Source of the DNA: Ignavibacteriota bacterium
Lineage (GTDB): Bacteria; Bacteroidota; Ignavibacteria; Palsa-1295
Assembly: GCA_963787835.1 (NCBI GenBank)
Contig: CAWBEI010000002.1
Span: forward strand, 416,001 to 480,000
Direction of reading: 5' to 3'
DNA length: 64,000 bases
Numbering within the stretch: position 1 is the stretch's first letter; each line of letters starts with the position of its first letter. The position numbers were made by a program, and so were the translations under genes. Positions 1 through 64,000 of this stretch are shown in pieces. The notes below the pieces were generated by a model. The model was not told the DNA's origin. It ran no database searches and was given only the letters and a program-made list of their open reading frames with translations.

Positions 1-198
1 ATTTATTCGGATGTAGTATTCCATCTATTTACCCTGGTTCGTGAACATTTGACCTCTGAATGGGGAGAAGGTGGGTCATTAGGTCTCGAACGAGGATTTC
101 TACTGTAGTCACTGCTTCCCCTTCTAAACCTACGCCGAAGACGGCAACGGGCGGAAAGAGAACATCACGGACTGGGCGCTTGGGGAGTTTAAAAGGCT

Positions 199-306
199 TG
201 TAGCGCCGGCGTCCTCGCCCTCGAATTTTGTAGCGCCGGCGTCCTCGCCGGTCCCCCTCCCCGGCGATAAACGCAAAAGGGGACAGGCGAGGACGCCTGC
301 GCTACA
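199..306. repeat. GTAG-type REP-like palindromes (two direct copies and one inverted), inside the coding frame
   Basis: TGTAGCGCCGGCGTCCTCGCC at 199 and 229; inverted copy GGGGACAGGCGAGGACGCCTGCGCTACA at 279-306. Confidence 0.9.
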
Positions 307-576
307 GGGGAAGGAAATAACGAAATGGGATATTTTCTACTACGTGTATGGCTTGCTTCACCATCCGGAATACCGTACGAAATATGCGGCAAACCTGCGG
401 CGGGAACTTCCACGCATTCCGATCTCTCCGGATTTCTGGGCTATTTCCGAATGCGGCCATCAGCTTGCCGATCTGCATGTGAACTACGAGCAAGCGCCGG
501 AATATCCACTCGGAGAGAAATGGAGTCCAGATAGTGGGTTGAATTTCAGAGTGGAGAAGATGAAATTGCGAAAACC

Positions 577-655
577 TGTAGCGCAGGCGTCCTCGCCTGT
601 CCCCGTTCCCGGTTCGAAAAAACAAAAGGGGACCGGCGAGGACGCCGGCGCTACA
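577..655. repeat. GTAG-type REP doublet (REPIN-like hairpin), inside the coding frame
   Basis: TGTAGCGCAGGCGTCCTCGCCTGTCCCC at 577-604 and inverted GGGGACCGGCGAGGACGCCGGCGCTACA at 628-655. Confidence 0.9.
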
Positions 656-1003
656 AGCTCATTCGATTTAATTTATAATAAAGACCTCACGCTTACCGGC
701 ATTCCGCCGGAAGCCTTCGACTACCGTCTCGGCAACCGCTCGGCAATAGACTGGATCATCGACCAATACCAGGTCTCGACCGACAAACGCTCTGGCATCG
801 TGAACGACCCGAACCGCGAGGACGACCCGCAATATATCATCCGGCTTATCCGGCAGGTGGTAACCGTCAGTTTGGAAACGGTAAGGATCGTTGGGGAGAT
901 TGCGAAGACGGCGTTGCAGCCGTGACTTTTAAGTCACGGCGAATTGTTTAGTATGTTGTTGCCTCGAACAAGGTAATCAATTATGGTATCGTAGCGATGG
1001 GGT

Positions 1004-1030
1004 CTGGATTCCCGCTTTCGCGGGAATGAC
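1004..1030. repeat. dRS3-like/REP palindrome
   Basis: CTGGATTCCCGCTTTCGCGGGAATGAC fits ATTCCC-N8-GGGAAT. Confidence 0.6.
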
Positions 1031-1090
1031 AATACACTATCTCCAAAATCCTTAAAATTTCAGAAATCATGGTTCGGATGATTTTATGTA

Positions 1091-1295
1091 GTATATTAGT
1101 AGTGCGGTGATAGGCACCCATCGGGGAAATTATGAAGTATGAATTATGAAGTATGAAGAAATAGCATTAGATTTCGATATGAACGAGTTCTCTGTGAAGG
1201 GACTTTTATGAATACTTGTTGAAACAGATGGCGAATCTGACATGGAATCAAGGGTGGTCGGGAACTCAGCAAGAAAAAGAAATGGCACCTATTTC
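1091..1295 (+). repeat. Dispersed ~200-bp element, copy A
   Basis: Shares ordered motifs GTATATT-N12-ATAGGCACC, TATGAACGAGTTCT, CTTGTTG, ATGGCGAA, CGGGAACTCA and AATGGCACCTATTTC with 10541-10732(-) and 45137-45330(-). Confidence 0.85.
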
Positions 1296-1318
1296 TTATG
1301 GAATATTAAATTGACAGA

Positions 1319-1990
1319 ATGGCAGTTTTAGAAGCGAATAAATTATCCAAGCGGTTTGCGGTGCGGGGTCGGGTGGATGTCGAAGTATTTCGGGATCTGA
1401 CGTTTACGCTTAACGCGGGGGAGATCGTGGCACTCATCGGGCCATCGGGCGCCGGTAAGAGTACGCTGCTGCATTTGCTCGGTACTTTGGATAAACCGAG
1501 TGGCGGCGATGTGACGATCGAAGGGCAGAACGTCGCGAAGATGGAAGATAAAGCGCTCAGCGCATTTCGAAACGAGCGTATCGGGTTTATCTTTCAATTC
1601 CATCATTTACTGCCGGAATTCACCGCGCTGGAAAATGTTGCGATGCCGGCGATGATCGCCGGCAAGCCATTCGATGAAGTTCGCGATAGGGCTGCGGAAT
1701 TGCTGGGCAATGCCGGGTTAAAGGACCGGGTCGATCACCGGCCCTCGATGCTTTCCGGCGGTGAATCGCAGCGCGTTGCCGTAGCCCGGGCATTTATGAT
1801 GAAACCTGCGATCATCCTTGCCGATGAGCCAACCGGAAACCTCGATGCCCGTAACAGCGATATTCTGTTCAACCTCATTATGGATCTTTCGCGGGAGCAC
1901 CGGCAGACATTCCTTATCGCTACGCATAACCTGGACTTAGCCGCTCAGGCGGACCGGACGATGCACATGGAAAATGGTGAATTGAAATAA
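1319..1990 (+). CDS. lolD: Lipoprotein-releasing ABC transporter ATP-binding subunit
   Basis: Walker A GPSGAGKS, GFIFQFHHLLPEFTALENV, LSGGESQR, ADEPTGNLD. Confidence 0.85.
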   Translation: MAVLEANKLSKRFAVRGRVDVEVFRDLTFTLNAGEIVALIGPSGAGKSTLLHLLGTLDKPSGGDVTIEGQNVAKMEDKALSAFRNERIGFIFQFHHLLPEFTALENVAMPAMIAGKPFDEVRDRAAELLGNAGLKDRVDHRPSMLSGGESQRVAVARAFMMKPAIILADEPTGNLDARNSDILFNLIMDLSREHRQTFLIATHNLDLAAQADRTMHMENGELK

Positions 1991-2086
1991 AGGAACCGCT
2001 TGCAACTTTTTATTTTTTAGTTATAACAATTTCGTAATTTAGCCAAACAGATACTACATTAGCACTTTCTACAGTTCAACCATCTC

Positions 2087-2614
2087 ATGAAAATTACCGT
2101 CGCGATCCTCCTTCTATCCGCCTTTGTTTTTGCGTCATGCAATTCGAGCACAAGCACCAGCACTACCACGCCGACTGGTGGCAGCGGTGTGCCCTCTTCT
2201 TCCAACACCATGATCGTCACCTTCAACGGTACAACGGATACTCTGGTGGCTACGGCGGTCGATACCACTATTTCAGGTGTTAAGAATATTATCGTTGCAG
2301 GAGCAGGGACAGCCGGAATAGCCGTCGGCTTCACGCTTACAAATATAACGGCGACCGGTTCCTATAGCGTCGGGCCAATAAGCTTAAATGGTATCAGCCC
2401 TTATTTTGCAACGATGGATTGCGTAGATAAGTCAGGTAATACCTATCTTTCCCCAACGCCGGGAGCTGGGGTTGCCTCGGTTGGTACGATCACGATCACC
2501 TCCATTACGGACACCACGATTCAAGCAACCTTCAATGCATCGCCGCTGACACTTCGGAATGGAACCACAACGGTTTCGCTCACGAACGGCGGAGTATATG
2601 CAAAATTCTATTGA
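2087..2614 (+). CDS. Hypothetical Thr/Ser-rich lipoprotein
   Basis: Signal peptide with lipobox FASC; beta-rich body. Confidence 0.75.
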   Translation: MKITVAILLLSAFVFASCNSSTSTSTTTPTGGSGVPSSSNTMIVTFNGTTDTLVATAVDTTISGVKNIIVAGAGTAGIAVGFTLTNITATGSYSVGPISLNGISPYFATMDCVDKSGNTYLSPTPGAGVASVGTITITSITDTTIQATFNASPLTLRNGTTTVSLTNGGVYAKFY

Positions 2615-2704
2615 GAAAATTGTAAACGTGCGGGATTGGGAAGCATGGAACGAGATGAATCCATGCAAAGTTAACTCAAACCTCACGTTTCCGAAGAGAT
2701 AATT

Positions 2705-3091
2705 ATGGCAAATCAGACTGCAACCCCCGTTCGACCAGCACGCCCCACGCCGCGCCAAACCCCAGGCCGCGCCACATCCAGCCGCCCAGCCCCTGGCCGA
2801 GCACGAGGGAAAAGCACGGATAATACTCCGGTTCGGCAATTTCAAATGCCGTTCGATGCAAAGAACATGCGCATCATCGCCCTTGGCATTGCAGTGATCG
2901 TGATCGGGTACATCGTGATGTATGTCAGCCCTGTGATGAGCGATATGGCACTGACGGTCAGCCCGATCCTGTTACTGCTCGGTTATTGCGTGATCGTGCC
3001 GATGGGAATTATGGCAGGAATGCGAAAAAAGAAATCTTCGGTTCCCGAACTGTCCGAGCCGACGACCAACAGGGCGGCGTCTCTAAATTAA
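2705..3091 (+). CDS. Small two-TM membrane protein (DUF3098-like)
   Basis: PFDAKNMRIIALGIAVIVIGYIVM...LTVSPILLLLGY pattern after a disordered N-terminus. Confidence 0.65.
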   Translation: MANQTATPVRPARPTPRQTPGRATSSRPAPGRARGKSTDNTPVRQFQMPFDAKNMRIIALGIAVIVIGYIVMYVSPVMSDMALTVSPILLLLGYCVIVPMGIMAGMRKKKSSVPELSEPTTNRAASLN

Positions 3092-3613
3092 TCAGGAAGA
3101 AGTTCCGTAGGTTTCGAGGAGTCTGACTCGAAGCTCGTTCTTTGAAATATCGATCTTCCGGACTTCTTCGCCGGCATTAGTGACGAGGTGCTCAGTGCCA
3201 TTCAGATCGAGCACGAAAACGTCACCGGCCGGCATATCGAGCACATTTTTTACGAGGCCGATCGTTAAGCCAGTCTCATCATCTACGACGGTCATTCCGA
3301 TGATTTCATCGTAGTAGGCTCGGCCGTTAGGAAGTTTCGGGCGTTCACTTTCGGGGATCAGTATTTCTGCATTGCGCAGGAACTCAGCAGCATCACGATC
3401 ATCGACCCCTTCGATTTTTAGAAGAATTCCAGTGGGGAGAAGTCGAACAGAACTAACGGATCGCTCTAACATTTCACCAGAAGACATCCGAAGCAGAACA
3501 CGCTTCAGCTTTTGAAATCGGCGGTCATCATGGGAAAAACTTTGAATTGATACTTCGCCGCGAATGCCATGTGGCTTTCCGATGCGAGCTATAAGGACAA
3601 GATCTTCGTTCAC
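3092..3613 (-). CDS. rimM: 16S rRNA processing protein RimM
   Basis: IARIGKPHGIRGEV, GVDDRDAAEFLRN, YYDEIIGMTV. Confidence 0.95.
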   Translation of the reverse strand: MNEDLVLIARIGKPHGIRGEVSIQSFSHDDRRFQKLKRVLLRMSSGEMLERSVSSVRLLPTGILLKIEGVDDRDAAEFLRNAEILIPESERPKLPNGRAYYDEIIGMTVVDDETGLTIGLVKNVLDMPAGDVFVLDLNGTEHLVTNAGEEVRKIDISKNELRVRLLETYGTSS

Positions 3614-5268
3614 ACTTCTGCTAAATATTGGTGAACAAAACTAACGGCCATCGCACCTTCGCCGACAGCGCTGGCAACACGATTCATCGCGCCTGCGCGG
3701 ACATCACCAGCAGCGAAAATTCCCGGACTGCACGTTTCGAGCAGATAGGGATCGCGTCGGAGTGGCCACCCCGATCTGAAATTCTCTCGACCGATCAGAT
3801 CGCGTCCGGTAACGATGAAGCCTCGATCGTCTTTCAAAATATCGGCATGGATCCAATCGGTATAAGGTCGAGCACCGATAAGAATAAAAAGTGCATCGGC
3901 AGAGACTGAGCGTTGTTCTCCATTGACAGTTTGCAGCACTAACGATTCCAAATGTTCGGAGCCACATGCCTCTATAACTTCTGTTTCAGGCAGGATGGTT
4001 ACGTTTAGTGTTTTCGCAATTTGATCGACAAGATAGGAAGACATCGTTCCAGACAAATCCTTTTTACGGATGACAATATACACGTGCTCTGCGAATTTGG
4101 CGAGATGAAGCGCCGCTTGTCCAGCAGAATTTCCACCGCCAATGACATAAACCTGTTTGCCGCGCGTCTGCAACGCCTCTACGGATGCGGCTCCATAGTA
4201 GATGCCGGCTCCCGTCAACTCTGCAATACCCTTCGTTTCAAGTTGCCGGTAAGCAACCCCTGTCGTGATGATGATACTTCGAGCATGAACTTCGCTACCG
4301 TTCGCCAAACGAACGGTTTTATAGGATTCATCGGATGAAATATTCAGTGCTTCCTGTGGCGAAAGGAATTCAATTCCAAAACGAGTTGCTTGCGTAACGG
4401 CTCGTCGTGTCAACTCTGCACCGCTTACCCCGCTTGGAAACCCGAGATAGTTTTCAATACGGGAACTTGTACCAGCCTGACCTCCGGGCGCATGCTTCTC
4501 CACCAATAGGGTCTTGAGTCCTTCTGAACCGGCATAGACTGCCGCAGCAAGTCCAGCCGGACCAGCGCCGATGATGATGACATCATACATCGTCGAACTT
4601 GCCGTCGGACGAAGCCCAAGTTTTTCGGCAACAGAATGAATTTCTGTATCGACAGCAAGCGTACCATCATCGAAGATCAGAACTGGCAGCGAGGAGTGAG
4701 TGATCGCATTGAGGGCCATCACTTCCGCAGCTTTCGGATGACTTTCAACATCGATCCACTGATAGGGAATTTGATGACCGGAGAGGAATTCCTTGATCGC
4801 GTGCGATTTCGGAGAGAACTGATAGCCAAGAAGCCGAATGCCTGCAAGCTCCGGTTTGTAACTCGAAAGCCATTCATCGAGCATATCATCGATCACGGGA
4901 AATAGTTTTTCTTCCGGTGGATCCCACGGCTTGATCAGATAATAATCCAGATCCGTCTCGTTGATCGCACGAATCGCAGTATCCATGTCGGAATACGCCG
5001 TAAGCAACATTCGCTTGGCTTCTGGATAAAACTCTTTTGACTTTTCGAGAAGCTCGACTCCCGTTATACGTGGCATCCTCTGATCCGAAATAAAGAGCGC
5101 GACTTCTTCACCAGTACGCTTCAAGTCCCTCAAACTTTCAATCGCCTCCTGCGGGTTTTCCGTGCTGAGGATCTGATATTCCTTTTTGTACTTTTGACGA
5201 ACGTCCCTCGAAAGTGCTCGCAAGACTTGTGGGTCGTCATCAATAAGAAGGATGATCGGGAGTTTCAT
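3610..5268 (-). CDS. Response-regulator receiver domain fused to a thioredoxin-reductase-like FAD oxidoreductase
   Basis: N-terminal LLIDDD...SDQRMP...LLTAY...KPW; GAGPAG, SSRIENYLGFP, GGGNSAGQAA, GIFAAGDVR; CxxC position reads YYGAASVEA. Confidence 0.9.
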   Translation of the reverse strand: MKLPIILLIDDDPQVLRALSRDVRQKYKKEYQILSTENPQEAIESLRDLKRTGEEVALFISDQRMPRITGVELLEKSKEFYPEAKRMLLTAYSDMDTAIRAINETDLDYYLIKPWDPPEEKLFPVIDDMLDEWLSSYKPELAGIRLLGYQFSPKSHAIKEFLSGHQIPYQWIDVESHPKAAEVMALNAITHSSLPVLIFDDGTLAVDTEIHSVAEKLGLRPTASSTMYDVIIIGAGPAGLAAAVYAGSEGLKTLLVEKHAPGGQAGTSSRIENYLGFPSGVSGAELTRRAVTQATRFGIEFLSPQEALNISSDESYKTVRLANGSEVHARSIIITTGVAYRQLETKGIAELTGAGIYYGAASVEALQTRGKQVYVIGGGNSAGQAALHLAKFAEHVYIVIRKKDLSGTMSSYLVDQIAKTLNVTILPETEVIEACGSEHLESLVLQTVNGEQRSVSADALFILIGARPYTDWIHADILKDDRGFIVTGRDLIGRENFRSGWPLRRDPYLLETCSPGIFAAGDVRAGAMNRVASAVGEGAMAVSFVHQYLAEV

Positions 5269-6656
5269 GTCGATGTCTTTGGAAATGAAATCCGGAACTC
5301 AGTTCGTCCTGGTCGAGAATTCACCTCAATCTTTCCATGATGCGATTGCACTACTTTTCGCACCAGATCGAGACCAACACCAGTGCCCTCACCAACATCT
5401 TTGGTAGTAAAGAATGGATCGAAAATGCGTTCGAGATTTTCGGGAGCTATTCCCGAACCATTGTCAATAACGGTGAAGACTACTTGATTTTGAGCGGTGG
5501 TTGTCTTGACGATCAGTTCACCGCCATCTTTCATCGCATCGAGCGCGTTATCGATCAAGTTTGTCCAGACCTGATTCAACTCGCCGGAAAATCCGAGGAT
5601 TAGTGGCAGATCGTTTTCGAGATCGACATTTATTGCAATGCCTTTGCGCCGAGCCTTATATTCGAGCATCGTGATCGTGTTCCGAATTCCATCATTGATG
5701 CAGACTGAGTCCATCGCCTGCGCCTGATCCATGCGCGTGTAACTTTTTATAGACTGCACTAATTCCGAAATGCGGCGTGACGACTCCGCGATCTCGTACA
5801 CAGCTTTCTCTGTCTGTAGCCGTGCCGCAAACCAATTGATGAAAGGAAGAAGGGTGTTATCGGAAATAGATCGTTTGAGGTTTCCAAGATCTTCGATCGT
5901 GATCCCCGAATCTGCAAATGTTTCCTCACAATCAGTTGCAACCTTGTTATCAGCCAGCCAATCCGATATTTCGCGTTCCTGGCGTTTGCGTTCAAGAAGC
6001 GGTAGCCGCACCGAACCATTTTTCGTAGCTTTTTCGATGATCTCTCCAAGGCTTTCAATTTCCTCCGCCATCAAATGAAGAGAACTGACGGCTCGAAGGC
6101 TCGACCCCAATGTCCCGACGATCTCTTTAAGATCCTGTGCGCTCCGAAGCACCGCAGCAGCCGGGTTATTCAATTCATGAGCCAGACCTGCCGAAAGCTT
6201 CCCAAGCGCCATCAATTTCTCATTCTGAAAGTGATTGGTGGTGAACACACGCACCCGATCGATCATCGAATGGACGATCACTTCGGTCAATTCATAATTG
6301 GCGGCGATGAGAGCATGGAACTTCGAGTGGTGCAGCGCGAGCAGTTTAGGGTTCCCCCTTGCTTGGATATAAACCGGAGTATATTTCATGCGCGAAAACG
6401 GGAGCATGCCCGTTATCGCTCCGACGCCGGTCGTCATTTGTGTTTTGCGCTGCCCGTTTTGCATCACAAACGCCTCGAGCCCGCCTTCGAGCACAACCAT
6501 GAGATAATTCATCATGTCGTTGGCTTCCCCTGGACGGGCTAACAAGCCCGGTTCATACTGAAAAATTTCCGATTCGCGAACGAGCCACTCCAGCTGCTCG
6601 CGTGGAACTGCGCTCAGGTTCGGTACGCTCTGGAGAAAATCAACGATTTCATCCAT
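5265..6656 (-). CDS. Sensor histidine kinase with an N-terminal cNMP-binding-like domain
   Basis: H-box LAHELNNP, N-box [25 protein letters not shown]; no TM helices. Confidence 0.9.
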
Positions 6657-6677
6657 GGCATTGGAGTAAAGAAAGGC

Positions 6678-7250
6678 TTAACCTTCGACGGCTGGCGCTT
6701 CTGCTGCAGCAACTGTTTCTTCAGAGGCTTGGGGCGCTTCGGATTGTGCCACTTCAGGGACGGAAGCCTCTTCAGCCATTGCGCTTGCTTCAGCAGCGGC
6801 AGATGCCTCAAGTGCGGCAGCTTCCGCCGCGGCTGCATCAGCAAGTTTCTTCGCTACAGCTTTGCGCTTTTCTTCTTCGCGGGCGTTGATCGCCGCTTGC
6901 TTGGCGTCAATGTGAGCGGCTAGCTTCTCATCGCGCTTCGTTTTCCATGTTGTGAAAATTTCAGATGCGCGAGCTGGCTCGATCTTTTTCTTGTCTAAGT
7001 GCCATTTCAGGAGAATACCCTCGCCGGAAAGAAGCGAGCGGACGGTATCCGACGGCTGGGCACCAACGCCAAGCCAATACAGAGCCCGATCCTCCTTGAT
7101 CTGGACTTTCTGCCCTGGCTCGTTCGATGGGCGATATTGCCCCAAGGATTCAAGGTAGCGCCCATCGCGGCGTGAGCGGCTATCGGTGGCAACAATTTTA
7201 TAAATCGGGACTTTCTTGCGTCCTTGACGTGCTAATCTCAGTTTTACCAT
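6678..7250 (-). CDS. rpsP: 30S ribosomal protein S16 with a long Ala/Glu-rich C-terminal tail
   Basis: MVKLRLARQGRKKVPIYKIVATDSRSRRDG...WLGVGAQPSDTV. Confidence 0.97.
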   Translation of the reverse strand: MVKLRLARQGRKKVPIYKIVATDSRSRRDGRYLESLGQYRPSNEPGQKVQIKEDRALYWLGVGAQPSDTVRSLLSGEGILLKWHLDKKKIEPARASEIFTTWKTKRDEKLAAHIDAKQAAINAREEEKRKAVAKKLADAAAAEAAALEASAAAEASAMAEEASVPEVAQSEAPQASEETVAAAEAPAVEG

Positions 7251-7277
7251 TGGTTCTTACAGTTAAATTGTGAACGT

Positions 7278-7389
7278 AAACGTGGCCTTCAGCTCACGGT
7301 TTGGAGGAAGTCTGCCGAGCCATTACCAAAAAGGGCTTTCGCAGAGTCTCCAATGGATGATAAGCATCGTGGGCGATGCGGCTCATCCA
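7278..7389 (-). promoter_or_regulatory. Structured 5' leader of rpsP (three adjacent hairpins)
   Basis: Stems TGGATGA/TCATCCA plus GCATCG/CGATGC (7354-7389); TTGGAG/CTCCAA plus TCTGC/GCAGA plus AGCC/GGCT (7301-7353); AAAC-GTG/CAC-GTTT (7278-7302). Confidence 0.45.
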
Positions 7390-7437
7390 AATTGCGGCGT
7401 ATAAACAATATAGGAGCGAAATGGCTCCCCGAAATCT

Positions 7438-9081
7438 TTAATCGCTTTCTCCAAGATATTTTCCGAGCGTTTGCTCCAACTTATCGCCCCTCAGATCTTC
7501 CTGTCTGGCTAAGATGGTGCCGTCAGGGCCAACGAGGATCGGGTCTGGGATGAAGGAAACCTCGAATTCCTTCGCAATGTCAGCATCCCACACTCCGGGA
7601 ATAAAGGCATTGATCCATGGCATGGGCCATTTATTTGCTCGGAATGGAGCAATATTCTTCTCGCTGGCATCCATGGAAAGTGAAACGATCTCAAAGCCTT
7701 TTCGGCCTTTGAATCGTTCGTAGGCTTTATGAATCGCCGGCATTTCGCCAACACATGGGCCGCACCACGTTGCCCAGAAATCTATCATATAATATTTGCC
7801 GAGCATGGATTTATCGCTCACCCTGTCCGTGCTTCCGAGCATTGCTACGTCGAATGCAGGTACATGCTTGCCAACCTGCGTTGGGGCATCGGGATCGTAT
7901 TCGTTCAGGGCATACTTAATTTCAGGAACATCGGAATAGTCCTTTTTTAGAAGGGTATAGATGCGTTTTCCTTCCTTTTCATCTTTGCTGCTAAATGCTT
8001 GTTGCATTTCATCAGAAAGGGTATTGGCACGAACTCCCTTTTCGGGATTCTTCTCCAATCCTTGCCGATAGGTTGCGCCGAAATTAGAATCGACAAGCCT
8101 CGTCAGTGCAATGGATTCAAACGGAGACATCGTCCAAAATGGACAGGACGCCGGTACCGTGGTTAGGATCTCCGATGCGATATCGGCTCCGGTAGATGGC
8201 ATTCTGGAATACTTATCTGCAAGCGTGACCCCGGCAAATTGAGCCGAAAGTGCATCGCCAGTCGTTCGCTCCTTCTCAAAATTCTCCTTGAGAAAATCAA
8301 GTAGCTTCTGATATTTCGGCTGGGACATCGTTACCGGACCGCCTTGTGTCGGATAGGTCAGGGATGCTTCAAACATGGCATCTGCCTTCATGGTCAGAGC
8401 AATGGCTTTTTGCAAAAAGGAATTGTTCTTCACCGTGACCGAAGGAAGGTTTTCATTCGCCGCAAAATTCAGCTTCGATGGATCGAAGGTGATGGTAACT
8501 TTCTCACCTTTCCTGGTGTGCACAACCGAGCGGTAATCGCCTCCGCCATCGTAGGTGTAATAATCTGCGGTAGTACCATTGACGCTATGTGATCCGGCAA
8601 TGCCGAGAAGCTGGTAGCTCAGGGTGTCGCCTGTTGCTTCGCGTTGGTAGGTATAAATAGTCTTGCCGTTAACGATGGTCGGGGTCATGGTATCGGATGC
8701 GGAAAAGTCGAATTTATTCCAATCCCCAATAATGACGATCTGGTCGAAGCTCTTATTGAATGGGTTTGGCTTGAGTTGCACATTCAACTCCACGTTCTTA
8801 TCACCCTCTCGCAATACAAGCGGTAAAGTTGCCTCCTCATGATTGACAGCACTTACGCGAAGCGAATACATTCCAGGTTTGGGAAGCGTAAACTCGAACG
8901 ATCCATCTTTCGCGCATGTGTAGGTCGTGCTCTTTTTGGCGTTCTCATGATAATTACCAACATGCGCCTGTGCCAGGATCGGCGTACCGCCGTTGGCATC
9001 GGTTACGGTTCCCTTAATGACCGTCTGTGCATTAGCGGATACTGCGAATAGAAAGAGAAATGCTGCTGCAAATGTTTTCAT
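7438..9081 (-). CDS. Exported TlpA/redoxin-family thiol-disulfide oxidoreductase with an N-terminal carboxypeptidase-regulatory-like domain
   Basis: Signal peptide MKTFAAAFLFLFAVSANAQ; IDFWATWCGPC; start placed at ATG 9081. Confidence 0.85.
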   Translation of the reverse strand: MKTFAAAFLFLFAVSANAQTVIKGTVTDANGGTPILAQAHVGNYHENAKKSTTYTCAKDGSFEFTLPKPGMYSLRVSAVNHEEATLPLVLREGDKNVELNVQLKPNPFNKSFDQIVIIGDWNKFDFSASDTMTPTIVNGKTIYTYQREATGDTLSYQLLGIAGSHSVNGTTADYYTYDGGGDYRSVVHTRKGEKVTITFDPSKLNFAANENLPSVTVKNNSFLQKAIALTMKADAMFEASLTYPTQGGPVTMSQPKYQKLLDFLKENFEKERTTGDALSAQFAGVTLADKYSRMPSTGADIASEILTTVPASCPFWTMSPFESIALTRLVDSNFGATYRQGLEKNPEKGVRANTLSDEMQQAFSSKDEKEGKRIYTLLKKDYSDVPEIKYALNEYDPDAPTQVGKHVPAFDVAMLGSTDRVSDKSMLGKYYMIDFWATWCGPCVGEMPAIHKAYERFKGRKGFEIVSLSMDASEKNIAPFRANKWPMPWINAFIPGVWDADIAKEFEVSFIPDPILVGPDGTILARQEDLRGDKLEQTLGKYLGESD

Positions 9082-9170
9082 AGCCGTATATTGGAAAAAT
9101 GGAGTTTGTTGAAACATCCGGTTCTGAGGAGTAGTGCTCTTCACGCAATTCCCAAATGCATTCTTAAAGA

Positions 9171-9206
9171 CTCGAAAACCCCGGCATAATTGCCGGGGTT
9201 CTCGAA
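9171..9206. terminator. Probable intrinsic terminator after rplL
   Basis: TCGAAAACCCCGGCA-TAAT-TGCCGGGGTTCTCGA hairpin. Confidence 0.65.
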
Positions 9207-9233
9207 CAAAGTCAACTTCGAATTGAACAATAA

Positions 9234-9618
9234 TTATTTCAGCTCGACCTTCGCGCCGGCGTCTTCAAGTTTCTTCTTCAACGCTTCGGCGTCCGCCTTC
9301 GGAAGTCCTTCCTTGACGGGCTTCGGTGCGCCATCTACGAGGTCCTTCGCCTCTTTCAGGCCCAGACCCGTCGCTTCACGAACGGCCTTGATGACGTTGA
9401 TCTTCGATGCGCCGCCATCGGCGAGGATTACATCGAATTCCGTCTTCTCTTCAACGGCGGCTGCGGGAGCTCCGCCGCCGGCTGCCCGGCATCATGCCCA
9501 TCATCATCGGGGCTGATGCGGTTACGCCGAACTTCTCTTCGAGTGCTTTTTTGAGGTCAGCGGCTTCGCCAAGCGTCAGCGCGCTGATCTGTTCTACGAT
9601 TGCATTAATATCTGCCAT
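9234..9618 (-). CDS. rplL: 50S ribosomal protein L7/L12, with an apparent +1 frameshift at ~9486
   Basis: [34 protein letters not shown], then in the shifted frame [10 protein letters not shown]...[28 protein letters not shown]...GAKVELK*; span 385 nt = 3n+1. Confidence 0.92.
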
Positions 9619-9665
9619 GGTTGTATTACGGTTTTAAATGGTTAAAAATGTGTTTGCTTCCTTTG

Positions 9666-9732
9666 CAGTGGATAGTTGACAGTGTTTAGTGGATAGTGTT
9701 AAATTCCAAAACTATCCACTCCTCCACTATCC
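9666..9732. repeat. Heptamer-period repeats in inverted arrangement between rplJ and rplL
   Basis: AGTGGAT AGTTGAC AGTGTTT AGTGGAT AGT ... ACTATCCACT CCTCCACT ATCC. Confidence 0.6.
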
Positions 9733-10272
9733 GTTATCCGTTACCGCAGAGGCTTTCTTCTTCTCGATCGCATCGACGAGATAGACGATATCTCGCTGCA
9801 ATGCGCCCAATGCGCCAACGATCCCCTGCATCGGAGCATTCAAGCTGCCCAGGATGCTAGCGATCACTTCCTTCTTCGACGGTAACGCCGCAACTTTCTT
9901 GAGATCCGTGCCGGGGAACGTTTGTCCCTCGACATAAGCAAGCTTGAGCGCCGGCTTATCCTGGTTCTTCTCAATAAAATCACGAAGGATCCGCGCCGGA
10001 GCCACGGGATCGTCAAAGCCGAACGCTACGCCCGTCTGACGAACAAGCGCCTTCCGAAGGTCATCGGTCAGGCGGCCAGAATCATCGAGAGCGCGGCGAA
10101 GCAGCGTGTTCTTCCCTACTTTGAAGGATAGCCCTGCGTTACGCAGTTCGTTTCGCAGACGCGTGGTCTGCTCGACGGTCATTCCCTCGAAGTCGGTGAA
10201 GTACATGCCGGTCGATCGGTCGATCACTTCACGGAGTTCCGCTACGGAACTCTCTTTTTCTTCGCGTGTCAT
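9727..10272 (-). CDS. rplJ: 50S ribosomal protein L10
   Basis: DFEGMTVEQTTRLRNELR...KVGKNTL...VAALPSKKE. Confidence 0.95.
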   Translation of the reverse strand: MTREEKESSVAELREVIDRSTGMYFTDFEGMTVEQTTRLRNELRNAGLSFKVGKNTLLRRALDDSGRLTDDLRKALVRQTGVAFGFDDPVAPARILRDFIEKNQDKPALKLAYVEGQTFPGTDLKKVAALPSKKEVIASILGSLNAPMQGIVGALGALQRDIVYLVDAIEKKKASAVTDNG

Positions 10273-10276
10273 GTAA

Positions 10277-10300
10277 TGTAGCGCAAACTTCAGTTTGCGA
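10277..10300 (+). repeat. Single GTAG-type REP immediately upstream of the rplJ start
   Basis: TGTAG-CGCAAACT-TC-AGTTTGCG. Confidence 0.6.
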
Positions 10301-10400
10301 TTTATGCCTTTGACAATACTGTTGCATACTCTGAAGTTAGAAGCTCTTCAAAATAAGCCATTTTTGCGAAGCATTTCGGCCCGTAACAACCAAAATGATA

Positions 10401-10440
10401 CTCCCCGCAGGACGCAATAAGCAGACCCCCTGCTTCATCC
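10401..10440 (-). promoter_or_regulatory. Putative L10 leader core (autogenous control site)
   Basis: Minus strand GAAGCAGG...TTATT..TCCTGCGGGG upstream of rplJ resembles the GCAGG..UUAA..CCUGC.GAGG core of the L10 leader. Confidence 0.45.
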
Positions 10441-10540
10441 GCCCTTTGCCAAATAGCGCGCCATTAACCGAATGGGGTCAAGGATAGTTCTTTCCCCCGC
10501 TCGTTCATACTTCATAATTCATACTTCATAATTTCTTCCA

Positions 10541-10732
10541 GAAATAGGTGCCATTTTTCTTTCTTGTGAGTTCCCGGTTATCCACATCGCACCTATCGAA
10601 ATTCGCTCATTTTCGCCAATTTGTTCCAACAAGTGTTCATAATCGCCTTTCCCAAAGAACTAGTTCATAAAGAAACCCAAGAATTGTATTTGCTTAAAGA
10701 AATAGGTGCCTATTATCTCACTCACAATATAC
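10541..10732 (-). repeat. Dispersed ~200-bp element, copy B
   Basis: GAAATAGGTGCC direct repeats at 10541 and 10699; CATTTTTCTTTCTTGTGAGTTCCCG is identical to copy C. Confidence 0.9.
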
Positions 10733-10777
10733 CACATCCAAATCATGAAAGCAAGGAAATTCGAAATTATTTTTGTA

Positions 10778-10987
10778 AGCGCCGTTAGGTGCGGCCCGTT
10801 TGTAGAAAATAGATGTCCATTGAACGATCAAGCGCCGAAGGAGAGGCCAGCGTTAGGCCGCTCCTTCGGAGCTTGGGGTGGTAATGCGATAACCGTTTCT
10901 ACAAACGGGCCACGCCTACGGCGTTATCGGGAATGACACGAATCCATCCGCGTAATCCGCCCAGATCCGCGTAATCCAGGTTCAGAC
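10778..10987. repeat. Mosaic palindromic repeat cluster
   Basis: Inverted arms CGCCGTTAGGTGCGGCCCGTTTGTAGAAA / TTTCTACAAACGGGCCACGCCTACGGCG enclose the hairpin CCGAAGGAG..CTCCTTCGG; followed by ATCCGCGTAATCC x2 and GGTTCAGAC. Confidence 0.8.
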
Positions 10988-13170
10988 TATTTCTTCACCA
11001 CCGGCACCGTCTCCACCTGCCCATTCATGCGAACGACGCATTCATAAGCCCCTTGTGTAGCGTAGCCATTCTTGCCTGCGTCCCAGGCGAAGGAATGCTC
11101 CCCCGCACCCAGCTCACCCGAAAACAGCCGCGCAACCTCCACGCCAAGCATATTCACAATGGAGACATCCGCATATCCGGCAGCTTGGGAGGTAAAGGTG
11201 ACTTCAGTGGATTGGGAGAAAGGGTTGGGGTAGATTTGAATTTCAGATTTAGTTGATGCTGGTGGTTGCGCAACGGAACTAATTCCGAAATCGGAAAGCG
11301 GACGGCGCCAGACAGTTGAATCCGTTCCGGCAAATAAGTTAACCCCATCCGTTGTGAGAGACAGTGCCGTGCGATATAGCCCGGTAGGAATCCAAGTAGT
11401 CCCATTGTCAGAACTTGAATATACGTCTGGGTGTCCAGCCACATAATGATCTACACTGTCATATTCAATCGGACTTACAAAAACATAATTTTGTACAACA
11501 AGAATTGAAGCTATATCACCTTTAAAGATTGCAGTGTCCATTCGTTTCCACGCGGTTCCTCCATCGAATGAGCGACAAAAGCCTTCAACGGGATTTCCAT
11601 TGCCAACGTTGGGATATCCATCGGCAAATAGAACGAAACCGTTTGCCGCAACATGATAAACATACTCATCCTTAAATAATGAATCGTTTTCTCCCCATGA
11701 ACTACCCTCATCAAGTGATACTGCAATGCCGCTTAAAGTTCCAACGAATAGTGCTGAATCAATCCGCGCAAACTCATCTGAAGTCGCATTATTCAAACCA
11801 GACGTGCCGTCCCAGGTCGTTCCACTATCGGTGGAACGAAGAACTCCACTTCGAGAACTACACAGCATTAATGGTCCCTGTACAAAAAAGCCGTTGACAA
11901 AAGCACCATCACTGCCGATCGTCATTGTCGATTCAATCCCTTGATCGGATGATTCTGATATGCCGGGGCTCAATCCGGCAAACAAACGTGGGCTATTCGA
12001 TGCCAATGAAGAGATATACATGGTATTGTCTAATCCATGACTACGATCTGACCACTCAGAGCTATCGACATTGCATGCAAAAAGTCCATTCGAATTACAC
12101 GCAAAGATTTGAGAATCTAAGTAAGTAATTGCTGCAACGGAAGAGGGCAAACCCTGATTGGAGGCTTTCCAAGTGCTACCCATTTCGTGAGAAAGAAAAA
12201 TCCCGCGCGGAGTTCCAGCAATGAGATCGTGATTGCTCGCAGTTATGTGAGCGGCATCTATGTATATGTTTGGCGGGCTTGATATAATATCGCTATCGAC
12301 ATAACTCCACGTCTTGAGTGTGTCTTCTGAACGTACAATGTGATGACTCGAAAGGATTGCGAATATCACAGCACCAACTGGGAATAGATTCTCTACCCAT
12401 TCACCATTCGGTGAGTGAATAATTGGGTTCCAGGTGCTCCCACTATCATCTGATCGATAGACAGCGCTATCAATACTCGCATATAACCTGTCCGCGTAGT
12501 TGATAATCGAACTTGCTATTTTGTACGAATGGTTGATCGAATCCCATGTCCATCCATTATCACGTGAGCGGTATATGCCACTGTATTGATAATACGGAAG
12601 ATCGTCGTCAGGGTCGACAACGCTCACGACAATATTTTGACCAATACTTGCGATTGCGGATGTGCTTGCGTAACGAATCGGGTAGGGCGCGGTAAGCCAT
12701 GCTTGAGAGATTGCATCATAATGGCCCATTCCTTCGGAAGATCCAATAAAAAATTGTGAGTCTACAATGAGCAACGGCGATCCGGTGGCATAACGTAACC
12801 CTGGAACCGTATCCCATGAAGTTCCGAAATTATGAGATTGAAGAACTCCAATACTTGTTGTGGCATACAGCACAGAATCGACAAGGTCAAAAGCAGCAAC
12901 CTGTGTGGTCTGCGTTTGAGGCCATTGCTTAAAGAAGCGAGAAGTATCTTGGAACCATGTTGCACCTCCATCCAAAGAATGAAAGAGACCGTTCCAGTAA
13001 ATACCGTTCCATTGAACGTCTGCTAAGACGGTATCACCCTTAGAGATGATTGGACCAATCGGATTACAAGCAGGTCCTTGCATAGAAACCCACTGCGCGC
13101 GTAGCACACACGTCGGCATCACCGCGAGCGCGGCAAAGAGGGTGAGTGCGAGAAGGCGTTTCGGGAACAT
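10987..13170 (-). CDS. Secreted BNR/Asp-box beta-propeller protein with a T9SS type A sorting domain
   Basis: Signal peptide; many SxDxGxTW repeats; C-terminal IYPNPF...LGVEVARLFSG...GAYECVVR. Confidence 0.88.
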   Translation of the reverse strand: MFPKRLLALTLFAALAVMPTCVLRAQWVSMQGPACNPIGPIISKGDTVLADVQWNGIYWNGLFHSLDGGATWFQDTSRFFKQWPQTQTTQVAAFDLVDSVLYATTSIGVLQSHNFGTSWDTVPGLRYATGSPLLIVDSQFFIGSSEGMGHYDAISQAWLTAPYPIRYASTSAIASIGQNIVVSVVDPDDDLPYYQYSGIYRSRDNGWTWDSINHSYKIASSIINYADRLYASIDSAVYRSDDSGSTWNPIIHSPNGEWVENLFPVGAVIFAILSSHHIVRSEDTLKTWSYVDSDIISSPPNIYIDAAHITASNHDLIAGTPRGIFLSHEMGSTWKASNQGLPSSVAAITYLDSQIFACNSNGLFACNVDSSEWSDRSHGLDNTMYISSLASNSPRLFAGLSPGISESSDQGIESTMTIGSDGAFVNGFFVQGPLMLCSSRSGVLRSTDSGTTWDGTSGLNNATSDEFARIDSALFVGTLSGIAVSLDEGSSWGENDSLFKDEYVYHVAANGFVLFADGYPNVGNGNPVEGFCRSFDGGTAWKRMDTAIFKGDIASILVVQNYVFVSPIEYDSVDHYVAGHPDVYSSSDNGTTWIPTGLYRTALSLTTDGVNLFAGTDSTVWRRPLSDFGISSVAQPPASTKSEIQIYPNPFSQSTEVTFTSQAAGYADVSIVNMLGVEVARLFSGELGAGEHSFAWDAGKNGYATQGAYECVVRMNGQVETVPVVKK

Positions 13171-13214
13171 CGTTAAAATGAAAAACAAAACGGTAGCCAA
13201 TAGTGCCCGGAAAT

Positions 13215-13490
13215 GTCTGAACCGGGATTTTTGTGATGAATGGGATTATTGGGATGGGGGATATTAGTGCCGGAGGCACGGAGTACTCGCAGCCCAGGGT
13301 GAAGTCCGCTCCCAGCGGACGGAACCCTGGGTTAACCAAGACCAGAGGTAACCTAGCCCTGAAAGGGCTGAGTCAAACCAGCGGAATTAACATCGCCCTT
13401 TCAGGGCTATAACCTCCAAATCCGATCATAACCCAGGGTTCCGCTTCGCTTCACCCTGGGCTATCGGGTACTTCGTCGCTACGCGACTTT
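13215..13490. repeat. Composite REP/BIME-like element
   Basis: GTCTGAACCGGGATT; GCCCAGGGTGAA..GGAACCCTGGGT; AGCCCTGAAAGGGCT; GCCCTTTCAGGGCT; ACCCAGGGTTCC..CACCCTGGGCT; outer arms inverted. Confidence 0.85.
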
Positions 13491-13554
13491 GGGACGCTAT
13501 CTGAACCGCACGCGCTCCCTCGTAGTTTATGTACCCTTCGAATAAAACAACTAC

Positions 13555-15036
13555 ATGGCCGAAGACAAACTAACAAAACGAAGCGAAGATTTTAGCGCGT
13601 GGTATAACGAGATCGTGCAGCGAGCCGAGCTGGCGGAGCATTCGCCGGTGCGCGGCTGCATGGTCATTCGCCCGAACGGATATGGCATCTGGGAACTGAT
13701 GCAGCAGGCACTCGACCGTATGTTCAAAGAAACGGGACATCAGAATGCGTACTTCCCACTCTTCATTCCACAATCATTCATCACCAAGGAAGCCTCGCAT
13801 GTTGAAGGCTTTTCGCCCGAACTGGCCGTCGTGACCATCGGAGGTGGGAAGGAATTGGAGGAACCGCTGGTCGTTCGTCCGACTTCAGAAACCATTATCT
13901 ATTCGATGTTCGCAAAATGGGTGCAATCCTACCGCGATCTGCCCATTTTGATGAATCAATGGGCGAATGTCGTCCGCTGGGAAATGCGGACACGGCTGTT
14001 CCTTCGCACGATGGAATTTTTATGGCAGGAAGGTCACACCGCACACGAGACTGAGCAACAAGCCGAAGAAGAGGCGCTGAAAATGCTCGGCGTATATCGC
14101 ACGTTCATGGAAGATTATCTCGCCATGCCCGTTATCATCGGACTTAAGACCGATAGCGAACGCTTCGCCGGCGCGCTCCGCACGTTTTCCACCGAAGCAC
14201 TCATGCAGGATAATAAAGCGCTGCAAAACGGCACCAGCCATAACCTCGGCCAAAATTTTGCGAAGGCATTCGAGCTGCAATTCCAGTCGCGCGACGGGAA
14301 CCTGGAATATGCGTGGAACACCTCCTGGGGCGTTTCGACACGTATGGTCGGCGGTCTCATCATGACGCATTCGGATGATGATGGACTCGTTACCCCACCG
14401 CGCGTTGCGCCGTTGCAGCTTGTCATCGTTCCCATTTTCAAGACCGACGAAGAAAAAGCCATAGTAATGATCGCCGCAGACGAAGTCTTCCGTGAAATGA
14501 AAGCCGCCGGCATTCGCACAAAGCTCGATGACCGCGATTCCCTCAGCCCTGGCGCGAAATTTTACGATTGGGAGCTAAAAGGCGTTCCATTACGTATGGA
14601 GATCGGCCCAAAGGACGTCCAAAACAATTCCGTCGTTTTAGTTCCTCGCGTTCTTTTGGACAGCGAAGAAGCGCCAAAACCGGGAAGAAAGCAAAAGCTC
14701 TTTCTTAAGAGAGAAGAGCTTGCTACCCGCATTCCAAACCTGCTCGATGCGTTGCAGAACCAACTTCTGCAAAATGCACTCACCCGCCGCGAAGCAAATA
14801 GCACCCGCGGTGTAACGAGCTATGAAGAAATGAAAGCTCTCATTGAACGCGATGCTGGATTTATCTACGCAGGTTTCTGCGGTTCTGCTGCCTGCGAGGC
14901 CAAAGTGAAAGAGGAGACGAAAGCAACGATCCGCGTGCTGCCATTCCCGGAATTTCAGAGCGCAACCAAACCAACAACTTGCGTAGTGTGCGGCTCGCCC
15001 TCAAAGCACGAGGCGGTGTGGGCGAAATCGTATTGA
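13555..15036 (+). CDS. proS: Proline--tRNA ligase (archaeal/eukaryote-like type)
   Basis: HVEGFSPE, VRPTSET, NQWANVVRWEMRTRLFLRT, GTSHNLGQNF, C-terminal AKSY. Confidence 0.97.
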   Translation: MAEDKLTKRSEDFSAWYNEIVQRAELAEHSPVRGCMVIRPNGYGIWELMQQALDRMFKETGHQNAYFPLFIPQSFITKEASHVEGFSPELAVVTIGGGKELEEPLVVRPTSETIIYSMFAKWVQSYRDLPILMNQWANVVRWEMRTRLFLRTMEFLWQEGHTAHETEQQAEEEALKMLGVYRTFMEDYLAMPVIIGLKTDSERFAGALRTFSTEALMQDNKALQNGTSHNLGQNFAKAFELQFQSRDGNLEYAWNTSWGVSTRMVGGLIMTHSDDDGLVTPPRVAPLQLVIVPIFKTDEEKAIVMIAADEVFREMKAAGIRTKLDDRDSLSPGAKFYDWELKGVPLRMEIGPKDVQNNSVVLVPRVLLDSEEAPKPGRKQKLFLKREELATRIPNLLDALQNQLLQNALTRREANSTRGVTSYEEMKALIERDAGFIYAGFCGSAACEAKVKEETKATIRVLPFPEFQSATKPTTCVVCGSPSKHEAVWAKSY

Positions 15037-15113
15037 TCGGACGTTCTTTCCTGTTTTAGAGGGGTTGCTGGAAATTATTCGTAATTTCCAGTTTGTCGTT
15101 CATAAAAGTCCTC

Positions 15114-15956
15114 ATGCGCGTCCTCCTTCTGCTCCTTCTCTTCACTGGTACAGGTGCACGTTCGGCGTTCGCCCAAATTTTCGGCACGATCACCGATTCG
15201 CCGCGCTCGCTTGGGCTAAGCCGAAGTGATGTTGCCGATGTGCATGACGAGTGGGTTCCCAACCCGGCCTTGCGTGTCGATACCGCTTCGCATCTCCGCG
15301 TAACGCTGTGGCCCGCACCGTTGAGCCTTCCGGGAAGTTATAGCGCCGGCGTTGCGGGAGATATACCCCTGGATTCACTCTGGCTCACCGGTGCATCGTT
15401 CAGCCGGTATCAATGGACAGATTCCTATTCCTGGCAATTTTTTGGTGTTCAGGCTTCGCGAGTGTTCAATGTTAGTGGTGGTGGTGATACAGGGCGACAT
15501 GCTGTTGCTGGTATTCGCCTTCGCTATGCGCAGGAAAATTTCGGAACGGAATATTTGCCACTGAGCGATATCGGCGTCGATCTTGGCGCAAGCCTGGATC
15601 TTTTTCCAAGGCTCACACTTGCGGCTGCGGTCACGCATCTCGTCAGCCTCTATAATAGTTACGGCGATTCGGTCGAAGACCGCGAGGCGTGGCTGGGTCT
15701 TTCCTATCGGCCAACGAACGATCTCACGATCGATGCCTCGTTCGAATCGAGTGAGGATGAATCTCCGGCATTTCTCGGCGGCGTCGAGTACGCGCTTGAC
15801 CCCCACATTTATGTGCGCGCTGGAACCAATACGGGGAACGGGCAGATCACTGCTGGAATTGGCGTCACGGCGGATAGTTTCTCTGCCGATTTCGCAGCGA
15901 TCCGTCATCCTGATCTGGGAACATCCATCAGCATTGCCATTGGCTTCGCGCTGTGA
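15114..15956 (+). CDS. Putative outer-membrane beta-barrel protein (PorV/PorQ-like)
   Basis: Signal peptide, PRSLGL, NPAL, alternating strands, HPDLG near the C-terminus; start placed at ATG 15114. Confidence 0.6.
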   Translation: MRVLLLLLLFTGTGARSAFAQIFGTITDSPRSLGLSRSDVADVHDEWVPNPALRVDTASHLRVTLWPAPLSLPGSYSAGVAGDIPLDSLWLTGASFSRYQWTDSYSWQFFGVQASRVFNVSGGGDTGRHAVAGIRLRYAQENFGTEYLPLSDIGVDLGASLDLFPRLTLAAAVTHLVSLYNSYGDSVEDREAWLGLSYRPTNDLTIDASFESSEDESPAFLGGVEYALDPHIYVRAGTNTGNGQITAGIGVTADSFSADFAAIRHPDLGTSISIAIGFAL

Positions 15957-17875
15957 GTGCAGCCGCTCGCGCGATGCGGCGAGTATGTATGCTATGCCTT
16001 ACGGCAGCGATCGTTGTGCTTCATTGCAAATGCTCGATCGCGCAATCTCTTCCCGATTCCAACGACATCGAAGCACGCCGAATTTTTGATATTCCCGGAA
16101 CCACAAGTATTGACCCTGATGAAACGCTGGAATATCTCGATGAGCTTGCTACGCAAACAGGGAATAATTTAGAGCGGCTTCATGCCAATGCCGATGTCTC
16201 CTGGACGGAAGCGCGCCGGGAACTGTGGGCGAAGCATTACACTCCCTTCGCAAGCGCAGATTCGACTGCCAGCTTTTCTCTTCGCAGTCGCGTTTCATCC
16301 CCATTCGATCCCGAAGCGCAGCCAGCCTATACCGACGGCGAATATTTAGGCGGGCCGACGGCCTATTACAATCGTATTATTGCTCGGTCTCAGGTACTCG
16401 AAGTAAGCGCACTTGAACAAAAGCAAGCCGGAGAGGCAAGCTTTACCGATCATCTCACTGGGTTTGCAGAGATCCCGAACGCTATTCCCATTGCCGGGTC
16501 TCTTATCCTCGAAAAAGCTGTTGTTGGCGATTATGCTCTCGCGTTTGGGAACGGCCTCCTGTTCGGAGGGGGACTTGCAAGCGCAAAAGCGCTTCACGCC
16601 GCAAGCGGCATTGAGGAACGTTCCTTTGGCTTGCGCGGAACGGTGAACGGAACTACTAAAGATCTTCGAGGCGCAGCTATCGAGCTTGCCGATGGTCCCG
16701 GACATCTTCTGCTCTTCGCATCCGACCGCCCCTTCGATGCGAAAGTCGTAAATGATACTATCGACAGCATCTATTCTACATCATATCACAGAACGGAAAG
16801 CGAACTTGCTGTGGAAAATGCCGCGTCCGCAACCACTCTCGGAGCACGACTGGAAATGGCGACAGCGGATACTGCTAATCTCTATCTTAAAGCCGGCGTA
16901 ACAGGTTGTGAACTCCGCTTCGATCATCCATATATTGGCACGAAGAGTGCGCCGTTCAGTGGTTCTCAACTTGATCTGGCTGGCGCAGATGCACTTGCCA
17001 TGAGCGGCGAGTGGACCGCAATTGCCGAGGCTGCGCACTCCGTGAACGATACATCCGCACAAACGGCGCTATTATTTTCAACTATTTTCAATCCAGAGAA
17101 AAATGTTGCATTCTCACTTAACTATCGGCACATTCCCTTCGGCTTTGAATCGCCATTCGGCGAGATCTCGGGAACTGCGGCATCCTCTCTATCCAATCTA
17201 GATGGATATTATATTGGTGTCGAGCTTTCGCCGATCCCCGAGCACCTTCGCATGAACGCATACTCACAATTCGAAAGCGAGCTTGTTCCGTTAGGCGATC
17301 TTTTCGGGAAACAGAAGTATGATTACCTTGCTTCTGCTTCCTATCGTGCAACCAGTGCGCTCGATCTCAAAGCCACTGCGCGCGACCAGGAGAACGCAAG
17401 CACTGTTTCTGATAATGGCACCGTTACCTTGCCAGGCCAAACACTGAACCTTCAGCTCGAAGCGGCCTATCATCCGGGTGCCGATGCAACCCTCCGAACA
17501 CGGTTCGATCATATACATTATTCTCTGGTGACTAAAGAAGATGGCTGGCAAGCCTCGGAGGAAGTGAGAATAAAAATTCCAACCATTAAGTCAGAGCTAA
17601 CCGTGACCACCACTCGATTTCAAACTCCTTCTGCAAATTCTGCGGTCTCTTCGTATGAAACTGGTTCACCGGGAACGGCTGTAATAAACTCGCTCGATGG
17701 ATTAGGTTGGCGTGTAGCGGCTCGCGGGACGGTTCACCCATGGCGTGCATTTGCTTTATCGGCCTATGTCGCCGGCACGATTTATGACCTTCCACGCACC
17801 ATCGGCAGCGGTGCCACGGCATACAACGGAACTTCAATGTTCACTGCGACCGTACAGATCGATGTGAGGCTCTAA
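15953..17875 (+). CDS. Exported beta-barrel protein related to the Bacteroidota HhH-domain-containing family (HhH motifs not evident here)
   Basis: EQKQAGE, VVGDYALAFGNGLL, LRGAA and YHRTESE motifs; GTGA overlap with the upstream gene. Confidence 0.6.
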   Translation: MSAAARAMRRVCMLCLTAAIVVLHCKCSIAQSLPDSNDIEARRIFDIPGTTSIDPDETLEYLDELATQTGNNLERLHANADVSWTEARRELWAKHYTPFASADSTASFSLRSRVSSPFDPEAQPAYTDGEYLGGPTAYYNRIIARSQVLEVSALEQKQAGEASFTDHLTGFAEIPNAIPIAGSLILEKAVVGDYALAFGNGLLFGGGLASAKALHAASGIEERSFGLRGTVNGTTKDLRGAAIELADGPGHLLLFASDRPFDAKVVNDTIDSIYSTSYHRTESELAVENAASATTLGARLEMATADTANLYLKAGVTGCELRFDHPYIGTKSAPFSGSQLDLAGADALAMSGEWTAIAEAAHSVNDTSAQTALLFSTIFNPEKNVAFSLNYRHIPFGFESPFGEISGTAASSLSNLDGYYIGVELSPIPEHLRMNAYSQFESELVPLGDLFGKQKYDYLASASYRATSALDLKATARDQENASTVSDNGTVTLPGQTLNLQLEAAYHPGADATLRTRFDHIHYSLVTKEDGWQASEEVRIKIPTIKSELTVTTTRFQTPSANSAVSSYETGSPGTAVINSLDGLGWRVAARGTVHPWRAFALSAYVAGTIYDLPRTIGSGATAYNGTSMFTATVQIDVRL

Positions 17876-17885
17876 CAAGCAATAA

Positions 17886-20738
17886 CTATTCCGGTTTCAA
17901 TTCGAAGCGACTCCATTTGTCGCCACGTACAGCAGGGTTATCAAGCGAGATTTTAATGAGCGTCCCACGTTGATAGAGCGGAAGCATATCGTGGTAATGA
18001 TCCCCGAACATCGCTTCGGAGTTCCCAGATGGCAGCACACCGAGCAGCACATCATTATTCATATCGGCGACCATGCGCATGGAAGGCCCAACCTGCATTT
18101 GATAGGGATTCCATAGGTAATAGGAAGCTTGCGATACCGTCGTTGGCCCACCCGGCATCGGACCGCCAACCACATCGACGAGTTGCGCGACAAGCGGGCT
18201 CTCTTTATCGAACAAATGGCGCATCGTAAGCGTGTGAAGCTTGCCCCATTGCCATTGCCGAATATCCGCGCCAAATAGCTGTGCAAGCATGCGTAAAGAT
18301 TCCCGAAAAGAACGTTGAATGACGGCATCGCGCCCATTCACACCGCTGATACCGGAATGCCACCAGACGTTGGCCGTGTCTGGCAAAATATGCGCGAGCG
18401 CTTCCAATGGAATATTCTGCAACAGGATAAATTCCCCATACCGTGCAGGGGATGGCTCATTCCCGAGAAGTCCCTCATAAAACGTGTTATAAATGAGGCG
18501 ATTCAGAAAAACAGAATAGATCGCTGGAGCGATCTCCTCCGAGCGCATGCCGCCATCCCAATTACGAAGATAATTAAGCACTTGCGCAGTAAAGGGGTCG
18601 AGCGCTTCAGATTTTGAGTGCTGGAGATCATTCAAATGCCTATGCTCTGCGACCCAAACAGAATCGCTGCTGCGTGCATAGTTCATCGCGCTATCGGAGA
18701 TCGAAGTATGGCGAGTGAGGGAATCTTCCCTCCAGTAGAGTCGCATGGAGTCCATTCGAAATTCTGAAATACTATCGGCTCCCAATAACGGCGGATCGGG
18801 ATCGGGATGGAGCGCAAGAAGATACGGCAACACGCGATGAAGATCGTATGCACTGATAATATCGGTTTGAATGCTCTGTACATACCCCTCATCAGGATGC
18901 GGGTGTTCTTCCAGAAGCTCACTGATACGGTCCGCCCGAGATGAGGGTTCCCAATTCATGCCGAACGGAATAGAGCGGTCTTTCATCGGAGGGTTATTCG
19001 CCGACACGATATATCCTCGCGGAGGGTCGGTGACGGTTGGAAGTTCGGACATCGATACAAATCCCGTCCAGGCGTCGGCTGGATTTGCCCCATCGCGTGG
19101 TAACATCTGACGTGCCTCACTACCGGAACGTCGCGGGAGCCTGCCGATGAATTGGTAGGAAATATTTCCCCGCGCGTCTGCAAGACAAAGATTAAGGCAC
19201 GGCGTTGCAAATCCTGACATACCTTTCCTCGCCTCTGAAACTGTCTTGGCATGAACCAGATCGATAAAGCCCGCTAATTCGTCCGTAAGCGCGTAGGTCC
19301 CATTCCACATCATAGAAACAGGATGAGAATCCCGAGTAAAGATAGAATTATCCGGAACGCCGCCCGCACGCGCGTCCCCATAGAACTTACTTTCCATCCC
19401 TTGCGGATGCAATCCCGAAATAACCGGCCCGTGAATGGACATTCGTATCGTGATCGGAACTTTGATTATCGGATGTACTGCGGACGACCCACCCATTCCT
19501 CCACCATAACTCATCCGTGCAGAATCGCGAACGCGAATAGTATCGTGGATGACGGTAAAATCCTGCCAACTACCGTTCGAAAGCTGGTATTTGTTACTTG
19601 CAGAATCATATCGTTCCACAAAATAATCGCATTCATCCGCAGAACCGTTCGTAATACCCCACGAAAGATCTGCCGTACGGCCCGAAAGAACAACGGGCAT
19701 ACCCGGGATCAGGAACCCTGCGACGTTCATCCCATCGTCACTTACGAGATGCGCGACATACCAGCGGGACGGCGACTGAAGCTGCAAATGTGTATCGTTC
19801 TCAAGGATGGCAGAACCATCCGCCGTGTGAGAACCGGAAATAGCAAACGAATTCGACCCTCCGCCAACACATGCACCGGCCATGCTATCGAACTGGTTTA
19901 CCTGTCGAAACAAGGATGCAAAATCACCAACGGAACCTTCTCGCTCTCGCAGAGAGAGCTTCGGAGCAGCCGGTGGTTTCTGAGTAGTATCGAGCGGCTT
20001 TACAGGCGCGCGAACAATGGTGGGCGTAACGCGAGGCGTAGTCAGATAATTGGAAACGAACGTGCTCGGATTCGCGCCGCCTAACACCGTTGCACCATCA
20101 TCAGGATAGATGGGCAGGAGCGAATTAAAATGGGCACTATCGAGCGCAAGCGAAAAATCGCTATACGCAGCATCGGTGAGCGCGGAAAAATTAAGCTCCC
20201 ATGCCATCAGCCGCCCGATCATCATGCAATCCTGCGGGCGCCAATCTTCCGGAATCAGCGTAAGGGCGTCGAACTCGAACCCGAGATGCTTGCGATGATC
20301 TTTCAAATATGCATTGATACCCGAAACGAACGCCATGAGCACTTCCCGTGTATGCGTACCGGCTTTCAGCCACATCTGATCAGCAATGCGCGAAAACCCG
20401 ATCGTGCGAGACCACCGGTCGATCGCGAACGAACGGTTCCCAAAGACCTCGGACATCCGCCCCGCCCCCAGCCTTCGCTCCACCTCCATTTGGAACAGAC
20501 GGTCCTGTGCCTCCGCATAACCAAGACCGAAATAAGCATCGCGCTCTGTTGTGGCATGAATATGTGGGATGGCATATCCATCGCGGTCAATATCGATCGT
20601 CCCGCTAATTCCCGAAACCGTGGCCGTGCCCGAATACGCCGGCACCGTGCCCGACTTAAAATAAATCCCAAGCACCAATAACCCCACCATGAGGAGCAGG
20701 ATCAAATATCCGAAACCAAAAACAAAACGAGGAAACAT
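17886..20738 (-). CDS. Penicillin acylase family (Ntn hydrolase, peptidase S45)
   Basis: RDGYAIPHI, AQDRLFQM, beta-chain start GSNSFAISG, NDTHL, SANN, GPSMRMV. Confidence 0.92.
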   Translation of the reverse strand: MFPRFVFGFGYLILLLMVGLLVLGIYFKSGTVPAYSGTATVSGISGTIDIDRDGYAIPHIHATTERDAYFGLGYAEAQDRLFQMEVERRLGAGRMSEVFGNRSFAIDRWSRTIGFSRIADQMWLKAGTHTREVLMAFVSGINAYLKDHRKHLGFEFDALTLIPEDWRPQDCMMIGRLMAWELNFSALTDAAYSDFSLALDSAHFNSLLPIYPDDGATVLGGANPSTFVSNYLTTPRVTPTIVRAPVKPLDTTQKPPAAPKLSLREREGSVGDFASLFRQVNQFDSMAGACVGGGSNSFAISGSHTADGSAILENDTHLQLQSPSRWYVAHLVSDDGMNVAGFLIPGMPVVLSGRTADLSWGITNGSADECDYFVERYDSASNKYQLSNGSWQDFTVIHDTIRVRDSARMSYGGGMGGSSAVHPIIKVPITIRMSIHGPVISGLHPQGMESKFYGDARAGGVPDNSIFTRDSHPVSMMWNGTYALTDELAGFIDLVHAKTVSEARKGMSGFATPCLNLCLADARGNISYQFIGRLPRRSGSEARQMLPRDGANPADAWTGFVSMSELPTVTDPPRGYIVSANNPPMKDRSIPFGMNWEPSSRADRISELLEEHPHPDEGYVQSIQTDIISAYDLHRVLPYLLALHPDPDPPLLGADSISEFRMDSMRLYWREDSLTRHTSISDSAMNYARSSDSVWVAEHRHLNDLQHSKSEALDPFTAQVLNYLRNWDGGMRSEEIAPAIYSVFLNRLIYNTFYEGLLGNEPSPARYGEFILLQNIPLEALAHILPDTANVWWHSGISGVNGRDAVIQRSFRESLRMLAQLFGADIRQWQWGKLHTLTMRHLFDKESPLVAQLVDVVGGPMPGGPTTVSQASYYLWNPYQMQVGPSMRMVADMNNDVLLGVLPSGNSEAMFGDHYHDMLPLYQRGTLIKISLDNPAVRGDKWSRFELKPE

Positions 20739-20745
20739 GCGCTCA

Positions 20746-20775
20746 ATTACGAATTACGAATTCCAAATTACGAAA
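20746..20775. repeat. AATTACG heptamer tandem repeat
   Basis: AATTACG AATTACG AATTCCA AATTACG AAAT, next to the acylase start. Confidence 0.75.
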
Positions 20776-20868
20776 TGGAGGCGTTGAGCGTTCCCCTGTT
20801 TGCCAAAGGAAACGCATTTAGTTGAAAATTTATTTGTAACCCGAGCGACGTTGTGCGTTCTTGTCTAT

Positions 20869-23043
20869 ATGGGAAAAACACTTCTAATTTTACTCAGCCT
20901 CGCGCTAACTTCGATCTCTCACGCGCAAGGCGGTTATTGGCAGCAATTGAATGGTCCGACGGGAGGGTATTCTGTGGCTATTGCGTCAGGTACAGATAAT
21001 ACCGTTTACTTATTAAGCGATTGGCTTTTGTGGAAGCGTTCTCCGGAAGATCCAGGCTGGGTTCGAATGGGTCGTCTCCCATTCTTTCCCGATTTTATAC
21101 AGCTTGCTCCAGCACCCTTCCCTTATCCTAATTTTATTGCTGCCTTTGGAAAATTGTTTGTTGGCGGCGACCTGCCCAGCGGCATTGTTCAATCAAATCC
21201 TGGAACTCTTTGGTCGTCGTCCGACGAAGGTGAGACCTGGAACAACACGGGAATCATAGTTTGTGAAGGAATTACTGTTTCGGGATCCTCTCTCTATGCC
21301 CTCGGTGCGATCCCCGGCGCATTCGCAGTATTTCGCTCCGACGATTCCGGCTCATCATGGAATAATGTTTTCACATCGACTACACGATTAATATCTTTAA
21401 CCGGTTCGCCGTCAAGCCATAAGCTGTATGTGGGAACCAGCAACGGAATCTATTCGAATACACAAGGAGATTCCGTTTGGAGCCTAGTATCTTCCTATTC
21501 ACCCTCGGATGGAAATTCACTTCAACTCTTCGAAGTGGATAGTTCGATCTGTATGGCAACATGGCAGACGCAGAATCCGCTTTCATCTCCATTTTTATTG
21601 TTCCGATCCACTGACGCTGGCCATACATGGGATACGATAGATAACTTGGGGGCGTGGGCGGGAATAATTAGCAAAGACTCCGCAGGTGATTTATGGCAAG
21701 TCCAGCTTAGTGGTCATGGCAACCAAAAAAATCTCTCTAAATCGACCGACAGCGGAAAAACGTGGCAGGCGGAGCCTTTCAACTTTGTTTATGACCCACA
21801 AGCATACATTTGTACCACTCCTTCGGGAACCATGGTAATGAAATCCCTCGAACATGTCTATCGCTATTCGTCATCGTCCTCCCAGTGGTCTCCGTGGGAA
21901 GATTCACTTCGAAATTCCAATATTTTTTCTGTGCTTGCGATTAGTAACGATTCGTTGCTTGTCGTTTCAAGTGGTGGGTTTTATCGAAGCTCCGATGACG
22001 GAGGAACATGGTCAAATGATTCAATCGACGATCCTGATTTTTTATCACAGGGCACGGTCAGTCCGCCAAATTTTATCGGTTATCAAATTCTCCGCTCTCC
22101 GGATGGATCTCTTTTCTGCTGGACGTTCCGTTACGATCCCAACTTAAAGGAATGGGTTACAATATCGGATACAATTAAAGGGCGCTATCAACCGCTTGCT
22201 ATCCTGGCTGTTGATTCTTCCGGGAATATCTATTCGCAGATCGAAGACGTAGGATTCGTCAATGGAATGTGGTATTCCGAACTATTACGGTCTTCCGACA
22301 AGGGAGCACATTGGGACACCTTACCTTCTACACCTTATTCCTGGAATACGCTTACCATAGATGCTCACGGAAGAATCCTTGGCTGTTCACAGGACGGTGG
22401 GTACGCTGCTCCGATTTTTCGATCATCCGATAGTGGTCGAACCTGGAACAAACTGGGGCCTCAGGGCAGTCCCTATTTTACTGCCGTTACGCCACGCGGA
22501 GATATTTTTGCATCTATTTTAGGCAGTGATTCTGTTGGAACCTTCTATATGATGCAATCCTCGGATGACGGCACTTCGTGGGAAGCGACGGGAAGAACGA
22601 CACAAATTGATTGTTTTGCTGTTGACGGAGATTCGTCAGTATTCCTGGTTAATGGTTACGGTGAAATAATGAAAACTTCCGGTGCCAATCAAAGTTGGAA
22701 AGAAATCTACGCTTCTTCTGATACCGAGATGTACTCTCTTGCCGTAAGCCCTGATCGTCAATTGTTTGCAGGCAGTTTTTTCGATGGTCTATTCCGTTAT
22801 GTTCCTTCCTCTTCGAGCGTTGAAACTACAGTATCTGCTCCTGAAACTTTCTCCATATTCCCCAATCCGGCTGCAAACCAAATTCACATAACATCGAGTG
22901 AAGGAAATATTTCTATTCTCGATCCTCTTGGCCGGAGTTATGAAGTAAACCAAACCGGCAACACGCTCGATATTTCCGCACTCCCCTCCGGCGTGTATTT
23001 CACAAGCGATGGGCATTCGCGGGCAAAATTTGTGAAGGAATAG
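20869..23043 (+). CDS. Secreted BNR-repeat protein with a T9SS type A sorting domain
   Basis: Signal peptide MGKTLLILLSLALTSISHAQ; SxDxGxTW repeats; IFPNPA...LDISALPSGVYF...KFVKE. Confidence 0.88.
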   Translation: MGKTLLILLSLALTSISHAQGGYWQQLNGPTGGYSVAIASGTDNTVYLLSDWLLWKRSPEDPGWVRMGRLPFFPDFIQLAPAPFPYPNFIAAFGKLFVGGDLPSGIVQSNPGTLWSSSDEGETWNNTGIIVCEGITVSGSSLYALGAIPGAFAVFRSDDSGSSWNNVFTSTTRLISLTGSPSSHKLYVGTSNGIYSNTQGDSVWSLVSSYSPSDGNSLQLFEVDSSICMATWQTQNPLSSPFLLFRSTDAGHTWDTIDNLGAWAGIISKDSAGDLWQVQLSGHGNQKNLSKSTDSGKTWQAEPFNFVYDPQAYICTTPSGTMVMKSLEHVYRYSSSSSQWSPWEDSLRNSNIFSVLAISNDSLLVVSSGGFYRSSDDGGTWSNDSIDDPDFLSQGTVSPPNFIGYQILRSPDGSLFCWTFRYDPNLKEWVTISDTIKGRYQPLAILAVDSSGNIYSQIEDVGFVNGMWYSELLRSSDKGAHWDTLPSTPYSWNTLTIDAHGRILGCSQDGGYAAPIFRSSDSGRTWNKLGPQGSPYFTAVTPRGDIFASILGSDSVGTFYMMQSSDDGTSWEATGRTTQIDCFAVDGDSSVFLVNGYGEIMKTSGANQSWKEIYASSDTEMYSLAVSPDRQLFAGSFFDGLFRYVPSSSSVETTVSAPETFSIFPNPAANQIHITSSEGNISILDPLGRSYEVNQTGNTLDISALPSGVYFTSDGHSRAKFVKE

Positions 23044-23070
23044 AGGTGCAGGCCGCGCAAAAAAATCCCC

Positions 23071-23937
23071 TCAGTTCGTCTCAGAGACCTCAAATATGAT
23101 ATTGCCACCCGCGATCTTCCCTTTCCGGGCGATCTCTTCTTTGCACCGGCTGCAAATAATGACCTCATCATTCTTATGTTGAACTTCTTCGATCAGCCCG
23201 GAAACGAAGATGGCAGAAGGAACCGCGAAGACCCCCAGGCCGCAAAATGCCGTGATCACTGCGAACACCTTTCCCCACGGCGTGATGGGTGTCATGTCTC
23301 CGGGAACCTTCGAAAGCGTCGCCGCTGCCCACCAGAACGATCTGGGAATACTCGAGAATATCTTCGGTTGCGCCGTGTGCTCGATGTAATACATCACCGT
23401 AGAAGAGAATATCAGAATGAGAAGGAGCACAAAAAATGCTGTCGCGATCTCGGATTTTTTCGCCTGAAACACGCGGTTCAACGTGGCAAGGGAGGCGGAA
23501 TACTGGCCGATCTTGAAAACACGCGCAAGACGTATGAGTCGAAACATTCGAATGAACCGCAGGTCGAACGGAAGCAACAGCGGAAGATAGAACGGAAGGA
23601 CTGCGAATAAGTCGATCAGTGCGAACGGAGTAGCGATATAGCGCAACCTCCCGACGATCGGGTGGGAGTATTTTTCATCCTCCACGATCGACCACAGCCG
23701 AAGAAGATATTCTACGGAAAATAAGCTTACCGTGATGATCTCCAGAACATAAAACAGCGTCTCATATTTCTCCGCAATGGTAACTTCCGATTCCAGGATC
23801 ACCGAGAGAACGCTCAGGCTAATGAGGCTTGCGATGAAGATACGAACAAACCGTTGACCTTTGTGTTCAAGATCGGAACCAAATAGTAGTTCGTGAACAC
23901 GGTGACGCGCCCGCAATAGTGAAGATTCTTCCGGCAT
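23071..23937 (-). CDS. Voltage-gated-like 6TM ion channel (Ion_trans) with an atypical filter
   Basis: LFSVEYLLRLW, LIDLFAVLPFY, S4 LRFIRMFRLIRLARVFK, pore helix FSSIPRSFWW; filter TLSKVPGD instead of TTVGYGD. Confidence 0.9.
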   Translation of the reverse strand: MPEESSLLRARHRVHELLFGSDLEHKGQRFVRIFIASLISLSVLSVILESEVTIAEKYETLFYVLEIITVSLFSVEYLLRLWSIVEDEKYSHPIVGRLRYIATPFALIDLFAVLPFYLPLLLPFDLRFIRMFRLIRLARVFKIGQYSASLATLNRVFQAKKSEIATAFFVLLLILIFSSTVMYYIEHTAQPKIFSSIPRSFWWAAATLSKVPGDMTPITPWGKVFAVITAFCGLGVFAVPSAIFVSGLIEEVQHKNDEVIICSRCKEEIARKGKIAGGNIIFEVSETN

Positions 23938-23964
23938 GGATATACTGAACGCTTTTTCTATAGT

Positions 23965-25905
23965 TCAGGCTCCTTTGGGTACTTCGAGCGGCCGGTCGCG
24001 ATGCATCAGGATCCAGTCGCCGTTTTCGATAAGGGCTTCGCGGCCGAGTTCAGCGACGAACGCACGAGCGTCCGCAAGCCGGTCTTCACCAAGCAGTTTT
24101 TCAAGATGCACGGTCGCGCGATGGTAGAACACGCTCATGCGGTCGTATTGACGCTTATGTTCAGCAAGCGCATTTTTTTGTAGGTAGCTATGCAATACTG
24201 CGGCTAATACAGGAAAGACACCAATGCCAAGCAGAATATATTCATTAGGATGGCGGTACAAGAACGCCTGCACTGCCGCAAGCAGAAGCGCACCAATGAA
24301 CAACGCCATGATACGCTTTTCCTGAACATGAAGGATCCGGTGATCGCGATGAGCGGATTTCGCAAAATATTTCGCCTGATCTTCGACCCAATGTTTCAGA
24401 ACCAATTTCAAGTGTTCGCGCTCGGTGTCCCTGTCCTCCGGTGCGGACATATCGGACGCATGCGGGGTGCTTTCGATGGTTCCCGCACGGATCGCATTGC
24501 GGATCCAGTCGAGTTCGCTGCGCTGCTTGCGCATGTAGAAATCTGCTACGGAATCCTGAACGCCAGCCAATTTCCAGAAAAATTGTACTCGCAAACCCTC
24601 CGCAAGGGCGCGGTAATCGAGGTATCTGGTTTGGAACCCGTGCTGTTCCGCCCAGTAATACACGACGAACGATAAGAAGAACATTCCCAGATACAACCCG
24701 AGCATCACCGGCTCCTGAAAAAGGCCGGAGTACATTTCATAGAATAGCGCGGCAAAGAACACGAAGGTCAGAAGCAGTTGCAGCGTTGTTTTCGTGCGTC
24801 GCTGAAAGCGTTGCGAAAGCACATCGGCGATCGCATAAAAATCGAGATCTTCGCGGAGCGTGAGCGGTAATTCAGCCTTGTGCTCGCCCTTCGCGTGCTG
24901 TTCTCCTTTATGATGATGCCGTTTCCGTTTATGTCCAACGAGATGGTGGACGCGTGTGGGCAATACGTATTCCTTGCTCGCGCGGAAATGCTCTTTTAAT
25001 TCTTCAGAATATTTGATCGCGTCCGTGTTGAACGTTTCCATGCGCTCATAGACATCATGATACGCTTTTTCGGCATCTGCGCGGGCCGGGAAACCGGTGG
25101 GATAGATCCGGCGCGTCGTAAACGCGCGAGCCGGGTGCGGATTGATCCTGCGCGGCGTGACGATATGATAGACCGGGCCGGTATCCGGTGCATCGAGCTC
25201 GCTATGCGCCTTCGCGAACGGCTCAGGAACCCCTTCGAGCTTAAACTGCACCACTTGCGACGTGCCACCGATCAAATTCAGTTCCACGCCGTCCCACAGC
25301 GCAATAAGGATCGCGCTGCGGCTGGCAAGATACGCACCAACGAGCGCATACTGCTGCTCGCGAAATAAGCCGTGCTCCTGAATATCCTCGCGGGTAAGCC
25401 CCGGCATGATCGGAAGCTCGGTGTAGTATTCGGCACGTTCGATCAAGCGGTGAAATTCTTCGAGGGATGCCGCATCGAAATCCGTTTCGTAAAGTTCGGC
25501 GGGCATGGGCAGCACTACGGCAAGGCGCATTCCGGCTTCGAGCGCGATGCGAGCCACCAAGCGGTCGGCGCCATCGGCAAGCGCGGAGAGCAGCGTGAGC
25601 GGAGTCGAGGGATACGTCTTCCGCAAATACGAAAGCTCAGCAATAACAAGTTCCGTGAGCCGGGGAAGGTCTTCCTTGCAAAGATCGCGGTGACCTGTTA
25701 CGCCAACGATAAGCGGCAGCGGCCCCACTTCGCCGGTTCCCTGCGTGCCCCATCGCAACGAGTGCAGGGTATGATGATGCGGATGCAAGAGTTCATCGTC
25801 GATGAACTGCTCCACCGGGGATTCGGTGACCGAGGCAGCGCCACCGGGATGGGTACCGTTCATCCCGGTTAATAGCGTAGCCGGCTCGTTAGAGGTTATT
25901 TCCAT
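23965..25905 (-). CDS. SLOG (YspA/DUF1273-like) domain fused to two SLATT-like 2TM modules
   Basis: VGVTGHR, SALADGAD, IALWDG...GGT; two hydrophobic helix pairs followed by YLDYRALAEGLR and QYDRM...EALIENGDW. Confidence 0.75.
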   Translation of the reverse strand: MEITSNEPATLLTGMNGTHPGGAASVTESPVEQFIDDELLHPHHHTLHSLRWGTQGTGEVGPLPLIVGVTGHRDLCKEDLPRLTELVIAELSYLRKTYPSTPLTLLSALADGADRLVARIALEAGMRLAVVLPMPAELYETDFDAASLEEFHRLIERAEYYTELPIMPGLTREDIQEHGLFREQQYALVGAYLASRSAILIALWDGVELNLIGGTSQVVQFKLEGVPEPFAKAHSELDAPDTGPVYHIVTPRRINPHPARAFTTRRIYPTGFPARADAEKAYHDVYERMETFNTDAIKYSEELKEHFRASKEYVLPTRVHHLVGHKRKRHHHKGEQHAKGEHKAELPLTLREDLDFYAIADVLSQRFQRRTKTTLQLLLTFVFFAALFYEMYSGLFQEPVMLGLYLGMFFLSFVVYYWAEQHGFQTRYLDYRALAEGLRVQFFWKLAGVQDSVADFYMRKQRSELDWIRNAIRAGTIESTPHASDMSAPEDRDTEREHLKLVLKHWVEDQAKYFAKSAHRDHRILHVQEKRIMALFIGALLLAAVQAFLYRHPNEYILLGIGVFPVLAAVLHSYLQKNALAEHKRQYDRMSVFYHRATVHLEKLLGEDRLADARAFVAELGREALIENGDWILMHRDRPLEVPKGA

Positions 25906-25909
25906 TATA

Positions 25910-25917
25910 CGAAGTTA
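25910..25917 (-). promoter_or_regulatory. Putative -7 promoter element, implying a near-leaderless transcript
   Basis: Minus strand TAACTTCG (TAnnTTTG-like), 4 nt from ATG 25905. Confidence 0.35.
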
Positions 25918-25995
25918 CGAAAATAATAGTTAGGTGGTGCAACAAACATATTTCTATTGTGCTATTACACCTTATTATTTTCATTAACAGTATTC

Positions 25996-26026
25996 TTGAC
26001 AAAGCAACAAAATTGGCGTAAGTTTG
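25996..26026 (+). promoter_or_regulatory. Putative promoter for ORF 26168
   Basis: TTGACA at 25996 and TAAGTTTG at 26019. Confidence 0.5.
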
Positions 26027-26167
26027 TATAGAGCGGTTGCAATTTGTCACCCAAAATTTCCTTTTTCGATCGCTCGAGCTCTGTTGAGACTGTGGGAATA
26101 TGTAGTTTGGGTTGCCAACGGCACGGCGGACGTTCCGCCGGGTTTACTTTATTCTTGAAATACACGT

Positions 26168-26482
26168 ATGGGTTACACATGGACAAAAAAAAATGCGACC
26201 ACCGTTGAGATGGTTGCTACAACCGCTGCAGCTCCCGGTATCACCGTCTCCTGGCAAACAACAAATGGATGGACCGTCAATGCAGGCGGTCAATCATCGA
26301 GCACGTCACCAATTGTACTTCCCGGCACGGGGACTTATGAGCTCACCGTCTCGAATAGTGGGAGTCAAAATGTTTCCTCCGGCCCCAACCCAACCTCGGG
26401 TCAGAATTCGGTCGTTAGCTTCGGGGGAGGGCAAGTAGGAACTATAACACTTAATCTAGAAGGCAATCCTATGGGCACATAA
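26168..26482 (+). CDS. Small Thr/Ser/Gly-rich hypothetical beta-protein with no signal peptide
   Basis: 104-aa ATG ORF filling the intergenic gap, with an upstream promoter-like motif. Confidence 0.6.
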   Translation: MGYTWTKKNATTVEMVATTAAAPGITVSWQTTNGWTVNAGGQSSSTSPIVLPGTGTYELTVSNSGSQNVSSGPNPTSGQNSVVSFGGGQVGTITLNLEGNPMGT

Positions 26483-26606
26483 ACCCAATTGGGATCTGCC
26501 GGTGCGCTCTTTCTTGTCTGCCGTCGATAAAACCCTCGACACTGGGGATGTCAATGATGGTTATTTTGAGAATAGGAACCCGTACTTCAGAATTGGAGGC
26601 GGGTTC

Positions 26607-29600
26607 CTATGTATTCATAATTCCCAATTTTTCACGCATTTCCTCCAACCGCTTCTTCGCCCTTATTGCATCCGGATTTCCGGAACCATACGTCTTCTCG
26701 TAGTAGGGAAGATATTTTTCGTAGTAGGGAATCGCTTGCTCATAATTTCCCTCGAGATAATACATATAGCCAATACCAACGCCGGAAGTAAATATCACGG
26801 GCAACAACGGCCCTGGCCTGTTTCTTGCGGACTCGACGACGGACTCGTATAGCGAACGTGCTCCGGGAATATCATTGATCCCCAATTTCGCGTTTGCCAT
26901 TTGTTGCCTGCAAATACAGGTTTGTTTATGATAAGGACCAAGAGTTCCCATGTAGATCGTTTCTGCTTCCCGTAATTCCGTTAATGCTTCTGAAAACCTA
27001 CTTGTTCGATTGAAATATGCTGCAAGTTGGGTCTTGGCTTGGGCCATAGCAGTATGTGATGCTCCAAAATGTTCTGAAACAATCCCAGCAAACCGCCGGA
27101 AATAGTCTTCTGCCTCAGCAAATTTAGATGCATTGGTAAGAAGGGAGCCTAAGCTGTTATACCGAGGCGATATTTCTCTGCTTCGTGGGCCATATAGTTC
27201 CGCACATTCGTCAATTGATTTCCGAAGGATCTTTTCGGCTTCTTCGATCCTTCCGAGATGATATAGTGCATAGAATATATGATCGAGAATCTCTACTCGA
27301 TTTTTTGGGAACGGAAGTATTGCCGGGTCATTGACCATTTTTTCAGATCGTTCGAGAGCAATATCGTATTTCCCAAGATTGTTAAGAATAAGAATTTGTT
27401 TTTCACGCAATTCAAGCTGTAGCTTCGTCTCCATTGCAAGTTTTTCAACCTGCGGATATCCTGCGCCGAATACCTCGTCGGCTCGCGTATATTCGGAGGC
27501 AAGCACGAGGAGTTCGATCGCATTCGTAAAAGCTTGAACGACCGTATTGGAGTTTAGGCCGGAACCCATAAGGCGAGGAATGTATTCGGCATCGATCTCG
27601 ACGTTTCCGAATTCGCGCCAATATCCGAGTGCTTCATATCGCTCGTGATCGGTTTCAAGCAGGGCAAGCATCCCTGGTTCGAGCAGTGAACGCTTCAAGG
27701 CATCGTGCTCCCCGGCAGCCTGCCACTGCCACGGTTCTTCCGCTCGCCGGCGTTCGCCGAATTCTCGCGTTGAAAAATATCTTCCGATGTGGGCATGGGA
27801 AGCTTTTTTCTCCTTCTCCTCGGGCACGTACCGCTGCTCGATCGCCTCCCGCAAAAAGTTATGGAAGAAGGAATGGAAGCCTTCTCGAACCATCAGGTGG
27901 TATTCCATCGCGATCATCAGTTCCGAAAGCGCCATACGGGGCTTGCCGGTGATCTCCATCAGTTCCGCCTCCGACAGCCCATGACGGGACGCCCAGATGG
28001 CTGTCATCACCGTGCGAACAGATTCCTCGCCGTGGTCGCGCTCTAAGCGGGCCAGCACCTTCTGGAATAGCTCCCGTTCATCGGCACTACCCAGATAATC
28101 CGCAAGGTGTTCATGCAAGGATTGGTGATGGCCGAAGATGCGCAGTTCTTCCAACACCGTTCGTAAAAAGAGCGGGCTCGATGATTTGGGATCGGATGAA
28201 AGCGTGTGAAGATCTTTTTGCGGCAGCGATTTACGATACCGTTTCAGGAAATTGCTCGCAATAGCTTCCCGCTGATGCTCGGTGAGCGACTGAAGTTCCA
28301 GCTCGTTCCAGTTCCGTTTGCGAAGCTGTTCGAGCGGCACACTGTCCGCCGTCGTCGAAAGCACGAGCCGAACGTTCGGTGGGATGAACTCCGGCAGCCA
28401 GTGCATTTCCGTCGCAACACCGGTAAGCTGGTTGAGGGCATCAATGAAGAGGACCAGCTTATCCGTCTCCCCCTCCTTAAGGAGGAGGGGGTTGGGGGGC
28501 GGTTCCTGCGCATCGAAAAAACCACCCCCTGCCCCCTCCTTCTTTAGGAGGGGGGTGCTTCCAACTTTCGCCAGCCAGACTGGGAACTCCTCGCGAAGTG
28601 TGGTATCATCCGTTGGAACGGTTTCGGAAAGCGCATATCGCTCTTTGATCTCCATCATGACCTGACGGATGACATCTTCGGGATCGCTTCCCTCTGCCGC
28701 ACCGATAAAATGCTGCACGACGAATGCATTCGGGTTCTGCGTTTGATATTCATGCGCCAAATGAGACATCAGCGCGCTCTTCCCCAAACCTGATCGTCCC
28801 CAAATGACGAGCGGGGGCCCATCGGACTCCACATGTTTGACGAACGCGTCATAATATGCGGGATTCGCCACATAGGCTCGCCTGCGGTTGATCGAAAAAG
28901 CTTCGTGCTCGATGCGCTCACGTTCGAGCGGCGTCAGATCGCGTTTGGCAGGGAAATGCCGATCGAGAATCGAAATTATATCCTGAAACACCAGCTCGCC
29001 AAGTTCTTCGGGATCGTTGAAACGGCGGTAGGGAACTCCGGTGGATTGGAGGGTTTCTTTGAGAGTGGATAACCCTTTGGACGCTATGGACTTGTTGGAC
29101 AGAGTGGTGTCCAAATTGTCCATGGCGTCCATCACGTCCACCGAACCGCCAAGCACCTGTTCATAAAAAAAAGAAGAATCATTTTTTTCCAGGAGTGCGC
29201 CATGTGCGAACTCCATCTCGATAATGCTCTTTTCTTTGGCGGCAAAATCCCGGAGCCACGGAAATTCTTTCAGGATCTCCCTATCCTTCTCGATCTCAGT
29301 AATACCAGGGACCCATCCATACCTCGAACCAATGATGCCTATAAAATAGGGACGGCAGCGGTCGATCTCCTCTAAACAAATGCGGATCGTTTTTCCCGTG
29401 CGTGATTCGTCTTCTGTGATGCCCCACCGCAGGTCGATCTCGGTGAACTCCACGCCACGCTCCCGGCATTCTTTTCGTATCCGGGGAAATACTTTTTTGA
29501 CAAGCTGCTCCCGTTCCGGCTGTAGATCCCGGAACGTCGAGGAGACGAACAGGCGGAGTTCGTTCTTTCGCGCTTCGCGGCTGTGCTGGTGATCCGGCAT
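26607..29600 (-). CDS. DUF4062 (TIR-like)-STAND/NACHT-like NTPase-TPR protein (NPHP3/TEP1-like architecture)
   Basis: LFVSSTFRDLQPERE, IDLRWGI, ICLEEIDRCRPYFIGIIGSRYGW; Walker A GRSGLGKS; Walker B VLFIDALNQL; SPLFL; C-terminal TPRs; start placed at ATG 29600. Confidence 0.9.
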   Translation of the reverse strand: MPDHQHSREARKNELRLFVSSTFRDLQPEREQLVKKVFPRIRKECRERGVEFTEIDLRWGITEDESRTGKTIRICLEEIDRCRPYFIGIIGSRYGWVPGITEIEKDREILKEFPWLRDFAAKEKSIIEMEFAHGALLEKNDSSFFYEQVLGGSVDVMDAMDNLDTTLSNKSIASKGLSTLKETLQSTGVPYRRFNDPEELGELVFQDIISILDRHFPAKRDLTPLERERIEHEAFSINRRRAYVANPAYYDAFVKHVESDGPPLVIWGRSGLGKSALMSHLAHEYQTQNPNAFVVQHFIGAAEGSDPEDVIRQVMMEIKERYALSETVPTDDTTLREEFPVWLAKVGSTPLLKKEGAGGGFFDAQEPPPNPLLLKEGETDKLVLFIDALNQLTGVATEMHWLPEFIPPNVRLVLSTTADSVPLEQLRKRNWNELELQSLTEHQREAIASNFLKRYRKSLPQKDLHTLSSDPKSSSPLFLRTVLEELRIFGHHQSLHEHLADYLGSADERELFQKVLARLERDHGEESVRTVMTAIWASRHGLSEAELMEITGKPRMALSELMIAMEYHLMVREGFHSFFHNFLREAIEQRYVPEEKEKKASHAHIGRYFSTREFGERRRAEEPWQWQAAGEHDALKRSLLEPGMLALLETDHERYEALGYWREFGNVEIDAEYIPRLMGSGLNSNTVVQAFTNAIELLVLASEYTRADEVFGAGYPQVEKLAMETKLQLELREKQILILNNLGKYDIALERSEKMVNDPAILPFPKNRVEILDHIFYALYHLGRIEEAEKILRKSIDECAELYGPRSREISPRYNSLGSLLTNASKFAEAEDYFRRFAGIVSEHFGASHTAMAQAKTQLAAYFNRTSRFSEALTELREAETIYMGTLGPYHKQTCICRQQMANAKLGINDIPGARSLYESVVESARNRPGPLLPVIFTSGVGIGYMYYLEGNYEQAIPYYEKYLPYYEKTYGSGNPDAIRAKKRLEEMREKLGIMNT
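28467..28557. repeat. C/G-run palindromic doublet inserted in frame in the STAND domain
   Basis: CCCCTCCTTAAGGAGGAGGGGGTTGGGGGGCGGTT and inverted AACCACCCCCTGCCCCCTCCTTCTTTAGGAGGGG. Confidence 0.85.
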
Positions 29601-29631
29601 GGGAGCGGTTAGGGTAAAAATTATCCCTTTA

Positions 29632-29639
29632 CAAAAATA
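29632..29639 (-). promoter_or_regulatory. Putative -7 promoter element of the DUF4062-STAND gene
   Basis: Minus strand TATTTTTG, ~30 nt upstream of ATG 29600. Confidence 0.45.
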
Positions 29640-29723
29640 CAACAATTACACAGAATTGCCGTAGAGTGGTGGAATACGCCCCTCACGAACGAAGTGATTT
29701 TTCAGGGCGTTAGCGGATTAGCC

Positions 29724-32129
29724 ATGCTCCACCATCCACGGGTCTTACTCTCGTTCACGCTCGCGGCGCTTTGCGTCGCTGGAGCGGCAGTGTTTTCCGG
29801 CTGCACCTGGTGGCATAATTTCTCGACGTATTACAACACCGTCTATCTTGCCCAAACGCATCTGGATGCCTACGAAGCCTCACAACGGGCTGTTGTGGCG
29901 CCGAACGCGAGTGCTACCGTGGCCGTAAAAGAGCACCGCTGGCTGGAGGAAGAATATCTCATGCGCCAGGAAGGAATACGCTCCGGGCATGTCGAGCCGA
30001 TCACGCCATCGTTCTCCCAGTCCCTCAGCGCAACCAAGCAGGTGACCAACGTTCATCTTGACTCTGCGATCATTCTCGGCTCTAAGATCCTGGCAGATAA
30101 AAAAGGTACAAAATACCGGGAGGATGCTCTGTTCATCGTCGGCAAAGCGCAGTTCTACAAGAACGATTTTATCGGCGCAGAACGGAAGTTCAGGGAATTA
30201 TTAGCGAATTACCCTCAAACCAAATATGGTGCGCAGGTGCAAGTGTTACTTGCCAGATCGATGCTCATCAATCATGACATCGATACGGCGGCAATACAAC
30301 TGCAACACGGACTTCAGGCCACGAAGGATTCGAAGGATGCTGTGACCGCATCGAGCATCCATCGCGCAATCGCAGAACTGATCTATGCAAAGAATCCCGA
30401 TTCGCTTACTGCGATCGCCAGAGAACTCCACGAAGCAGAAGCCGGCTTAACCGGCGAGGATCTTGCCCGGCTCGCGTATCAGGAAGGAGCTGTAGAATTC
30501 TTGAATGGAGATTGGCCTTCGGCGGAAACGGCCTTCCAGACTGCAGCGAAGTCAGCAGATGACGATTGGATTGCCGGTGAAGCACTTGTGGCGAAAGGGC
30601 TGACCCTCCGCGAAGAAGGAAACCTCGATGCAGCCAAAGAGGAGTTCGCTTCCATCATTGCACATGTAAAATATAGTTCTTCGGCTGTGGCAGCACGCTA
30701 CGAGCTTGCTTACACCGATGAACTGATCGCCCGCAAAGCCGTTGGTAACGATCTTCAATCAACCGTTTTTCACGACACTTACGAGCACCCGGTGCTCTCC
30801 GAATATCATGTGATTGATACCACCTACCGGACGACGAGTGCCCTTATCACGTCACGCTCCAGATTTCGGCAATCGGAAATTTTCCGTGAAATGGGACGCT
30901 ACGATACTGCAGCCCAGACTGCGTCGGGGCTTATCAATACCAAGGATTTTTCTTCGCCCGCGATGAATGAGTATGTTTCCGATCGCGCCAGTTCCCTCGC
31001 AGATTATGCGCACTGGCAGAAGGAGTTAGGCCACCTCGATACCCTGATATCAACCCTTACACCCAAAGGAAGCGCACGCACTCATTCCGAAGTAAAAGTG
31101 CCGGGTGAAACCGGAGAGGATAATATCCATGTCAAGGCCATGCAGGAAGTACTCGGGCCGCGTTGGCGCCCCGAGCAACCTCCCCAAATGACGCACGTGG
31201 ATTCTAATCGCGTGAAAGAGGCCGAAATGCGTCTGCGTCAAAAAGCTCCCGCAAAACTGGTGGTCAAAGATACAGCCCATTTTTTGGACAGCATCCAATT
31301 TCGCGCTGGAATGGCACACTACCAGATCGGCCGCTCGTATGAGACGTTTGGCCAGATCGCAGAGGCACGCGATGAATACCGCACCGCCGACACCATGAAT
31401 ATCGGCACCATGGATACCGGACGCATCGCGTTGCGCGCTCGAACGCTCTATGCCTGGCTCGAACTCGAGAAACAGCAGAAAAATCAACTCGTTGCCGATT
31501 CTCTGCTTCATGACTTGCTTTCTAATTACGGACAAACGATGTATGCCGAGCAAGCGCGAATACTCTATGTCACATCCTCTCGAAATTCGCCAGGGGAACT
31601 TGCGTATCTCAATGCCTATACTATTCTTCGTGATAGCGGCGTGAATGCCGCTAAACCTCCGCTGCTGAATATCGTTACCAACTTTTCGCAGGAAGACGTT
31701 GCACCTCGCTCGCTCTTTGCGATCGGCGAGACGTATGAAGAATCCACACGATATGACAGCGCCCTTGCGTACTACCATCGTGTCATGTCCGAGTATCCCT
31801 ACTCCTCGTATGCGTTCGCATTGCGGCCGCGCTTGGCAGACGCCGGAAGCACGGGTCGAAGTCTTGTTCCTTCGCGAACACTTCCGCCGGCTCCAATGCC
31901 TCAGGAAACATCCCAGCCAGGCGACGATGCGTCGCAGACTATTCCTCAGCCGCCTCTCGGGATACAAAAACAACCTCCGAATCCCAATGGCAAAACACCT
32001 CCAAGACCCTGGGTTCAACCACCGATGCCTCCACTTCCGCCTGGAGCAGTACCTCCACCCCATTTCCCAGGATCCCCCGGTAATATGCCACCACCACCAA
32101 ATGGCGCGCCCGATACTACTCATCAATGA
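29724..32129 (+). CDS. TPR lipoprotein, SprE/PorW-like (T9SS-associated), with a Pro-rich tail
   Basis: Lipobox FSGC, WHNFSTYYN, DALFIVGKAQFY, TPRs. Confidence 0.65.
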   Translation: MLHHPRVLLSFTLAALCVAGAAVFSGCTWWHNFSTYYNTVYLAQTHLDAYEASQRAVVAPNASATVAVKEHRWLEEEYLMRQEGIRSGHVEPITPSFSQSLSATKQVTNVHLDSAIILGSKILADKKGTKYREDALFIVGKAQFYKNDFIGAERKFRELLANYPQTKYGAQVQVLLARSMLINHDIDTAAIQLQHGLQATKDSKDAVTASSIHRAIAELIYAKNPDSLTAIARELHEAEAGLTGEDLARLAYQEGAVEFLNGDWPSAETAFQTAAKSADDDWIAGEALVAKGLTLREEGNLDAAKEEFASIIAHVKYSSSAVAARYELAYTDELIARKAVGNDLQSTVFHDTYEHPVLSEYHVIDTTYRTTSALITSRSRFRQSEIFREMGRYDTAAQTASGLINTKDFSSPAMNEYVSDRASSLADYAHWQKELGHLDTLISTLTPKGSARTHSEVKVPGETGEDNIHVKAMQEVLGPRWRPEQPPQMTHVDSNRVKEAEMRLRQKAPAKLVVKDTAHFLDSIQFRAGMAHYQIGRSYETFGQIAEARDEYRTADTMNIGTMDTGRIALRARTLYAWLELEKQQKNQLVADSLLHDLLSNYGQTMYAEQARILYVTSSRNSPGELAYLNAYTILRDSGVNAAKPPLLNIVTNFSQEDVAPRSLFAIGETYEESTRYDSALAYYHRVMSEYPYSSYAFALRPRLADAGSTGRSLVPSRTLPPAPMPQETSQPGDDASQTIPQPPLGIQKQPPNPNGKTPPRPWVQPPMPPLPPGAVPPPHFPGSPGNMPPPPNGAPDTTHQ

Positions 32130-32923
32130 ATGACCATCTTTTGTCCGAACGATCCCTCGTCACTCGGCGACGTGTGATCGCACCCGGCTTAGTGACCCTT
32201 CGATTTCATAATCCACGAATTGCTCGCGAAACGTCCGCTGGCCAATTCGTCAATGTATTGCCTAAGATTGGATTTAGCGACCCAATGCTGCGGAGACCAT
32301 TCTCCGTCTATTGGACCGAAGGCGACGAAGCCGAGATCATTGTGCAAGCACATGGACGCGGCACCGGAATTCTTGCCGAGACGCGTGAAGGTGAGGAACT
32401 CGATGTACTCGGGCCACTCGGAAAGCCATGGATGTATAATTCGGCTGACTATGAGACTGCGATCCTACTCATCGGTGGAGTGGGCGTAGCTTCGATGCCC
32501 ATGCTCACCCGCACGTTGGAACTAGAGGAATTGTCATTTCAAACCTTTTATGGAGCGCGAACCGCATCGCTCATTGCAAGGGATCGTCTCTCTAATCTAC
32601 ACATCGCTACCGATGATGGGTCGGAGGGATTTCATGGATCGAACGTCATGCTCTTACGCTCCTATCTCGAAAAAGGAAGCCTGGAATCCCCAAAGATATT
32701 CGCCTGCGGCCCAACAGCCATGATGCTCGCCGCCCAATTGCTGGCGGCGGAGTTTGGAATTCCATGCGAGGTCAGCCTCGAAACAGAAATGGCCTGCGGT
32801 ATTGGAATCTGCCAGGGATGTCCCGTACGAAACGAGGAATCTGTGTTTGAACAAACGGGACGCCGATTCCGGCTTGTCTGCACCGAGGGGCCATCCTTCA
32901 AGGCAGAGGAGATCGTCCTATGA
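32126..32923 (+). CDS. pyrK: Dihydroorotate dehydrogenase electron transfer subunit
   Basis: LRRPFS, GPLG, GGVG, ACGP, MACGIGICQGC...VCTEGP. Confidence 0.93.
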   Translation: MNDHLLSERSLVTRRRVIAPGLVTLRFHNPRIARETSAGQFVNVLPKIGFSDPMLRRPFSVYWTEGDEAEIIVQAHGRGTGILAETREGEELDVLGPLGKPWMYNSADYETAILLIGGVGVASMPMLTRTLELEELSFQTFYGARTASLIARDRLSNLHIATDDGSEGFHGSNVMLLRSYLEKGSLESPKIFACGPTAMMLAAQLLAAEFGIPCEVSLETEMACGIGICQGCPVRNEESVFEQTGRRFRLVCTEGPSFKAEEIVL

Positions 32924-33897
32924 AAAAAGCTGCCTCGAACAACGGCATGACTGCACCTGATCTTAGCGTAAAACTTGGCAAGGTCACATTTAAAAATCCC
33001 ATACTCGTTGCAAGCGGGACCTTCGGGTATGGCGCCGAAGCGAAACAGTGGTGCGACATCGAACAATTAGGCGGCATTGTAACGAAATCCGTCAGCTGGA
33101 AACCACGCATGGGGAACCCTCCTCACCGGATTGTTGAAACAGCGAGCGGTATGCTGAACTCGATCGGACTTGCGAATGTCGGCGTGCATACGTTCGTCAA
33201 GGAAAAACTTCCCTATCTCGCGCAATTCGATACAAAGATCATCGCAAACATCGCGGCATCTTCGATGGAAGAATACCGTGACGTCCTCGAACATATCGAA
33301 GCAAATGCGGTGGAAAACCTCGCAGGATACGAGATCAACATTAGCTGCCCCAATGTAAAAGATGGCGGGCTTTCTTTCGGAACGAATGTCGAGCGAACGG
33401 AGGAGCTAACCACCCTGCTCCGAGCTTCCACCGATCGCATACTGATGATAAAGTTGACGCCAAACGTCACCAGTGTTGCGCCGTTCGCGCAAGCCTGCGA
33501 ACGCGCCGGAGCCGATGCCGTGAGCCTTATTAACACGCTTGTCGGAATGTCCATTGATATTTACACCCATGAACCACGGCTAAACACCGTCACCGGCGGA
33601 CTTTCCGGCCCGGCGATAAAGCCCATTGCGCTTGCTCAAGTATATCAGGCACGCAAAGCATGTGGAATTCCGATCATCGGGATGGGCGGAATAGTTACTG
33701 CTGAAGATGCGGTGGAATTCTTCATCGCCGGCGCAGACATGGTGCAGGTCGGAACTGCAAATTTTGTTTATCCTGATGCGGGCGTGCGCGTTGCAGAAGG
33801 TCTTGCAGAATTCATGCGAGTACAAAAGATCGAGGGAATGGGAGAGCTTGTGAATTCGCTCCGCGTGAGAGCAGATCTGAAGGCAGCGGGGTGGTGA
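32920..33897 (+). CDS. pyrD: Dihydroorotate dehydrogenase 1B catalytic subunit
   Basis: ASGTFGYG, NISCPNV, KLTPNV, GGLSGPAIKP. Confidence 0.95.
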   Translation: MKKAASNNGMTAPDLSVKLGKVTFKNPILVASGTFGYGAEAKQWCDIEQLGGIVTKSVSWKPRMGNPPHRIVETASGMLNSIGLANVGVHTFVKEKLPYLAQFDTKIIANIAASSMEEYRDVLEHIEANAVENLAGYEINISCPNVKDGGLSFGTNVERTEELTTLLRASTDRILMIKLTPNVTSVAPFAQACERAGADAVSLINTLVGMSIDIYTHEPRLNTVTGGLSGPAIKPIALAQVYQARKACGIPIIGMGGIVTAEDAVEFFIAGADMVQVGTANFVYPDAGVRVAEGLAEFMRVQKIEGMGELVNSLRVRADLKAAGW

Positions 33898-33941
33898 TTT
33901 AACATCGGGCACTATGACAACCATCAATAGGTTAGAATTTT

Positions 33942-34187
33942 ATGGACAGAGAACGAGAAGCCATTCGGGATGAAGCATTTGAACTCGACCCCGCAAGTCA
34001 GGCAATGCTTGCGGAGGAACTCGTGGAGAATCTTGCAAAAACTCCGAACATGACCGATTGGCTAGAAGAAGCTAAGCGCCGCCTCACAGCATACCGTCGA
34101 GGAGAAATGTCGACGGTTGATCCAGCTGAAACCTTTGCAAAGACGAAGCGAATGATCGAGGATGCTCGCCGCAGTGCACTTCGATGA
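33942..34187 (+). CDS. Addiction-module antitoxin (TIGR02574-like)
   Basis: WLEEAKRRLTAYRRGE motif; ATGA overlap with a RelE/ParE remnant. Confidence 0.8.
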   Translation: MDREREAIRDEAFELDPASQAMLAEELVENLAKTPNMTDWLEEAKRRLTAYRRGEMSTVDPAETFAKTKRMIEDARRSALR

Positions 34188-34476
34188 AGGTTAGAAATAC
34201 TTCGGCGGTCGATCAAGAAATCGTCGAAGCAGTTGCATTCTAACTAAACGAACATAGCCCTCAATCAGCAGCACGGTTTGACGATCTCCTGAAGATCGCT
34301 ATCCATGAAATTGAAGAGAGCCCATTTCTTTGTCCTATTCTCGATGAGAATGTAAGAGTAAAATTTTTGACTCCATTCCATTCTCGATTTTGTATTCTGT
34401 TGAAGAAACAGAGATAGTCATTATTGCGCTCGCTCATCAAAAACGAAAACCCGGATATTGGAAAAAACGTCTGTAA
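34184..34476 (+). pseudogene. RelE/ParE-family toxin pseudogene
   Basis: MKVRNTSAVDQEIVEAVAF* (TAA 34241), a frameshift near 34378, then FSILYSVEETEIVIIALAHQKRKPGYWKKRL*. Confidence 0.85.
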
Positions 34477-34557
34477 GCTGTTTTATTCTTCGACTCCTTT
34501 AGAAACCACGCCTTCCCCCGCTCTGTTTAGCGCACTTCAATCTAAATAAAGGAAAAG

Positions 34558-35046
34558 ATGTCAAAACCTGTTGTCGGTATTATTATGGGGAGCGCGTCCG
34601 ATTGGGACACGATGCGCGAGTCCCACAAAATTCTGGAAGAATTCGGCGTGGAGCACGAGTACAAAGTGCTATCGGCGCATCGTGCCCCTGCGGCGGTAAC
34701 CGAATACGCCACGAAAGCACAAAAACGAGGACTGAAAGTGATTATCGGCGCGGCGGGCGGCGCAGCGCACCTTGCAGGCGTGCTCGCAGCACAGACCCTC
34801 CTTCCCGTGCTGGGGGTTCCCATTGAATCGCAGGCATTGAAAGGGATGGACTCTCTCCTTTCGACGGTACAAATGCCGGCTGGCATTCCTGTCGGAACGC
34901 TCGCCATTGGCAAAGCCGGAGCGAAGAATGCTGCACTCCTCGCAATTGCAATGCTTGCCACCACGGACGCTGGGTTAAGAGATAAACTGCAAGTTTACCG
35001 CGAAACGCAAACCAAAGCGGTGCTTGCCGCAAAATTGGAAGCCTAA
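34558..35046 (+). CDS. purE: N5-CAIR mutase
   Basis: [30 protein letters not shown]. Confidence 0.97.
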
Positions 35047-35049
35047 AAT

Positions 35050-35083
35050 TAATTACGAATTTCAAATTACGAATTACGAATTT
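35050..35083. repeat. AATTACG heptamer repeats; inverted counterpart at 35760-35785
   Basis: AATTACG AATTTCA AATTACG AATTACG AATT and AATTCGTAATTTGAAATTCGTAAAT. Confidence 0.75.
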
Positions 35084-35754
35084 TGAAGCTCCAACTTTTT
35101 GCGGACGAACCGTACCTTCGGTCGTTTACAGACTATCTGTCCTCTATTCCATTGGTAGAACTCGTAAGCAGCGAGCCCGAGCTATTGCTCGATCTGAGTT
35201 TTATGGAACCCGTCGAAAAGGCCCGGTGGCTTTCCAAGGTTGAAACGAATGTCGCTATTATTTCAAACACGCTTACGATGAGCGCGACAACTGCTCAGAA
35301 CGCTTCGGGAAAAGATAATCGTATTATAGGCATGCCAATAGTGCCGCATTATTTCGAGCGGCAAAAAACAGTTGAATATTCATTCCCATTTGGCACGAAT
35401 GAGAAGAGCGATGGGGTCAACAAACTTCTGCAAGTACTTGGCAAGAGTGGCGAACAAGTAAAAGATGCTATTGCCGGAGTTTTTCCTCGAACGCTTGCCA
35501 TGATCGTCAACGAAGCAGCGTTCGCCGTGCAGGAATCCGTCGCAACCGCCGCAGATATTGACACGGCGATGAAGCTTGGAACGAATTATCCGAAAGGTCC
35601 CCTTGCATGGTGCGATGAAATTGGCGCAGAGGCCATCGTCGCTATGCTCGATGCGCTGGCCAGAGAATATGGCAGTGAACGGTATCGCGTTGCCACGCTG
35701 CTGCGACGCCATGCTGAATCCGGAATGAAATTTATCTCGACTTCTGCTGCTTGA
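35083..35754 (+). CDS. 3-hydroxyacyl-CoA dehydrogenase C-terminal-domain protein (no NAD-binding motif)
   Basis: RTLAMIVNEA, DIDTAMKLGTNYPKGPL; no GxGxxG. Confidence 0.8.
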   Translation: MKLQLFADEPYLRSFTDYLSSIPLVELVSSEPELLLDLSFMEPVEKARWLSKVETNVAIISNTLTMSATTAQNASGKDNRIIGMPIVPHYFERQKTVEYSFPFGTNEKSDGVNKLLQVLGKSGEQVKDAIAGVFPRTLAMIVNEAAFAVQESVATAADIDTAMKLGTNYPKGPLAWCDEIGAEAIVAMLDALAREYGSERYRVATLLRRHAESGMKFISTSAA

Positions 35755-35793
35755 TTCTAAAATTCGTAATTTGAAATTCGTAAATCTTAATTA

Positions 35794-36993
35794 ATGTCAC
35801 AAGCTTATATCATCTCCGCCTGCCGCACACCATTTGGAAAATATGGAGGCGCGCTAAAAGATCTGCGTCCTGATGACATGGCCGCGCTTGTTATGAAAGC
35901 CGCTGCCGAACGCGCGGGAATCGACGCAGCAGAAATTGACGATGTCATGTTCGGTTGTGCAAACCAAGCAGGTGAAGATAACCGAAATGTCGCCCGTATG
36001 GCTGCGCTGCTCGCAGGGTTCCCGGAACGAGTACCGGGAGTAACAGTTAATCGGCTATGCGGTTCGTCGCTGGATGCGATCATCCAAGCATCGCGAGCAA
36101 TAAAATTGGGTGAAGCCGATATTATCATCGCCGGCGGCGTTGAGAGCATGACGCGCGCACCGTATTCACTTCCGAAGAATGTATCCGGCGGAGCGGTTTT
36201 TGGAAACATTCCCGCGTACAACACCGCCCTTGGGTGGCGCTATCCCAATCCGCGTCACGAAGCAATGTTCCCACTCGAATCTATGGGCGAAACGGCGGAG
36301 AATGTTGCGGAACAATGGAATGTCTCCCGCGAAGATCAGGATGCCTTCGCATTCGAATCGCATCGCCGCGCCGTAGCCGCGCAGGAGCGCGGTGATTACA
36401 AGGATGAACTGCTCGAAGTAACGATCGAGAATCGAAAGGGCAAAACAGTTATCGCCCAGGATGAACAACCGCGTGCCGATACCACTCTCGAAAAACTTGC
36501 AACACTTAAATCAGCATTTCGCAAAGGCGGAACGGTAACGGCAGGAAACTCCAGCAGCTTAAACGATGGCGCGAGTGCTGTTGTGATCGCAAGCGAAGCA
36601 GTTGTAAAACGGCTTGGCATCGAGCCACTGGGAAGATACGTCGCAAGCGGAGTGGAAGGACTCTCACCGCGATGTATGGGAGTGGGGCCGATCTATGCAA
36701 CGCAAAAGGCGCTTAAGCAAGCAAAGTTGGAAGTAAAGGACATCGATCTTTTTGAGTTGAACGAAGCATTTGCTTCCCAAAGTCTTGCCGTTATACGAGA
36801 ACTTGGTCTTGACCCTGCAAAAGTAAATCCCAATGGCGGAGCTATTGCGATCGGCCACCCGCTCGGTGCAAGCGGCGGCAGGCTTGTCGGGGCACTGCTC
36901 TACGAAATGCGGAGAAAGAACCTGAAGCGTGGCGTTGCCACCATGTGCATCGGTGTGGGACAGGGTATCGCGGGAGTGTTCGAGAGAGACTAA
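35794..36993 (+). CDS. Thiolase of the PaaJ/PcaF (3-oxoadipyl-CoA thiolase) type
   Basis: [42 protein letters not shown]. Confidence 0.92.
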
Positions 36994-37287
36994 ATTTAAG
37001 CCTCCTGTAGTCGGTTTCGCCCTCTCTTGGAGTGGCACAGTCCTTGTGGCTTCATTACATAGCGTTCATCGCTGTATAGTCAAAATGAAAATGGTTAACA
37101 CAATCACCGCCGCGCCTAACGCATTGCGCCGCATCACGGCAGGTATTTCCTGATGCCGTGGAGTGCGGTCGGCCCGTTCACTCGGGCATTTCGCCGCTAA
37201 TGCTCTCCACGGGAATTCGTCCGGCTGATCTCACACGGCGGCCATTCCGCGAAAAGCCTTTTTTTTAATTTAATCGCAACACTCGTT

Positions 37288-37815
37288 ATGAAAACGAACA
37301 AGATCCTCATTGCCTTTTCCTTCCCATTCGTGTTTGCCGCGTGCGGCACTGCGAATGATGATAGCAAACTCACCCCTATTTCGCGCTGGGCGTTGGCGGT
37401 CAATGCGCGGGTGCATCCGCCAGCCTTTTATGAACCGGATCATTCCTATGAAACGATCGCAGCGCATTGGGGGAATATCGTCAAGAGCGATATGAATATC
37501 GCGTGGCATTATGCGAATCGACCGGAACTTATTAAAGACAGCACGGTCATTGAGCTAACAGGCGAGTATGTGAAGTCCGACAGTCTGCCACAGTTCTTCG
37601 AGCATCACATGGCTATGCTCGATACCGCAGAGAATGTTCAGCTCAATTACACGATCGACTACAGCCGTCAGTTTGCCAGCGATCCAAGCTACTGGGTGCA
37701 TAAACCGGTCACAGAACATTCTGTCAATGAACACAAAGCGGAGTTAACGGCCCTCCGAACTGCACTGTCGCTTCACCGTCAGGTAACGGAGATGAACGAA
37801 ATGGCGGAACGATAA
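37288..37815 (+). CDS. Hypothetical lipoprotein
   Basis: Lipobox FAAC after a short signal peptide. Confidence 0.7.
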   Translation: MKTNKILIAFSFPFVFAACGTANDDSKLTPISRWALAVNARVHPPAFYEPDHSYETIAAHWGNIVKSDMNIAWHYANRPELIKDSTVIELTGEYVKSDSLPQFFEHHMAMLDTAENVQLNYTIDYSRQFASDPSYWVHKPVTEHSVNEHKAELTALRTALSLHRQVTEMNEMAER

Positions 37816-37856
37816 TAATGAGCTAAACTAAATACCGAAGCTCTGTAAATAGCGAA

Positions 37857-37895
37857 GCTCCGATAGATGCGGCTAATGCCGCTCCTATCGGAGCC
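37857..37895. repeat. Palindrome between convergent genes (REP-like, may terminate transcription)
   Basis: GCTCCGATAG-ATGCGGC-TAAT-GCCGC-TC-CTATCGGAGC; similar to 10831-10872. Confidence 0.6.
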
Positions 37896-37917
37896 TTTGC
37901 AACAGACGAACGATCAC

Positions 37918-39234
37918 TTACTCGAAGTGATACACGTCCCTCTTGGACTTGCCTTCGGGTCCCATTAGCACGAACGAGAGCTTGTGGAAATACTCCTTTG
38001 CGGCCTGCTGTACTTGTGCGGCAGTAACTTTTTCGGTTTCGGGCACGATCTTGAAAAAGATCCTCCAGTCGCCAGCTTCTACTTGATCCGTAAATAGAAT
38101 TTGTGCTTGCCGCAGGTTTTCCTGCGCTACATAATAGAAGGTCGTGATGCGCCCTTCTTTTGCGTGCCGCAGATCGGTCTCTGACACTTGGTTATTTTGC
38201 AGTTTTCGTAGTTCGTCGAACACAACATGCGTGGCAGAATCTGGCAGCACCGATTGCAATGAAATGGCAATGTCGAAGTTGGAATACGTTCCGTTCGGGT
38301 AGGCTCCGGGCGAGTAGGAAAGATTTCGCTTTGTGCGAACCTCATCGAACAGCCGCGCCTGAAGAATTTCGATCATAATACGCTCGGCCCACCAACTCGG
38401 TTCATTCATGGTCGTGGAGGAAGCGCGCATGTTCACATAGGTAGTCGGGAAATCCGCAGGCTTGGGAATGAATTTGAACGCATCGTGTACCGGTGTGATC
38501 TTTTCGACCTTTGGCCACGCGAAATCACCCTGCGGTAATGATTCCAGCGCGGCAAGTTTCGCCTCGACCTCTTTTCGTGAAACATCACCGACGATCACCA
38601 GCACCATGCGCGAACGTTGGAACTGGCTGTTACGGTATGCCTGAAGATCGCCGATCGTGATGTTAGTCACTTCCTCTACGGTGGAGACTTTATTCAAGCG
38701 GGAATTTCCCTTCCAGATGCTATCGGCAAGAAATGCCGAATAGCTCTCGGGATCTGCATCGCGGCCTTCGATGCCCTTGATCGCTTGCTCCCGAATCTTC
38801 TCCGCTTCGAGCGTATCGAAATGCGGATGCGTCAGAAGGTCGGCAAAGATATTCCACGCTGAGTTAAAGCTCGGGCGGATCGTACGCAGCGTGAAGGACA
38901 TCTGATATAGATTGCCGGAACCAGCGATCGTTGTCGAAAGAACGGCGAGCGAATCGCGGTACGCGGATTTCGGGTACTTATCGCTGCCACTCTGTGAAAT
39001 GAGCATAGCAGTCCCTCCGGCAAGAGATGTGTTATCCGTTTCGTTATACGCAAAACCGCCCTGAAATCCAAGGACTGCGCCGATAACCTGATTCGCGTTC
39101 GTCGTGCGAAGAATAACATGAATACCGTGGCTGGTAAAATCCTGCACATCGTTCGGTGCTTGCGCCGAAGCATCGTTGGCGATGGTTGCGAAGGCTATAA
39201 GCGAAGAAAGAATGATGAGTGTTAACGTTTTCAT
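37918..39234 (-). CDS. M16B peptidase, non-catalytic subunit
   Basis: Signal peptide, RLFDEVRTKRNLSY, no HxxEH. Confidence 0.85.
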   Translation of the reverse strand: MKTLTLIILSSLIAFATIANDASAQAPNDVQDFTSHGIHVILRTTNANQVIGAVLGFQGGFAYNETDNTSLAGGTAMLISQSGSDKYPKSAYRDSLAVLSTTIAGSGNLYQMSFTLRTIRPSFNSAWNIFADLLTHPHFDTLEAEKIREQAIKGIEGRDADPESYSAFLADSIWKGNSRLNKVSTVEEVTNITIGDLQAYRNSQFQRSRMVLVIVGDVSRKEVEAKLAALESLPQGDFAWPKVEKITPVHDAFKFIPKPADFPTTYVNMRASSTTMNEPSWWAERIMIEILQARLFDEVRTKRNLSYSPGAYPNGTYSNFDIAISLQSVLPDSATHVVFDELRKLQNNQVSETDLRHAKEGRITTFYYVAQENLRQAQILFTDQVEAGDWRIFFKIVPETEKVTAAQVQQAAKEYFHKLSFVLMGPEGKSKRDVYHFE

Positions 39235-40628
39235 TGTAAAAGGTCCTCCGCTTTGAGATTGAGTTTATCGAGCGCTTCCTGATTGGTGGTTACGCCGAGC
39301 ACGTATGGTTTTCCTTCGATCCAACGATTGAGATAGCGGTTGATGTCTGCGCGGGTAACTTTCTTCGCATTTTCTATATAGTGAAGATAATAGTCGAGTC
39401 CGGCGGAAGCCCACCATAGCGGAAGGGAACTCGTTGCGAACTCGGTTGCCGAAGCCGTTTCATAGATACGGTCGCCTTCCATGATGCGCTTGGCGGTTGC
39501 AAGCTCCTGGTCGGTATAATAATCGGGGTCGGTCCAGTGCGGAATCTCTGCCTCAATGGCCTTGATCGCTTTCTTCGTCGCATTGATCGGTAAATACCCA
39601 GTGATCGTGATCGGGCCGACGTTCTTTTCCGAGAACCATCCCGAATTCACCTGATACGCAAGCCGTTTATCCACCAGCGCCTTCTGGAACTTGCTGTTCT
39701 TCTGATTGATTATGGTATGGAACACGTCGGCTGCATAGCTATCGGCATTGTCTTTGCCGAGGCTCGGCCCTTGCCAGGTCATATCAATTTCGGTATAGGG
39801 CATCTCGGCTCCCTCACGCACTACGAGCTGCTTCTTGATCGGAGGGAACGGAGGTGGATCGTATTTCGGAAACGGCGCAGGGCCGGCCGGCCAGATCTTC
39901 GGGCCAAAATATTTTTCTGCCTCTTTATACACTTCCTCTGGCTTTACATCACCTGCAACGATGACGGCCATGTTGTTGGGAATGTAAAAGCGATGCTGAA
40001 TGGTATGCATCATCTCCGGCGTAGCGGCAAGAATGGCCGGACGCAACCCAAGCTGCTGCTTGCGGCTGAATAATTCCGGCGACCACACCGCGCTATCCAT
40101 GGCATAACGAAGCTTGAAATCCGGTTGAGCTTCATTGCGATCGAACTCGCCGAGGACAACGTGCGTCTCTTTCTCAAGTTCGGTCTTATCGAAGAGCGGC
40201 GTGCGAATGGCGTTGGACATGAAATCCATGCCGCCTGCCATATTACGGCTCGGAATAACGATAAAATAATTAACGTGCTCCTGATTCGTCGTGGCGTTAC
40301 TCACGCCGAGCGAGCCTCCCAGATCCTCCAGGCCATTCATAAATTGCTCCTGCGAGGGCAATTTCTGGTTCGCCTTGAAGAACATGTGTTCATATAAATG
40401 CGAAAGGCCGTTGTATTCCGGCGGCTCGGTGAAGCTGCCATTCTTCGCGACGAACTCGATTGTCACGAGCGGCACCATGTGGTTCTCGATGACGATCACA
40501 TCCAGCCCATTGGCCAGCGTTTTTTCGACAAAAGGAGCGGACTGTGCATTCGCATTACTCGAAATCAGCATTCCCATTAAAAGGAGTGCTCCGAGAATAC
40601 ATGCCCAGCAATATAGTCTATGGGTCAT
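39231..40628 (-). CDS. M16B zinc peptidase, catalytic subunit
   Basis: GLSHLYEHMFFK (HxxEH), FYIPNNMAVIVAGD; start uncertain. Confidence 0.9.
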   Translation of the reverse strand: MTHRLYCWACILGALLLMGMLISSNANAQSAPFVEKTLANGLDVIVIENHMVPLVTIEFVAKNGSFTEPPEYNGLSHLYEHMFFKANQKLPSQEQFMNGLEDLGGSLGVSNATTNQEHVNYFIVIPSRNMAGGMDFMSNAIRTPLFDKTELEKETHVVLGEFDRNEAQPDFKLRYAMDSAVWSPELFSRKQQLGLRPAILAATPEMMHTIQHRFYIPNNMAVIVAGDVKPEEVYKEAEKYFGPKIWPAGPAPFPKYDPPPFPPIKKQLVVREGAEMPYTEIDMTWQGPSLGKDNADSYAADVFHTIINQKNSKFQKALVDKRLAYQVNSGWFSEKNVGPITITGYLPINATKKAIKAIEAEIPHWTDPDYYTDQELATAKRIMEGDRIYETASATEFATSSLPLWWASAGLDYYLHYIENAKKVTRADINRYLNRWIEGKPYVLGVTTNQEALDKLNLKAEDLLQ

Positions 40629-40688
40629 ATTGTTAGGGGGTTGTGTTAAAAGCCGGTTTGAAACAGGGCAGCAAAGCATAAGATTCTC

Positions 40689-41471
40689 TTACTCTTTCAA
40701 TGCGGCCGGTCCGTGAAGCACGAACTCGAACCCATCAGGGGTGTGGCTCATCCCGCCAGAATAGGGATGATTCATTTCCGCGATCAGGAACAGGGTGACA
40801 GCTATCATCGCGGCCAGAAATCCGGTGATCAAATATTGCGACCACGGATGCGTTGAGGCAAACATATAGGTGAAGATGATGCAGACGATTCCGCCGCCCA
40901 TTAGGAGTATCCACATGATGGACGGCATCTTGCCATAAATTCCGATGATGCGCATGCGGCGGGAATCGTTAAAACTTGAAAGTTCATGCAGGGCTTCCCT
41001 ATAATAATCCTCGTCAGCGGGCGCCGGACGAAACGCATAAAACGAGTTCCATAATTTTTTGGATTTCGAATACGTCAAAGAATCGGAATGCCCTTGTGCC
41101 ATCGCGGGCCATTCACGCTGGATGACGGAATTTGCATAGTCGTTCACTTCCTCTGTGATGGCCTTCGAAACGGAATCGGGAAATGCTTTCGAGAGCTGCC
41201 TGATATTACCGAGGTGCATGGCCTCTTTTTCGGCAACGTCGTCGGCGCTTTGATATTGTTCCCACACCACCACAACCACGAACGCGAGCAGCACGGCATA
41301 GATCACTCCGACAACGGAATAGACATATCCGGCAACGTCGTGGGAATCCCGAAGCCGCTGCTTATCCGCGAACCGATGAAAGAGCGCAAGCCCACCCAAG
41401 GAAAGTGCCGTTGCAACTAATGCGGACAGTGCCGCAAGAACGATCAGAGGTAATGAAGAAAGAAAATTCAT
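40689..41471 (-). CDS. DUF4239/bestrophin-like membrane protein
   Basis: VGVIYAVLLAFVVVVVWE, EWPAM, HPYSG. Confidence 0.8.
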   Translation of the reverse strand: MNFLSSLPLIVLAALSALVATALSLGGLALFHRFADKQRLRDSHDVAGYVYSVVGVIYAVLLAFVVVVVWEQYQSADDVAEKEAMHLGNIRQLSKAFPDSVSKAITEEVNDYANSVIQREWPAMAQGHSDSLTYSKSKKLWNSFYAFRPAPADEDYYREALHELSSFNDSRRMRIIGIYGKMPSIMWILLMGGGIVCIIFTYMFASTHPWSQYLITGFLAAMIAVTLFLIAEMNHPYSGGMSHTPDGFEFVLHGPAALKE

Positions 41472-41713
41472 ATGGATGAGTGAAAGAAGAATCGCCGGGT
41501 TAACTCCGAGGCTGAATTGGAAGTTTCAGATGATGCCTGAGTGAATGAGATAATATGTGGATAATATATGTGGGTACGAAAAACCTCCCGAATTAGAATG
41601 CTCTTGGAAGATGTGCACCAATGTCGTTAGGAAAAAGGTATTTGTTGAAACAGAGGCTACCGTGAGCGTATAATCCACACGAACATTACAATAATCCTTC
41701 TCACCTTTCGTCT

Positions 41714-42250
41714 ATGAACGCGAAGATGGCTGCTGTACTAACTGTGAACGATCTCGCCGGGCCGAACGCCGGAGCGATCCTGGCCGATGGCCGGGAGTCG
41801 ATCCTGAAATTCGTTCGCTCGAAGGTTCGCGATCTCGATACCGCTGAGGATATCGTGCAGGACGTGCTGTTCCAGATGGTCCGGGCGGTCGATGCTTCGG
41901 AAACGATCGAGGATATGGGGGCGTGGCTGTACCATGCCGCGCGCAACCGCGTCATCGATTGGTACCGCAAGAAAAAGCACGACCCGATGACCGACGCGAT
42001 CGAGCAAACAGCGGTCGCGGAAAAAACCGGCGGCGACACCACGCTGATGCGGGAAGAAATTTGGGGAACGCTAATGACGGCGCTCGCCGATCTTCCTGAA
42101 AAACAGCGCGATGTGTTCGTAATGCATGAACTCGAAGGATTCTCCTTCAATGAGATCCAGGAGATCACCGGCGAAAATCTGAACACGCTGTTGGCACGGA
42201 AGCGGTACGCTGTCCTCGCGCTTCGAAAGAAGCTGAAACATCTGAGATAG
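41714..42250 (+). CDS. ECF sigma factor
   Basis: AEDIVQDV, WLYHAARNRVIDWYRK, LPEKQRDVF, NTLLARKRYAV. Confidence 0.92.
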   Translation: MNAKMAAVLTVNDLAGPNAGAILADGRESILKFVRSKVRDLDTAEDIVQDVLFQMVRAVDASETIEDMGAWLYHAARNRVIDWYRKKKHDPMTDAIEQTAVAEKTGGDTTLMREEIWGTLMTALADLPEKQRDVFVMHELEGFSFNEIQEITGENLNTLLARKRYAVLALRKKLKHLR

Positions 42251-42322
42251 GGAACATTTGAGGTCGTTGGTTCGAGGGAACCACGTTGAGGCGCCATCCT
42301 AACGCATGGCAAGAAAGGATTA

Positions 42323-42721
42323 TTGGATAGTATGTTTATCATTGCAATATTTTTATTTGGCTGGATCGTCCAGCTGCTCTGGAATGCACTCATTCCAGAG
42401 CTATTTCATGGGCCGATACTTAGTTATTGGCAATCGGTTGGGTTGTTACTGCTCAGCAGATTCCTGGTCGGGTTTAAGGGCAAGCATCGAGGCTGGAAGC
42501 CGAAGAGTTGGAAACGTTACGGTCCACCGTGGAAATGGAACAAGTGGAACAGCTCACATTGCGAGGATTGGAATATGGGTCCCGGCCCAGACTATTGCGG
42601 GCCCTGGCAAGGAGGCTGGCAGAACTGGCAGAAAATGACTCCAGAAGAAAAACAGCAGGCCAAGGAAGAATGGCGAAAGAAAAAGGAAGAGTGGAAGGCA
42701 AACTGGAAGCATGGAGAATAG
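42323..42721 (+). CDS. Two-TM protein with a Trp/Lys-rich tail, adjacent to the ECF sigma
   Basis: LWNALIPELF, SYWQSVGLLLLSR, MTPEEK; start uncertain. Confidence 0.7.
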   Translation: MDSMFIIAIFLFGWIVQLLWNALIPELFHGPILSYWQSVGLLLLSRFLVGFKGKHRGWKPKSWKRYGPPWKWNKWNSSHCEDWNMGPGPDYCGPWQGGWQNWQKMTPEEKQQAKEEWRKKKEEWKANWKHGE

Positions 42722-42795
42722 TGATCGCAGCGCCAGAAATATTTTGATCTGTGTATCTATTTCCACTGATGGTCTGCCGCTGCTATTAGAATAAC

Positions 42796-42826
42796 TTGAC
42801 TTTGCTCCGAAAGTTTCGTATGTTTG
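42796..42826 (+). promoter_or_regulatory. Putative promoter
   Basis: TTGACT at 42796 and TATGTTTG at 42819. Confidence 0.5.
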
Positions 42827-42938
42827 CATAAGAAACGTCCGGAGCATCGCTAGCGAGCGGCATTTTGGGTGAGTCTGCTATCGAAGTCCCGTGTCTCAAT
42901 ACTGTATTGTAGTACCTTCATAATTTAATTTCCCACTT

Positions 42939-43343
42939 ATGGCACAAATTCATTGGCTGGCCGTTCTGGTAGCGGCGATCGTGTATTTCTTTTTTGGATC
43001 CTTGTGGTATCAACTGCTTTTTAGGAAGATATGGGCGCGCGAATCTGGCATCAAAATGGATAACCCTCCCAAAGGTGGCGCGATGATGACCATGATGCTC
43101 AAAAGCTTCCTAGGTAATCTTCTTGCAGTCATCGCACTGGCGTTCCTTTTGCACTATGCACAAGGGGGCGATCTGATGCGGAGTGCAAAGATCGGAGCAG
43201 TTGCTGCCTTTGGTGTTGCAGGAGGAACGCTGTGGATTAATTATAACTGGCACAGCAAATCCACATTACTTTGGATCATCGATACCGCTTACTACACGAT
43301 CGGCCTTGCATTGGCTGGCGCTGTTATTTCAATGATGGCATAA
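42939..43343 (+). CDS. DUF1761-family membrane protein
   Basis: WLAVLVAA...GSLWY..LF...W; IDTAY. Confidence 0.8.
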   Translation: MAQIHWLAVLVAAIVYFFFGSLWYQLLFRKIWARESGIKMDNPPKGGAMMTMMLKSFLGNLLAVIALAFLLHYAQGGDLMRSAKIGAVAAFGVAGGTLWINYNWHSKSTLLWIIDTAYYTIGLALAGAVISMMA

Positions 43344-43388
43344 CCGCGCCTCAAAAATTCCTTTGTCGCTCGAATTCTTAATAAAACA

Positions 43389-43416
43389 AAGAAGCCTGCA
43401 TCTGCGGGCTTCTTCA
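43389..43416. terminator. Hairpin between convergent genes
   Basis: AAGAAGCCTGCA-TC-TGCGGGCTTCTT. Confidence 0.65.
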
Positions 43417-43428
43417 TGAAGAACAGCT

Positions 43429-45042
43429 TTATCGCTTAGCTCGCTTTTTCGTTGCATAATGTTTCGCGGATTTCTTTGCTATGGGTTGAATTTTCTCCGC
43501 AATACTCTTCCCCTGCATAAAATGCAGCAGATAATCATACCCACCCGCCTTCGAATCCGTGCCGGACATGTTAAATCCGCCAAATGGATGCGCCCCGACC
43601 ATCGCGCCAGTACATTTGCGGTTGATGTAAAGGTTACCAACGAAAAATTCCTTCTTCGCGCGTTCGATATTCCTTTGGCTCTTTGAATAGACGGCTCCCG
43701 TCAAGCCGTATTCCGTATTATTTGCAACTTCGAGAGCTTCATCGAAATTTTTCACCGGAATAAGCGCCAGCACCGGACCGAAAATCTCTTCCTGCGCCAG
43801 CCGTGCATTCGGAGCAATATCGGCAACGACGGTCGGCTGGATGAAGTACCCTTCGGTTCCCGAACGTTCGCCACCGGCGACCACGCGGCCCTCTTTGCGG
43901 CCAATATCGATATAGCTCATGATGCTGTTAAATGCCTTCTCATTTACGACCGGCCCGATGCGAACATTCTTCGTAGGGTCGCCAATCTCTAATGCCTTCA
44001 CACGTTCGGCAATCTTCTGGACCATCTTCGGATACACCGATTGCTCGATGATCGCCCTGGAACACGCGGAACATTTCTGTCCCTGGAACCCATACGCGCT
44101 AACAACGATACCCTCTGCCGCTGCATCGAGATCGGCATCCTTCGCAACGACGATCGCATCCTTACCGCCCATTTCTGCAACCACGCGCTTGATCCATTTC
44201 TGCCCTTCGCGTGGTGTTGCAGCGTTCTGCGCGACTCGCAATCCCACTTGCTTCGAGCCAGTGAAGGAAATGAACCGCGTGATCGTACTATTCACCAGAT
44301 AATCCCCCACTTCGCCGCCCGGTGCAGTCAGGAAATTCAGTACTCCGGATGGAAGCTCCGCTTCTTCCATGATCTCGTGGAACAGCCAGCCCATCATCGG
44401 CGAATCGCTGGAGGGCTTGAGAACTATTGTGTTGCCCGTCACAATGGCGGCGGCTGACATCCCCACTAAGATCGCGAATGGGAAGTTCCACGGTGGAACG
44501 ATAACCCCGACGCCCAGCGGAATATATTCCAGCCAATCGTGCTCGCCTTTAAGCTGATGAAGCGGTTGCGGCCCACCAAAACGCATCATCTCGCGTGCAT
44601 AAAATTCCAGAAAATCGATAGCTTCAGCGGTATCGGCATCGGCTTCCGCCCAGTTCTTGCCGACTTCCCGCACCATCCATGCATTGATTTCATAGCGACG
44701 CCGCTTTGCGATCTTCGCGGCTTTGAAAATATAATTCGCTCGCTTGTCATACGGAACTTTGCTCCAGGTCTGGAATGCATTCGCAGCCGTTTGGAGCGCC
44801 TCTTCCGCATGTTCAACCGTTCCCTTCGCAAAATTACCGATGATCTCGCTCGGCCGGGCCGGATTGCGCGATGCGATCGCATCGCTCGTTCCAATGCGCT
44901 TGCCGCCGATCACATTAGGATAGATCTTGCCCAAACTGTCGCCCGTTTTGCGCAGCGCGGCTTCCATAGCCTTGCGCTCGCGGGGCTGGGTGTAATCTTT
45001 GTAGGTCTCGTTCTGAAATGCGGGGATTTTCGTCTTGGCCAT
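43429..45042 (-). CDS. pruA: L-glutamate gamma-semialdehyde (P5C) dehydrogenase
   Basis: EAIDFLEFYAR, PWNFP, EMGGKD, GFQGQKCSACSR, GGFNMSGTDSKAGG. Confidence 0.93.
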   Translation of the reverse strand: MAKTKIPAFQNETYKDYTQPRERKAMEAALRKTGDSLGKIYPNVIGGKRIGTSDAIASRNPARPSEIIGNFAKGTVEHAEEALQTAANAFQTWSKVPYDKRANYIFKAAKIAKRRRYEINAWMVREVGKNWAEADADTAEAIDFLEFYAREMMRFGGPQPLHQLKGEHDWLEYIPLGVGVIVPPWNFPFAILVGMSAAAIVTGNTIVLKPSSDSPMMGWLFHEIMEEAELPSGVLNFLTAPGGEVGDYLVNSTITRFISFTGSKQVGLRVAQNAATPREGQKWIKRVVAEMGGKDAIVVAKDADLDAAAEGIVVSAYGFQGQKCSACSRAIIEQSVYPKMVQKIAERVKALEIGDPTKNVRIGPVVNEKAFNSIMSYIDIGRKEGRVVAGGERSGTEGYFIQPTVVADIAPNARLAQEEIFGPVLALIPVKNFDEALEVANNTEYGLTGAVYSKSQRNIERAKKEFFVGNLYINRKCTGAMVGAHPFGGFNMSGTDSKAGGYDYLLHFMQGKSIAEKIQPIAKKSAKHYATKKRAKR

Positions 45043-45136
45043 GTAATAAAAAAATTAGAGTGCCGCAAAACACGCTTTTGCCGGGTTCTGCTCCATAGCC
45101 AAGCCGTAAGATTTTTTAACGAATGGTATTCCCATA

Positions 45137-45330
45137 GAAATAGGTGCCATTTTTCTTTCTTGTGAGTTCCCGATGACCCTCGTTTCCGAGCCGTTTTCGC
45201 CATTTTGTTGCAACAAATGTTTTCTCAAAGAACTCGTTCATAAAGAAAGCTATCCCATCCCCCTTTCATCTTTCATAATTCATACTTTATAATTACCAAT
45301 AGGTGCCTATCAAAGCAATAACTAATATAC
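45137..45330 (-). repeat. Dispersed ~200-bp element, copy C
   Basis: GAAATAGGTGCCATTTTTCTTTCTTGTGAGTTCCCG ... AAAGAACTCGTTCATAAAGAAA ... AATAGGTGCCTAT ... AATATAC. Confidence 0.9.
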
Positions 45331-45403
45331 GACAACATTTTCTCCCACACATGAAATGCGAAATTTTGTTAGCCTGCGTTGCCAAGCGTGGTGTTTATAT
45401 TTC

Positions 45404-45431
45404 GTATATTATATTGAGAATGATAGGCACC
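45404..45431 (+). repeat. Head only (copy D) of the dispersed element
   Basis: GTATATT-N12-ATAGGCACC, back-to-back with copy C. Confidence 0.7.
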
Positions 45432-45473
45432 ATTGCCGCGTTTTCGTTCTTTTAGTTTAACATTAAATAGAAA

Positions 45474-46685
45474 ATGGCCTTACCCAAAAACTTGCGTTCT
45501 ATCCATCCATTCCCGGCGAGAATGGCACCGGAGCTTGTGTGGGATGAATTGCCTGATCACTTGCCACGGCTGCGAGTTCTTGACCCAATGGCAGGTTCCG
45601 GCACAACGCTCGTGACAGCAAAGCTTCGAGGACACGAAGCAATCGGGTATGACCGTGACCCGCTTGCTGTACTGATTGCTCGTTCATGGCTGACGAACGT
45701 CTCAAAAACTGAGGTTGAAGCTAAAGGGTCTGAGATTTTGGCAAGAGCACGCGCAAGGGCACGGAATATGAAAATAGCTGATGCCTATCCCAGAAGTGCA
45801 GACGATGAAACTAAAGCTTTTGTACGCTATTGGTTTGACAGCACGAATCGTGTTCAATTAGCAGCACTATCTGAGTCAATTTCCCGGCTGCATGATCCAT
45901 CTCTTCGTGATTTAATGTGGTGCGCATTTTCACGACTTATAATTACGAAGAAAATAGGTGCATCGCTCGCAATGGATATTTCCCATAGCCGCCCGCACAG
46001 AAGCTATGAAAAGGCTCCCATTCAAGCATTCGACAGATTTGAGCAAGCTGTAAAATACATTGTAAAAGCAGCCCCTTTTCCGAATATTAAATCTGATGGG
46101 CTGCAAGCATCAGTGGGATTTGCAGATGCACGTCATTTACCGCTTGGCGATAGTACGGTGGATATTGTTATCACGTCTCCGCCATATCTAAATGCGATTG
46201 ATTACATTCGCGGGCACAAATTTTCTCTTATTTGGATGGGTCATAGCATTGAAAAGCTCCGAAATGTACGAACAACTAATGTGGGAACAGAGACCGTGGC
46301 AAGAGAAGAAGAAGGAGACATTCTGACTGAGCAAATCATGAAAATGATGTGCCCAGTTGAGACACTTTCAACGCGTAACGCTGGCATGTTGCGACGATAT
46401 GTGCATGACATGCGCGATGTTCTCTCAGAGATAAAACGTGTGTTACGTTCCCAAGGTAAAGCTATTTTTGTCGTCGGGAATTGTAACCTTCGTGATACAT
46501 TCGTGCAGAACTCAAAATGTATAGAAGGTCTTGCCGTGGGGCTTGGAATGGTTGTCAATAAAGTTCGGAGTAGAGCATTGCCAGAAAATCGGCGTTACCT
46601 TCCTCCCCCTGAATCATTAACAGCGGGCAAGGCATTAAATCGGCGTATGCGCGAAGAGGTGATTATCACTCTGATGAAGCCTTGA
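45474..46685 (+). CDS. Amino-DNA methyltransferase, probably N4-cytosine
   Basis: IHPFPARM, motif I VLDPMAGSGTT, motif IV ITSPPY. Confidence 0.9.
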   Translation: MALPKNLRSIHPFPARMAPELVWDELPDHLPRLRVLDPMAGSGTTLVTAKLRGHEAIGYDRDPLAVLIARSWLTNVSKTEVEAKGSEILARARARARNMKIADAYPRSADDETKAFVRYWFDSTNRVQLAALSESISRLHDPSLRDLMWCAFSRLIITKKIGASLAMDISHSRPHRSYEKAPIQAFDRFEQAVKYIVKAAPFPNIKSDGLQASVGFADARHLPLGDSTVDIVITSPPYLNAIDYIRGHKFSLIWMGHSIEKLRNVRTTNVGTETVAREEEGDILTEQIMKMMCPVETLSTRNAGMLRRYVHDMRDVLSEIKRVLRSQGKAIFVVGNCNLRDTFVQNSKCIEGLAVGLGMVVNKVRSRALPENRRYLPPPESLTAGKALNRRMREEVIITLMKP

Positions 46686-49292
46686 CTTAGCTCTTATAAC
46701 ATCATCCGCAAAAGCATCATTACTACGAAGGCTCTCCAGTTGACTTGCGACAGCAGCCGCAACGCGGGGCGCGCTTGCATTTACTATTATTTTGTCGCCA
46801 TCGATAGCCAAAAGATCAGGAATCAAAATTGACAAACCCTTTGCAACAGCAAGTACATCGTCCTGCTTTACTCCAACTGCATTAAGTTCATCTCTGCATA
46901 TGAGTGCTATTGTACTGGCAGAGAGAGCGTCCGGTATTTTCCGCTTGAGTTTTTCTAAAGCTTGTAGGAAAATATCGAATGTCAATGGTCTGCTATCTTT
47001 TAAATCAGTTTTGAGCTTGATTATCCACTGCGAAACCAATTCAGGATCGTGGAATTCAAAAAGCTTCTTAATCTTTGTGAGCGGTATCGCCCCGTATTCT
47101 ACCGTGTATTCTAAGAGCTTGCCCAAATCGGATGCTTTCATTGGGGTAACTTTTTGCTGTTCGCAACGAGTAACTAAGGCACCTTCAGTGAACCCTGGCG
47201 CAACAACCAGCGCGTAAGTTGCTCCATATCTTTCCCTATGCTCCACGATGCCATCAAGTTTTATGTTGCCAGTTGAGGCTTCGTCATGCTTTGAGCTCTT
47301 AGCGTCGAAAGAGAAGCTGTAAAGGGGAGGGTTGGGTTGCTTTACGGTTGGAGTGCTGGTTGTTGGCAAAGGAAATGCCCTTGCGATTCCTTCTGGTTCT
47401 CCCGATTTAGCAAGATCTTGTACATCAAACCCAATATAGCGCAGTGCATCAGAGAGAACGGCTTCAAGGTACTTCCAATTCTTACTATCATGTTGTGTTT
47501 GGAGAAGTAACTGTGCAATATGTGCGCCGGATTGTCTCCGTTGCATGGCTTGAAAGCGCATTAACTTGTCGCGATATTCCCTTAAACTATTTAACGACTC
47601 TGGATCAATTCCAATATCGAGGGCATACATATCGGAAAGAAGGTTAACCATAGCAATCGTTCGCAATAGTTCCTTCTCTCGTTTTGAATGCGAATATTCA
47701 GCAACGAAAGGATGTTGCTTGTTTACAACAATAGTGCTGTCAGATATCCGGAATTTCACGAAACTTCCATCGTCCGAATTCTCATATTTTACCTCATTAA
47801 GCGCAGTCGTGATGTTTTCCGCTGTATTCTCTCGCCAAGATTTGCGTCGCTCTTCCCGATTCGGGATGTTCGTCTCATCAAAAAGACCAGGCAAGGGAGC
47901 CTCCGTGCGGAGTGTCTGTGATACAACGTTTCTAAGGGGGTTTAGAGAAAGTACGCCTAATGACTTGACCAATATATCTCCACCATGAGGCATCATGGCA
48001 CTCTTGTCGCTGTCATATTCAGTCCTGACTTTATTAAAGACCCGCCTAAGAAAGGCACGGAAAATCTTTAATTCCCTCGATTCGCGGAGCTTCTCTCTAT
48101 CCGTTGTAAGAAATTCATTCAGCCCATCTGCCCTAACTGTCATTCGGAAACGGCCCCACGCTGCATGACTCAGATTTTTTTCACCAAAGCTCGGATCATT
48201 CTGATTAACCACGCGCCCAAGCACGTTTACAAAAAAACCTGTCGACGAGCTTCTCTCTTCGCTCTTGCCGGTAAACGGCTCCTGGAATAGTACGACTGTC
48301 CCCGTCACCATTCCCAATCCAGGTATCGAAACATGAGGCAGCGGATTATTGCTCGATTGAATCGGTACCTTTGCCTCCTCGTCGTCGCTCCCATCTCCTT
48401 CGTTAATTTCGATTGAATCAATTCCAAGACTTGGGCCAAGTATCCACTCCGCGATCTTAGGAGCAGCAATTTTAGAAGATGAGAGAAGATCGCCGTTTAA
48501 AGAGATTGCCATTTCGCTTCCGAATGGCAATGCCGCCTCAAGCATGCGACGAAGAATTCCTATCTTTAGTCCTTTGGCGATTGGCTTCAGATCGGATAAT
48601 ACAACCAGCGTCCAAGTTCCGTCAGTACTCCTCTTAAGAGCTGACTCAGGAGCGCCGAACTCATCTTCACTTAAATCACCAGCAGGGCGCGGGAACTTGT
48701 TTTGAATAAGTTTGAGAATTTCATCCCCGCCATACACAGTTTTAATGGCGGAAGTTAACTCCGATTCGGTAACCTCATAAAGGGGGATTTGTAAATCGGT
48801 AATCAAATGCGCAGACCCGCTTTGGTTTTGACGGGGAATCTTACCATAATCCATAGTAACCCGTCTAATTTTGCCATCCGAAGCTTTGCAAATATACGTG
48901 AGTTTGCCAGCTAGCACGTAAGTCGCCAACTTGCCTATTCCAAATTTGCCAATTATTTGCCGTCCGAACTCTTCCTTTTTTCCCTCCTTTGGTGAGAATG
49001 CTATATGCCAAAGTTGGCGTAATCCTTCTTCGTTCATTGATGCGCCGTTATCGAGAACCGACATAGTAGCATTCGGCTCATCAAGGTTCTCAGATATCCT
49101 AACATCAACACAATCAGCTCCTGCATCCCACCCGTTTGAAATTAGTTCTTCAAAGGCCTTTTGCGGTGAAGAGTACAAATGCTCACTAAATTGCTCTAGA
49201 AAGCGAGTACCCAGCTCCACTGGGATTTTTACCACCTCCTGTCCTATTGTTTCGGGCGTATCGTTTTTCATTAGGGCAGTAACTGAACTCAT
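46635..49292 (-). CDS. GHKL/MORC-type ATPase with a C-terminal PD-(D/E)xK-like nuclease domain
   Basis: ELISNGWDA, DNGASM, GKFGIGKLA, GT; C-terminal SGEPEGIA...FSFDAKSS; start at 49292 or 49271. Confidence 0.8.
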   Translation of the reverse strand: MSSVTALMKNDTPETIGQEVVKIPVELGTRFLEQFSEHLYSSPQKAFEELISNGWDAGADCVDVRISENLDEPNATMSVLDNGASMNEEGLRQLWHIAFSPKEGKKEEFGRQIIGKFGIGKLATYVLAGKLTYICKASDGKIRRVTMDYGKIPRQNQSGSAHLITDLQIPLYEVTESELTSAIKTVYGGDEILKLIQNKFPRPAGDLSEDEFGAPESALKRSTDGTWTLVVLSDLKPIAKGLKIGILRRMLEAALPFGSEMAISLNGDLLSSSKIAAPKIAEWILGPSLGIDSIEINEGDGSDDEEAKVPIQSSNNPLPHVSIPGLGMVTGTVVLFQEPFTGKSEERSSSTGFFVNVLGRVVNQNDPSFGEKNLSHAAWGRFRMTVRADGLNEFLTTDREKLRESRELKIFRAFLRRVFNKVRTEYDSDKSAMMPHGGDILVKSLGVLSLNPLRNVVSQTLRTEAPLPGLFDETNIPNREERRKSWRENTAENITTALNEVKYENSDDGSFVKFRISDSTIVVNKQHPFVAEYSHSKREKELLRTIAMVNLLSDMYALDIGIDPESLNSLREYRDKLMRFQAMQRRQSGAHIAQLLLQTQHDSKNWKYLEAVLSDALRYIGFDVQDLAKSGEPEGIARAFPLPTTSTPTVKQPNPPLYSFSFDAKSSKHDEASTGNIKLDGIVEHRERYGATYALVVAPGFTEGALVTRCEQQKVTPMKASDLGKLLEYTVEYGAIPLTKIKKLFEFHDPELVSQWIIKLKTDLKDSRPLTFDIFLQALEKLKRKIPDALSASTIALICRDELNAVGVKQDDVLAVAKGLSILIPDLLAIDGDKIIVNASAPRVAAAVASQLESLRSNDAFADDVIRAKSRLHQSDNHLFAHTPI

Positions 49293-49449
49293 TGGATGAC
49301 AGTGCCCGCAAAAAAACAAATGTGCCCAGCTCTTTACTTTCGTCCCTTCGAGACCATCATATTCTACTTCGCTCCCCCTATAAATCCGTATTTTTGCATA
49401 AATTTTCATTCCACTTCTGGCTATTTGGTGCAATAACGGCGTACACTTC

Positions 49450-50013
49450 ATGCAAACCTTACATTTCAAAACATCTGCGGATTTCCGGCAGTGGCTGGAG
49501 AAGAACCACACGGGATCAGGTGGTATATGGTTACGCATGTTCAAAAAAGATTCACAGGAACGATCCCTGACGTATGCGGAAGCGCTCGATCAGGCGCTTT
49601 GCTATGGTTGGATCGATGGCCAGAAAAAGCCCTTCGACGAACTATCATGGCTGCAGAAATTTACACCGAGACGCCCCAAAAGCGGGTGGTCGAAAATAAA
49701 CACGCAGCATGTGGAGCGCCTTATCGAGGCTGGAACTATGACACCCGCAGGAATGAAAGCGGTTGAAGCAGCAAAGTCCGATGGCCGGTGGGAGATCGCA
49801 TATAGTTCATCCAGAAGCGCTGCCCCGCCGGAAGATTTTCTGAAGGAGTTGAGTAAAAATAAAAAAGCAGAAGCCTTTTTTAAAACATTGAACAAAGCAA
49901 ATGTGTATTCGATCGTGTATCGTCTTGAAACGGCAAAGAAGCCGGAAACCAGAGAAAAGCGGATGAAGACGATCCTTGCCATGCTGGAGCAAGGCACAGC
50001 ATTTCATCCTTGA
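49450..50013 (+). CDS. YdeI/OmpD-associated (bacteriocin-protection) family protein
   Basis: ALCYGWIDG, FTPRRPKSGWSKIN, AKKPETREKR. Confidence 0.9.
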   Translation: MQTLHFKTSADFRQWLEKNHTGSGGIWLRMFKKDSQERSLTYAEALDQALCYGWIDGQKKPFDELSWLQKFTPRRPKSGWSKINTQHVERLIEAGTMTPAGMKAVEAAKSDGRWEIAYSSSRSAAPPEDFLKELSKNKKAEAFFKTLNKANVYSIVYRLETAKKPETREKRMKTILAMLEQGTAFHP

Positions 50014-50368
50014 TCCTACGTTATTTTGGGTACCTTATAATTTTTTACCCGTGTTGGGTAAAATAGCGATCGACCCGGTGGTTGACCCCGACCGAAGAGC
50101 GATTATTATTGTGTATGCCGTGAGTTCCTTGTGAAGGAGGAAATTGAGTGGCTTGGAGCATTCATTCATGAGAGATCGTTTTCATGCATTCTCTAGACTT
50201 CTTCTCTGCGATAGTTTCATCAGATGGGTCAACAAGGATCCGGAGTTGGCGCCGGTGTAATGGGGGGGAACATAATCCCCAGGATAGTTTGATGGGATTG
50301 CCCCGACGATCCACAGTATAAACTGCACTCTTACAGCCCACGTAGACTCTCTGTGCGTTGCATAAAAA

Positions 50369-50890
50369 TCATCTGATTTTATGATATAGTCCAAGTCCTG
50401 TATCGATTCGTTGAACCGTATTGTAAGGAAGAACGGGCTCCAACATAATTCCTGACGAATGACCGTCATAAAGAAGGTTCAAAGCAAGATAATATAATAT
50501 TGAGTCGCTCCTCTTATAACCCAACAGGGTTACCACCCAAAATCGTGAATCGTTCTCCGATTGATCATGAACCGCTGAAGCTGTCGTATCAAACGAGGCG
50601 AATCTATAATGGATTGTATTCTCCGATCTCGTTCTCATGAAAAACTTATCGGTATCCCATTCTCCGCCGGGATAGCGGTGCAAATACGATCCACGGTAAT
50701 CTATTCCTACTTGCTGCACGTCGTGTAAAAAGATTAAAGTGTCATCTTTATTTGGTATGAGCACAAACGTTCCATATACGTCATCTCGACTCGGGAAATA
50801 GGGAGTGCATGATCCAACGATCAGGAGCAAGAATGCTAAAATTCTGCCATATTTGTTTGGATCATGCCTATACCGTTCCATCGATTCCAT
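50369..50890 (-). CDS. Hypothetical lipoprotein-like ORF; start uncertain
   Basis: RILAFLLLIVGSC lipobox-like segment within ORF 50369..51181, whose 5' part overlaps the RHH gene. Confidence 0.4.
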   Translation of the reverse strand: MESMERYRHDPNKYGRILAFLLLIVGSCTPYFPSRDDVYGTFVLIPNKDDTLIFLHDVQQVGIDYRGSYLHRYPGGEWDTDKFFMRTRSENTIHYRFASFDTTASAVHDQSENDSRFWVVTLLGYKRSDSILYYLALNLLYDGHSSGIMLEPVLPYNTVQRIDTGLGLYHKIR

Positions 50891-51104
50891 TCGGTCCTCC
50901 GATTGGAATGCAACTACTCTGCTACCGTCCGGGTTCCGACACTTAATTTGGTGTGTATTCGTATCGTAGATAAAATAGCGTCCATAGTAGACCCCTGGTT
51001 TCGGTGTGAGGACATCGGGAGATATTTGATCGCAGGGATCAGGATAAAGTGGAAGATGGGCGTGCCACTGAACCCCCTCGCTGTCTATTGCGTTGAGAAT
51101 TATT

Positions 51105-51323
51105 ATGCAAGATAGCATTACCATATCCATTCCGAAAGAGATCAAGCGGGCTCTAGACCGGGAGCGCAAAGCAAAAGGCATTTCGCGCAGCGCGGTCGTT
51201 TCCGATGCCCTGAAAAAATACCTCGCGCTTCGCGAGATCGCAGAACTCCGTCAAAAGATGATTCCCAAAACGCGCGCGCAGGGCATCTATTCCGATGTGG
51301 ACGTTTTCGCGCGTGTGTCGTGA
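51105..51323 (+). CDS. CopG/ribbon-helix-helix antitoxin-like protein
   Basis: SITISIPKEIKRALD...GISRSAVVSDALKKYL; ends GIYSDVDVF. Confidence 0.85.
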   Translation: MQDSITISIPKEIKRALDRERKAKGISRSAVVSDALKKYLALREIAELRQKMIPKTRAQGIYSDVDVFARVS

Positions 51324-51343
51324 ATGTTGTGTTTCGTTAGTTG

Positions 51344-51400
51344 ACCCAGGGTTCCACTTCGTTCCACCCTGGGCTGCGGGTACTTCGTCCCTCCGGGACT
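51344..51400. repeat. Right arm of the 13267-13490 REP family
   Basis: ACCCAGGGTTCCACTTCGTTCCACCCTGGGCTGCGGGTACTTCGTC nearly matches 13431-13477. Confidence 0.85.
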
Positions 51401-51475
51401 AACATATTCTACTCCGCTCCTAATAAAGCCGTATTTTTGTAGAATATATTTATCACTTCGCACTTACACCCCGCC

Positions 51476-52216
51476 TTGCTCTCCCTAATCATACTTGCTG
51501 ACGTTTCCTCCGGCGATCCGAAGAGCGATTATCTCGGCGTGCTGCTATACACGTTCGGGCTGATCCTGCTTTTTTTTCTGCTGATGAATGTCGATCGGCG
51601 GTTTCGGGAGTATGCGGGGCGCTCCTTAGTACGTCCGTACAATTTCTTTTCGGATATTCGCGACCGGCGGCTTATTCCGAACGCTCAAACGGCAGTTCTT
51701 TCGTTCATTTGCTCCGGCGCGCTGGGGGTATTTCTCGCTACACTCATCATCGGCTTTAACGGACACGAGGCAGCAGGCAGGTATTTCACTGCATTTCTAC
51801 CACGCTCCCTCTATACCACGAATGCCGGCAGCACACTGCCATATTGGGCGCTTATTATTGCCGGCACTGCCTTCGGCTTTGCCGGGAGTGTCCTGTTAGC
51901 AGGACTGATGCGCTTTGCCGCTATGTTTATCCGAGGGCGTTATTACTTTGCCGATGCCTACAACGTGACCGTCTGGTCGCTTCAGCCGCTCGCTTTCCTA
52001 CTGGTGTTCGATCTGCTCCTGCCTCGATTGGAAATGGATCACCAGACTGCCGAGCTATCGCTCCTCCTTCTTGCTGGAATGTTGCTCTGGTGCTATTTCC
52101 GCATTCTCAAAGGCACCGGCGTCCTATTCGACATCTATCCAAGCAAGATCTATGGCTACGGTGCGCTTCTGATTGCCCTACTGATTGGCATCGGTTACGT
52201 ATTTCTTCAAAAGTAA
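51476..52216 (+). CDS. Multi-pass membrane protein (Yip1-like)
   Basis: About six hydrophobic segments; PYNFFSDIRDRR. Confidence 0.65.
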   Translation: MLSLIILADVSSGDPKSDYLGVLLYTFGLILLFFLLMNVDRRFREYAGRSLVRPYNFFSDIRDRRLIPNAQTAVLSFICSGALGVFLATLIIGFNGHEAAGRYFTAFLPRSLYTTNAGSTLPYWALIIAGTAFGFAGSVLLAGLMRFAAMFIRGRYYFADAYNVTVWSLQPLAFLLVFDLLLPRLEMDHQTAELSLLLLAGMLLWCYFRILKGTGVLFDIYPSKIYGYGALLIALLIGIGYVFLQK

Positions 52217-52229
52217 GGAACGGGGGGAG

Positions 52230-52362
52230 AAATTAAGAATTAAGAAGTAAGAATTAAGAATTAGGGCAGGTTTATTATTCCATTTTCTCGTCTCATGAGA
52301 TACTCATCGCTTAATCCGAAATTCCTTTTATTCTTAATTCTTAACTCTTAATTCTTAATTAA
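52230..52362. repeat. Inverted pair of AATTAAG heptamer tracts upstream of smc
   Basis: AATTAAG x4-5 at 52230-52264 and TTCTTAA x4 at 52331-52360. Confidence 0.85.
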
Positions 52363-52363
52363 T

Positions 52364-55300
52364 TTGTATCTTTCCAAATTAGAAATAATCGGTTTCAAGT
52401 CCTTTCCGCAGAAAACCCTGCTGAAATTTGACGCTGGCATGACGGCCATTGTCGGCCCGAACGGCTGCGGTAAATCGAACGTCGTCGATGCCATACGCTG
52501 GGGTCTCGGCGAACAACGCGCCGGGACGCTTCGCTCGGACGTGATGGAGAACGTCATCTTCAATGGCACGCGCACGCGCAAGCCGCTCGGCATGTCGGAG
52601 GTTTCGATCACGATCGAGAACAACAAGGGCATTCTCCCAACCGAATATCAGGAAGTGACGATCACGCGGCGGCTGTTCCGCTCCGGCGAGTCCGAATATC
52701 TGCTGAATAAAGCGCAATGCCGTCTGCGCGACATCGTCGAGCTGTTCATGGATACCGGCATGGGAGCGAACGCATATTCGGTGATCGAGCTGAAGATGAT
52801 CGAGACCATCCTCTCCGATCGCACAGAAGAACGCCGCAAACTTTTCGAAGAAGCCGCGGGCGTCACAAAATACAAAGCGCGTAGAAAAGAAGCGCTACGT
52901 AGATTAGATGAAGTCGCAGCCGATCTCGCCCGCGTCGATGATATTGTAAAAGAAGTAACGAAGACGGTCGCTTCATTAGAACGTCAGGCAGAAAAAGCGA
53001 AAAAACACGCCGAGCTTTCGGCTGAGCTTCGCGCACTTGAAATAGAACTGCTCGAACGCGAGTATTCGCAGACCTCCGAACGAATCGCGCCGCTCATCGC
53101 TGAACTTCAAAACGCCGAATCCACCCGCGACCGCATCACCACCGAACTTTCGAAATACGAAGCCCTGCTCGATGTCATCGAGCGTGAGGAAAATGAGATC
53201 GAGGAGCAGCTTATCGCGTCCGAGCGCTCGGTGAAGGAAAAATCCGAGATCATTCAGCGCACCCGCGAAACTATTATTGCAACCGAAGAGCGCATTCGTT
53301 CCCTTCACGAGCAGAAAGGCCGCGCGACTCAGGAATTCGAACGCCTCGAACGCGAGAAAGTTGAGCTTACAGAACGACTGGCATCGCTTCGTATCGCGTC
53401 AGAACGTGCCGTCGAGAACAAGCAGGAACTCGAAGAAGAAAAGCGAGAGAAGGAACAGATTCGCACCGAAGCGGAGAATGTTGTACGTACTCGCCGCAGC
53501 GAATTACAAAAAGCACGTGACCTGGTTTACTCCCTGCTCACCTCGCGCAACGAACGCTCCAACGAACTCGAACGCCGCAAAGCCCGCATCGAGGAATTAG
53601 AACGCCGCCTCTCGAAATTCGAAGGCGAATATGCGGCGCTGGATGAAAAGCACTCCGGACTCGAAGCAGAATCGGCTAAACTTGCTGGCGAATTAAACAC
53701 TGCGGGAACCCGGATCTCCTCTGCGGAAGCCGAGTATCAATCTGCTCAAGAAAAACAGGAAGCTCTGAAAGCCAAGCTTGAAGAATTGCAAAATTCTTCG
53801 TTCACGGTTCAGAATGAGATTGGCAAGAAGATCTCGAAGATAGAATTCTTCACGGGGCTTGTCGAGCAAGGAATTGGCGCAGGCGAAGGTACGCAATATT
53901 TGCTCTCGGAATCCGGCTGGGCATCAATGGATCCGATCACTGTTGCTGATGCCTTCGATTGCGATTCCGAATATCGCGCCGCCTTTGAAAGCGCGCTCGG
54001 CGAGATCGCATATTATCTTATTGTCGAATCCAGCAAAGATGCATTTGAAGCCGTTGATGTATTGCGGCATTCTCAAAAAGGCAAAGCGACGCTCATCGCT
54101 TTGGATCGGGTTCCAGCGACGACCTCCTCCGCCCCTATATTCCCGAATGGGTCAAAGAGCGCCCTCTCGCTCGCAAAATTTTCGGATCGCTTCCGCAATC
54201 TCTTTACGATGCTACTTTCAGAAATCGCGATCGTAGATTCTATCAAAGCTGGTTTCGATCTGCTCGATTCGGTTTCCGGCATTGAGCGGTGCGTTACAGT
54301 GGATGGCGAAGTAATCACTCGTGCTGGTTTCGTCAAAGGCGGTTCGAAAAAGAGCACCGAGGGAATTTTGATCGGCAAGCGTGACCAAATTCGGGAATTG
54401 GAAGTAGATGTCGCAAATCTCAAGGTGGAACTTAGCCGATACGAAGAAGAGATCGCAGATACGAACCGGGCATTTGAAGCGATCGATGTAAAATCGCTTC
54501 TGGCAGCTGTTCGTCAGGGCGAAGAAGCGCGCCGCACCCTCCAAGTACGTGAAGGTCAGGTACAATATGAGCTAAAACGCATCGGCGAGCAGCGCGAATC
54601 GCTTCAAAATGAAGAATCGCGCATGACGAATGATCGTTCGCCATTGGCAGATTCACTCGGTGCGATCGAAGTAGAAGTAGTAGAATTCGAGCGTCAGCAT
54701 GGCGAAGCGCTCGAAGAATCGGTGAAGTTGCAGCAAATGGTCGAAGAAGCGGAACGATTGCTTGCAGAAGAAGCGGCCCGTTCCACCGAAGCGCAGGTGC
54801 GTTTTGCGGGGCTTGTTTCCGAAGTCTCGCGCTTGGAAAGCGAGACACGCCAGACCGAACGCGCCATCGACAATGCAACCCAACTTGCGGAGCAGCGCCA
54901 GCGCGAACGCGAGCGCGCCGAACGCGATCACACCGAACTTTCCGCAAAGCTTGAAGAATTCCGCACGATGCTTACTGGCTTGGAAGAGCAACTCGTTTCC
55001 GCTACCGGCCGGCATGAGCACGTTGCAGAACTTCGCAAATCCAAGCAAGCCGAAGCACATAAATACCGCGAAGCGCTGCGTGAAGAACGGCAGGAACACG
55101 ATAAGACGATCAACATCACGCATGAACTCCAGATGAAAATTCAGGAGTTGGAACAGAAACTGCGTCAGATCGAAGACCGCGCACGCGAGGAATTTGAAAT
55201 TCAAGCTGTAGAGAAAAAAACATACCCGGAAGAAGATGCATTCAGTTTTGGAGATGCACGCGAACAAGTTCGGGAGCTAAAGCAAAAGGTCAAAAATTTG

Positions 55301-55951
55301 GGTGCGGTCAATCTGCTTGCGTATGATGAATTCCAGACGGAATCCCAACGCCTTGAATTTCTGACGACCCAGCGAAAAGATCTAACCGAAGCGCAGAAAA
55401 ATCTCACCGAGATGATCGAGGAGATCAATACCACGGCGACAACGCAATTTCTCTCCACGTTCGAACAGATCCGTTCGAATTTCCAGGATATTTTCCGTTC
55501 CCTTTTCGCGGAAGGCGATAACTGCGATCTAAATTTAGAAGAAGGAAAAGATCCGCTCGAAGCACAGATCGAAATTCTTGCACAACCGCGTGGAAAGAAG
55601 CCACATTCGATCGAGCTTCTCTCGACCGGCGAAAAAACGCTGACTGCCATTGCACTCCTATTCGCGATCTATCTCGTGAAACCGTCTCCATTCTGCATTC
55701 TGGATGAAGTCGATGCCCCGCTCGATGATAACAGCATCAACCGATTCCTTTCGATCATCCATCGTTTTGCGACAAACACGCAGTTCATCGTGGTTACACA
55801 CAACAAGCGCACCATGGCCGCTGCCGATGCTCTCTATGGCGTGACGCAGGAAGAAGACGGCGTCTCGAAGATCGTGAGCGTGCGGTTGAAAAAAGAAGGA
55901 ATGATCGTGCGCTCGAAAGAGAAGCAATTAGAGATGGCGGAAGCGGTGTAA
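52364..55951 (+). CDS. smc: Chromosome segregation protein SMC
   Basis: GFKSF, GPNGCGKSN, coiled coils, hinge, LSTGEK, LDEVDAPLD. Confidence 0.97.
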   Translation: MYLSKLEIIGFKSFPQKTLLKFDAGMTAIVGPNGCGKSNVVDAIRWGLGEQRAGTLRSDVMENVIFNGTRTRKPLGMSEVSITIENNKGILPTEYQEVTITRRLFRSGESEYLLNKAQCRLRDIVELFMDTGMGANAYSVIELKMIETILSDRTEERRKLFEEAAGVTKYKARRKEALRRLDEVAADLARVDDIVKEVTKTVASLERQAEKAKKHAELSAELRALEIELLEREYSQTSERIAPLIAELQNAESTRDRITTELSKYEALLDVIEREENEIEEQLIASERSVKEKSEIIQRTRETIIATEERIRSLHEQKGRATQEFERLEREKVELTERLASLRIASERAVENKQELEEEKREKEQIRTEAENVVRTRRSELQKARDLVYSLLTSRNERSNELERRKARIEELERRLSKFEGEYAALDEKHSGLEAESAKLAGELNTAGTRISSAEAEYQSAQEKQEALKAKLEELQNSSFTVQNEIGKKISKIEFFTGLVEQGIGAGEGTQYLLSESGWASMDPITVADAFDCDSEYRAAFESALGEIAYYLIVESSKDAFEAVDVLRHSQKGKATLIALDRVPATTSSAPIFPNGSKSALSLAKFSDRFRNLFTMLLSEIAIVDSIKAGFDLLDSVSGIERCVTVDGEVITRAGFVKGGSKKSTEGILIGKRDQIRELEVDVANLKVELSRYEEEIADTNRAFEAIDVKSLLAAVRQGEEARRTLQVREGQVQYELKRIGEQRESLQNEESRMTNDRSPLADSLGAIEVEVVEFERQHGEALEESVKLQQMVEEAERLLAEEAARSTEAQVRFAGLVSEVSRLESETRQTERAIDNATQLAEQRQRERERAERDHTELSAKLEEFRTMLTGLEEQLVSATGRHEHVAELRKSKQAEAHKYREALREERQEHDKTINITHELQMKIQELEQKLRQIEDRAREEFEIQAVEKKTYPEEDAFSFGDAREQVRELKQKVKNLGAVNLLAYDEFQTESQRLEFLTTQRKDLTEAQKNLTEMIEEINTTATTQFLSTFEQIRSNFQDIFRSLFAEGDNCDLNLEEGKDPLEAQIEILAQPRGKKPHSIELLSTGEKTLTAIALLFAIYLVKPSPFCILDEVDAPLDDNSINRFLSIIHRFATNTQFIVVTHNKRTMAAADALYGVTQEEDGVSKIVSVRLKKEGMIVRSKEKQLEMAEAV

Positions 55952-55981
55952 TACGAACCATCCATTACCAAATTTGTGACC

Positions 55982-56572
55982 ATGCCTATTCTGCACAAAC
56001 CAACCAATCCACTTGTTGAAAAATATATCGCGAAATTTAGGCAGGACGAGCGATATGCTCTTGCTGATCAAGCCATCACGAACTTATTCCAGAAATTCCC
56101 TGAGAATAAAATCGTGGAAGATGTTCTTTTGAAAATTAGCGTCATTAATGACCTTTATAGCACGAACATCTATGGAACGTTTAGGATGGCAGAGCATATT
56201 AAAGCTCTTAACATTGATAGCGAATTGCAATCGGGAACCCCACACATCGTAGCTAAGATTGCCACTGGTCACGGCATCATCTCTTCGGCATCAAAGAAGG
56301 AAATCATTTTTTATTCTTTCGCAACAAAATATTGTAGCTGGCATAACCAAAGTGCCTTTCCGATTTATGACAGATTCGTTGGCAGTCTTTTGGAAGCATA
56401 TCGAGACGCTGACCGTTTTGCCAATTTTTCAAAGGAGGACCTAAAGAATTATGAACGATTCAAGAGCATTATTACCGAGTTTAAGGATCATTATGGATTG
56501 ACTCAGGAGAATTTTAAAGGAATTGATAAATTCCTATGGATATACGGGAAGGAATGGAAAGCTCCAAAATGA
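55982..56572 (+). CDS. Conserved-looking hypothetical protein (SFATKYC/PIYD motif, HhH-glycosylase-like by inference)
   Basis: INDLYSTNI, FYSFATKYCSWHN, FPIYDRFV, IDKFLW; AT-rich. Confidence 0.7.
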   Translation: MPILHKPTNPLVEKYIAKFRQDERYALADQAITNLFQKFPENKIVEDVLLKISVINDLYSTNIYGTFRMAEHIKALNIDSELQSGTPHIVAKIATGHGIISSASKKEIIFYSFATKYCSWHNQSAFPIYDRFVGSLLEAYRDADRFANFSKEDLKNYERFKSIITEFKDHYGLTQENFKGIDKFLWIYGKEWKAPK

Positions 56573-56594
56573 AGGGGAGCATCTTCTAATTATT

Positions 56595-56807
56595 TCACGC
56601 TGCCTGTCGAGCTTGATTCTTCCCAGCCGCATCAGGAAGTAATCGGCTCAGATTCCGAAGTTCGAGTTGGACAAGATTGCCATCCTCGCCATATTCTGCG
56701 ACAAGTCCCCCGGAAAATTCCTCGCTATCGGCAATCTCTCCCGGACCAACATGGTCTCGGAGGCGAATGGTCAAAATATCTACTTCACTGTCATAATCGT
56801 AAATCAT
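56595..56807 (-). CDS. DUF2283-family protein (putative antitoxin)
   Basis: YDSEVDILTIRL...EYGEDGNLVQLEL. Confidence 0.8.
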   Translation of the reverse strand: MIYDYDSEVDILTIRLRDHVGPGEIADSEEFSGGLVAEYGEDGNLVQLELRNLSRLLPDAAGKNQARQAA

Positions 56808-57070
56808 GGTTTCCTCCTATATCTCTGAAAACGCGAAGCCACGTAAATGGTTACAAGCGAAGGCGGCTCCTGAGCTTCGTCAACAAGCAAACGCAACAAA
56901 TACTTCCTCCCATTATCTCTCTCATAAATCCGCTGGTAAAAATATTTGGCTGATTCGGAATAAATTCGCTCCTCCGGGCGCATAAGTGTTTGCTCGATTT
57001 GATCTAAACTAACTCCTAACGCGATCATTTTTTCTGTCGCATGTTTCGTAAGCCGATATCGGGTTAGCAT
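56804..57070 (-). CDS. DUF4258-family protein (putative RNase toxin)
   Basis: LTKHATEKM...LVTIY; ATGA-coupled to DUF2283. Confidence 0.75.
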   Translation of the reverse strand: MLTRYRLTKHATEKMIALGVSLDQIEQTLMRPEERIYSESAKYFYQRIYERDNGRKYLLRLLVDEAQEPPSLVTIYVASRFQRYRRKP

Positions 57071-57081
57071 GTCTTAGTAAC

Positions 57082-59154
57082 CTATGACTTCCCATTGAAC
57101 GTCAGATACGTATGATCCTGCAATCCTTTTTCGTAGTCGCTGAGCATACGCATTCCCTCGTTGGGTTTGAGGCGGTCGGATTTAATGGCCTCGTCGATCT
57201 GGACTTTCATGCGGCGCACGAGTTCCTTCTCGTGATATTGCGTTAGTTCCAATACCTGCGCGATAGAGTTCCCGGCAATGGTTTCCTCGATATAAAATCC
57301 GGATTCTTCATCGGGGTCGAGAAACACGTGCGCCTCGTTCACACGGCCAAAAAGGTTGTGCAGATCGCCCATGATGTCCTGGTAGGCACCCGTTAGGAAT
57401 AAGCCAATGTAATAGGGTTCGGAACCACCGCCGGCGCCATCTTTTGAAACGAGCGGATGAAGCGGCAGCGTAGTTCGCACGTCTTTAATATCCGCAAATT
57501 TTGAGACTTTTCCATCAGAGTCGCACGTAATATCGACAAGCGTTCCGTGAATGGTGGGAGGTTCGTTCAGCCGATGCACCGGCATGATGGGAAATATTTG
57601 CCCCAGCGCCCAATGATCGAGTAAGCTCTGAAAAACGGAAAAGTTACATAGATACTGATCCGCAAGATGTGGTGTAAGATCGGCAATTTCTTCTGGAATT
57701 TCTTCATCAATATCGGGATCTTCCGCACGGCGTTTATAGAGTCCCGCGATCTCCTCGACAATATGCCAGTAAAAGGTCTCGATCTTTGCTTTGGTGCGAA
57801 GATCGAGAATGCCAAGATCGAACGCATTCTGAGAATCATCCTTTATTTGCAGCGTATCGTGCAGCGCCTCTCGGGGATTTTCTTCGAGCCGGGCTTTGAT
57901 CTTTTGAAGTTCCTTGATCCACTTATGATCGCTCCGCTTGACGGTGAGATCATACTCCGCTTTCGTTTTTTCAATGGCACCGAAGACCTGCACAATAAGT
58001 AGCGAATGGTGCGCCACGATCGCACGGCCTGACTCCGAAACAATATGCGGATGCGGTACTGCTTCTTCATCACATACATCCATGATATTATAGACGGTGT
58101 CCGCAGCATATTCTTCCATCGTGTAATTCGTGGAAGAGTGAAAGCTGGTGCGGCTGCCATCGTAATCGACACCGAGGCCGCCACCAACATCGATATACTG
58201 AATGCCCGTGAGCCCCATCTTCACAAGCTTTGCATAATAGCGCGTGGCCTCGCGCGTGGCGCGTTTGATCGAAAGAATATCGGGAATTTGGCTGCCGATA
58301 TGGAAATGCACAAGCTGCAAACAATCAATGGAATCTTCTTTTTGTAAATATTCGATGGCTTCGACCAGATCCATCGTCGAAAGTCCGAACTTTGCAGATT
58401 CACCACCGGAGGTCGCCCAGATTCCTGTGCTTTTCGCTGCAAGCCGAACGCGTACTCCAATGATCGGCTTCACGCCGATCTCGCGTCCCACTTCAATGAT
58501 GGATTTTACTTCCTCCACTTTCTCCGCGATCATGATCACTTTCTTGCCCAGCTTGTTGCCGAGCAACGCAGTGCGAATGAACGCGGTATCCTTGTAGCCG
58601 TTGCATATAATAATGGATTCGTTATCCGAATGGGTGGCAAGGGCAGCAAATAATTCCGGTTTCGAGCCTGCTTCAAGGCCATAGTGGAAGGGTCGTCCGG
58701 CATCCTCGATCTCTTCGACCACCTCTCGTAGCTGATTCACCTTGATCGGGAAAACCCCGAGATAACTTCCCTGATAATTAGCCTCTTTGATCGCGTCGTT
58801 AAACCCTTTATTCAGATTCATCACGCGGTCGCGCAGCAAGTCCTGAAAGCGAATGACGAGCGGGAACCGAAGATTCCATTCATCAGCATCTTTAAGGACA
58901 TCCATCACATCGATCGTCGCACCGGCTTCCCGCGCGGGCGAGATCGTTACGTGACCTTTCGCATTAATACCGAAATATCCGAGACCCCACCGGTCGATGT
59001 TGTAGGTCTCGACCGCATCCTCGATCGTCCATACACTTTGAGGAATGAAGTCGGCAAGCGTCAGGTCACGGGAGGAATCGTGACCATTAGTGTTCAGCGC
59101 GTATTCGCGTGAATCAATCGCGGGCTGTTCGCTGGAAACAAGCTGCTCGGGCAA
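57082..59154 (-). CDS. speA: Biosynthetic arginine decarboxylase
   Basis: FPIKVNQ, EAGSKPEL, HFHIGSQI, DVGGGLGVDYDG, DITCDSDG, GAYQDIMGDLHNLFG. Confidence 0.97.
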   Translation of the reverse strand: MPEQLVSSEQPAIDSREYALNTNGHDSSRDLTLADFIPQSVWTIEDAVETYNIDRWGLGYFGINAKGHVTISPAREAGATIDVMDVLKDADEWNLRFPLVIRFQDLLRDRVMNLNKGFNDAIKEANYQGSYLGVFPIKVNQLREVVEEIEDAGRPFHYGLEAGSKPELFAALATHSDNESIIICNGYKDTAFIRTALLGNKLGKKVIMIAEKVEEVKSIIEVGREIGVKPIIGVRVRLAAKSTGIWATSGGESAKFGLSTMDLVEAIEYLQKEDSIDCLQLVHFHIGSQIPDILSIKRATREATRYYAKLVKMGLTGIQYIDVGGGLGVDYDGSRTSFHSSTNYTMEEYAADTVYNIMDVCDEEAVPHPHIVSESGRAIVAHHSLLIVQVFGAIEKTKAEYDLTVKRSDHKWIKELQKIKARLEENPREALHDTLQIKDDSQNAFDLGILDLRTKAKIETFYWHIVEEIAGLYKRRAEDPDIDEEIPEEIADLTPHLADQYLCNFSVFQSLLDHWALGQIFPIMPVHRLNEPPTIHGTLVDITCDSDGKVSKFADIKDVRTTLPLHPLVSKDGAGGGSEPYYIGLFLTGAYQDIMGDLHNLFGRVNEAHVFLDPDEESGFYIEETIAGNSIAQVLELTQYHEKELVRRMKVQIDEAIKSDRLKPNEGMRMLSDYEKGLQDHTYLTFNGKS

Positions 59155-59332
59155 GGTAGTTTGAGTATTAGAAATGAAGAAAAAAGAGCCTCTGAAAAAA
59201 AGGGAAACAGCGAGACCGAGAAATCCGTGCGATAGCGAATCACTACCCGCTTTTAAATAGATAAAAAGCTATGAAACTTTCTCATAGTTTTGGGTCATAT
59301 CCTGTTATAGACCCCTTTCAAGCTAACCTACT

Positions 59333-60082
59333 ATGAAGATCAAACAGACTATTTCCATCCTTTTCGTACTTGCGCTCGTCGGTGGATGCAGAACCACCAC
59401 CACCGATGTTGTCAATGATCTCGGCTCGTTTCGTGGCAATGTTGCCTTAGTCAGCGCGAGCGGCGATACGCTCTCGAACTATGCCGGTGCCACTGTACAG
59501 ATCCAGGGCACACAATTTCAGGCCACAAGTGCAGCGAACGGTGACTGGGAGATCGATAACGTCCCGGCCGGCATTTACAATATTATCTTCACAAAGCCAG
59601 GATTCGATACGCTTGTCCTTCCTCAATTTCAATTCAGCGGAGCTGGCACCACGTTCCTGATGAGCAATGCTATTCAGAAGATCCCGATGGACTCGTTGAC
59701 GTTCACCCTGAATAATACTGGCACCCAGGTATTGACCGGATACGATGGCAAAGGTAATCCGATCTATAACTATGAAGGTAGTTTGGCCGTCGAGGGTTAC
59801 GTTTCCGGGCCGGACACCGGTATCCAGGAATGTACGATAGCCTACACCTATTCTGCCCCATTTTCGACGTTAAGTTCACAGGACTTTGTCTATCTCATCA
59901 ACGACACGTTGCCGGCATTGGAAGAAACAATCCGGTATTCGGAACCACCAGTGACAAGCGGAACAGTACTCACGGTTCAAGCTTCTCTTACTGCGGCCCA
60001 ATCGGCAGTCACGGAATCCTTCGCGCATTTCCAGGCTGCCACTTCGCCATTTCATTCGGTACGAGCGTTCTCATTGCCGTAA
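59333..60082 (+). CDS. Lipoprotein with a carboxypeptidase-regulatory-like domain (paralog 1)
   Basis: Lipobox VGGC; GNVALV..GDTL..YAGAT..G.W.I.N.PAGIY.I..TKPGFDTL. Confidence 0.8.
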   Translation: MKIKQTISILFVLALVGGCRTTTTDVVNDLGSFRGNVALVSASGDTLSNYAGATVQIQGTQFQATSAANGDWEIDNVPAGIYNIIFTKPGFDTLVLPQFQFSGAGTTFLMSNAIQKIPMDSLTFTLNNTGTQVLTGYDGKGNPIYNYEGSLAVEGYVSGPDTGIQECTIAYTYSAPFSTLSSQDFVYLINDTLPALEETIRYSEPPVTSGTVLTVQASLTAAQSAVTESFAHFQAATSPFHSVRAFSLP

Positions 60083-60131
60083 TGATAGAGATTGGCTCCC
60101 GTTATTCTGGAGCCTAAAAAAAGTAAATACT

Positions 60132-60839
60132 TTGAAAATTAGACCTATCCTTTCTATGCTCCTCGGACTTGCACTTTTTAGCGCATGTACGAACAGCTCG
60201 ACCGTGGTCGAGAATACAGCAGGCACGATGCTCGGGAATGTTGCCTTAGTAACTGCCCGTGGCGATACACTCCCGAGCTATGCCGGTGCGACGATCCAAA
60301 TAAAAGGCACCACCTTCCAAACCACCAGCAGCGCTACCGGAGATTGGAAGATTGAAAATATACCGGCTGGTATTTACACGATCCTTCTGACAAAACCAGG
60401 ATTCGATACTCTGGCTTTCTCCAATTTTGCATTTCGCGGTGTTGGAACATCCTATTTCCTGAGCACCGGTATTCAGGAGATCCCGATGGATTCCCTAGTT
60501 TATGCGGTGATCAACACCACGGAAGATTCGAATGTGAACGAGTATGAAGGTCTGATCAGCATGACTGGAAACGCATCTGGCCCCGATAGCGCTTTCTTGG
60601 GCGAAGGGTTGATGGCGGCTTCCGGCGGAATCAATCAATCCGTTAGCGCAACTTTAACGAATGGACAAATTTCTAATTTGGTTAAGGGCGTCATTGGCTA
60701 TTCCGAACCACCCTACACCAAAGGTGCAGTCGTAACATTTCGCGGATACATCTACGCAAACAATCCCATTATAGCATTCACTAATTTCCAACGAGCTGCG
60801 TCGCCCTATATCGTTCAGCGCACACTTACGCTGCCTTAG
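60132..60839 (+). CDS. Lipoprotein with a carboxypeptidase-regulatory-like domain (paralog 2)
   Basis: Lipobox FSAC; same motifs plus shared IPMDSL, YSEPP and ending LP. Confidence 0.8.
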   Translation: MKIRPILSMLLGLALFSACTNSSTVVENTAGTMLGNVALVTARGDTLPSYAGATIQIKGTTFQTTSSATGDWKIENIPAGIYTILLTKPGFDTLAFSNFAFRGVGTSYFLSTGIQEIPMDSLVYAVINTTEDSNVNEYEGLISMTGNASGPDSAFLGEGLMAASGGINQSVSATLTNGQISNLVKGVIGYSEPPYTKGAVVTFRGYIYANNPIIAFTNFQRAASPYIVQRTLTLP

Positions 60840-60855
60840 CGATGCAAGACACCCC

Positions 60856-61434
60856 ATGACGAACGAGCGCCAGCGCGAATTCCTGGAGATGTTAGAACCG
60901 GCGTACGACCGGCTCTCTCGCTATGCGCTCGCCGTCACTCGAGACGAGATGGATGGCGAGGATCTGGTAGGAGCAACGGTGCTCGCCGCGTATGAACAGT
61001 TTGAACGATACACAGACGAAGCGCCCTTCTTGCACTTCCTGGTCAAAATTGCCTCGAGGTTATACAAGCGGCAGCGTTATCGCGAACGCAATCGGGTGCC
61101 ATACAATGAAGCATTGGCACTCGCAAATCGGGATTCAGGGACTTCCCCTGAAACCGCTGCCGAAATACGATTAGTCACAGAAGCATTACAATCGCTGCCG
61201 GAAAAAATGCGTGAGACGGTCGTATTATTTTATGTATCCGATTTTTCGCTCGAAGAGATCCGTCGCATTCAATCCGGAACGTTGAGCGGAGTAAAATCCC
61301 GCCTCAAGCGCGGTAGAGAACAATTAGCTCAAGTGCTTGGCGAGGAACCTTCGCAGGTGAGATCGCCGGTCATGAAGAAAAGGTCAGAGGATAATATGGC
61401 ATTCTTTCTTATTGCCGAGGAACGTTATGTATAA
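60856..61434 (+). CDS. ECF sigma factor
   Basis: GEDLV, LPEKMRETVVL, SLEEI, VKSRLKRGR. Confidence 0.88.
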   Translation: MTNERQREFLEMLEPAYDRLSRYALAVTRDEMDGEDLVGATVLAAYEQFERYTDEAPFLHFLVKIASRLYKRQRYRERNRVPYNEALALANRDSGTSPETAAEIRLVTEALQSLPEKMRETVVLFYVSDFSLEEIRRIQSGTLSGVKSRLKRGREQLAQVLGEEPSQVRSPVMKKRSEDNMAFFLIAEERYV

Positions 61435-62530
61435 CAAAGACTATCAAGACTATTTCCAGGTGCTCCGCACGCGCGAAGCTCGACCCTCCTTCGAGCAGAT
61501 CGTGCAATTAGTAGCGAGCGCCGAAACTCGGGACCGATCGTTGATGCCATTCTATGCCAGGCTCGTAGGCCCGTTCGTGCTTGGCAGCATCATGGCGGCA
61601 GGTGCATGGGCACTTTTTACGCCACAGGGAGGGTCGAACGCGTCGCGAATCGTTCCTATCCGAGCAGCGATCTCAGTACGTGTTTCCGCATCATCTCTTC
61701 CGTCAGTTCCCGCACCAACAACGGAACTCGTTAGTGGAAGCGACATGAGGTTCGTTAGTACGAATGTCATCGAAAGTGGGAAAAATGTCAAAAATGGAAC
61801 CCAAATAATTCATAAGCAGATTATTGAGCCAATCTCGGTCATTCAATCCGATGCTCCGTCGGAGATAGTGATTCCGCAAGCGAATGTCGGCGACATAAAT
61901 GCTCCACTTTCTACATGCAATGTCCGGCAGCAAGCTTCCTCAATTCATCCAATTAGATATGAAGATCAACCAGCTCCTATCGCCATTCCATCGTCGGATG
62001 AAGAACTCACTGAAGATCTATTTGTAACTCTTGGCGGAGCGATCTCACAGCAACTTGGTACAAATACACAATTTCATCAGACCTCTTTCAGCGATGCATT
62101 CTTAGGCATTGGCTACGCATTCACGGCAAATTCGTCGGTACGCCTACTTGTCGGCGAGGAGGCGTTCTCCGAGCCATCCTCATTAACGACGGGCACCATT
62201 GTTTTTTACGACACGATCTTGGGCTCCAGCCATGACGTGATCGGCATGGAGAGAAACTCCAACACCCCTATACTGACCAGAATATGTTGGCTTGGAGGAA
62301 GTTACCGATATACCCTCGGCGATGAATCCTCCGTGCTCAGACCCTTTGCGGAAGTAATGGCTGGTGGCTCGACCGATGGATTCCTAACGCACCAGTCGAT
62401 TGGTGCTGAATTCATTACTTCGAATTCCATTAACTTCGATCTCCTCTTCGAAACGAGCGAATTGTTACCCTTGAATAGCTCGTGGCTGACAAAAGCTGGG
62501 ATCTCCGCAGCTATGCAATTCCGCTGGTAA
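61427..62530 (+). CDS. Anti-sigma-like protein: single TM, low-complexity linker, C-terminal beta-barrel
   Basis: Overlaps the sigma stop; TM near residues 45-63; amphipathic strands ending MQFRW. Confidence 0.6.
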   Translation: MYNKDYQDYFQVLRTREARPSFEQIVQLVASAETRDRSLMPFYARLVGPFVLGSIMAAGAWALFTPQGGSNASRIVPIRAAISVRVSASSLPSVPAPTTELVSGSDMRFVSTNVIESGKNVKNGTQIIHKQIIEPISVIQSDAPSEIVIPQANVGDINAPLSTCNVRQQASSIHPIRYEDQPAPIAIPSSDEELTEDLFVTLGGAISQQLGTNTQFHQTSFSDAFLGIGYAFTANSSVRLLVGEEAFSEPSSLTTGTIVFYDTILGSSHDVIGMERNSNTPILTRICWLGGSYRYTLGDESSVLRPFAEVMAGGSTDGFLTHQSIGAEFITSNSINFDLLFETSELLPLNSSWLTKAGISAAMQFRW

Positions 62531-62586
62531 GTTTGGTTCAGAACGTGAATGGGATTGCAAATCTCTCATTCTCGGTTTCCTGACTC

Positions 62587-63808
62587 ATGACTTATCACAT
62601 CACCAGAGCTGTAATCCAAGATCCAAGAAAAATTTCTCTCCTTCGCGCATTGCTGTTTGGCAGTGTGCTTATTTCCACTTCACTCTCAGTGGTTTCGTTT
62701 GCACAAATTCGAACGTTGTCGTCGCTTCCAAAGCCGGACCACATCCTTGTTGTTATTATGGAGAATCATAGCTATGACGAGATCATCGGCTCATCGGCAG
62801 CCCCGCATATCAACGCTCTCGCGAGTGGTGCAAACTCCGCAGTGTTTACACAATCGTTCGCCATCGAGCATCCGAGCCAACCGAACTATCTTGATCTCTA
62901 CTCCGGCAGCAATCAGGGGGTGACCAGTGACGACCAACCGACAAACTTGCCGTTCACAACACCTAATCTTGGCGGAGAACTAATCGACGCCGGACTTTCC
63001 TTCGCAACCTACTCCGAAGATCTTCCAAGTGTCGGATTTGGTGGCGCAACTTCCGGGAATTATGCCCAAAAACACAATCCCTCATCCGAATGGATGGGAA
63101 CCGGAACGAATCAGCTCTCGGATACCACGAACCAACCGTTCACAGCATTTCCCTCGGATTTTACACAACTGCCCACCGTGTGCTATGTCATCCCGAACCT
63201 GAACGACGACATGCACAACGGCACCGATCCATCTACCATTATCGCTGGTGACATGTGGGTCTATAACAATCTAAACACATATATCCAATGGGCGAATACG
63301 CACAATAGTCTTTTTATCATCACTTTTGACGAGGATGATAATTCACCGGTAAATCAGATTCCGACCATTTTTTCCGGGCAAATGGTAAAAACGGGGCAGT
63401 ATTCTGAAACGATCAATCATTTTAATGTACTTCGAACCATCGAAGATATCTATGGCCTTCCTCATGCCGGCAGTGCTGCAACGGCAACTCCGATCTCGGA
63501 TACCTGGCTCGTTTCATCTGACGTAACAACGCCAGAGAATCATCAACCAACGATCTCCATCTTCCCAAATCCAGCCACGAGCGGCACAAAAATTCAGTGC
63601 TCAATCGATAACATAGGTTTGGGAGAAGTTTTTATTGTCAACACACTCGGTGTTGAAGTGTCACGACTGTTTTCCGGGACACTCGTCACAGGAGATTACT
63701 CGTTTGTTTGGGATTCGACTGGAATGCCGGGCGGGGATATATGAATGTTGTATCAGAACGATCGGAACAATGGCTCATTTTCCGATTGTCTTAGTGGATC
63801 GAAACTGA
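62587..63808 (+). CDS. Secreted acid phosphatase/phosphoesterase with a T9SS sorting domain (apparent +1 frameshift at ~63730)
   Basis: DHILVVIMENHSYD, HPSQPNY, KHNP, DDMHNG, ITFDED; the CTD continues in the shifted frame as GIYECCIR...DRN*. Confidence 0.85.
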
Positions 63809-63815
63809 TTCTGGA

Positions 63816-64000
63816 ATGCCCCGATTCATAAAATATAAATATTGCCTCGTCATCCTTGCGCTTGCAGGGATAACAGGCTGTGGAATGTTCGGTAAGGCAA
63901 CGAAGCCTGTTCCGATCGCCTCCCCGTATCCGCCGCTTGCCGGTGTGCTTGATGAAGAGTATCTACACTCACCATCCGGGGACATTGCCGGTCAATTTCC
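63816..64000 (+). CDS. Lipoprotein, truncated by the window end
   Basis: MPRFIKYKYCLVILALAGITGC, open to the end of the window. Confidence 0.6.
   Translation, partial: MPRFIKYKYCLVILALAGITGCGMFGKATKPVPIASPYPPLAGVLDEEYLHSPSGDIAGQF

Follow-up and report, generated by a model that had tools for sequence, protein, structure and literature searches.

A NIR-NLR receptor gene and a SLOG-4TM gene as a candidate new form of Thoeris-type signalling in an Ignavibacteriota bacterium

In the Thoeris systems, a TIR enzyme and its effector are encoded in one conserved operon. In types I and III a SLOG domain reads the NAD-derived signal, in type VII a SLATT membrane effector works with cADPR, and in type X a TIR is coupled with an ion channel; 29 types were predicted in that survey, and the TIRs in Avs proteins were discarded (10.64898/2025.12.03.692087). 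In 2026, three preprints identified DUF4062 (NIR) domains as NADases that hydrolyse NAD+ to linear ADP-ribose (among them 10.64898/2026.09.04.749371 and 10.64898/2026.05.01.722283). According to these preprints, the characterised NIRs kill through NAD depletion with no partner effector, the linear product is the sole ADPR derivative made by the NIR of TEP1, human NWD1, NWD2 and NPHP3 are inactive in vitro, and DUF4062 clusters apart from TIR. SLOG and SLATT are not mentioned in them, and the most that one of them offers is the speculation that certain NIRs may produce signals. In addition, the MHR1/2 SLOG domain of TRPM2 binds linear ADP-ribose and gates the channel (PMC13143021, PMC13060097), and RyDEP is a phage counter-defence enzyme with a RyR domain (10.64898/2026.05.28.727677).

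The window analysed here is a stretch of 64,000 nucleotides from an Ignavibacteriota bacterium (genome G000). Judged from its sequence, the best reading of the locus is Thoeris-type signalling in a new form, in which a NIR-NLR enzyme (P0001) would act with a SLOG-4TM effector (P0002). The sequence-only reading had described three co-oriented genes, encoding a DUF4062-NTPase-TPR protein, a SLOG protein with two SLATT-like modules and a 6TM channel (P0003) 27 nt downstream. All three ORFs indeed lie on the minus strand, and the domains are as described (Table 1).

Table 1. Genes and sequence features of the locus, in positions of the window
Feature	Position	Strand	Description	Basis
P0001	29600-26607	-	997 aa NIR(DUF4062)-NACHT/STAND-winged helix-TPR receptor; predicted sensor and NADase	Pfam; TEP1 NIR structure match
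NIR/DUF4062 NADase domain of P0001, TEP1-like	28956..29570	-	residues 11-215	
Walker A GRSGLGKS of NACHT domain	28776..28799	-	P0001 residues 268-275	sequence
TPR sensor region of P0001	26610..27533	-	hypervariable, apparently swapped	GC below rest of gene
P0004	26168..26482	+	104-aa ORF, divergent from SLOG gene; slot filler, no family	
Sigma70-like promoter match TTGTCA-17-AATAAT	25974..26002	-	upstream of SLOG gene; 10 of 12	consensus match only
P0002	25905-23965	-	646 aa SLOG-4TM protein; predicted signal-gated membrane effector	Pfam, structure model, hydrophobicity
P0003	23937-23071	-	288 aa 6TM Kv-like channel, altered filter SKVPGD	Ion_trans E 9.5e-24

The domain anatomy of P0001 was seen directly in a Pfam profile search, which matched DUF4062 (PF13271) at residues 16-101 (E 1.4e-14, above cut-off), NACHT at residues 264-453 (E 8e-6, just under cut-off), and HTH_NWD1 and TPRs (TPR_12) downstream of NACHT. 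A Walker B-like LVLFID was found at residues 382-387, and the open frame reaches upstream to a TTG at 29645. Furthermore, P0001 matched the TEP1 NIR structure 11gz (E 8.6e-23), and its R24, R93 and E130 correspond to R908, R976 and E1008 of TEP1, whose numbering is reproduced with a chain offset of 893. Thus, by alignment with TEP1 E1008, the predicted catalytic Glu is E130 (SIIEMEF, codon 29213-29211), and not the one in CLEEID that had been suggested before. This position is Glu in all 43 homologs aligned there, out of 45 examined. There was no Pfam match to TIR in P0001 and no Avs match for it in NCBIfam or in PADLOC, which is dated 2023. With an N-terminal DUF4062, the equivalent of the catalytic Glu, a STAND NTPase and C-terminal repeats, P0001 is, by its sequence features, a DUF4062 (NIR)-NACHT-TPR receptor of NLR type. 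PsAvs2-NIR, bacterial NIR-NLRs and human TEP1 have the same order of NIR with catalytic Glu, central STAND/NACHT and C-terminal TPRs. However, they are described as self-sufficient NAD depleters, whereas P0001 is proposed to have a SLOG-4TM partner. The TPR region is only 12-52% identical to that of P0001 orthologs whose NIR is 67-80% identical, and its GC is 0.44 (GC3 0.42) versus 0.54 (GC3 0.64) in the rest of the gene.

P0002 includes a YpsA-like SLOG domain at about residues 63-265. The SLOG fold was seen on a confident structure model, and the conserved GH..., GAD and GGT loops place it in the YpsA-like SLOG superfamily. Four hydrophobic helices (TM 377-395, 400-418, 532-550 and 553-571) form two SLATT-like 2TM modules. 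The earlier description of this protein stood for the fold and the four helices, but its SLATT part matched SLATT_1 and SLATT_3 only weakly, and these matches, like that to YAcAr SLOG, were all under their own cut-offs. P0002 is different from ThsA of type I, in which SIR2 is fused to a ThsA-type SLOG: it is without SIR2, and its SLOG is joined to the two SLATT-like modules. It also differs from the SLATT effector ThsH of type VII in having an extra SLOG head. Meanwhile, TRPM2 likewise joins a SLOG to a membrane module, and its ligand is the known product of NIR. P0002 is predicted to be a signal-gated membrane effector.

The link between the two genes is loose in their own clade. The intergenic distance is 701 nt and holds P0004 on the opposite strand, whose one homolog lies at the same place in the relative G002. 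The sequence-only reading had cautioned about this gap, its divergent ORF and separate promoters; the gap and the ORF are real, and the promoter is a consensus match from a scan that found 14 sites versus 6.0 +/- 2.8 in shuffles. The slot beside the SLOG gene is variable, and it holds a 1617-aa secreted protein at locus L190 and small genes without known function in G002, G009 and G014. Ten same-genus relatives carry a P0001 ortholog; it is no more than 3 kb from the SLOG gene in only 3 of them, and in G006 the two are about 29 kb apart. In the NIR clade of the window 10 of 14 rows are unlinked, and P0002 is nested in a mostly unlinked clade of 27 rows. In the flanks examined, we found neither a PADLOC match nor a defence island; the earlier suggestion of a PADLOC check thus gave nothing for the locus. 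The adjacency in the window is one local juxtaposition, and the pair is not a conserved operon of the Thoeris kind.

Several of these results speak for the main rival to signalling, in which P0001 depletes NAD by itself, as the NIR-bearing Avs2 does. P0002 would then respond to other signals, and the two genes would lie side by side only because a variable insertion slot happens to hold the NLR. NIR-Avs2, Swarozyc, Vulcan and Evangelion all act alone through NAD depletion. In addition, G000 encodes seven TIR proteins, including TIR-TPR proteins, which are another possible source of signal for P0002. Nevertheless, we consider this explanation rather unlikely, since several observations speak against it. 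A separate, paralogous pair, SLOG-to-NIR-NLR, has been inherited together in 8 genomes from two families of Kapabacteria; it is an old pair, tighter than that of the window, and it alone is kept together as Thoeris genes are. NIR instead of TIR is the neighbour of SLOG-4TM in four other phyla. NIR and SLOG-4TM also co-occur across the class, in a profile that rests on two families (24 of the 25 SLOG-positive genomes). Furthermore, ADP-ribose is a known ligand of SLOG domains and would be set free whenever a NIR is active.

The repeated pairing of SLOG-4TM with TIR, NIR and RyR genes was seen directly. Outside Kapabacteria, a TIR or NIR gene lies within 2.5 kb in 26 of 42 homologous loci, versus only 5 of 38 Kapabacteria-titled loci. 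The usual partner outside Kapabacteria is TIR, and no more than 15 of 41 genomes there have DUF4062. At 11 of the 42 loci, RyR genes lie alongside, which suggests signals of the ADPR type. RyDEP carries the same kind of domain; however, it is itself a counter-defence enzyme, and a search of G000 with a custom-built profile found no RyR gene. As relatives of SLOG-4TM have NAD-cleaving genes for neighbours across many groups of bacteria, a relay from P0001 to P0002 is likely. The fuller reading, a Thoeris-like relay in which an ADP-ribose-type signal made by the NIR acts on SLOG-4TM and the channel is a passenger, has in our judgement about an even chance of being right.

SLOG-4TM is carried by 33 of the 34 genomes of the window's family, mostly as a single copy amid housekeeping genes (dUTPase, FBPase, OmpH, cyclophilin) and, unlike the effectors of Thoeris operons, mostly unlinked. 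Its mobile-element matches were one partial viral and three weak plasmid ones, and YpsA itself has gained a role in cell division and stress. It may be that SLOG-4TM is a domesticated core gene, reporting NAD/ADP-ribose status for housekeeping or stress as a small-molecule-gated conductance and not as an anti-phage suicide effector. This is improbable, because outside the class the family stands beside TIR, RyR, STAND and TPR-S-cyclase genes, the partner TPRs turn over rapidly, and in family f4 the NIR-NLR genes have multiplied to form tandem arrays.

The channel had been proposed as a third component, which would help to depolarise the membrane once the NIR signal opens the SLOG-SLATT pore. 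P0003 starts close to P0002, is under purifying selection (dN 0.03, dS 0.27) and has the filter TLSKVPGD versus TMTTLGYGD in Kv4.3, so that the TxGYG selectivity filter of K+-selective Kv channels is not present in it. SKVPGD is found in G000 and G002, and the canonical filter in 7 of 10 other aligned homologs. At L199, a second channel with the canonical filter is convergent to the SLOG-4TM gene. Type X Thoeris, a conserved pair of TIR and ion channel, also speaks for such a role, although there is no TIR beside the channel of the window. However, a channel was near the SLOG gene at none of 80 loci, 1 of 20 (L116-L135, in G002), none of 20 (L151-L170) and 1 of 16 (L190-L205, on the opposite strand), and across the loci surveyed it is not a regular neighbour of SLOG or NIR genes. 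Moreover, the DNA identity between G000 and G002 is 91-97% over the channel and falls to 61-79% over the SLOG gene, and the change occurs at the boundary between the genes. We thus rejected the three-gene system as very improbable; P0003 is likely a recent passenger unrelated to the module.

Under the relay, the variable TPR region of P0001 would sense an invader protein and P0001 would then oligomerise. Its NIR head would cleave NAD+ to ADP-ribose or an isomer, and this product, most likely linear ADP-ribose, would bind the SLOG of P0002. The ligand-bound SLOG may open or destabilise the four-helix membrane module, perhaps as a pore, and this would likely stop the infected cell, in what may be a defence against phage. 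Genes need not be linked for a signal that diffuses, so the single SLOG-4TM of the genome would also answer its other NIR and TIR proteins. Some genomes have a single SLOG-4TM gene, unlinked, against 10-33 NIR genes, which suggests a network of many sensors and one effector. We tentatively propose, and hold it somewhat doubtful, that the NIR-NACHT-TPR receptors found throughout a genome, in tandem arrays and with shuffled TPR sensors, all feed a single unlinked SLOG-4TM pore, which linear ADP-ribose would gate as it does TRPM2; the NIRs of this NLR clade would then be makers of signals and not just drains of NAD.

The locus, with the tighter paralogous pair, gives a two-gene case for asking whether some NIRs signal, and it offers a candidate bacterial pore with linear ADP-ribose as its gating ligand. 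Should dozens of NLR sensors depend on a single effector to which they are not linked, searches for defence genes that look at operons would overlook such systems. Eukaryotic NLR networks work by sensor-to-helper logic. If the proposal is true, bacteria would have a counterpart to it in an NLR network of many sensors and one executioner, and TEP1-like NIR domains would have a role in signalling.

The sequence-only reading described three co-oriented genes, and these were confirmed as described. Its caveat of a gap holding a divergent ORF was also borne out: 701 nt separate the receptor gene (P0001) from the SLOG-4TM gene (P0002), an opposite-strand ORF of 104 aa lies inside, and a promoter-like site upstream of P0002 was found by sequence match. 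The flanking genes encode housekeeping or secreted proteins (Pfam), and PADLOC, proposed as a check, gave no match at the locus. Close homologs are labelled Candidatus Kapabacteria in the source records.

Genes of the locus and their assignments
Gene	Assignment	Positions	Strand	Source
P0001	DUF4062, NACHT, winged helix, TPRs	29600-26607	minus	Pfam
P0002	SLOG, SLATT_3, SLATT_1 (all weak matches)	25905-23965	minus	Pfam
P0003	Kv-like channel, 6TM	23937-23071	minus	Pfam

DUF4062, renamed NIR, is reported to be an NADase yielding linear ADP-ribose and nicotinamide, and NAD depletion is the mode of action given for Avs2, Swarozyc, Vulcan, Vesta, Evangelion, and human TEP1 (10.64898/2026.09.04.749371; 10.64898/2026.05.01.722283; 10.64898/2026.06.25.731849); these three preprints make no mention of SLOG or SLATT. 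In addition, a literature search for DUF4062 together with SLOG found nothing. P0001 matched the TEP1 domain structure 11gz (E 8.6e-23), and TEP1 R908, R976, and catalytic E1008 correspond to R24, R93, and E130 under a single numbering offset. E130 does not vary across 15 aligned rows, and its column is Glu in all 43 homologs aligned there (45 examined). Thus, the catalytic Glu had been misplaced in CLEEID (E77/E78). Furthermore, the TEP1 NIR is reported to form no ADPR derivative besides the linear product (10.64898/2026.09.04.749371; 10.64898/2026.05.01.722283), which argues against a cyclic signal.

We propose that the TPR region of P0001 would sense an invader, NACHT would oligomerise, NIR would cleave NAD+, and ADP-ribose would bind the SLOG domain of P0002, whose 4TM module would damage the membrane; we give this whole chain an even chance. 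Linear ADP-ribose is the most probable ligand: it is the product of NIRs, and the MHR1/2 domain of TRPM2, which is of SLOG type, reportedly binds it at ~0.5 uM and gates a channel (PMC13143021; PMC13060097). The locus resembles Thoeris in working principle but has neither a TIR nor a conserved operon, and we do not assign it there. A Thoeris survey predicted 29 types and set aside TIRs within Avs proteins (10.64898/2025.12.03.692087).

Among 151 genomes of the class, DUF4062 was found in 23 of 25 with SLOG-4TM versus 12 of 126 without it, although 24 of the 25 fall in two families and represent about two lineages, not 25 tests. Within the family of the source genome, 33 of 34 genomes carry SLOG-4TM and 31 of 34 carry DUF4062. 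That SLOG-4TM is a core gene with a housekeeping role we consider quite unlikely. Family f4 includes genomes with 33 (G027, L183), 33 (G139, L181), and 10 (G068, L182) DUF4062 matches, with six in tandem in each of three 20-kb stretches and TPRs in 7/7 tested. These DUF4062-NACHT-TPR arrays are a bacterial expansion of an NLR repertoire. In each of the three genomes SLOG-4TM was matched once, and the ~8 kb on either side contained no hit to NIR or TIR. In the source genome (G000), NIR genes number three and TIR genes seven, alongside a single SLOG-4TM. Such a pattern would be expected if a diffusible signal connected many sensors to one shared effector, but shared ancestry could mimic it.

The source genome also has a second NIR-NACHT-TPR paralog in two reading frames (C3:188427-191241, L034; frameshift or assembly error) and a lone 214-aa NIR gene retaining the catalytic Glu amid housekeeping and cytochrome c maturation-like genes (C5:217229-217873; L002 1483-2127). 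Six of its TIR proteins are ~600 aa (C2:884603-888224, C2:988096-989937, C7:29277-33486, C1:61274-63037), some paired in tandem and several with TPRs; they are alternative signal sources for SLOG-4TM.

The neighbourhood set, the best 80 of 304 loci, was split by record title into 38 Kapabacteria-like loci and 42 others. Among the 42, where related genera repeat and one locus, L075 of genome G182, has not been published, a TIR (22) or NIR (4) gene lay within 2.5 kb of SLOG-4TM in 26, with the TIR profile seeded from these same neighbours (most confirmed by Pfam) and the TIR-STING of L056 entered manually. The count was 17/25 where both flanks reached at least 2.5 kb, and TIR/NIR density was 0.22 per kb within 1.5 kb vs 0.012 at 5-8 kb. 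DUF4062 was detected in only 15 of the 41 genomes of these loci; thus TIR is the usual partner there and NIR an alternative. RyR genes lay within 5 kb in 11/42, and since RyR proteins reportedly degrade or sequester cADPR signals (10.64898/2026.05.28.727677), they point to an ADPR-type messenger.

Small stand-alone RyR-domain genes (~95 aa) adjoin SLOG-4TM in L059, L070, L072, L084, L099, L058, and L056 and are candidate host-encoded signal quenchers; RyR is fused to TrkA_N in L094 and L170 and to NTPase-like proteins in L068. Class III cyclase proteins immediately adjoin SLOG-4TM in L067 (1698-3575, TPR-S-cyclase), L092 (9803-11710), and L080 (3896-7210, cyclase-STAND). In L111, a double-head TIR-DUF4062 protein (1942-3480) precedes nSTAND1-TPR and SLOG-4TM genes. 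Stops or frameshifts, from assembly errors or decay, break SLOG-4TM in L048, L041, L044, L047, L062, L087, L097, and L109.

Only 5 of the 38 Kapabacteria-like loci had a TIR or NIR within 2.5 kb. In the first of two distinct arrangements, SLOG-4TM is followed directly by NIR-NACHT (G019, G020, G022, and G049 of family f1; G093, G109, G117, and G132 of f4). These pairs form one clade in both the SLOG tree (7 full-length rows) and the NIR-NACHT tree (8 rows), which is consistent with long co-inheritance. The order seen here, NIR then SLOG, recurs in G002, G009, and G014 with varying small genes (1.0-2.8 kb) between. Of 14 same-genus relatives, 10 carry the P0001 ortholog; in the seven carriers other than G002, G009, and G014 it lies away from the SLOG gene (~29 kb in G006, >2 Mb in G001). 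In addition, a secreted 1617-aa protein occupies the slot in a metagenome locus (L190; SLOG 71% identical, flanks shared), and P0002 nests within a mostly unlinked 27-row clade. Thus, the adjacency of P0001 and P0002 is one local, unstable event. Gene-neighbourhood analysis upheld recurrent NIR/TIR linkage and the f1/f4 pair, and found a loose link in the clade of P0002. That P0001 depletes NAD alone, with P0002 adjacent by chance, is possible yet on the unlikely side, given the local instability on one hand and the recurrent linkage on the other. Several genomes share a peptidase C39-like gene and a partner gene that converge on the NIR-NLR ortholog at its 3' end (L116 7035-8543, L175, L178, L180).

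Identity to P0001 over 14 same-genus orthologous rows was 67-80% for NIR, 62-92% for NACHT, and 12-52% for the TPR region, yet one f4 protein had 45% in NIR and 51% in TPR. These identities, with the lower GC of the P0001 TPR DNA, suggest that TPR sensor regions of NIR-NLRs have been swapped.

The channel had been counted as a third member. Its filter is SKVPGD in place of TxGYGD, limited to G000 and G002 among 12 aligned copies. No channel lay beside SLOG-4TM in the best 80 of 304 loci; one adjoins it in G002 (L116 11822-12697), and another, whose filter is canonical, lies on the opposite strand in L199. Between G000 and G002, the channel is 95% identical in lineages otherwise ~78% identical and is under purifying selection (dN/dS ~0.11). 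The channel dS of 0.27, far below the 2.14 of the SLOG gene, and the abrupt step in DNA identity at the boundary of the two genes indicate that P0003 was likely transferred recently into the slot and is not a conserved member, and a three-gene system including it is very improbable. In G010:C7 (L184 7023-9204), a canonical-filter channel homolog precedes a TIR gene, an arrangement similar to type X Thoeris.

What is new is the SLOG-4TM/NIR-NLR pair, apparently co-inherited in two families, the removal of the channel from the proposed system, and the unlinked pattern, in which one effector may serve many sensors.
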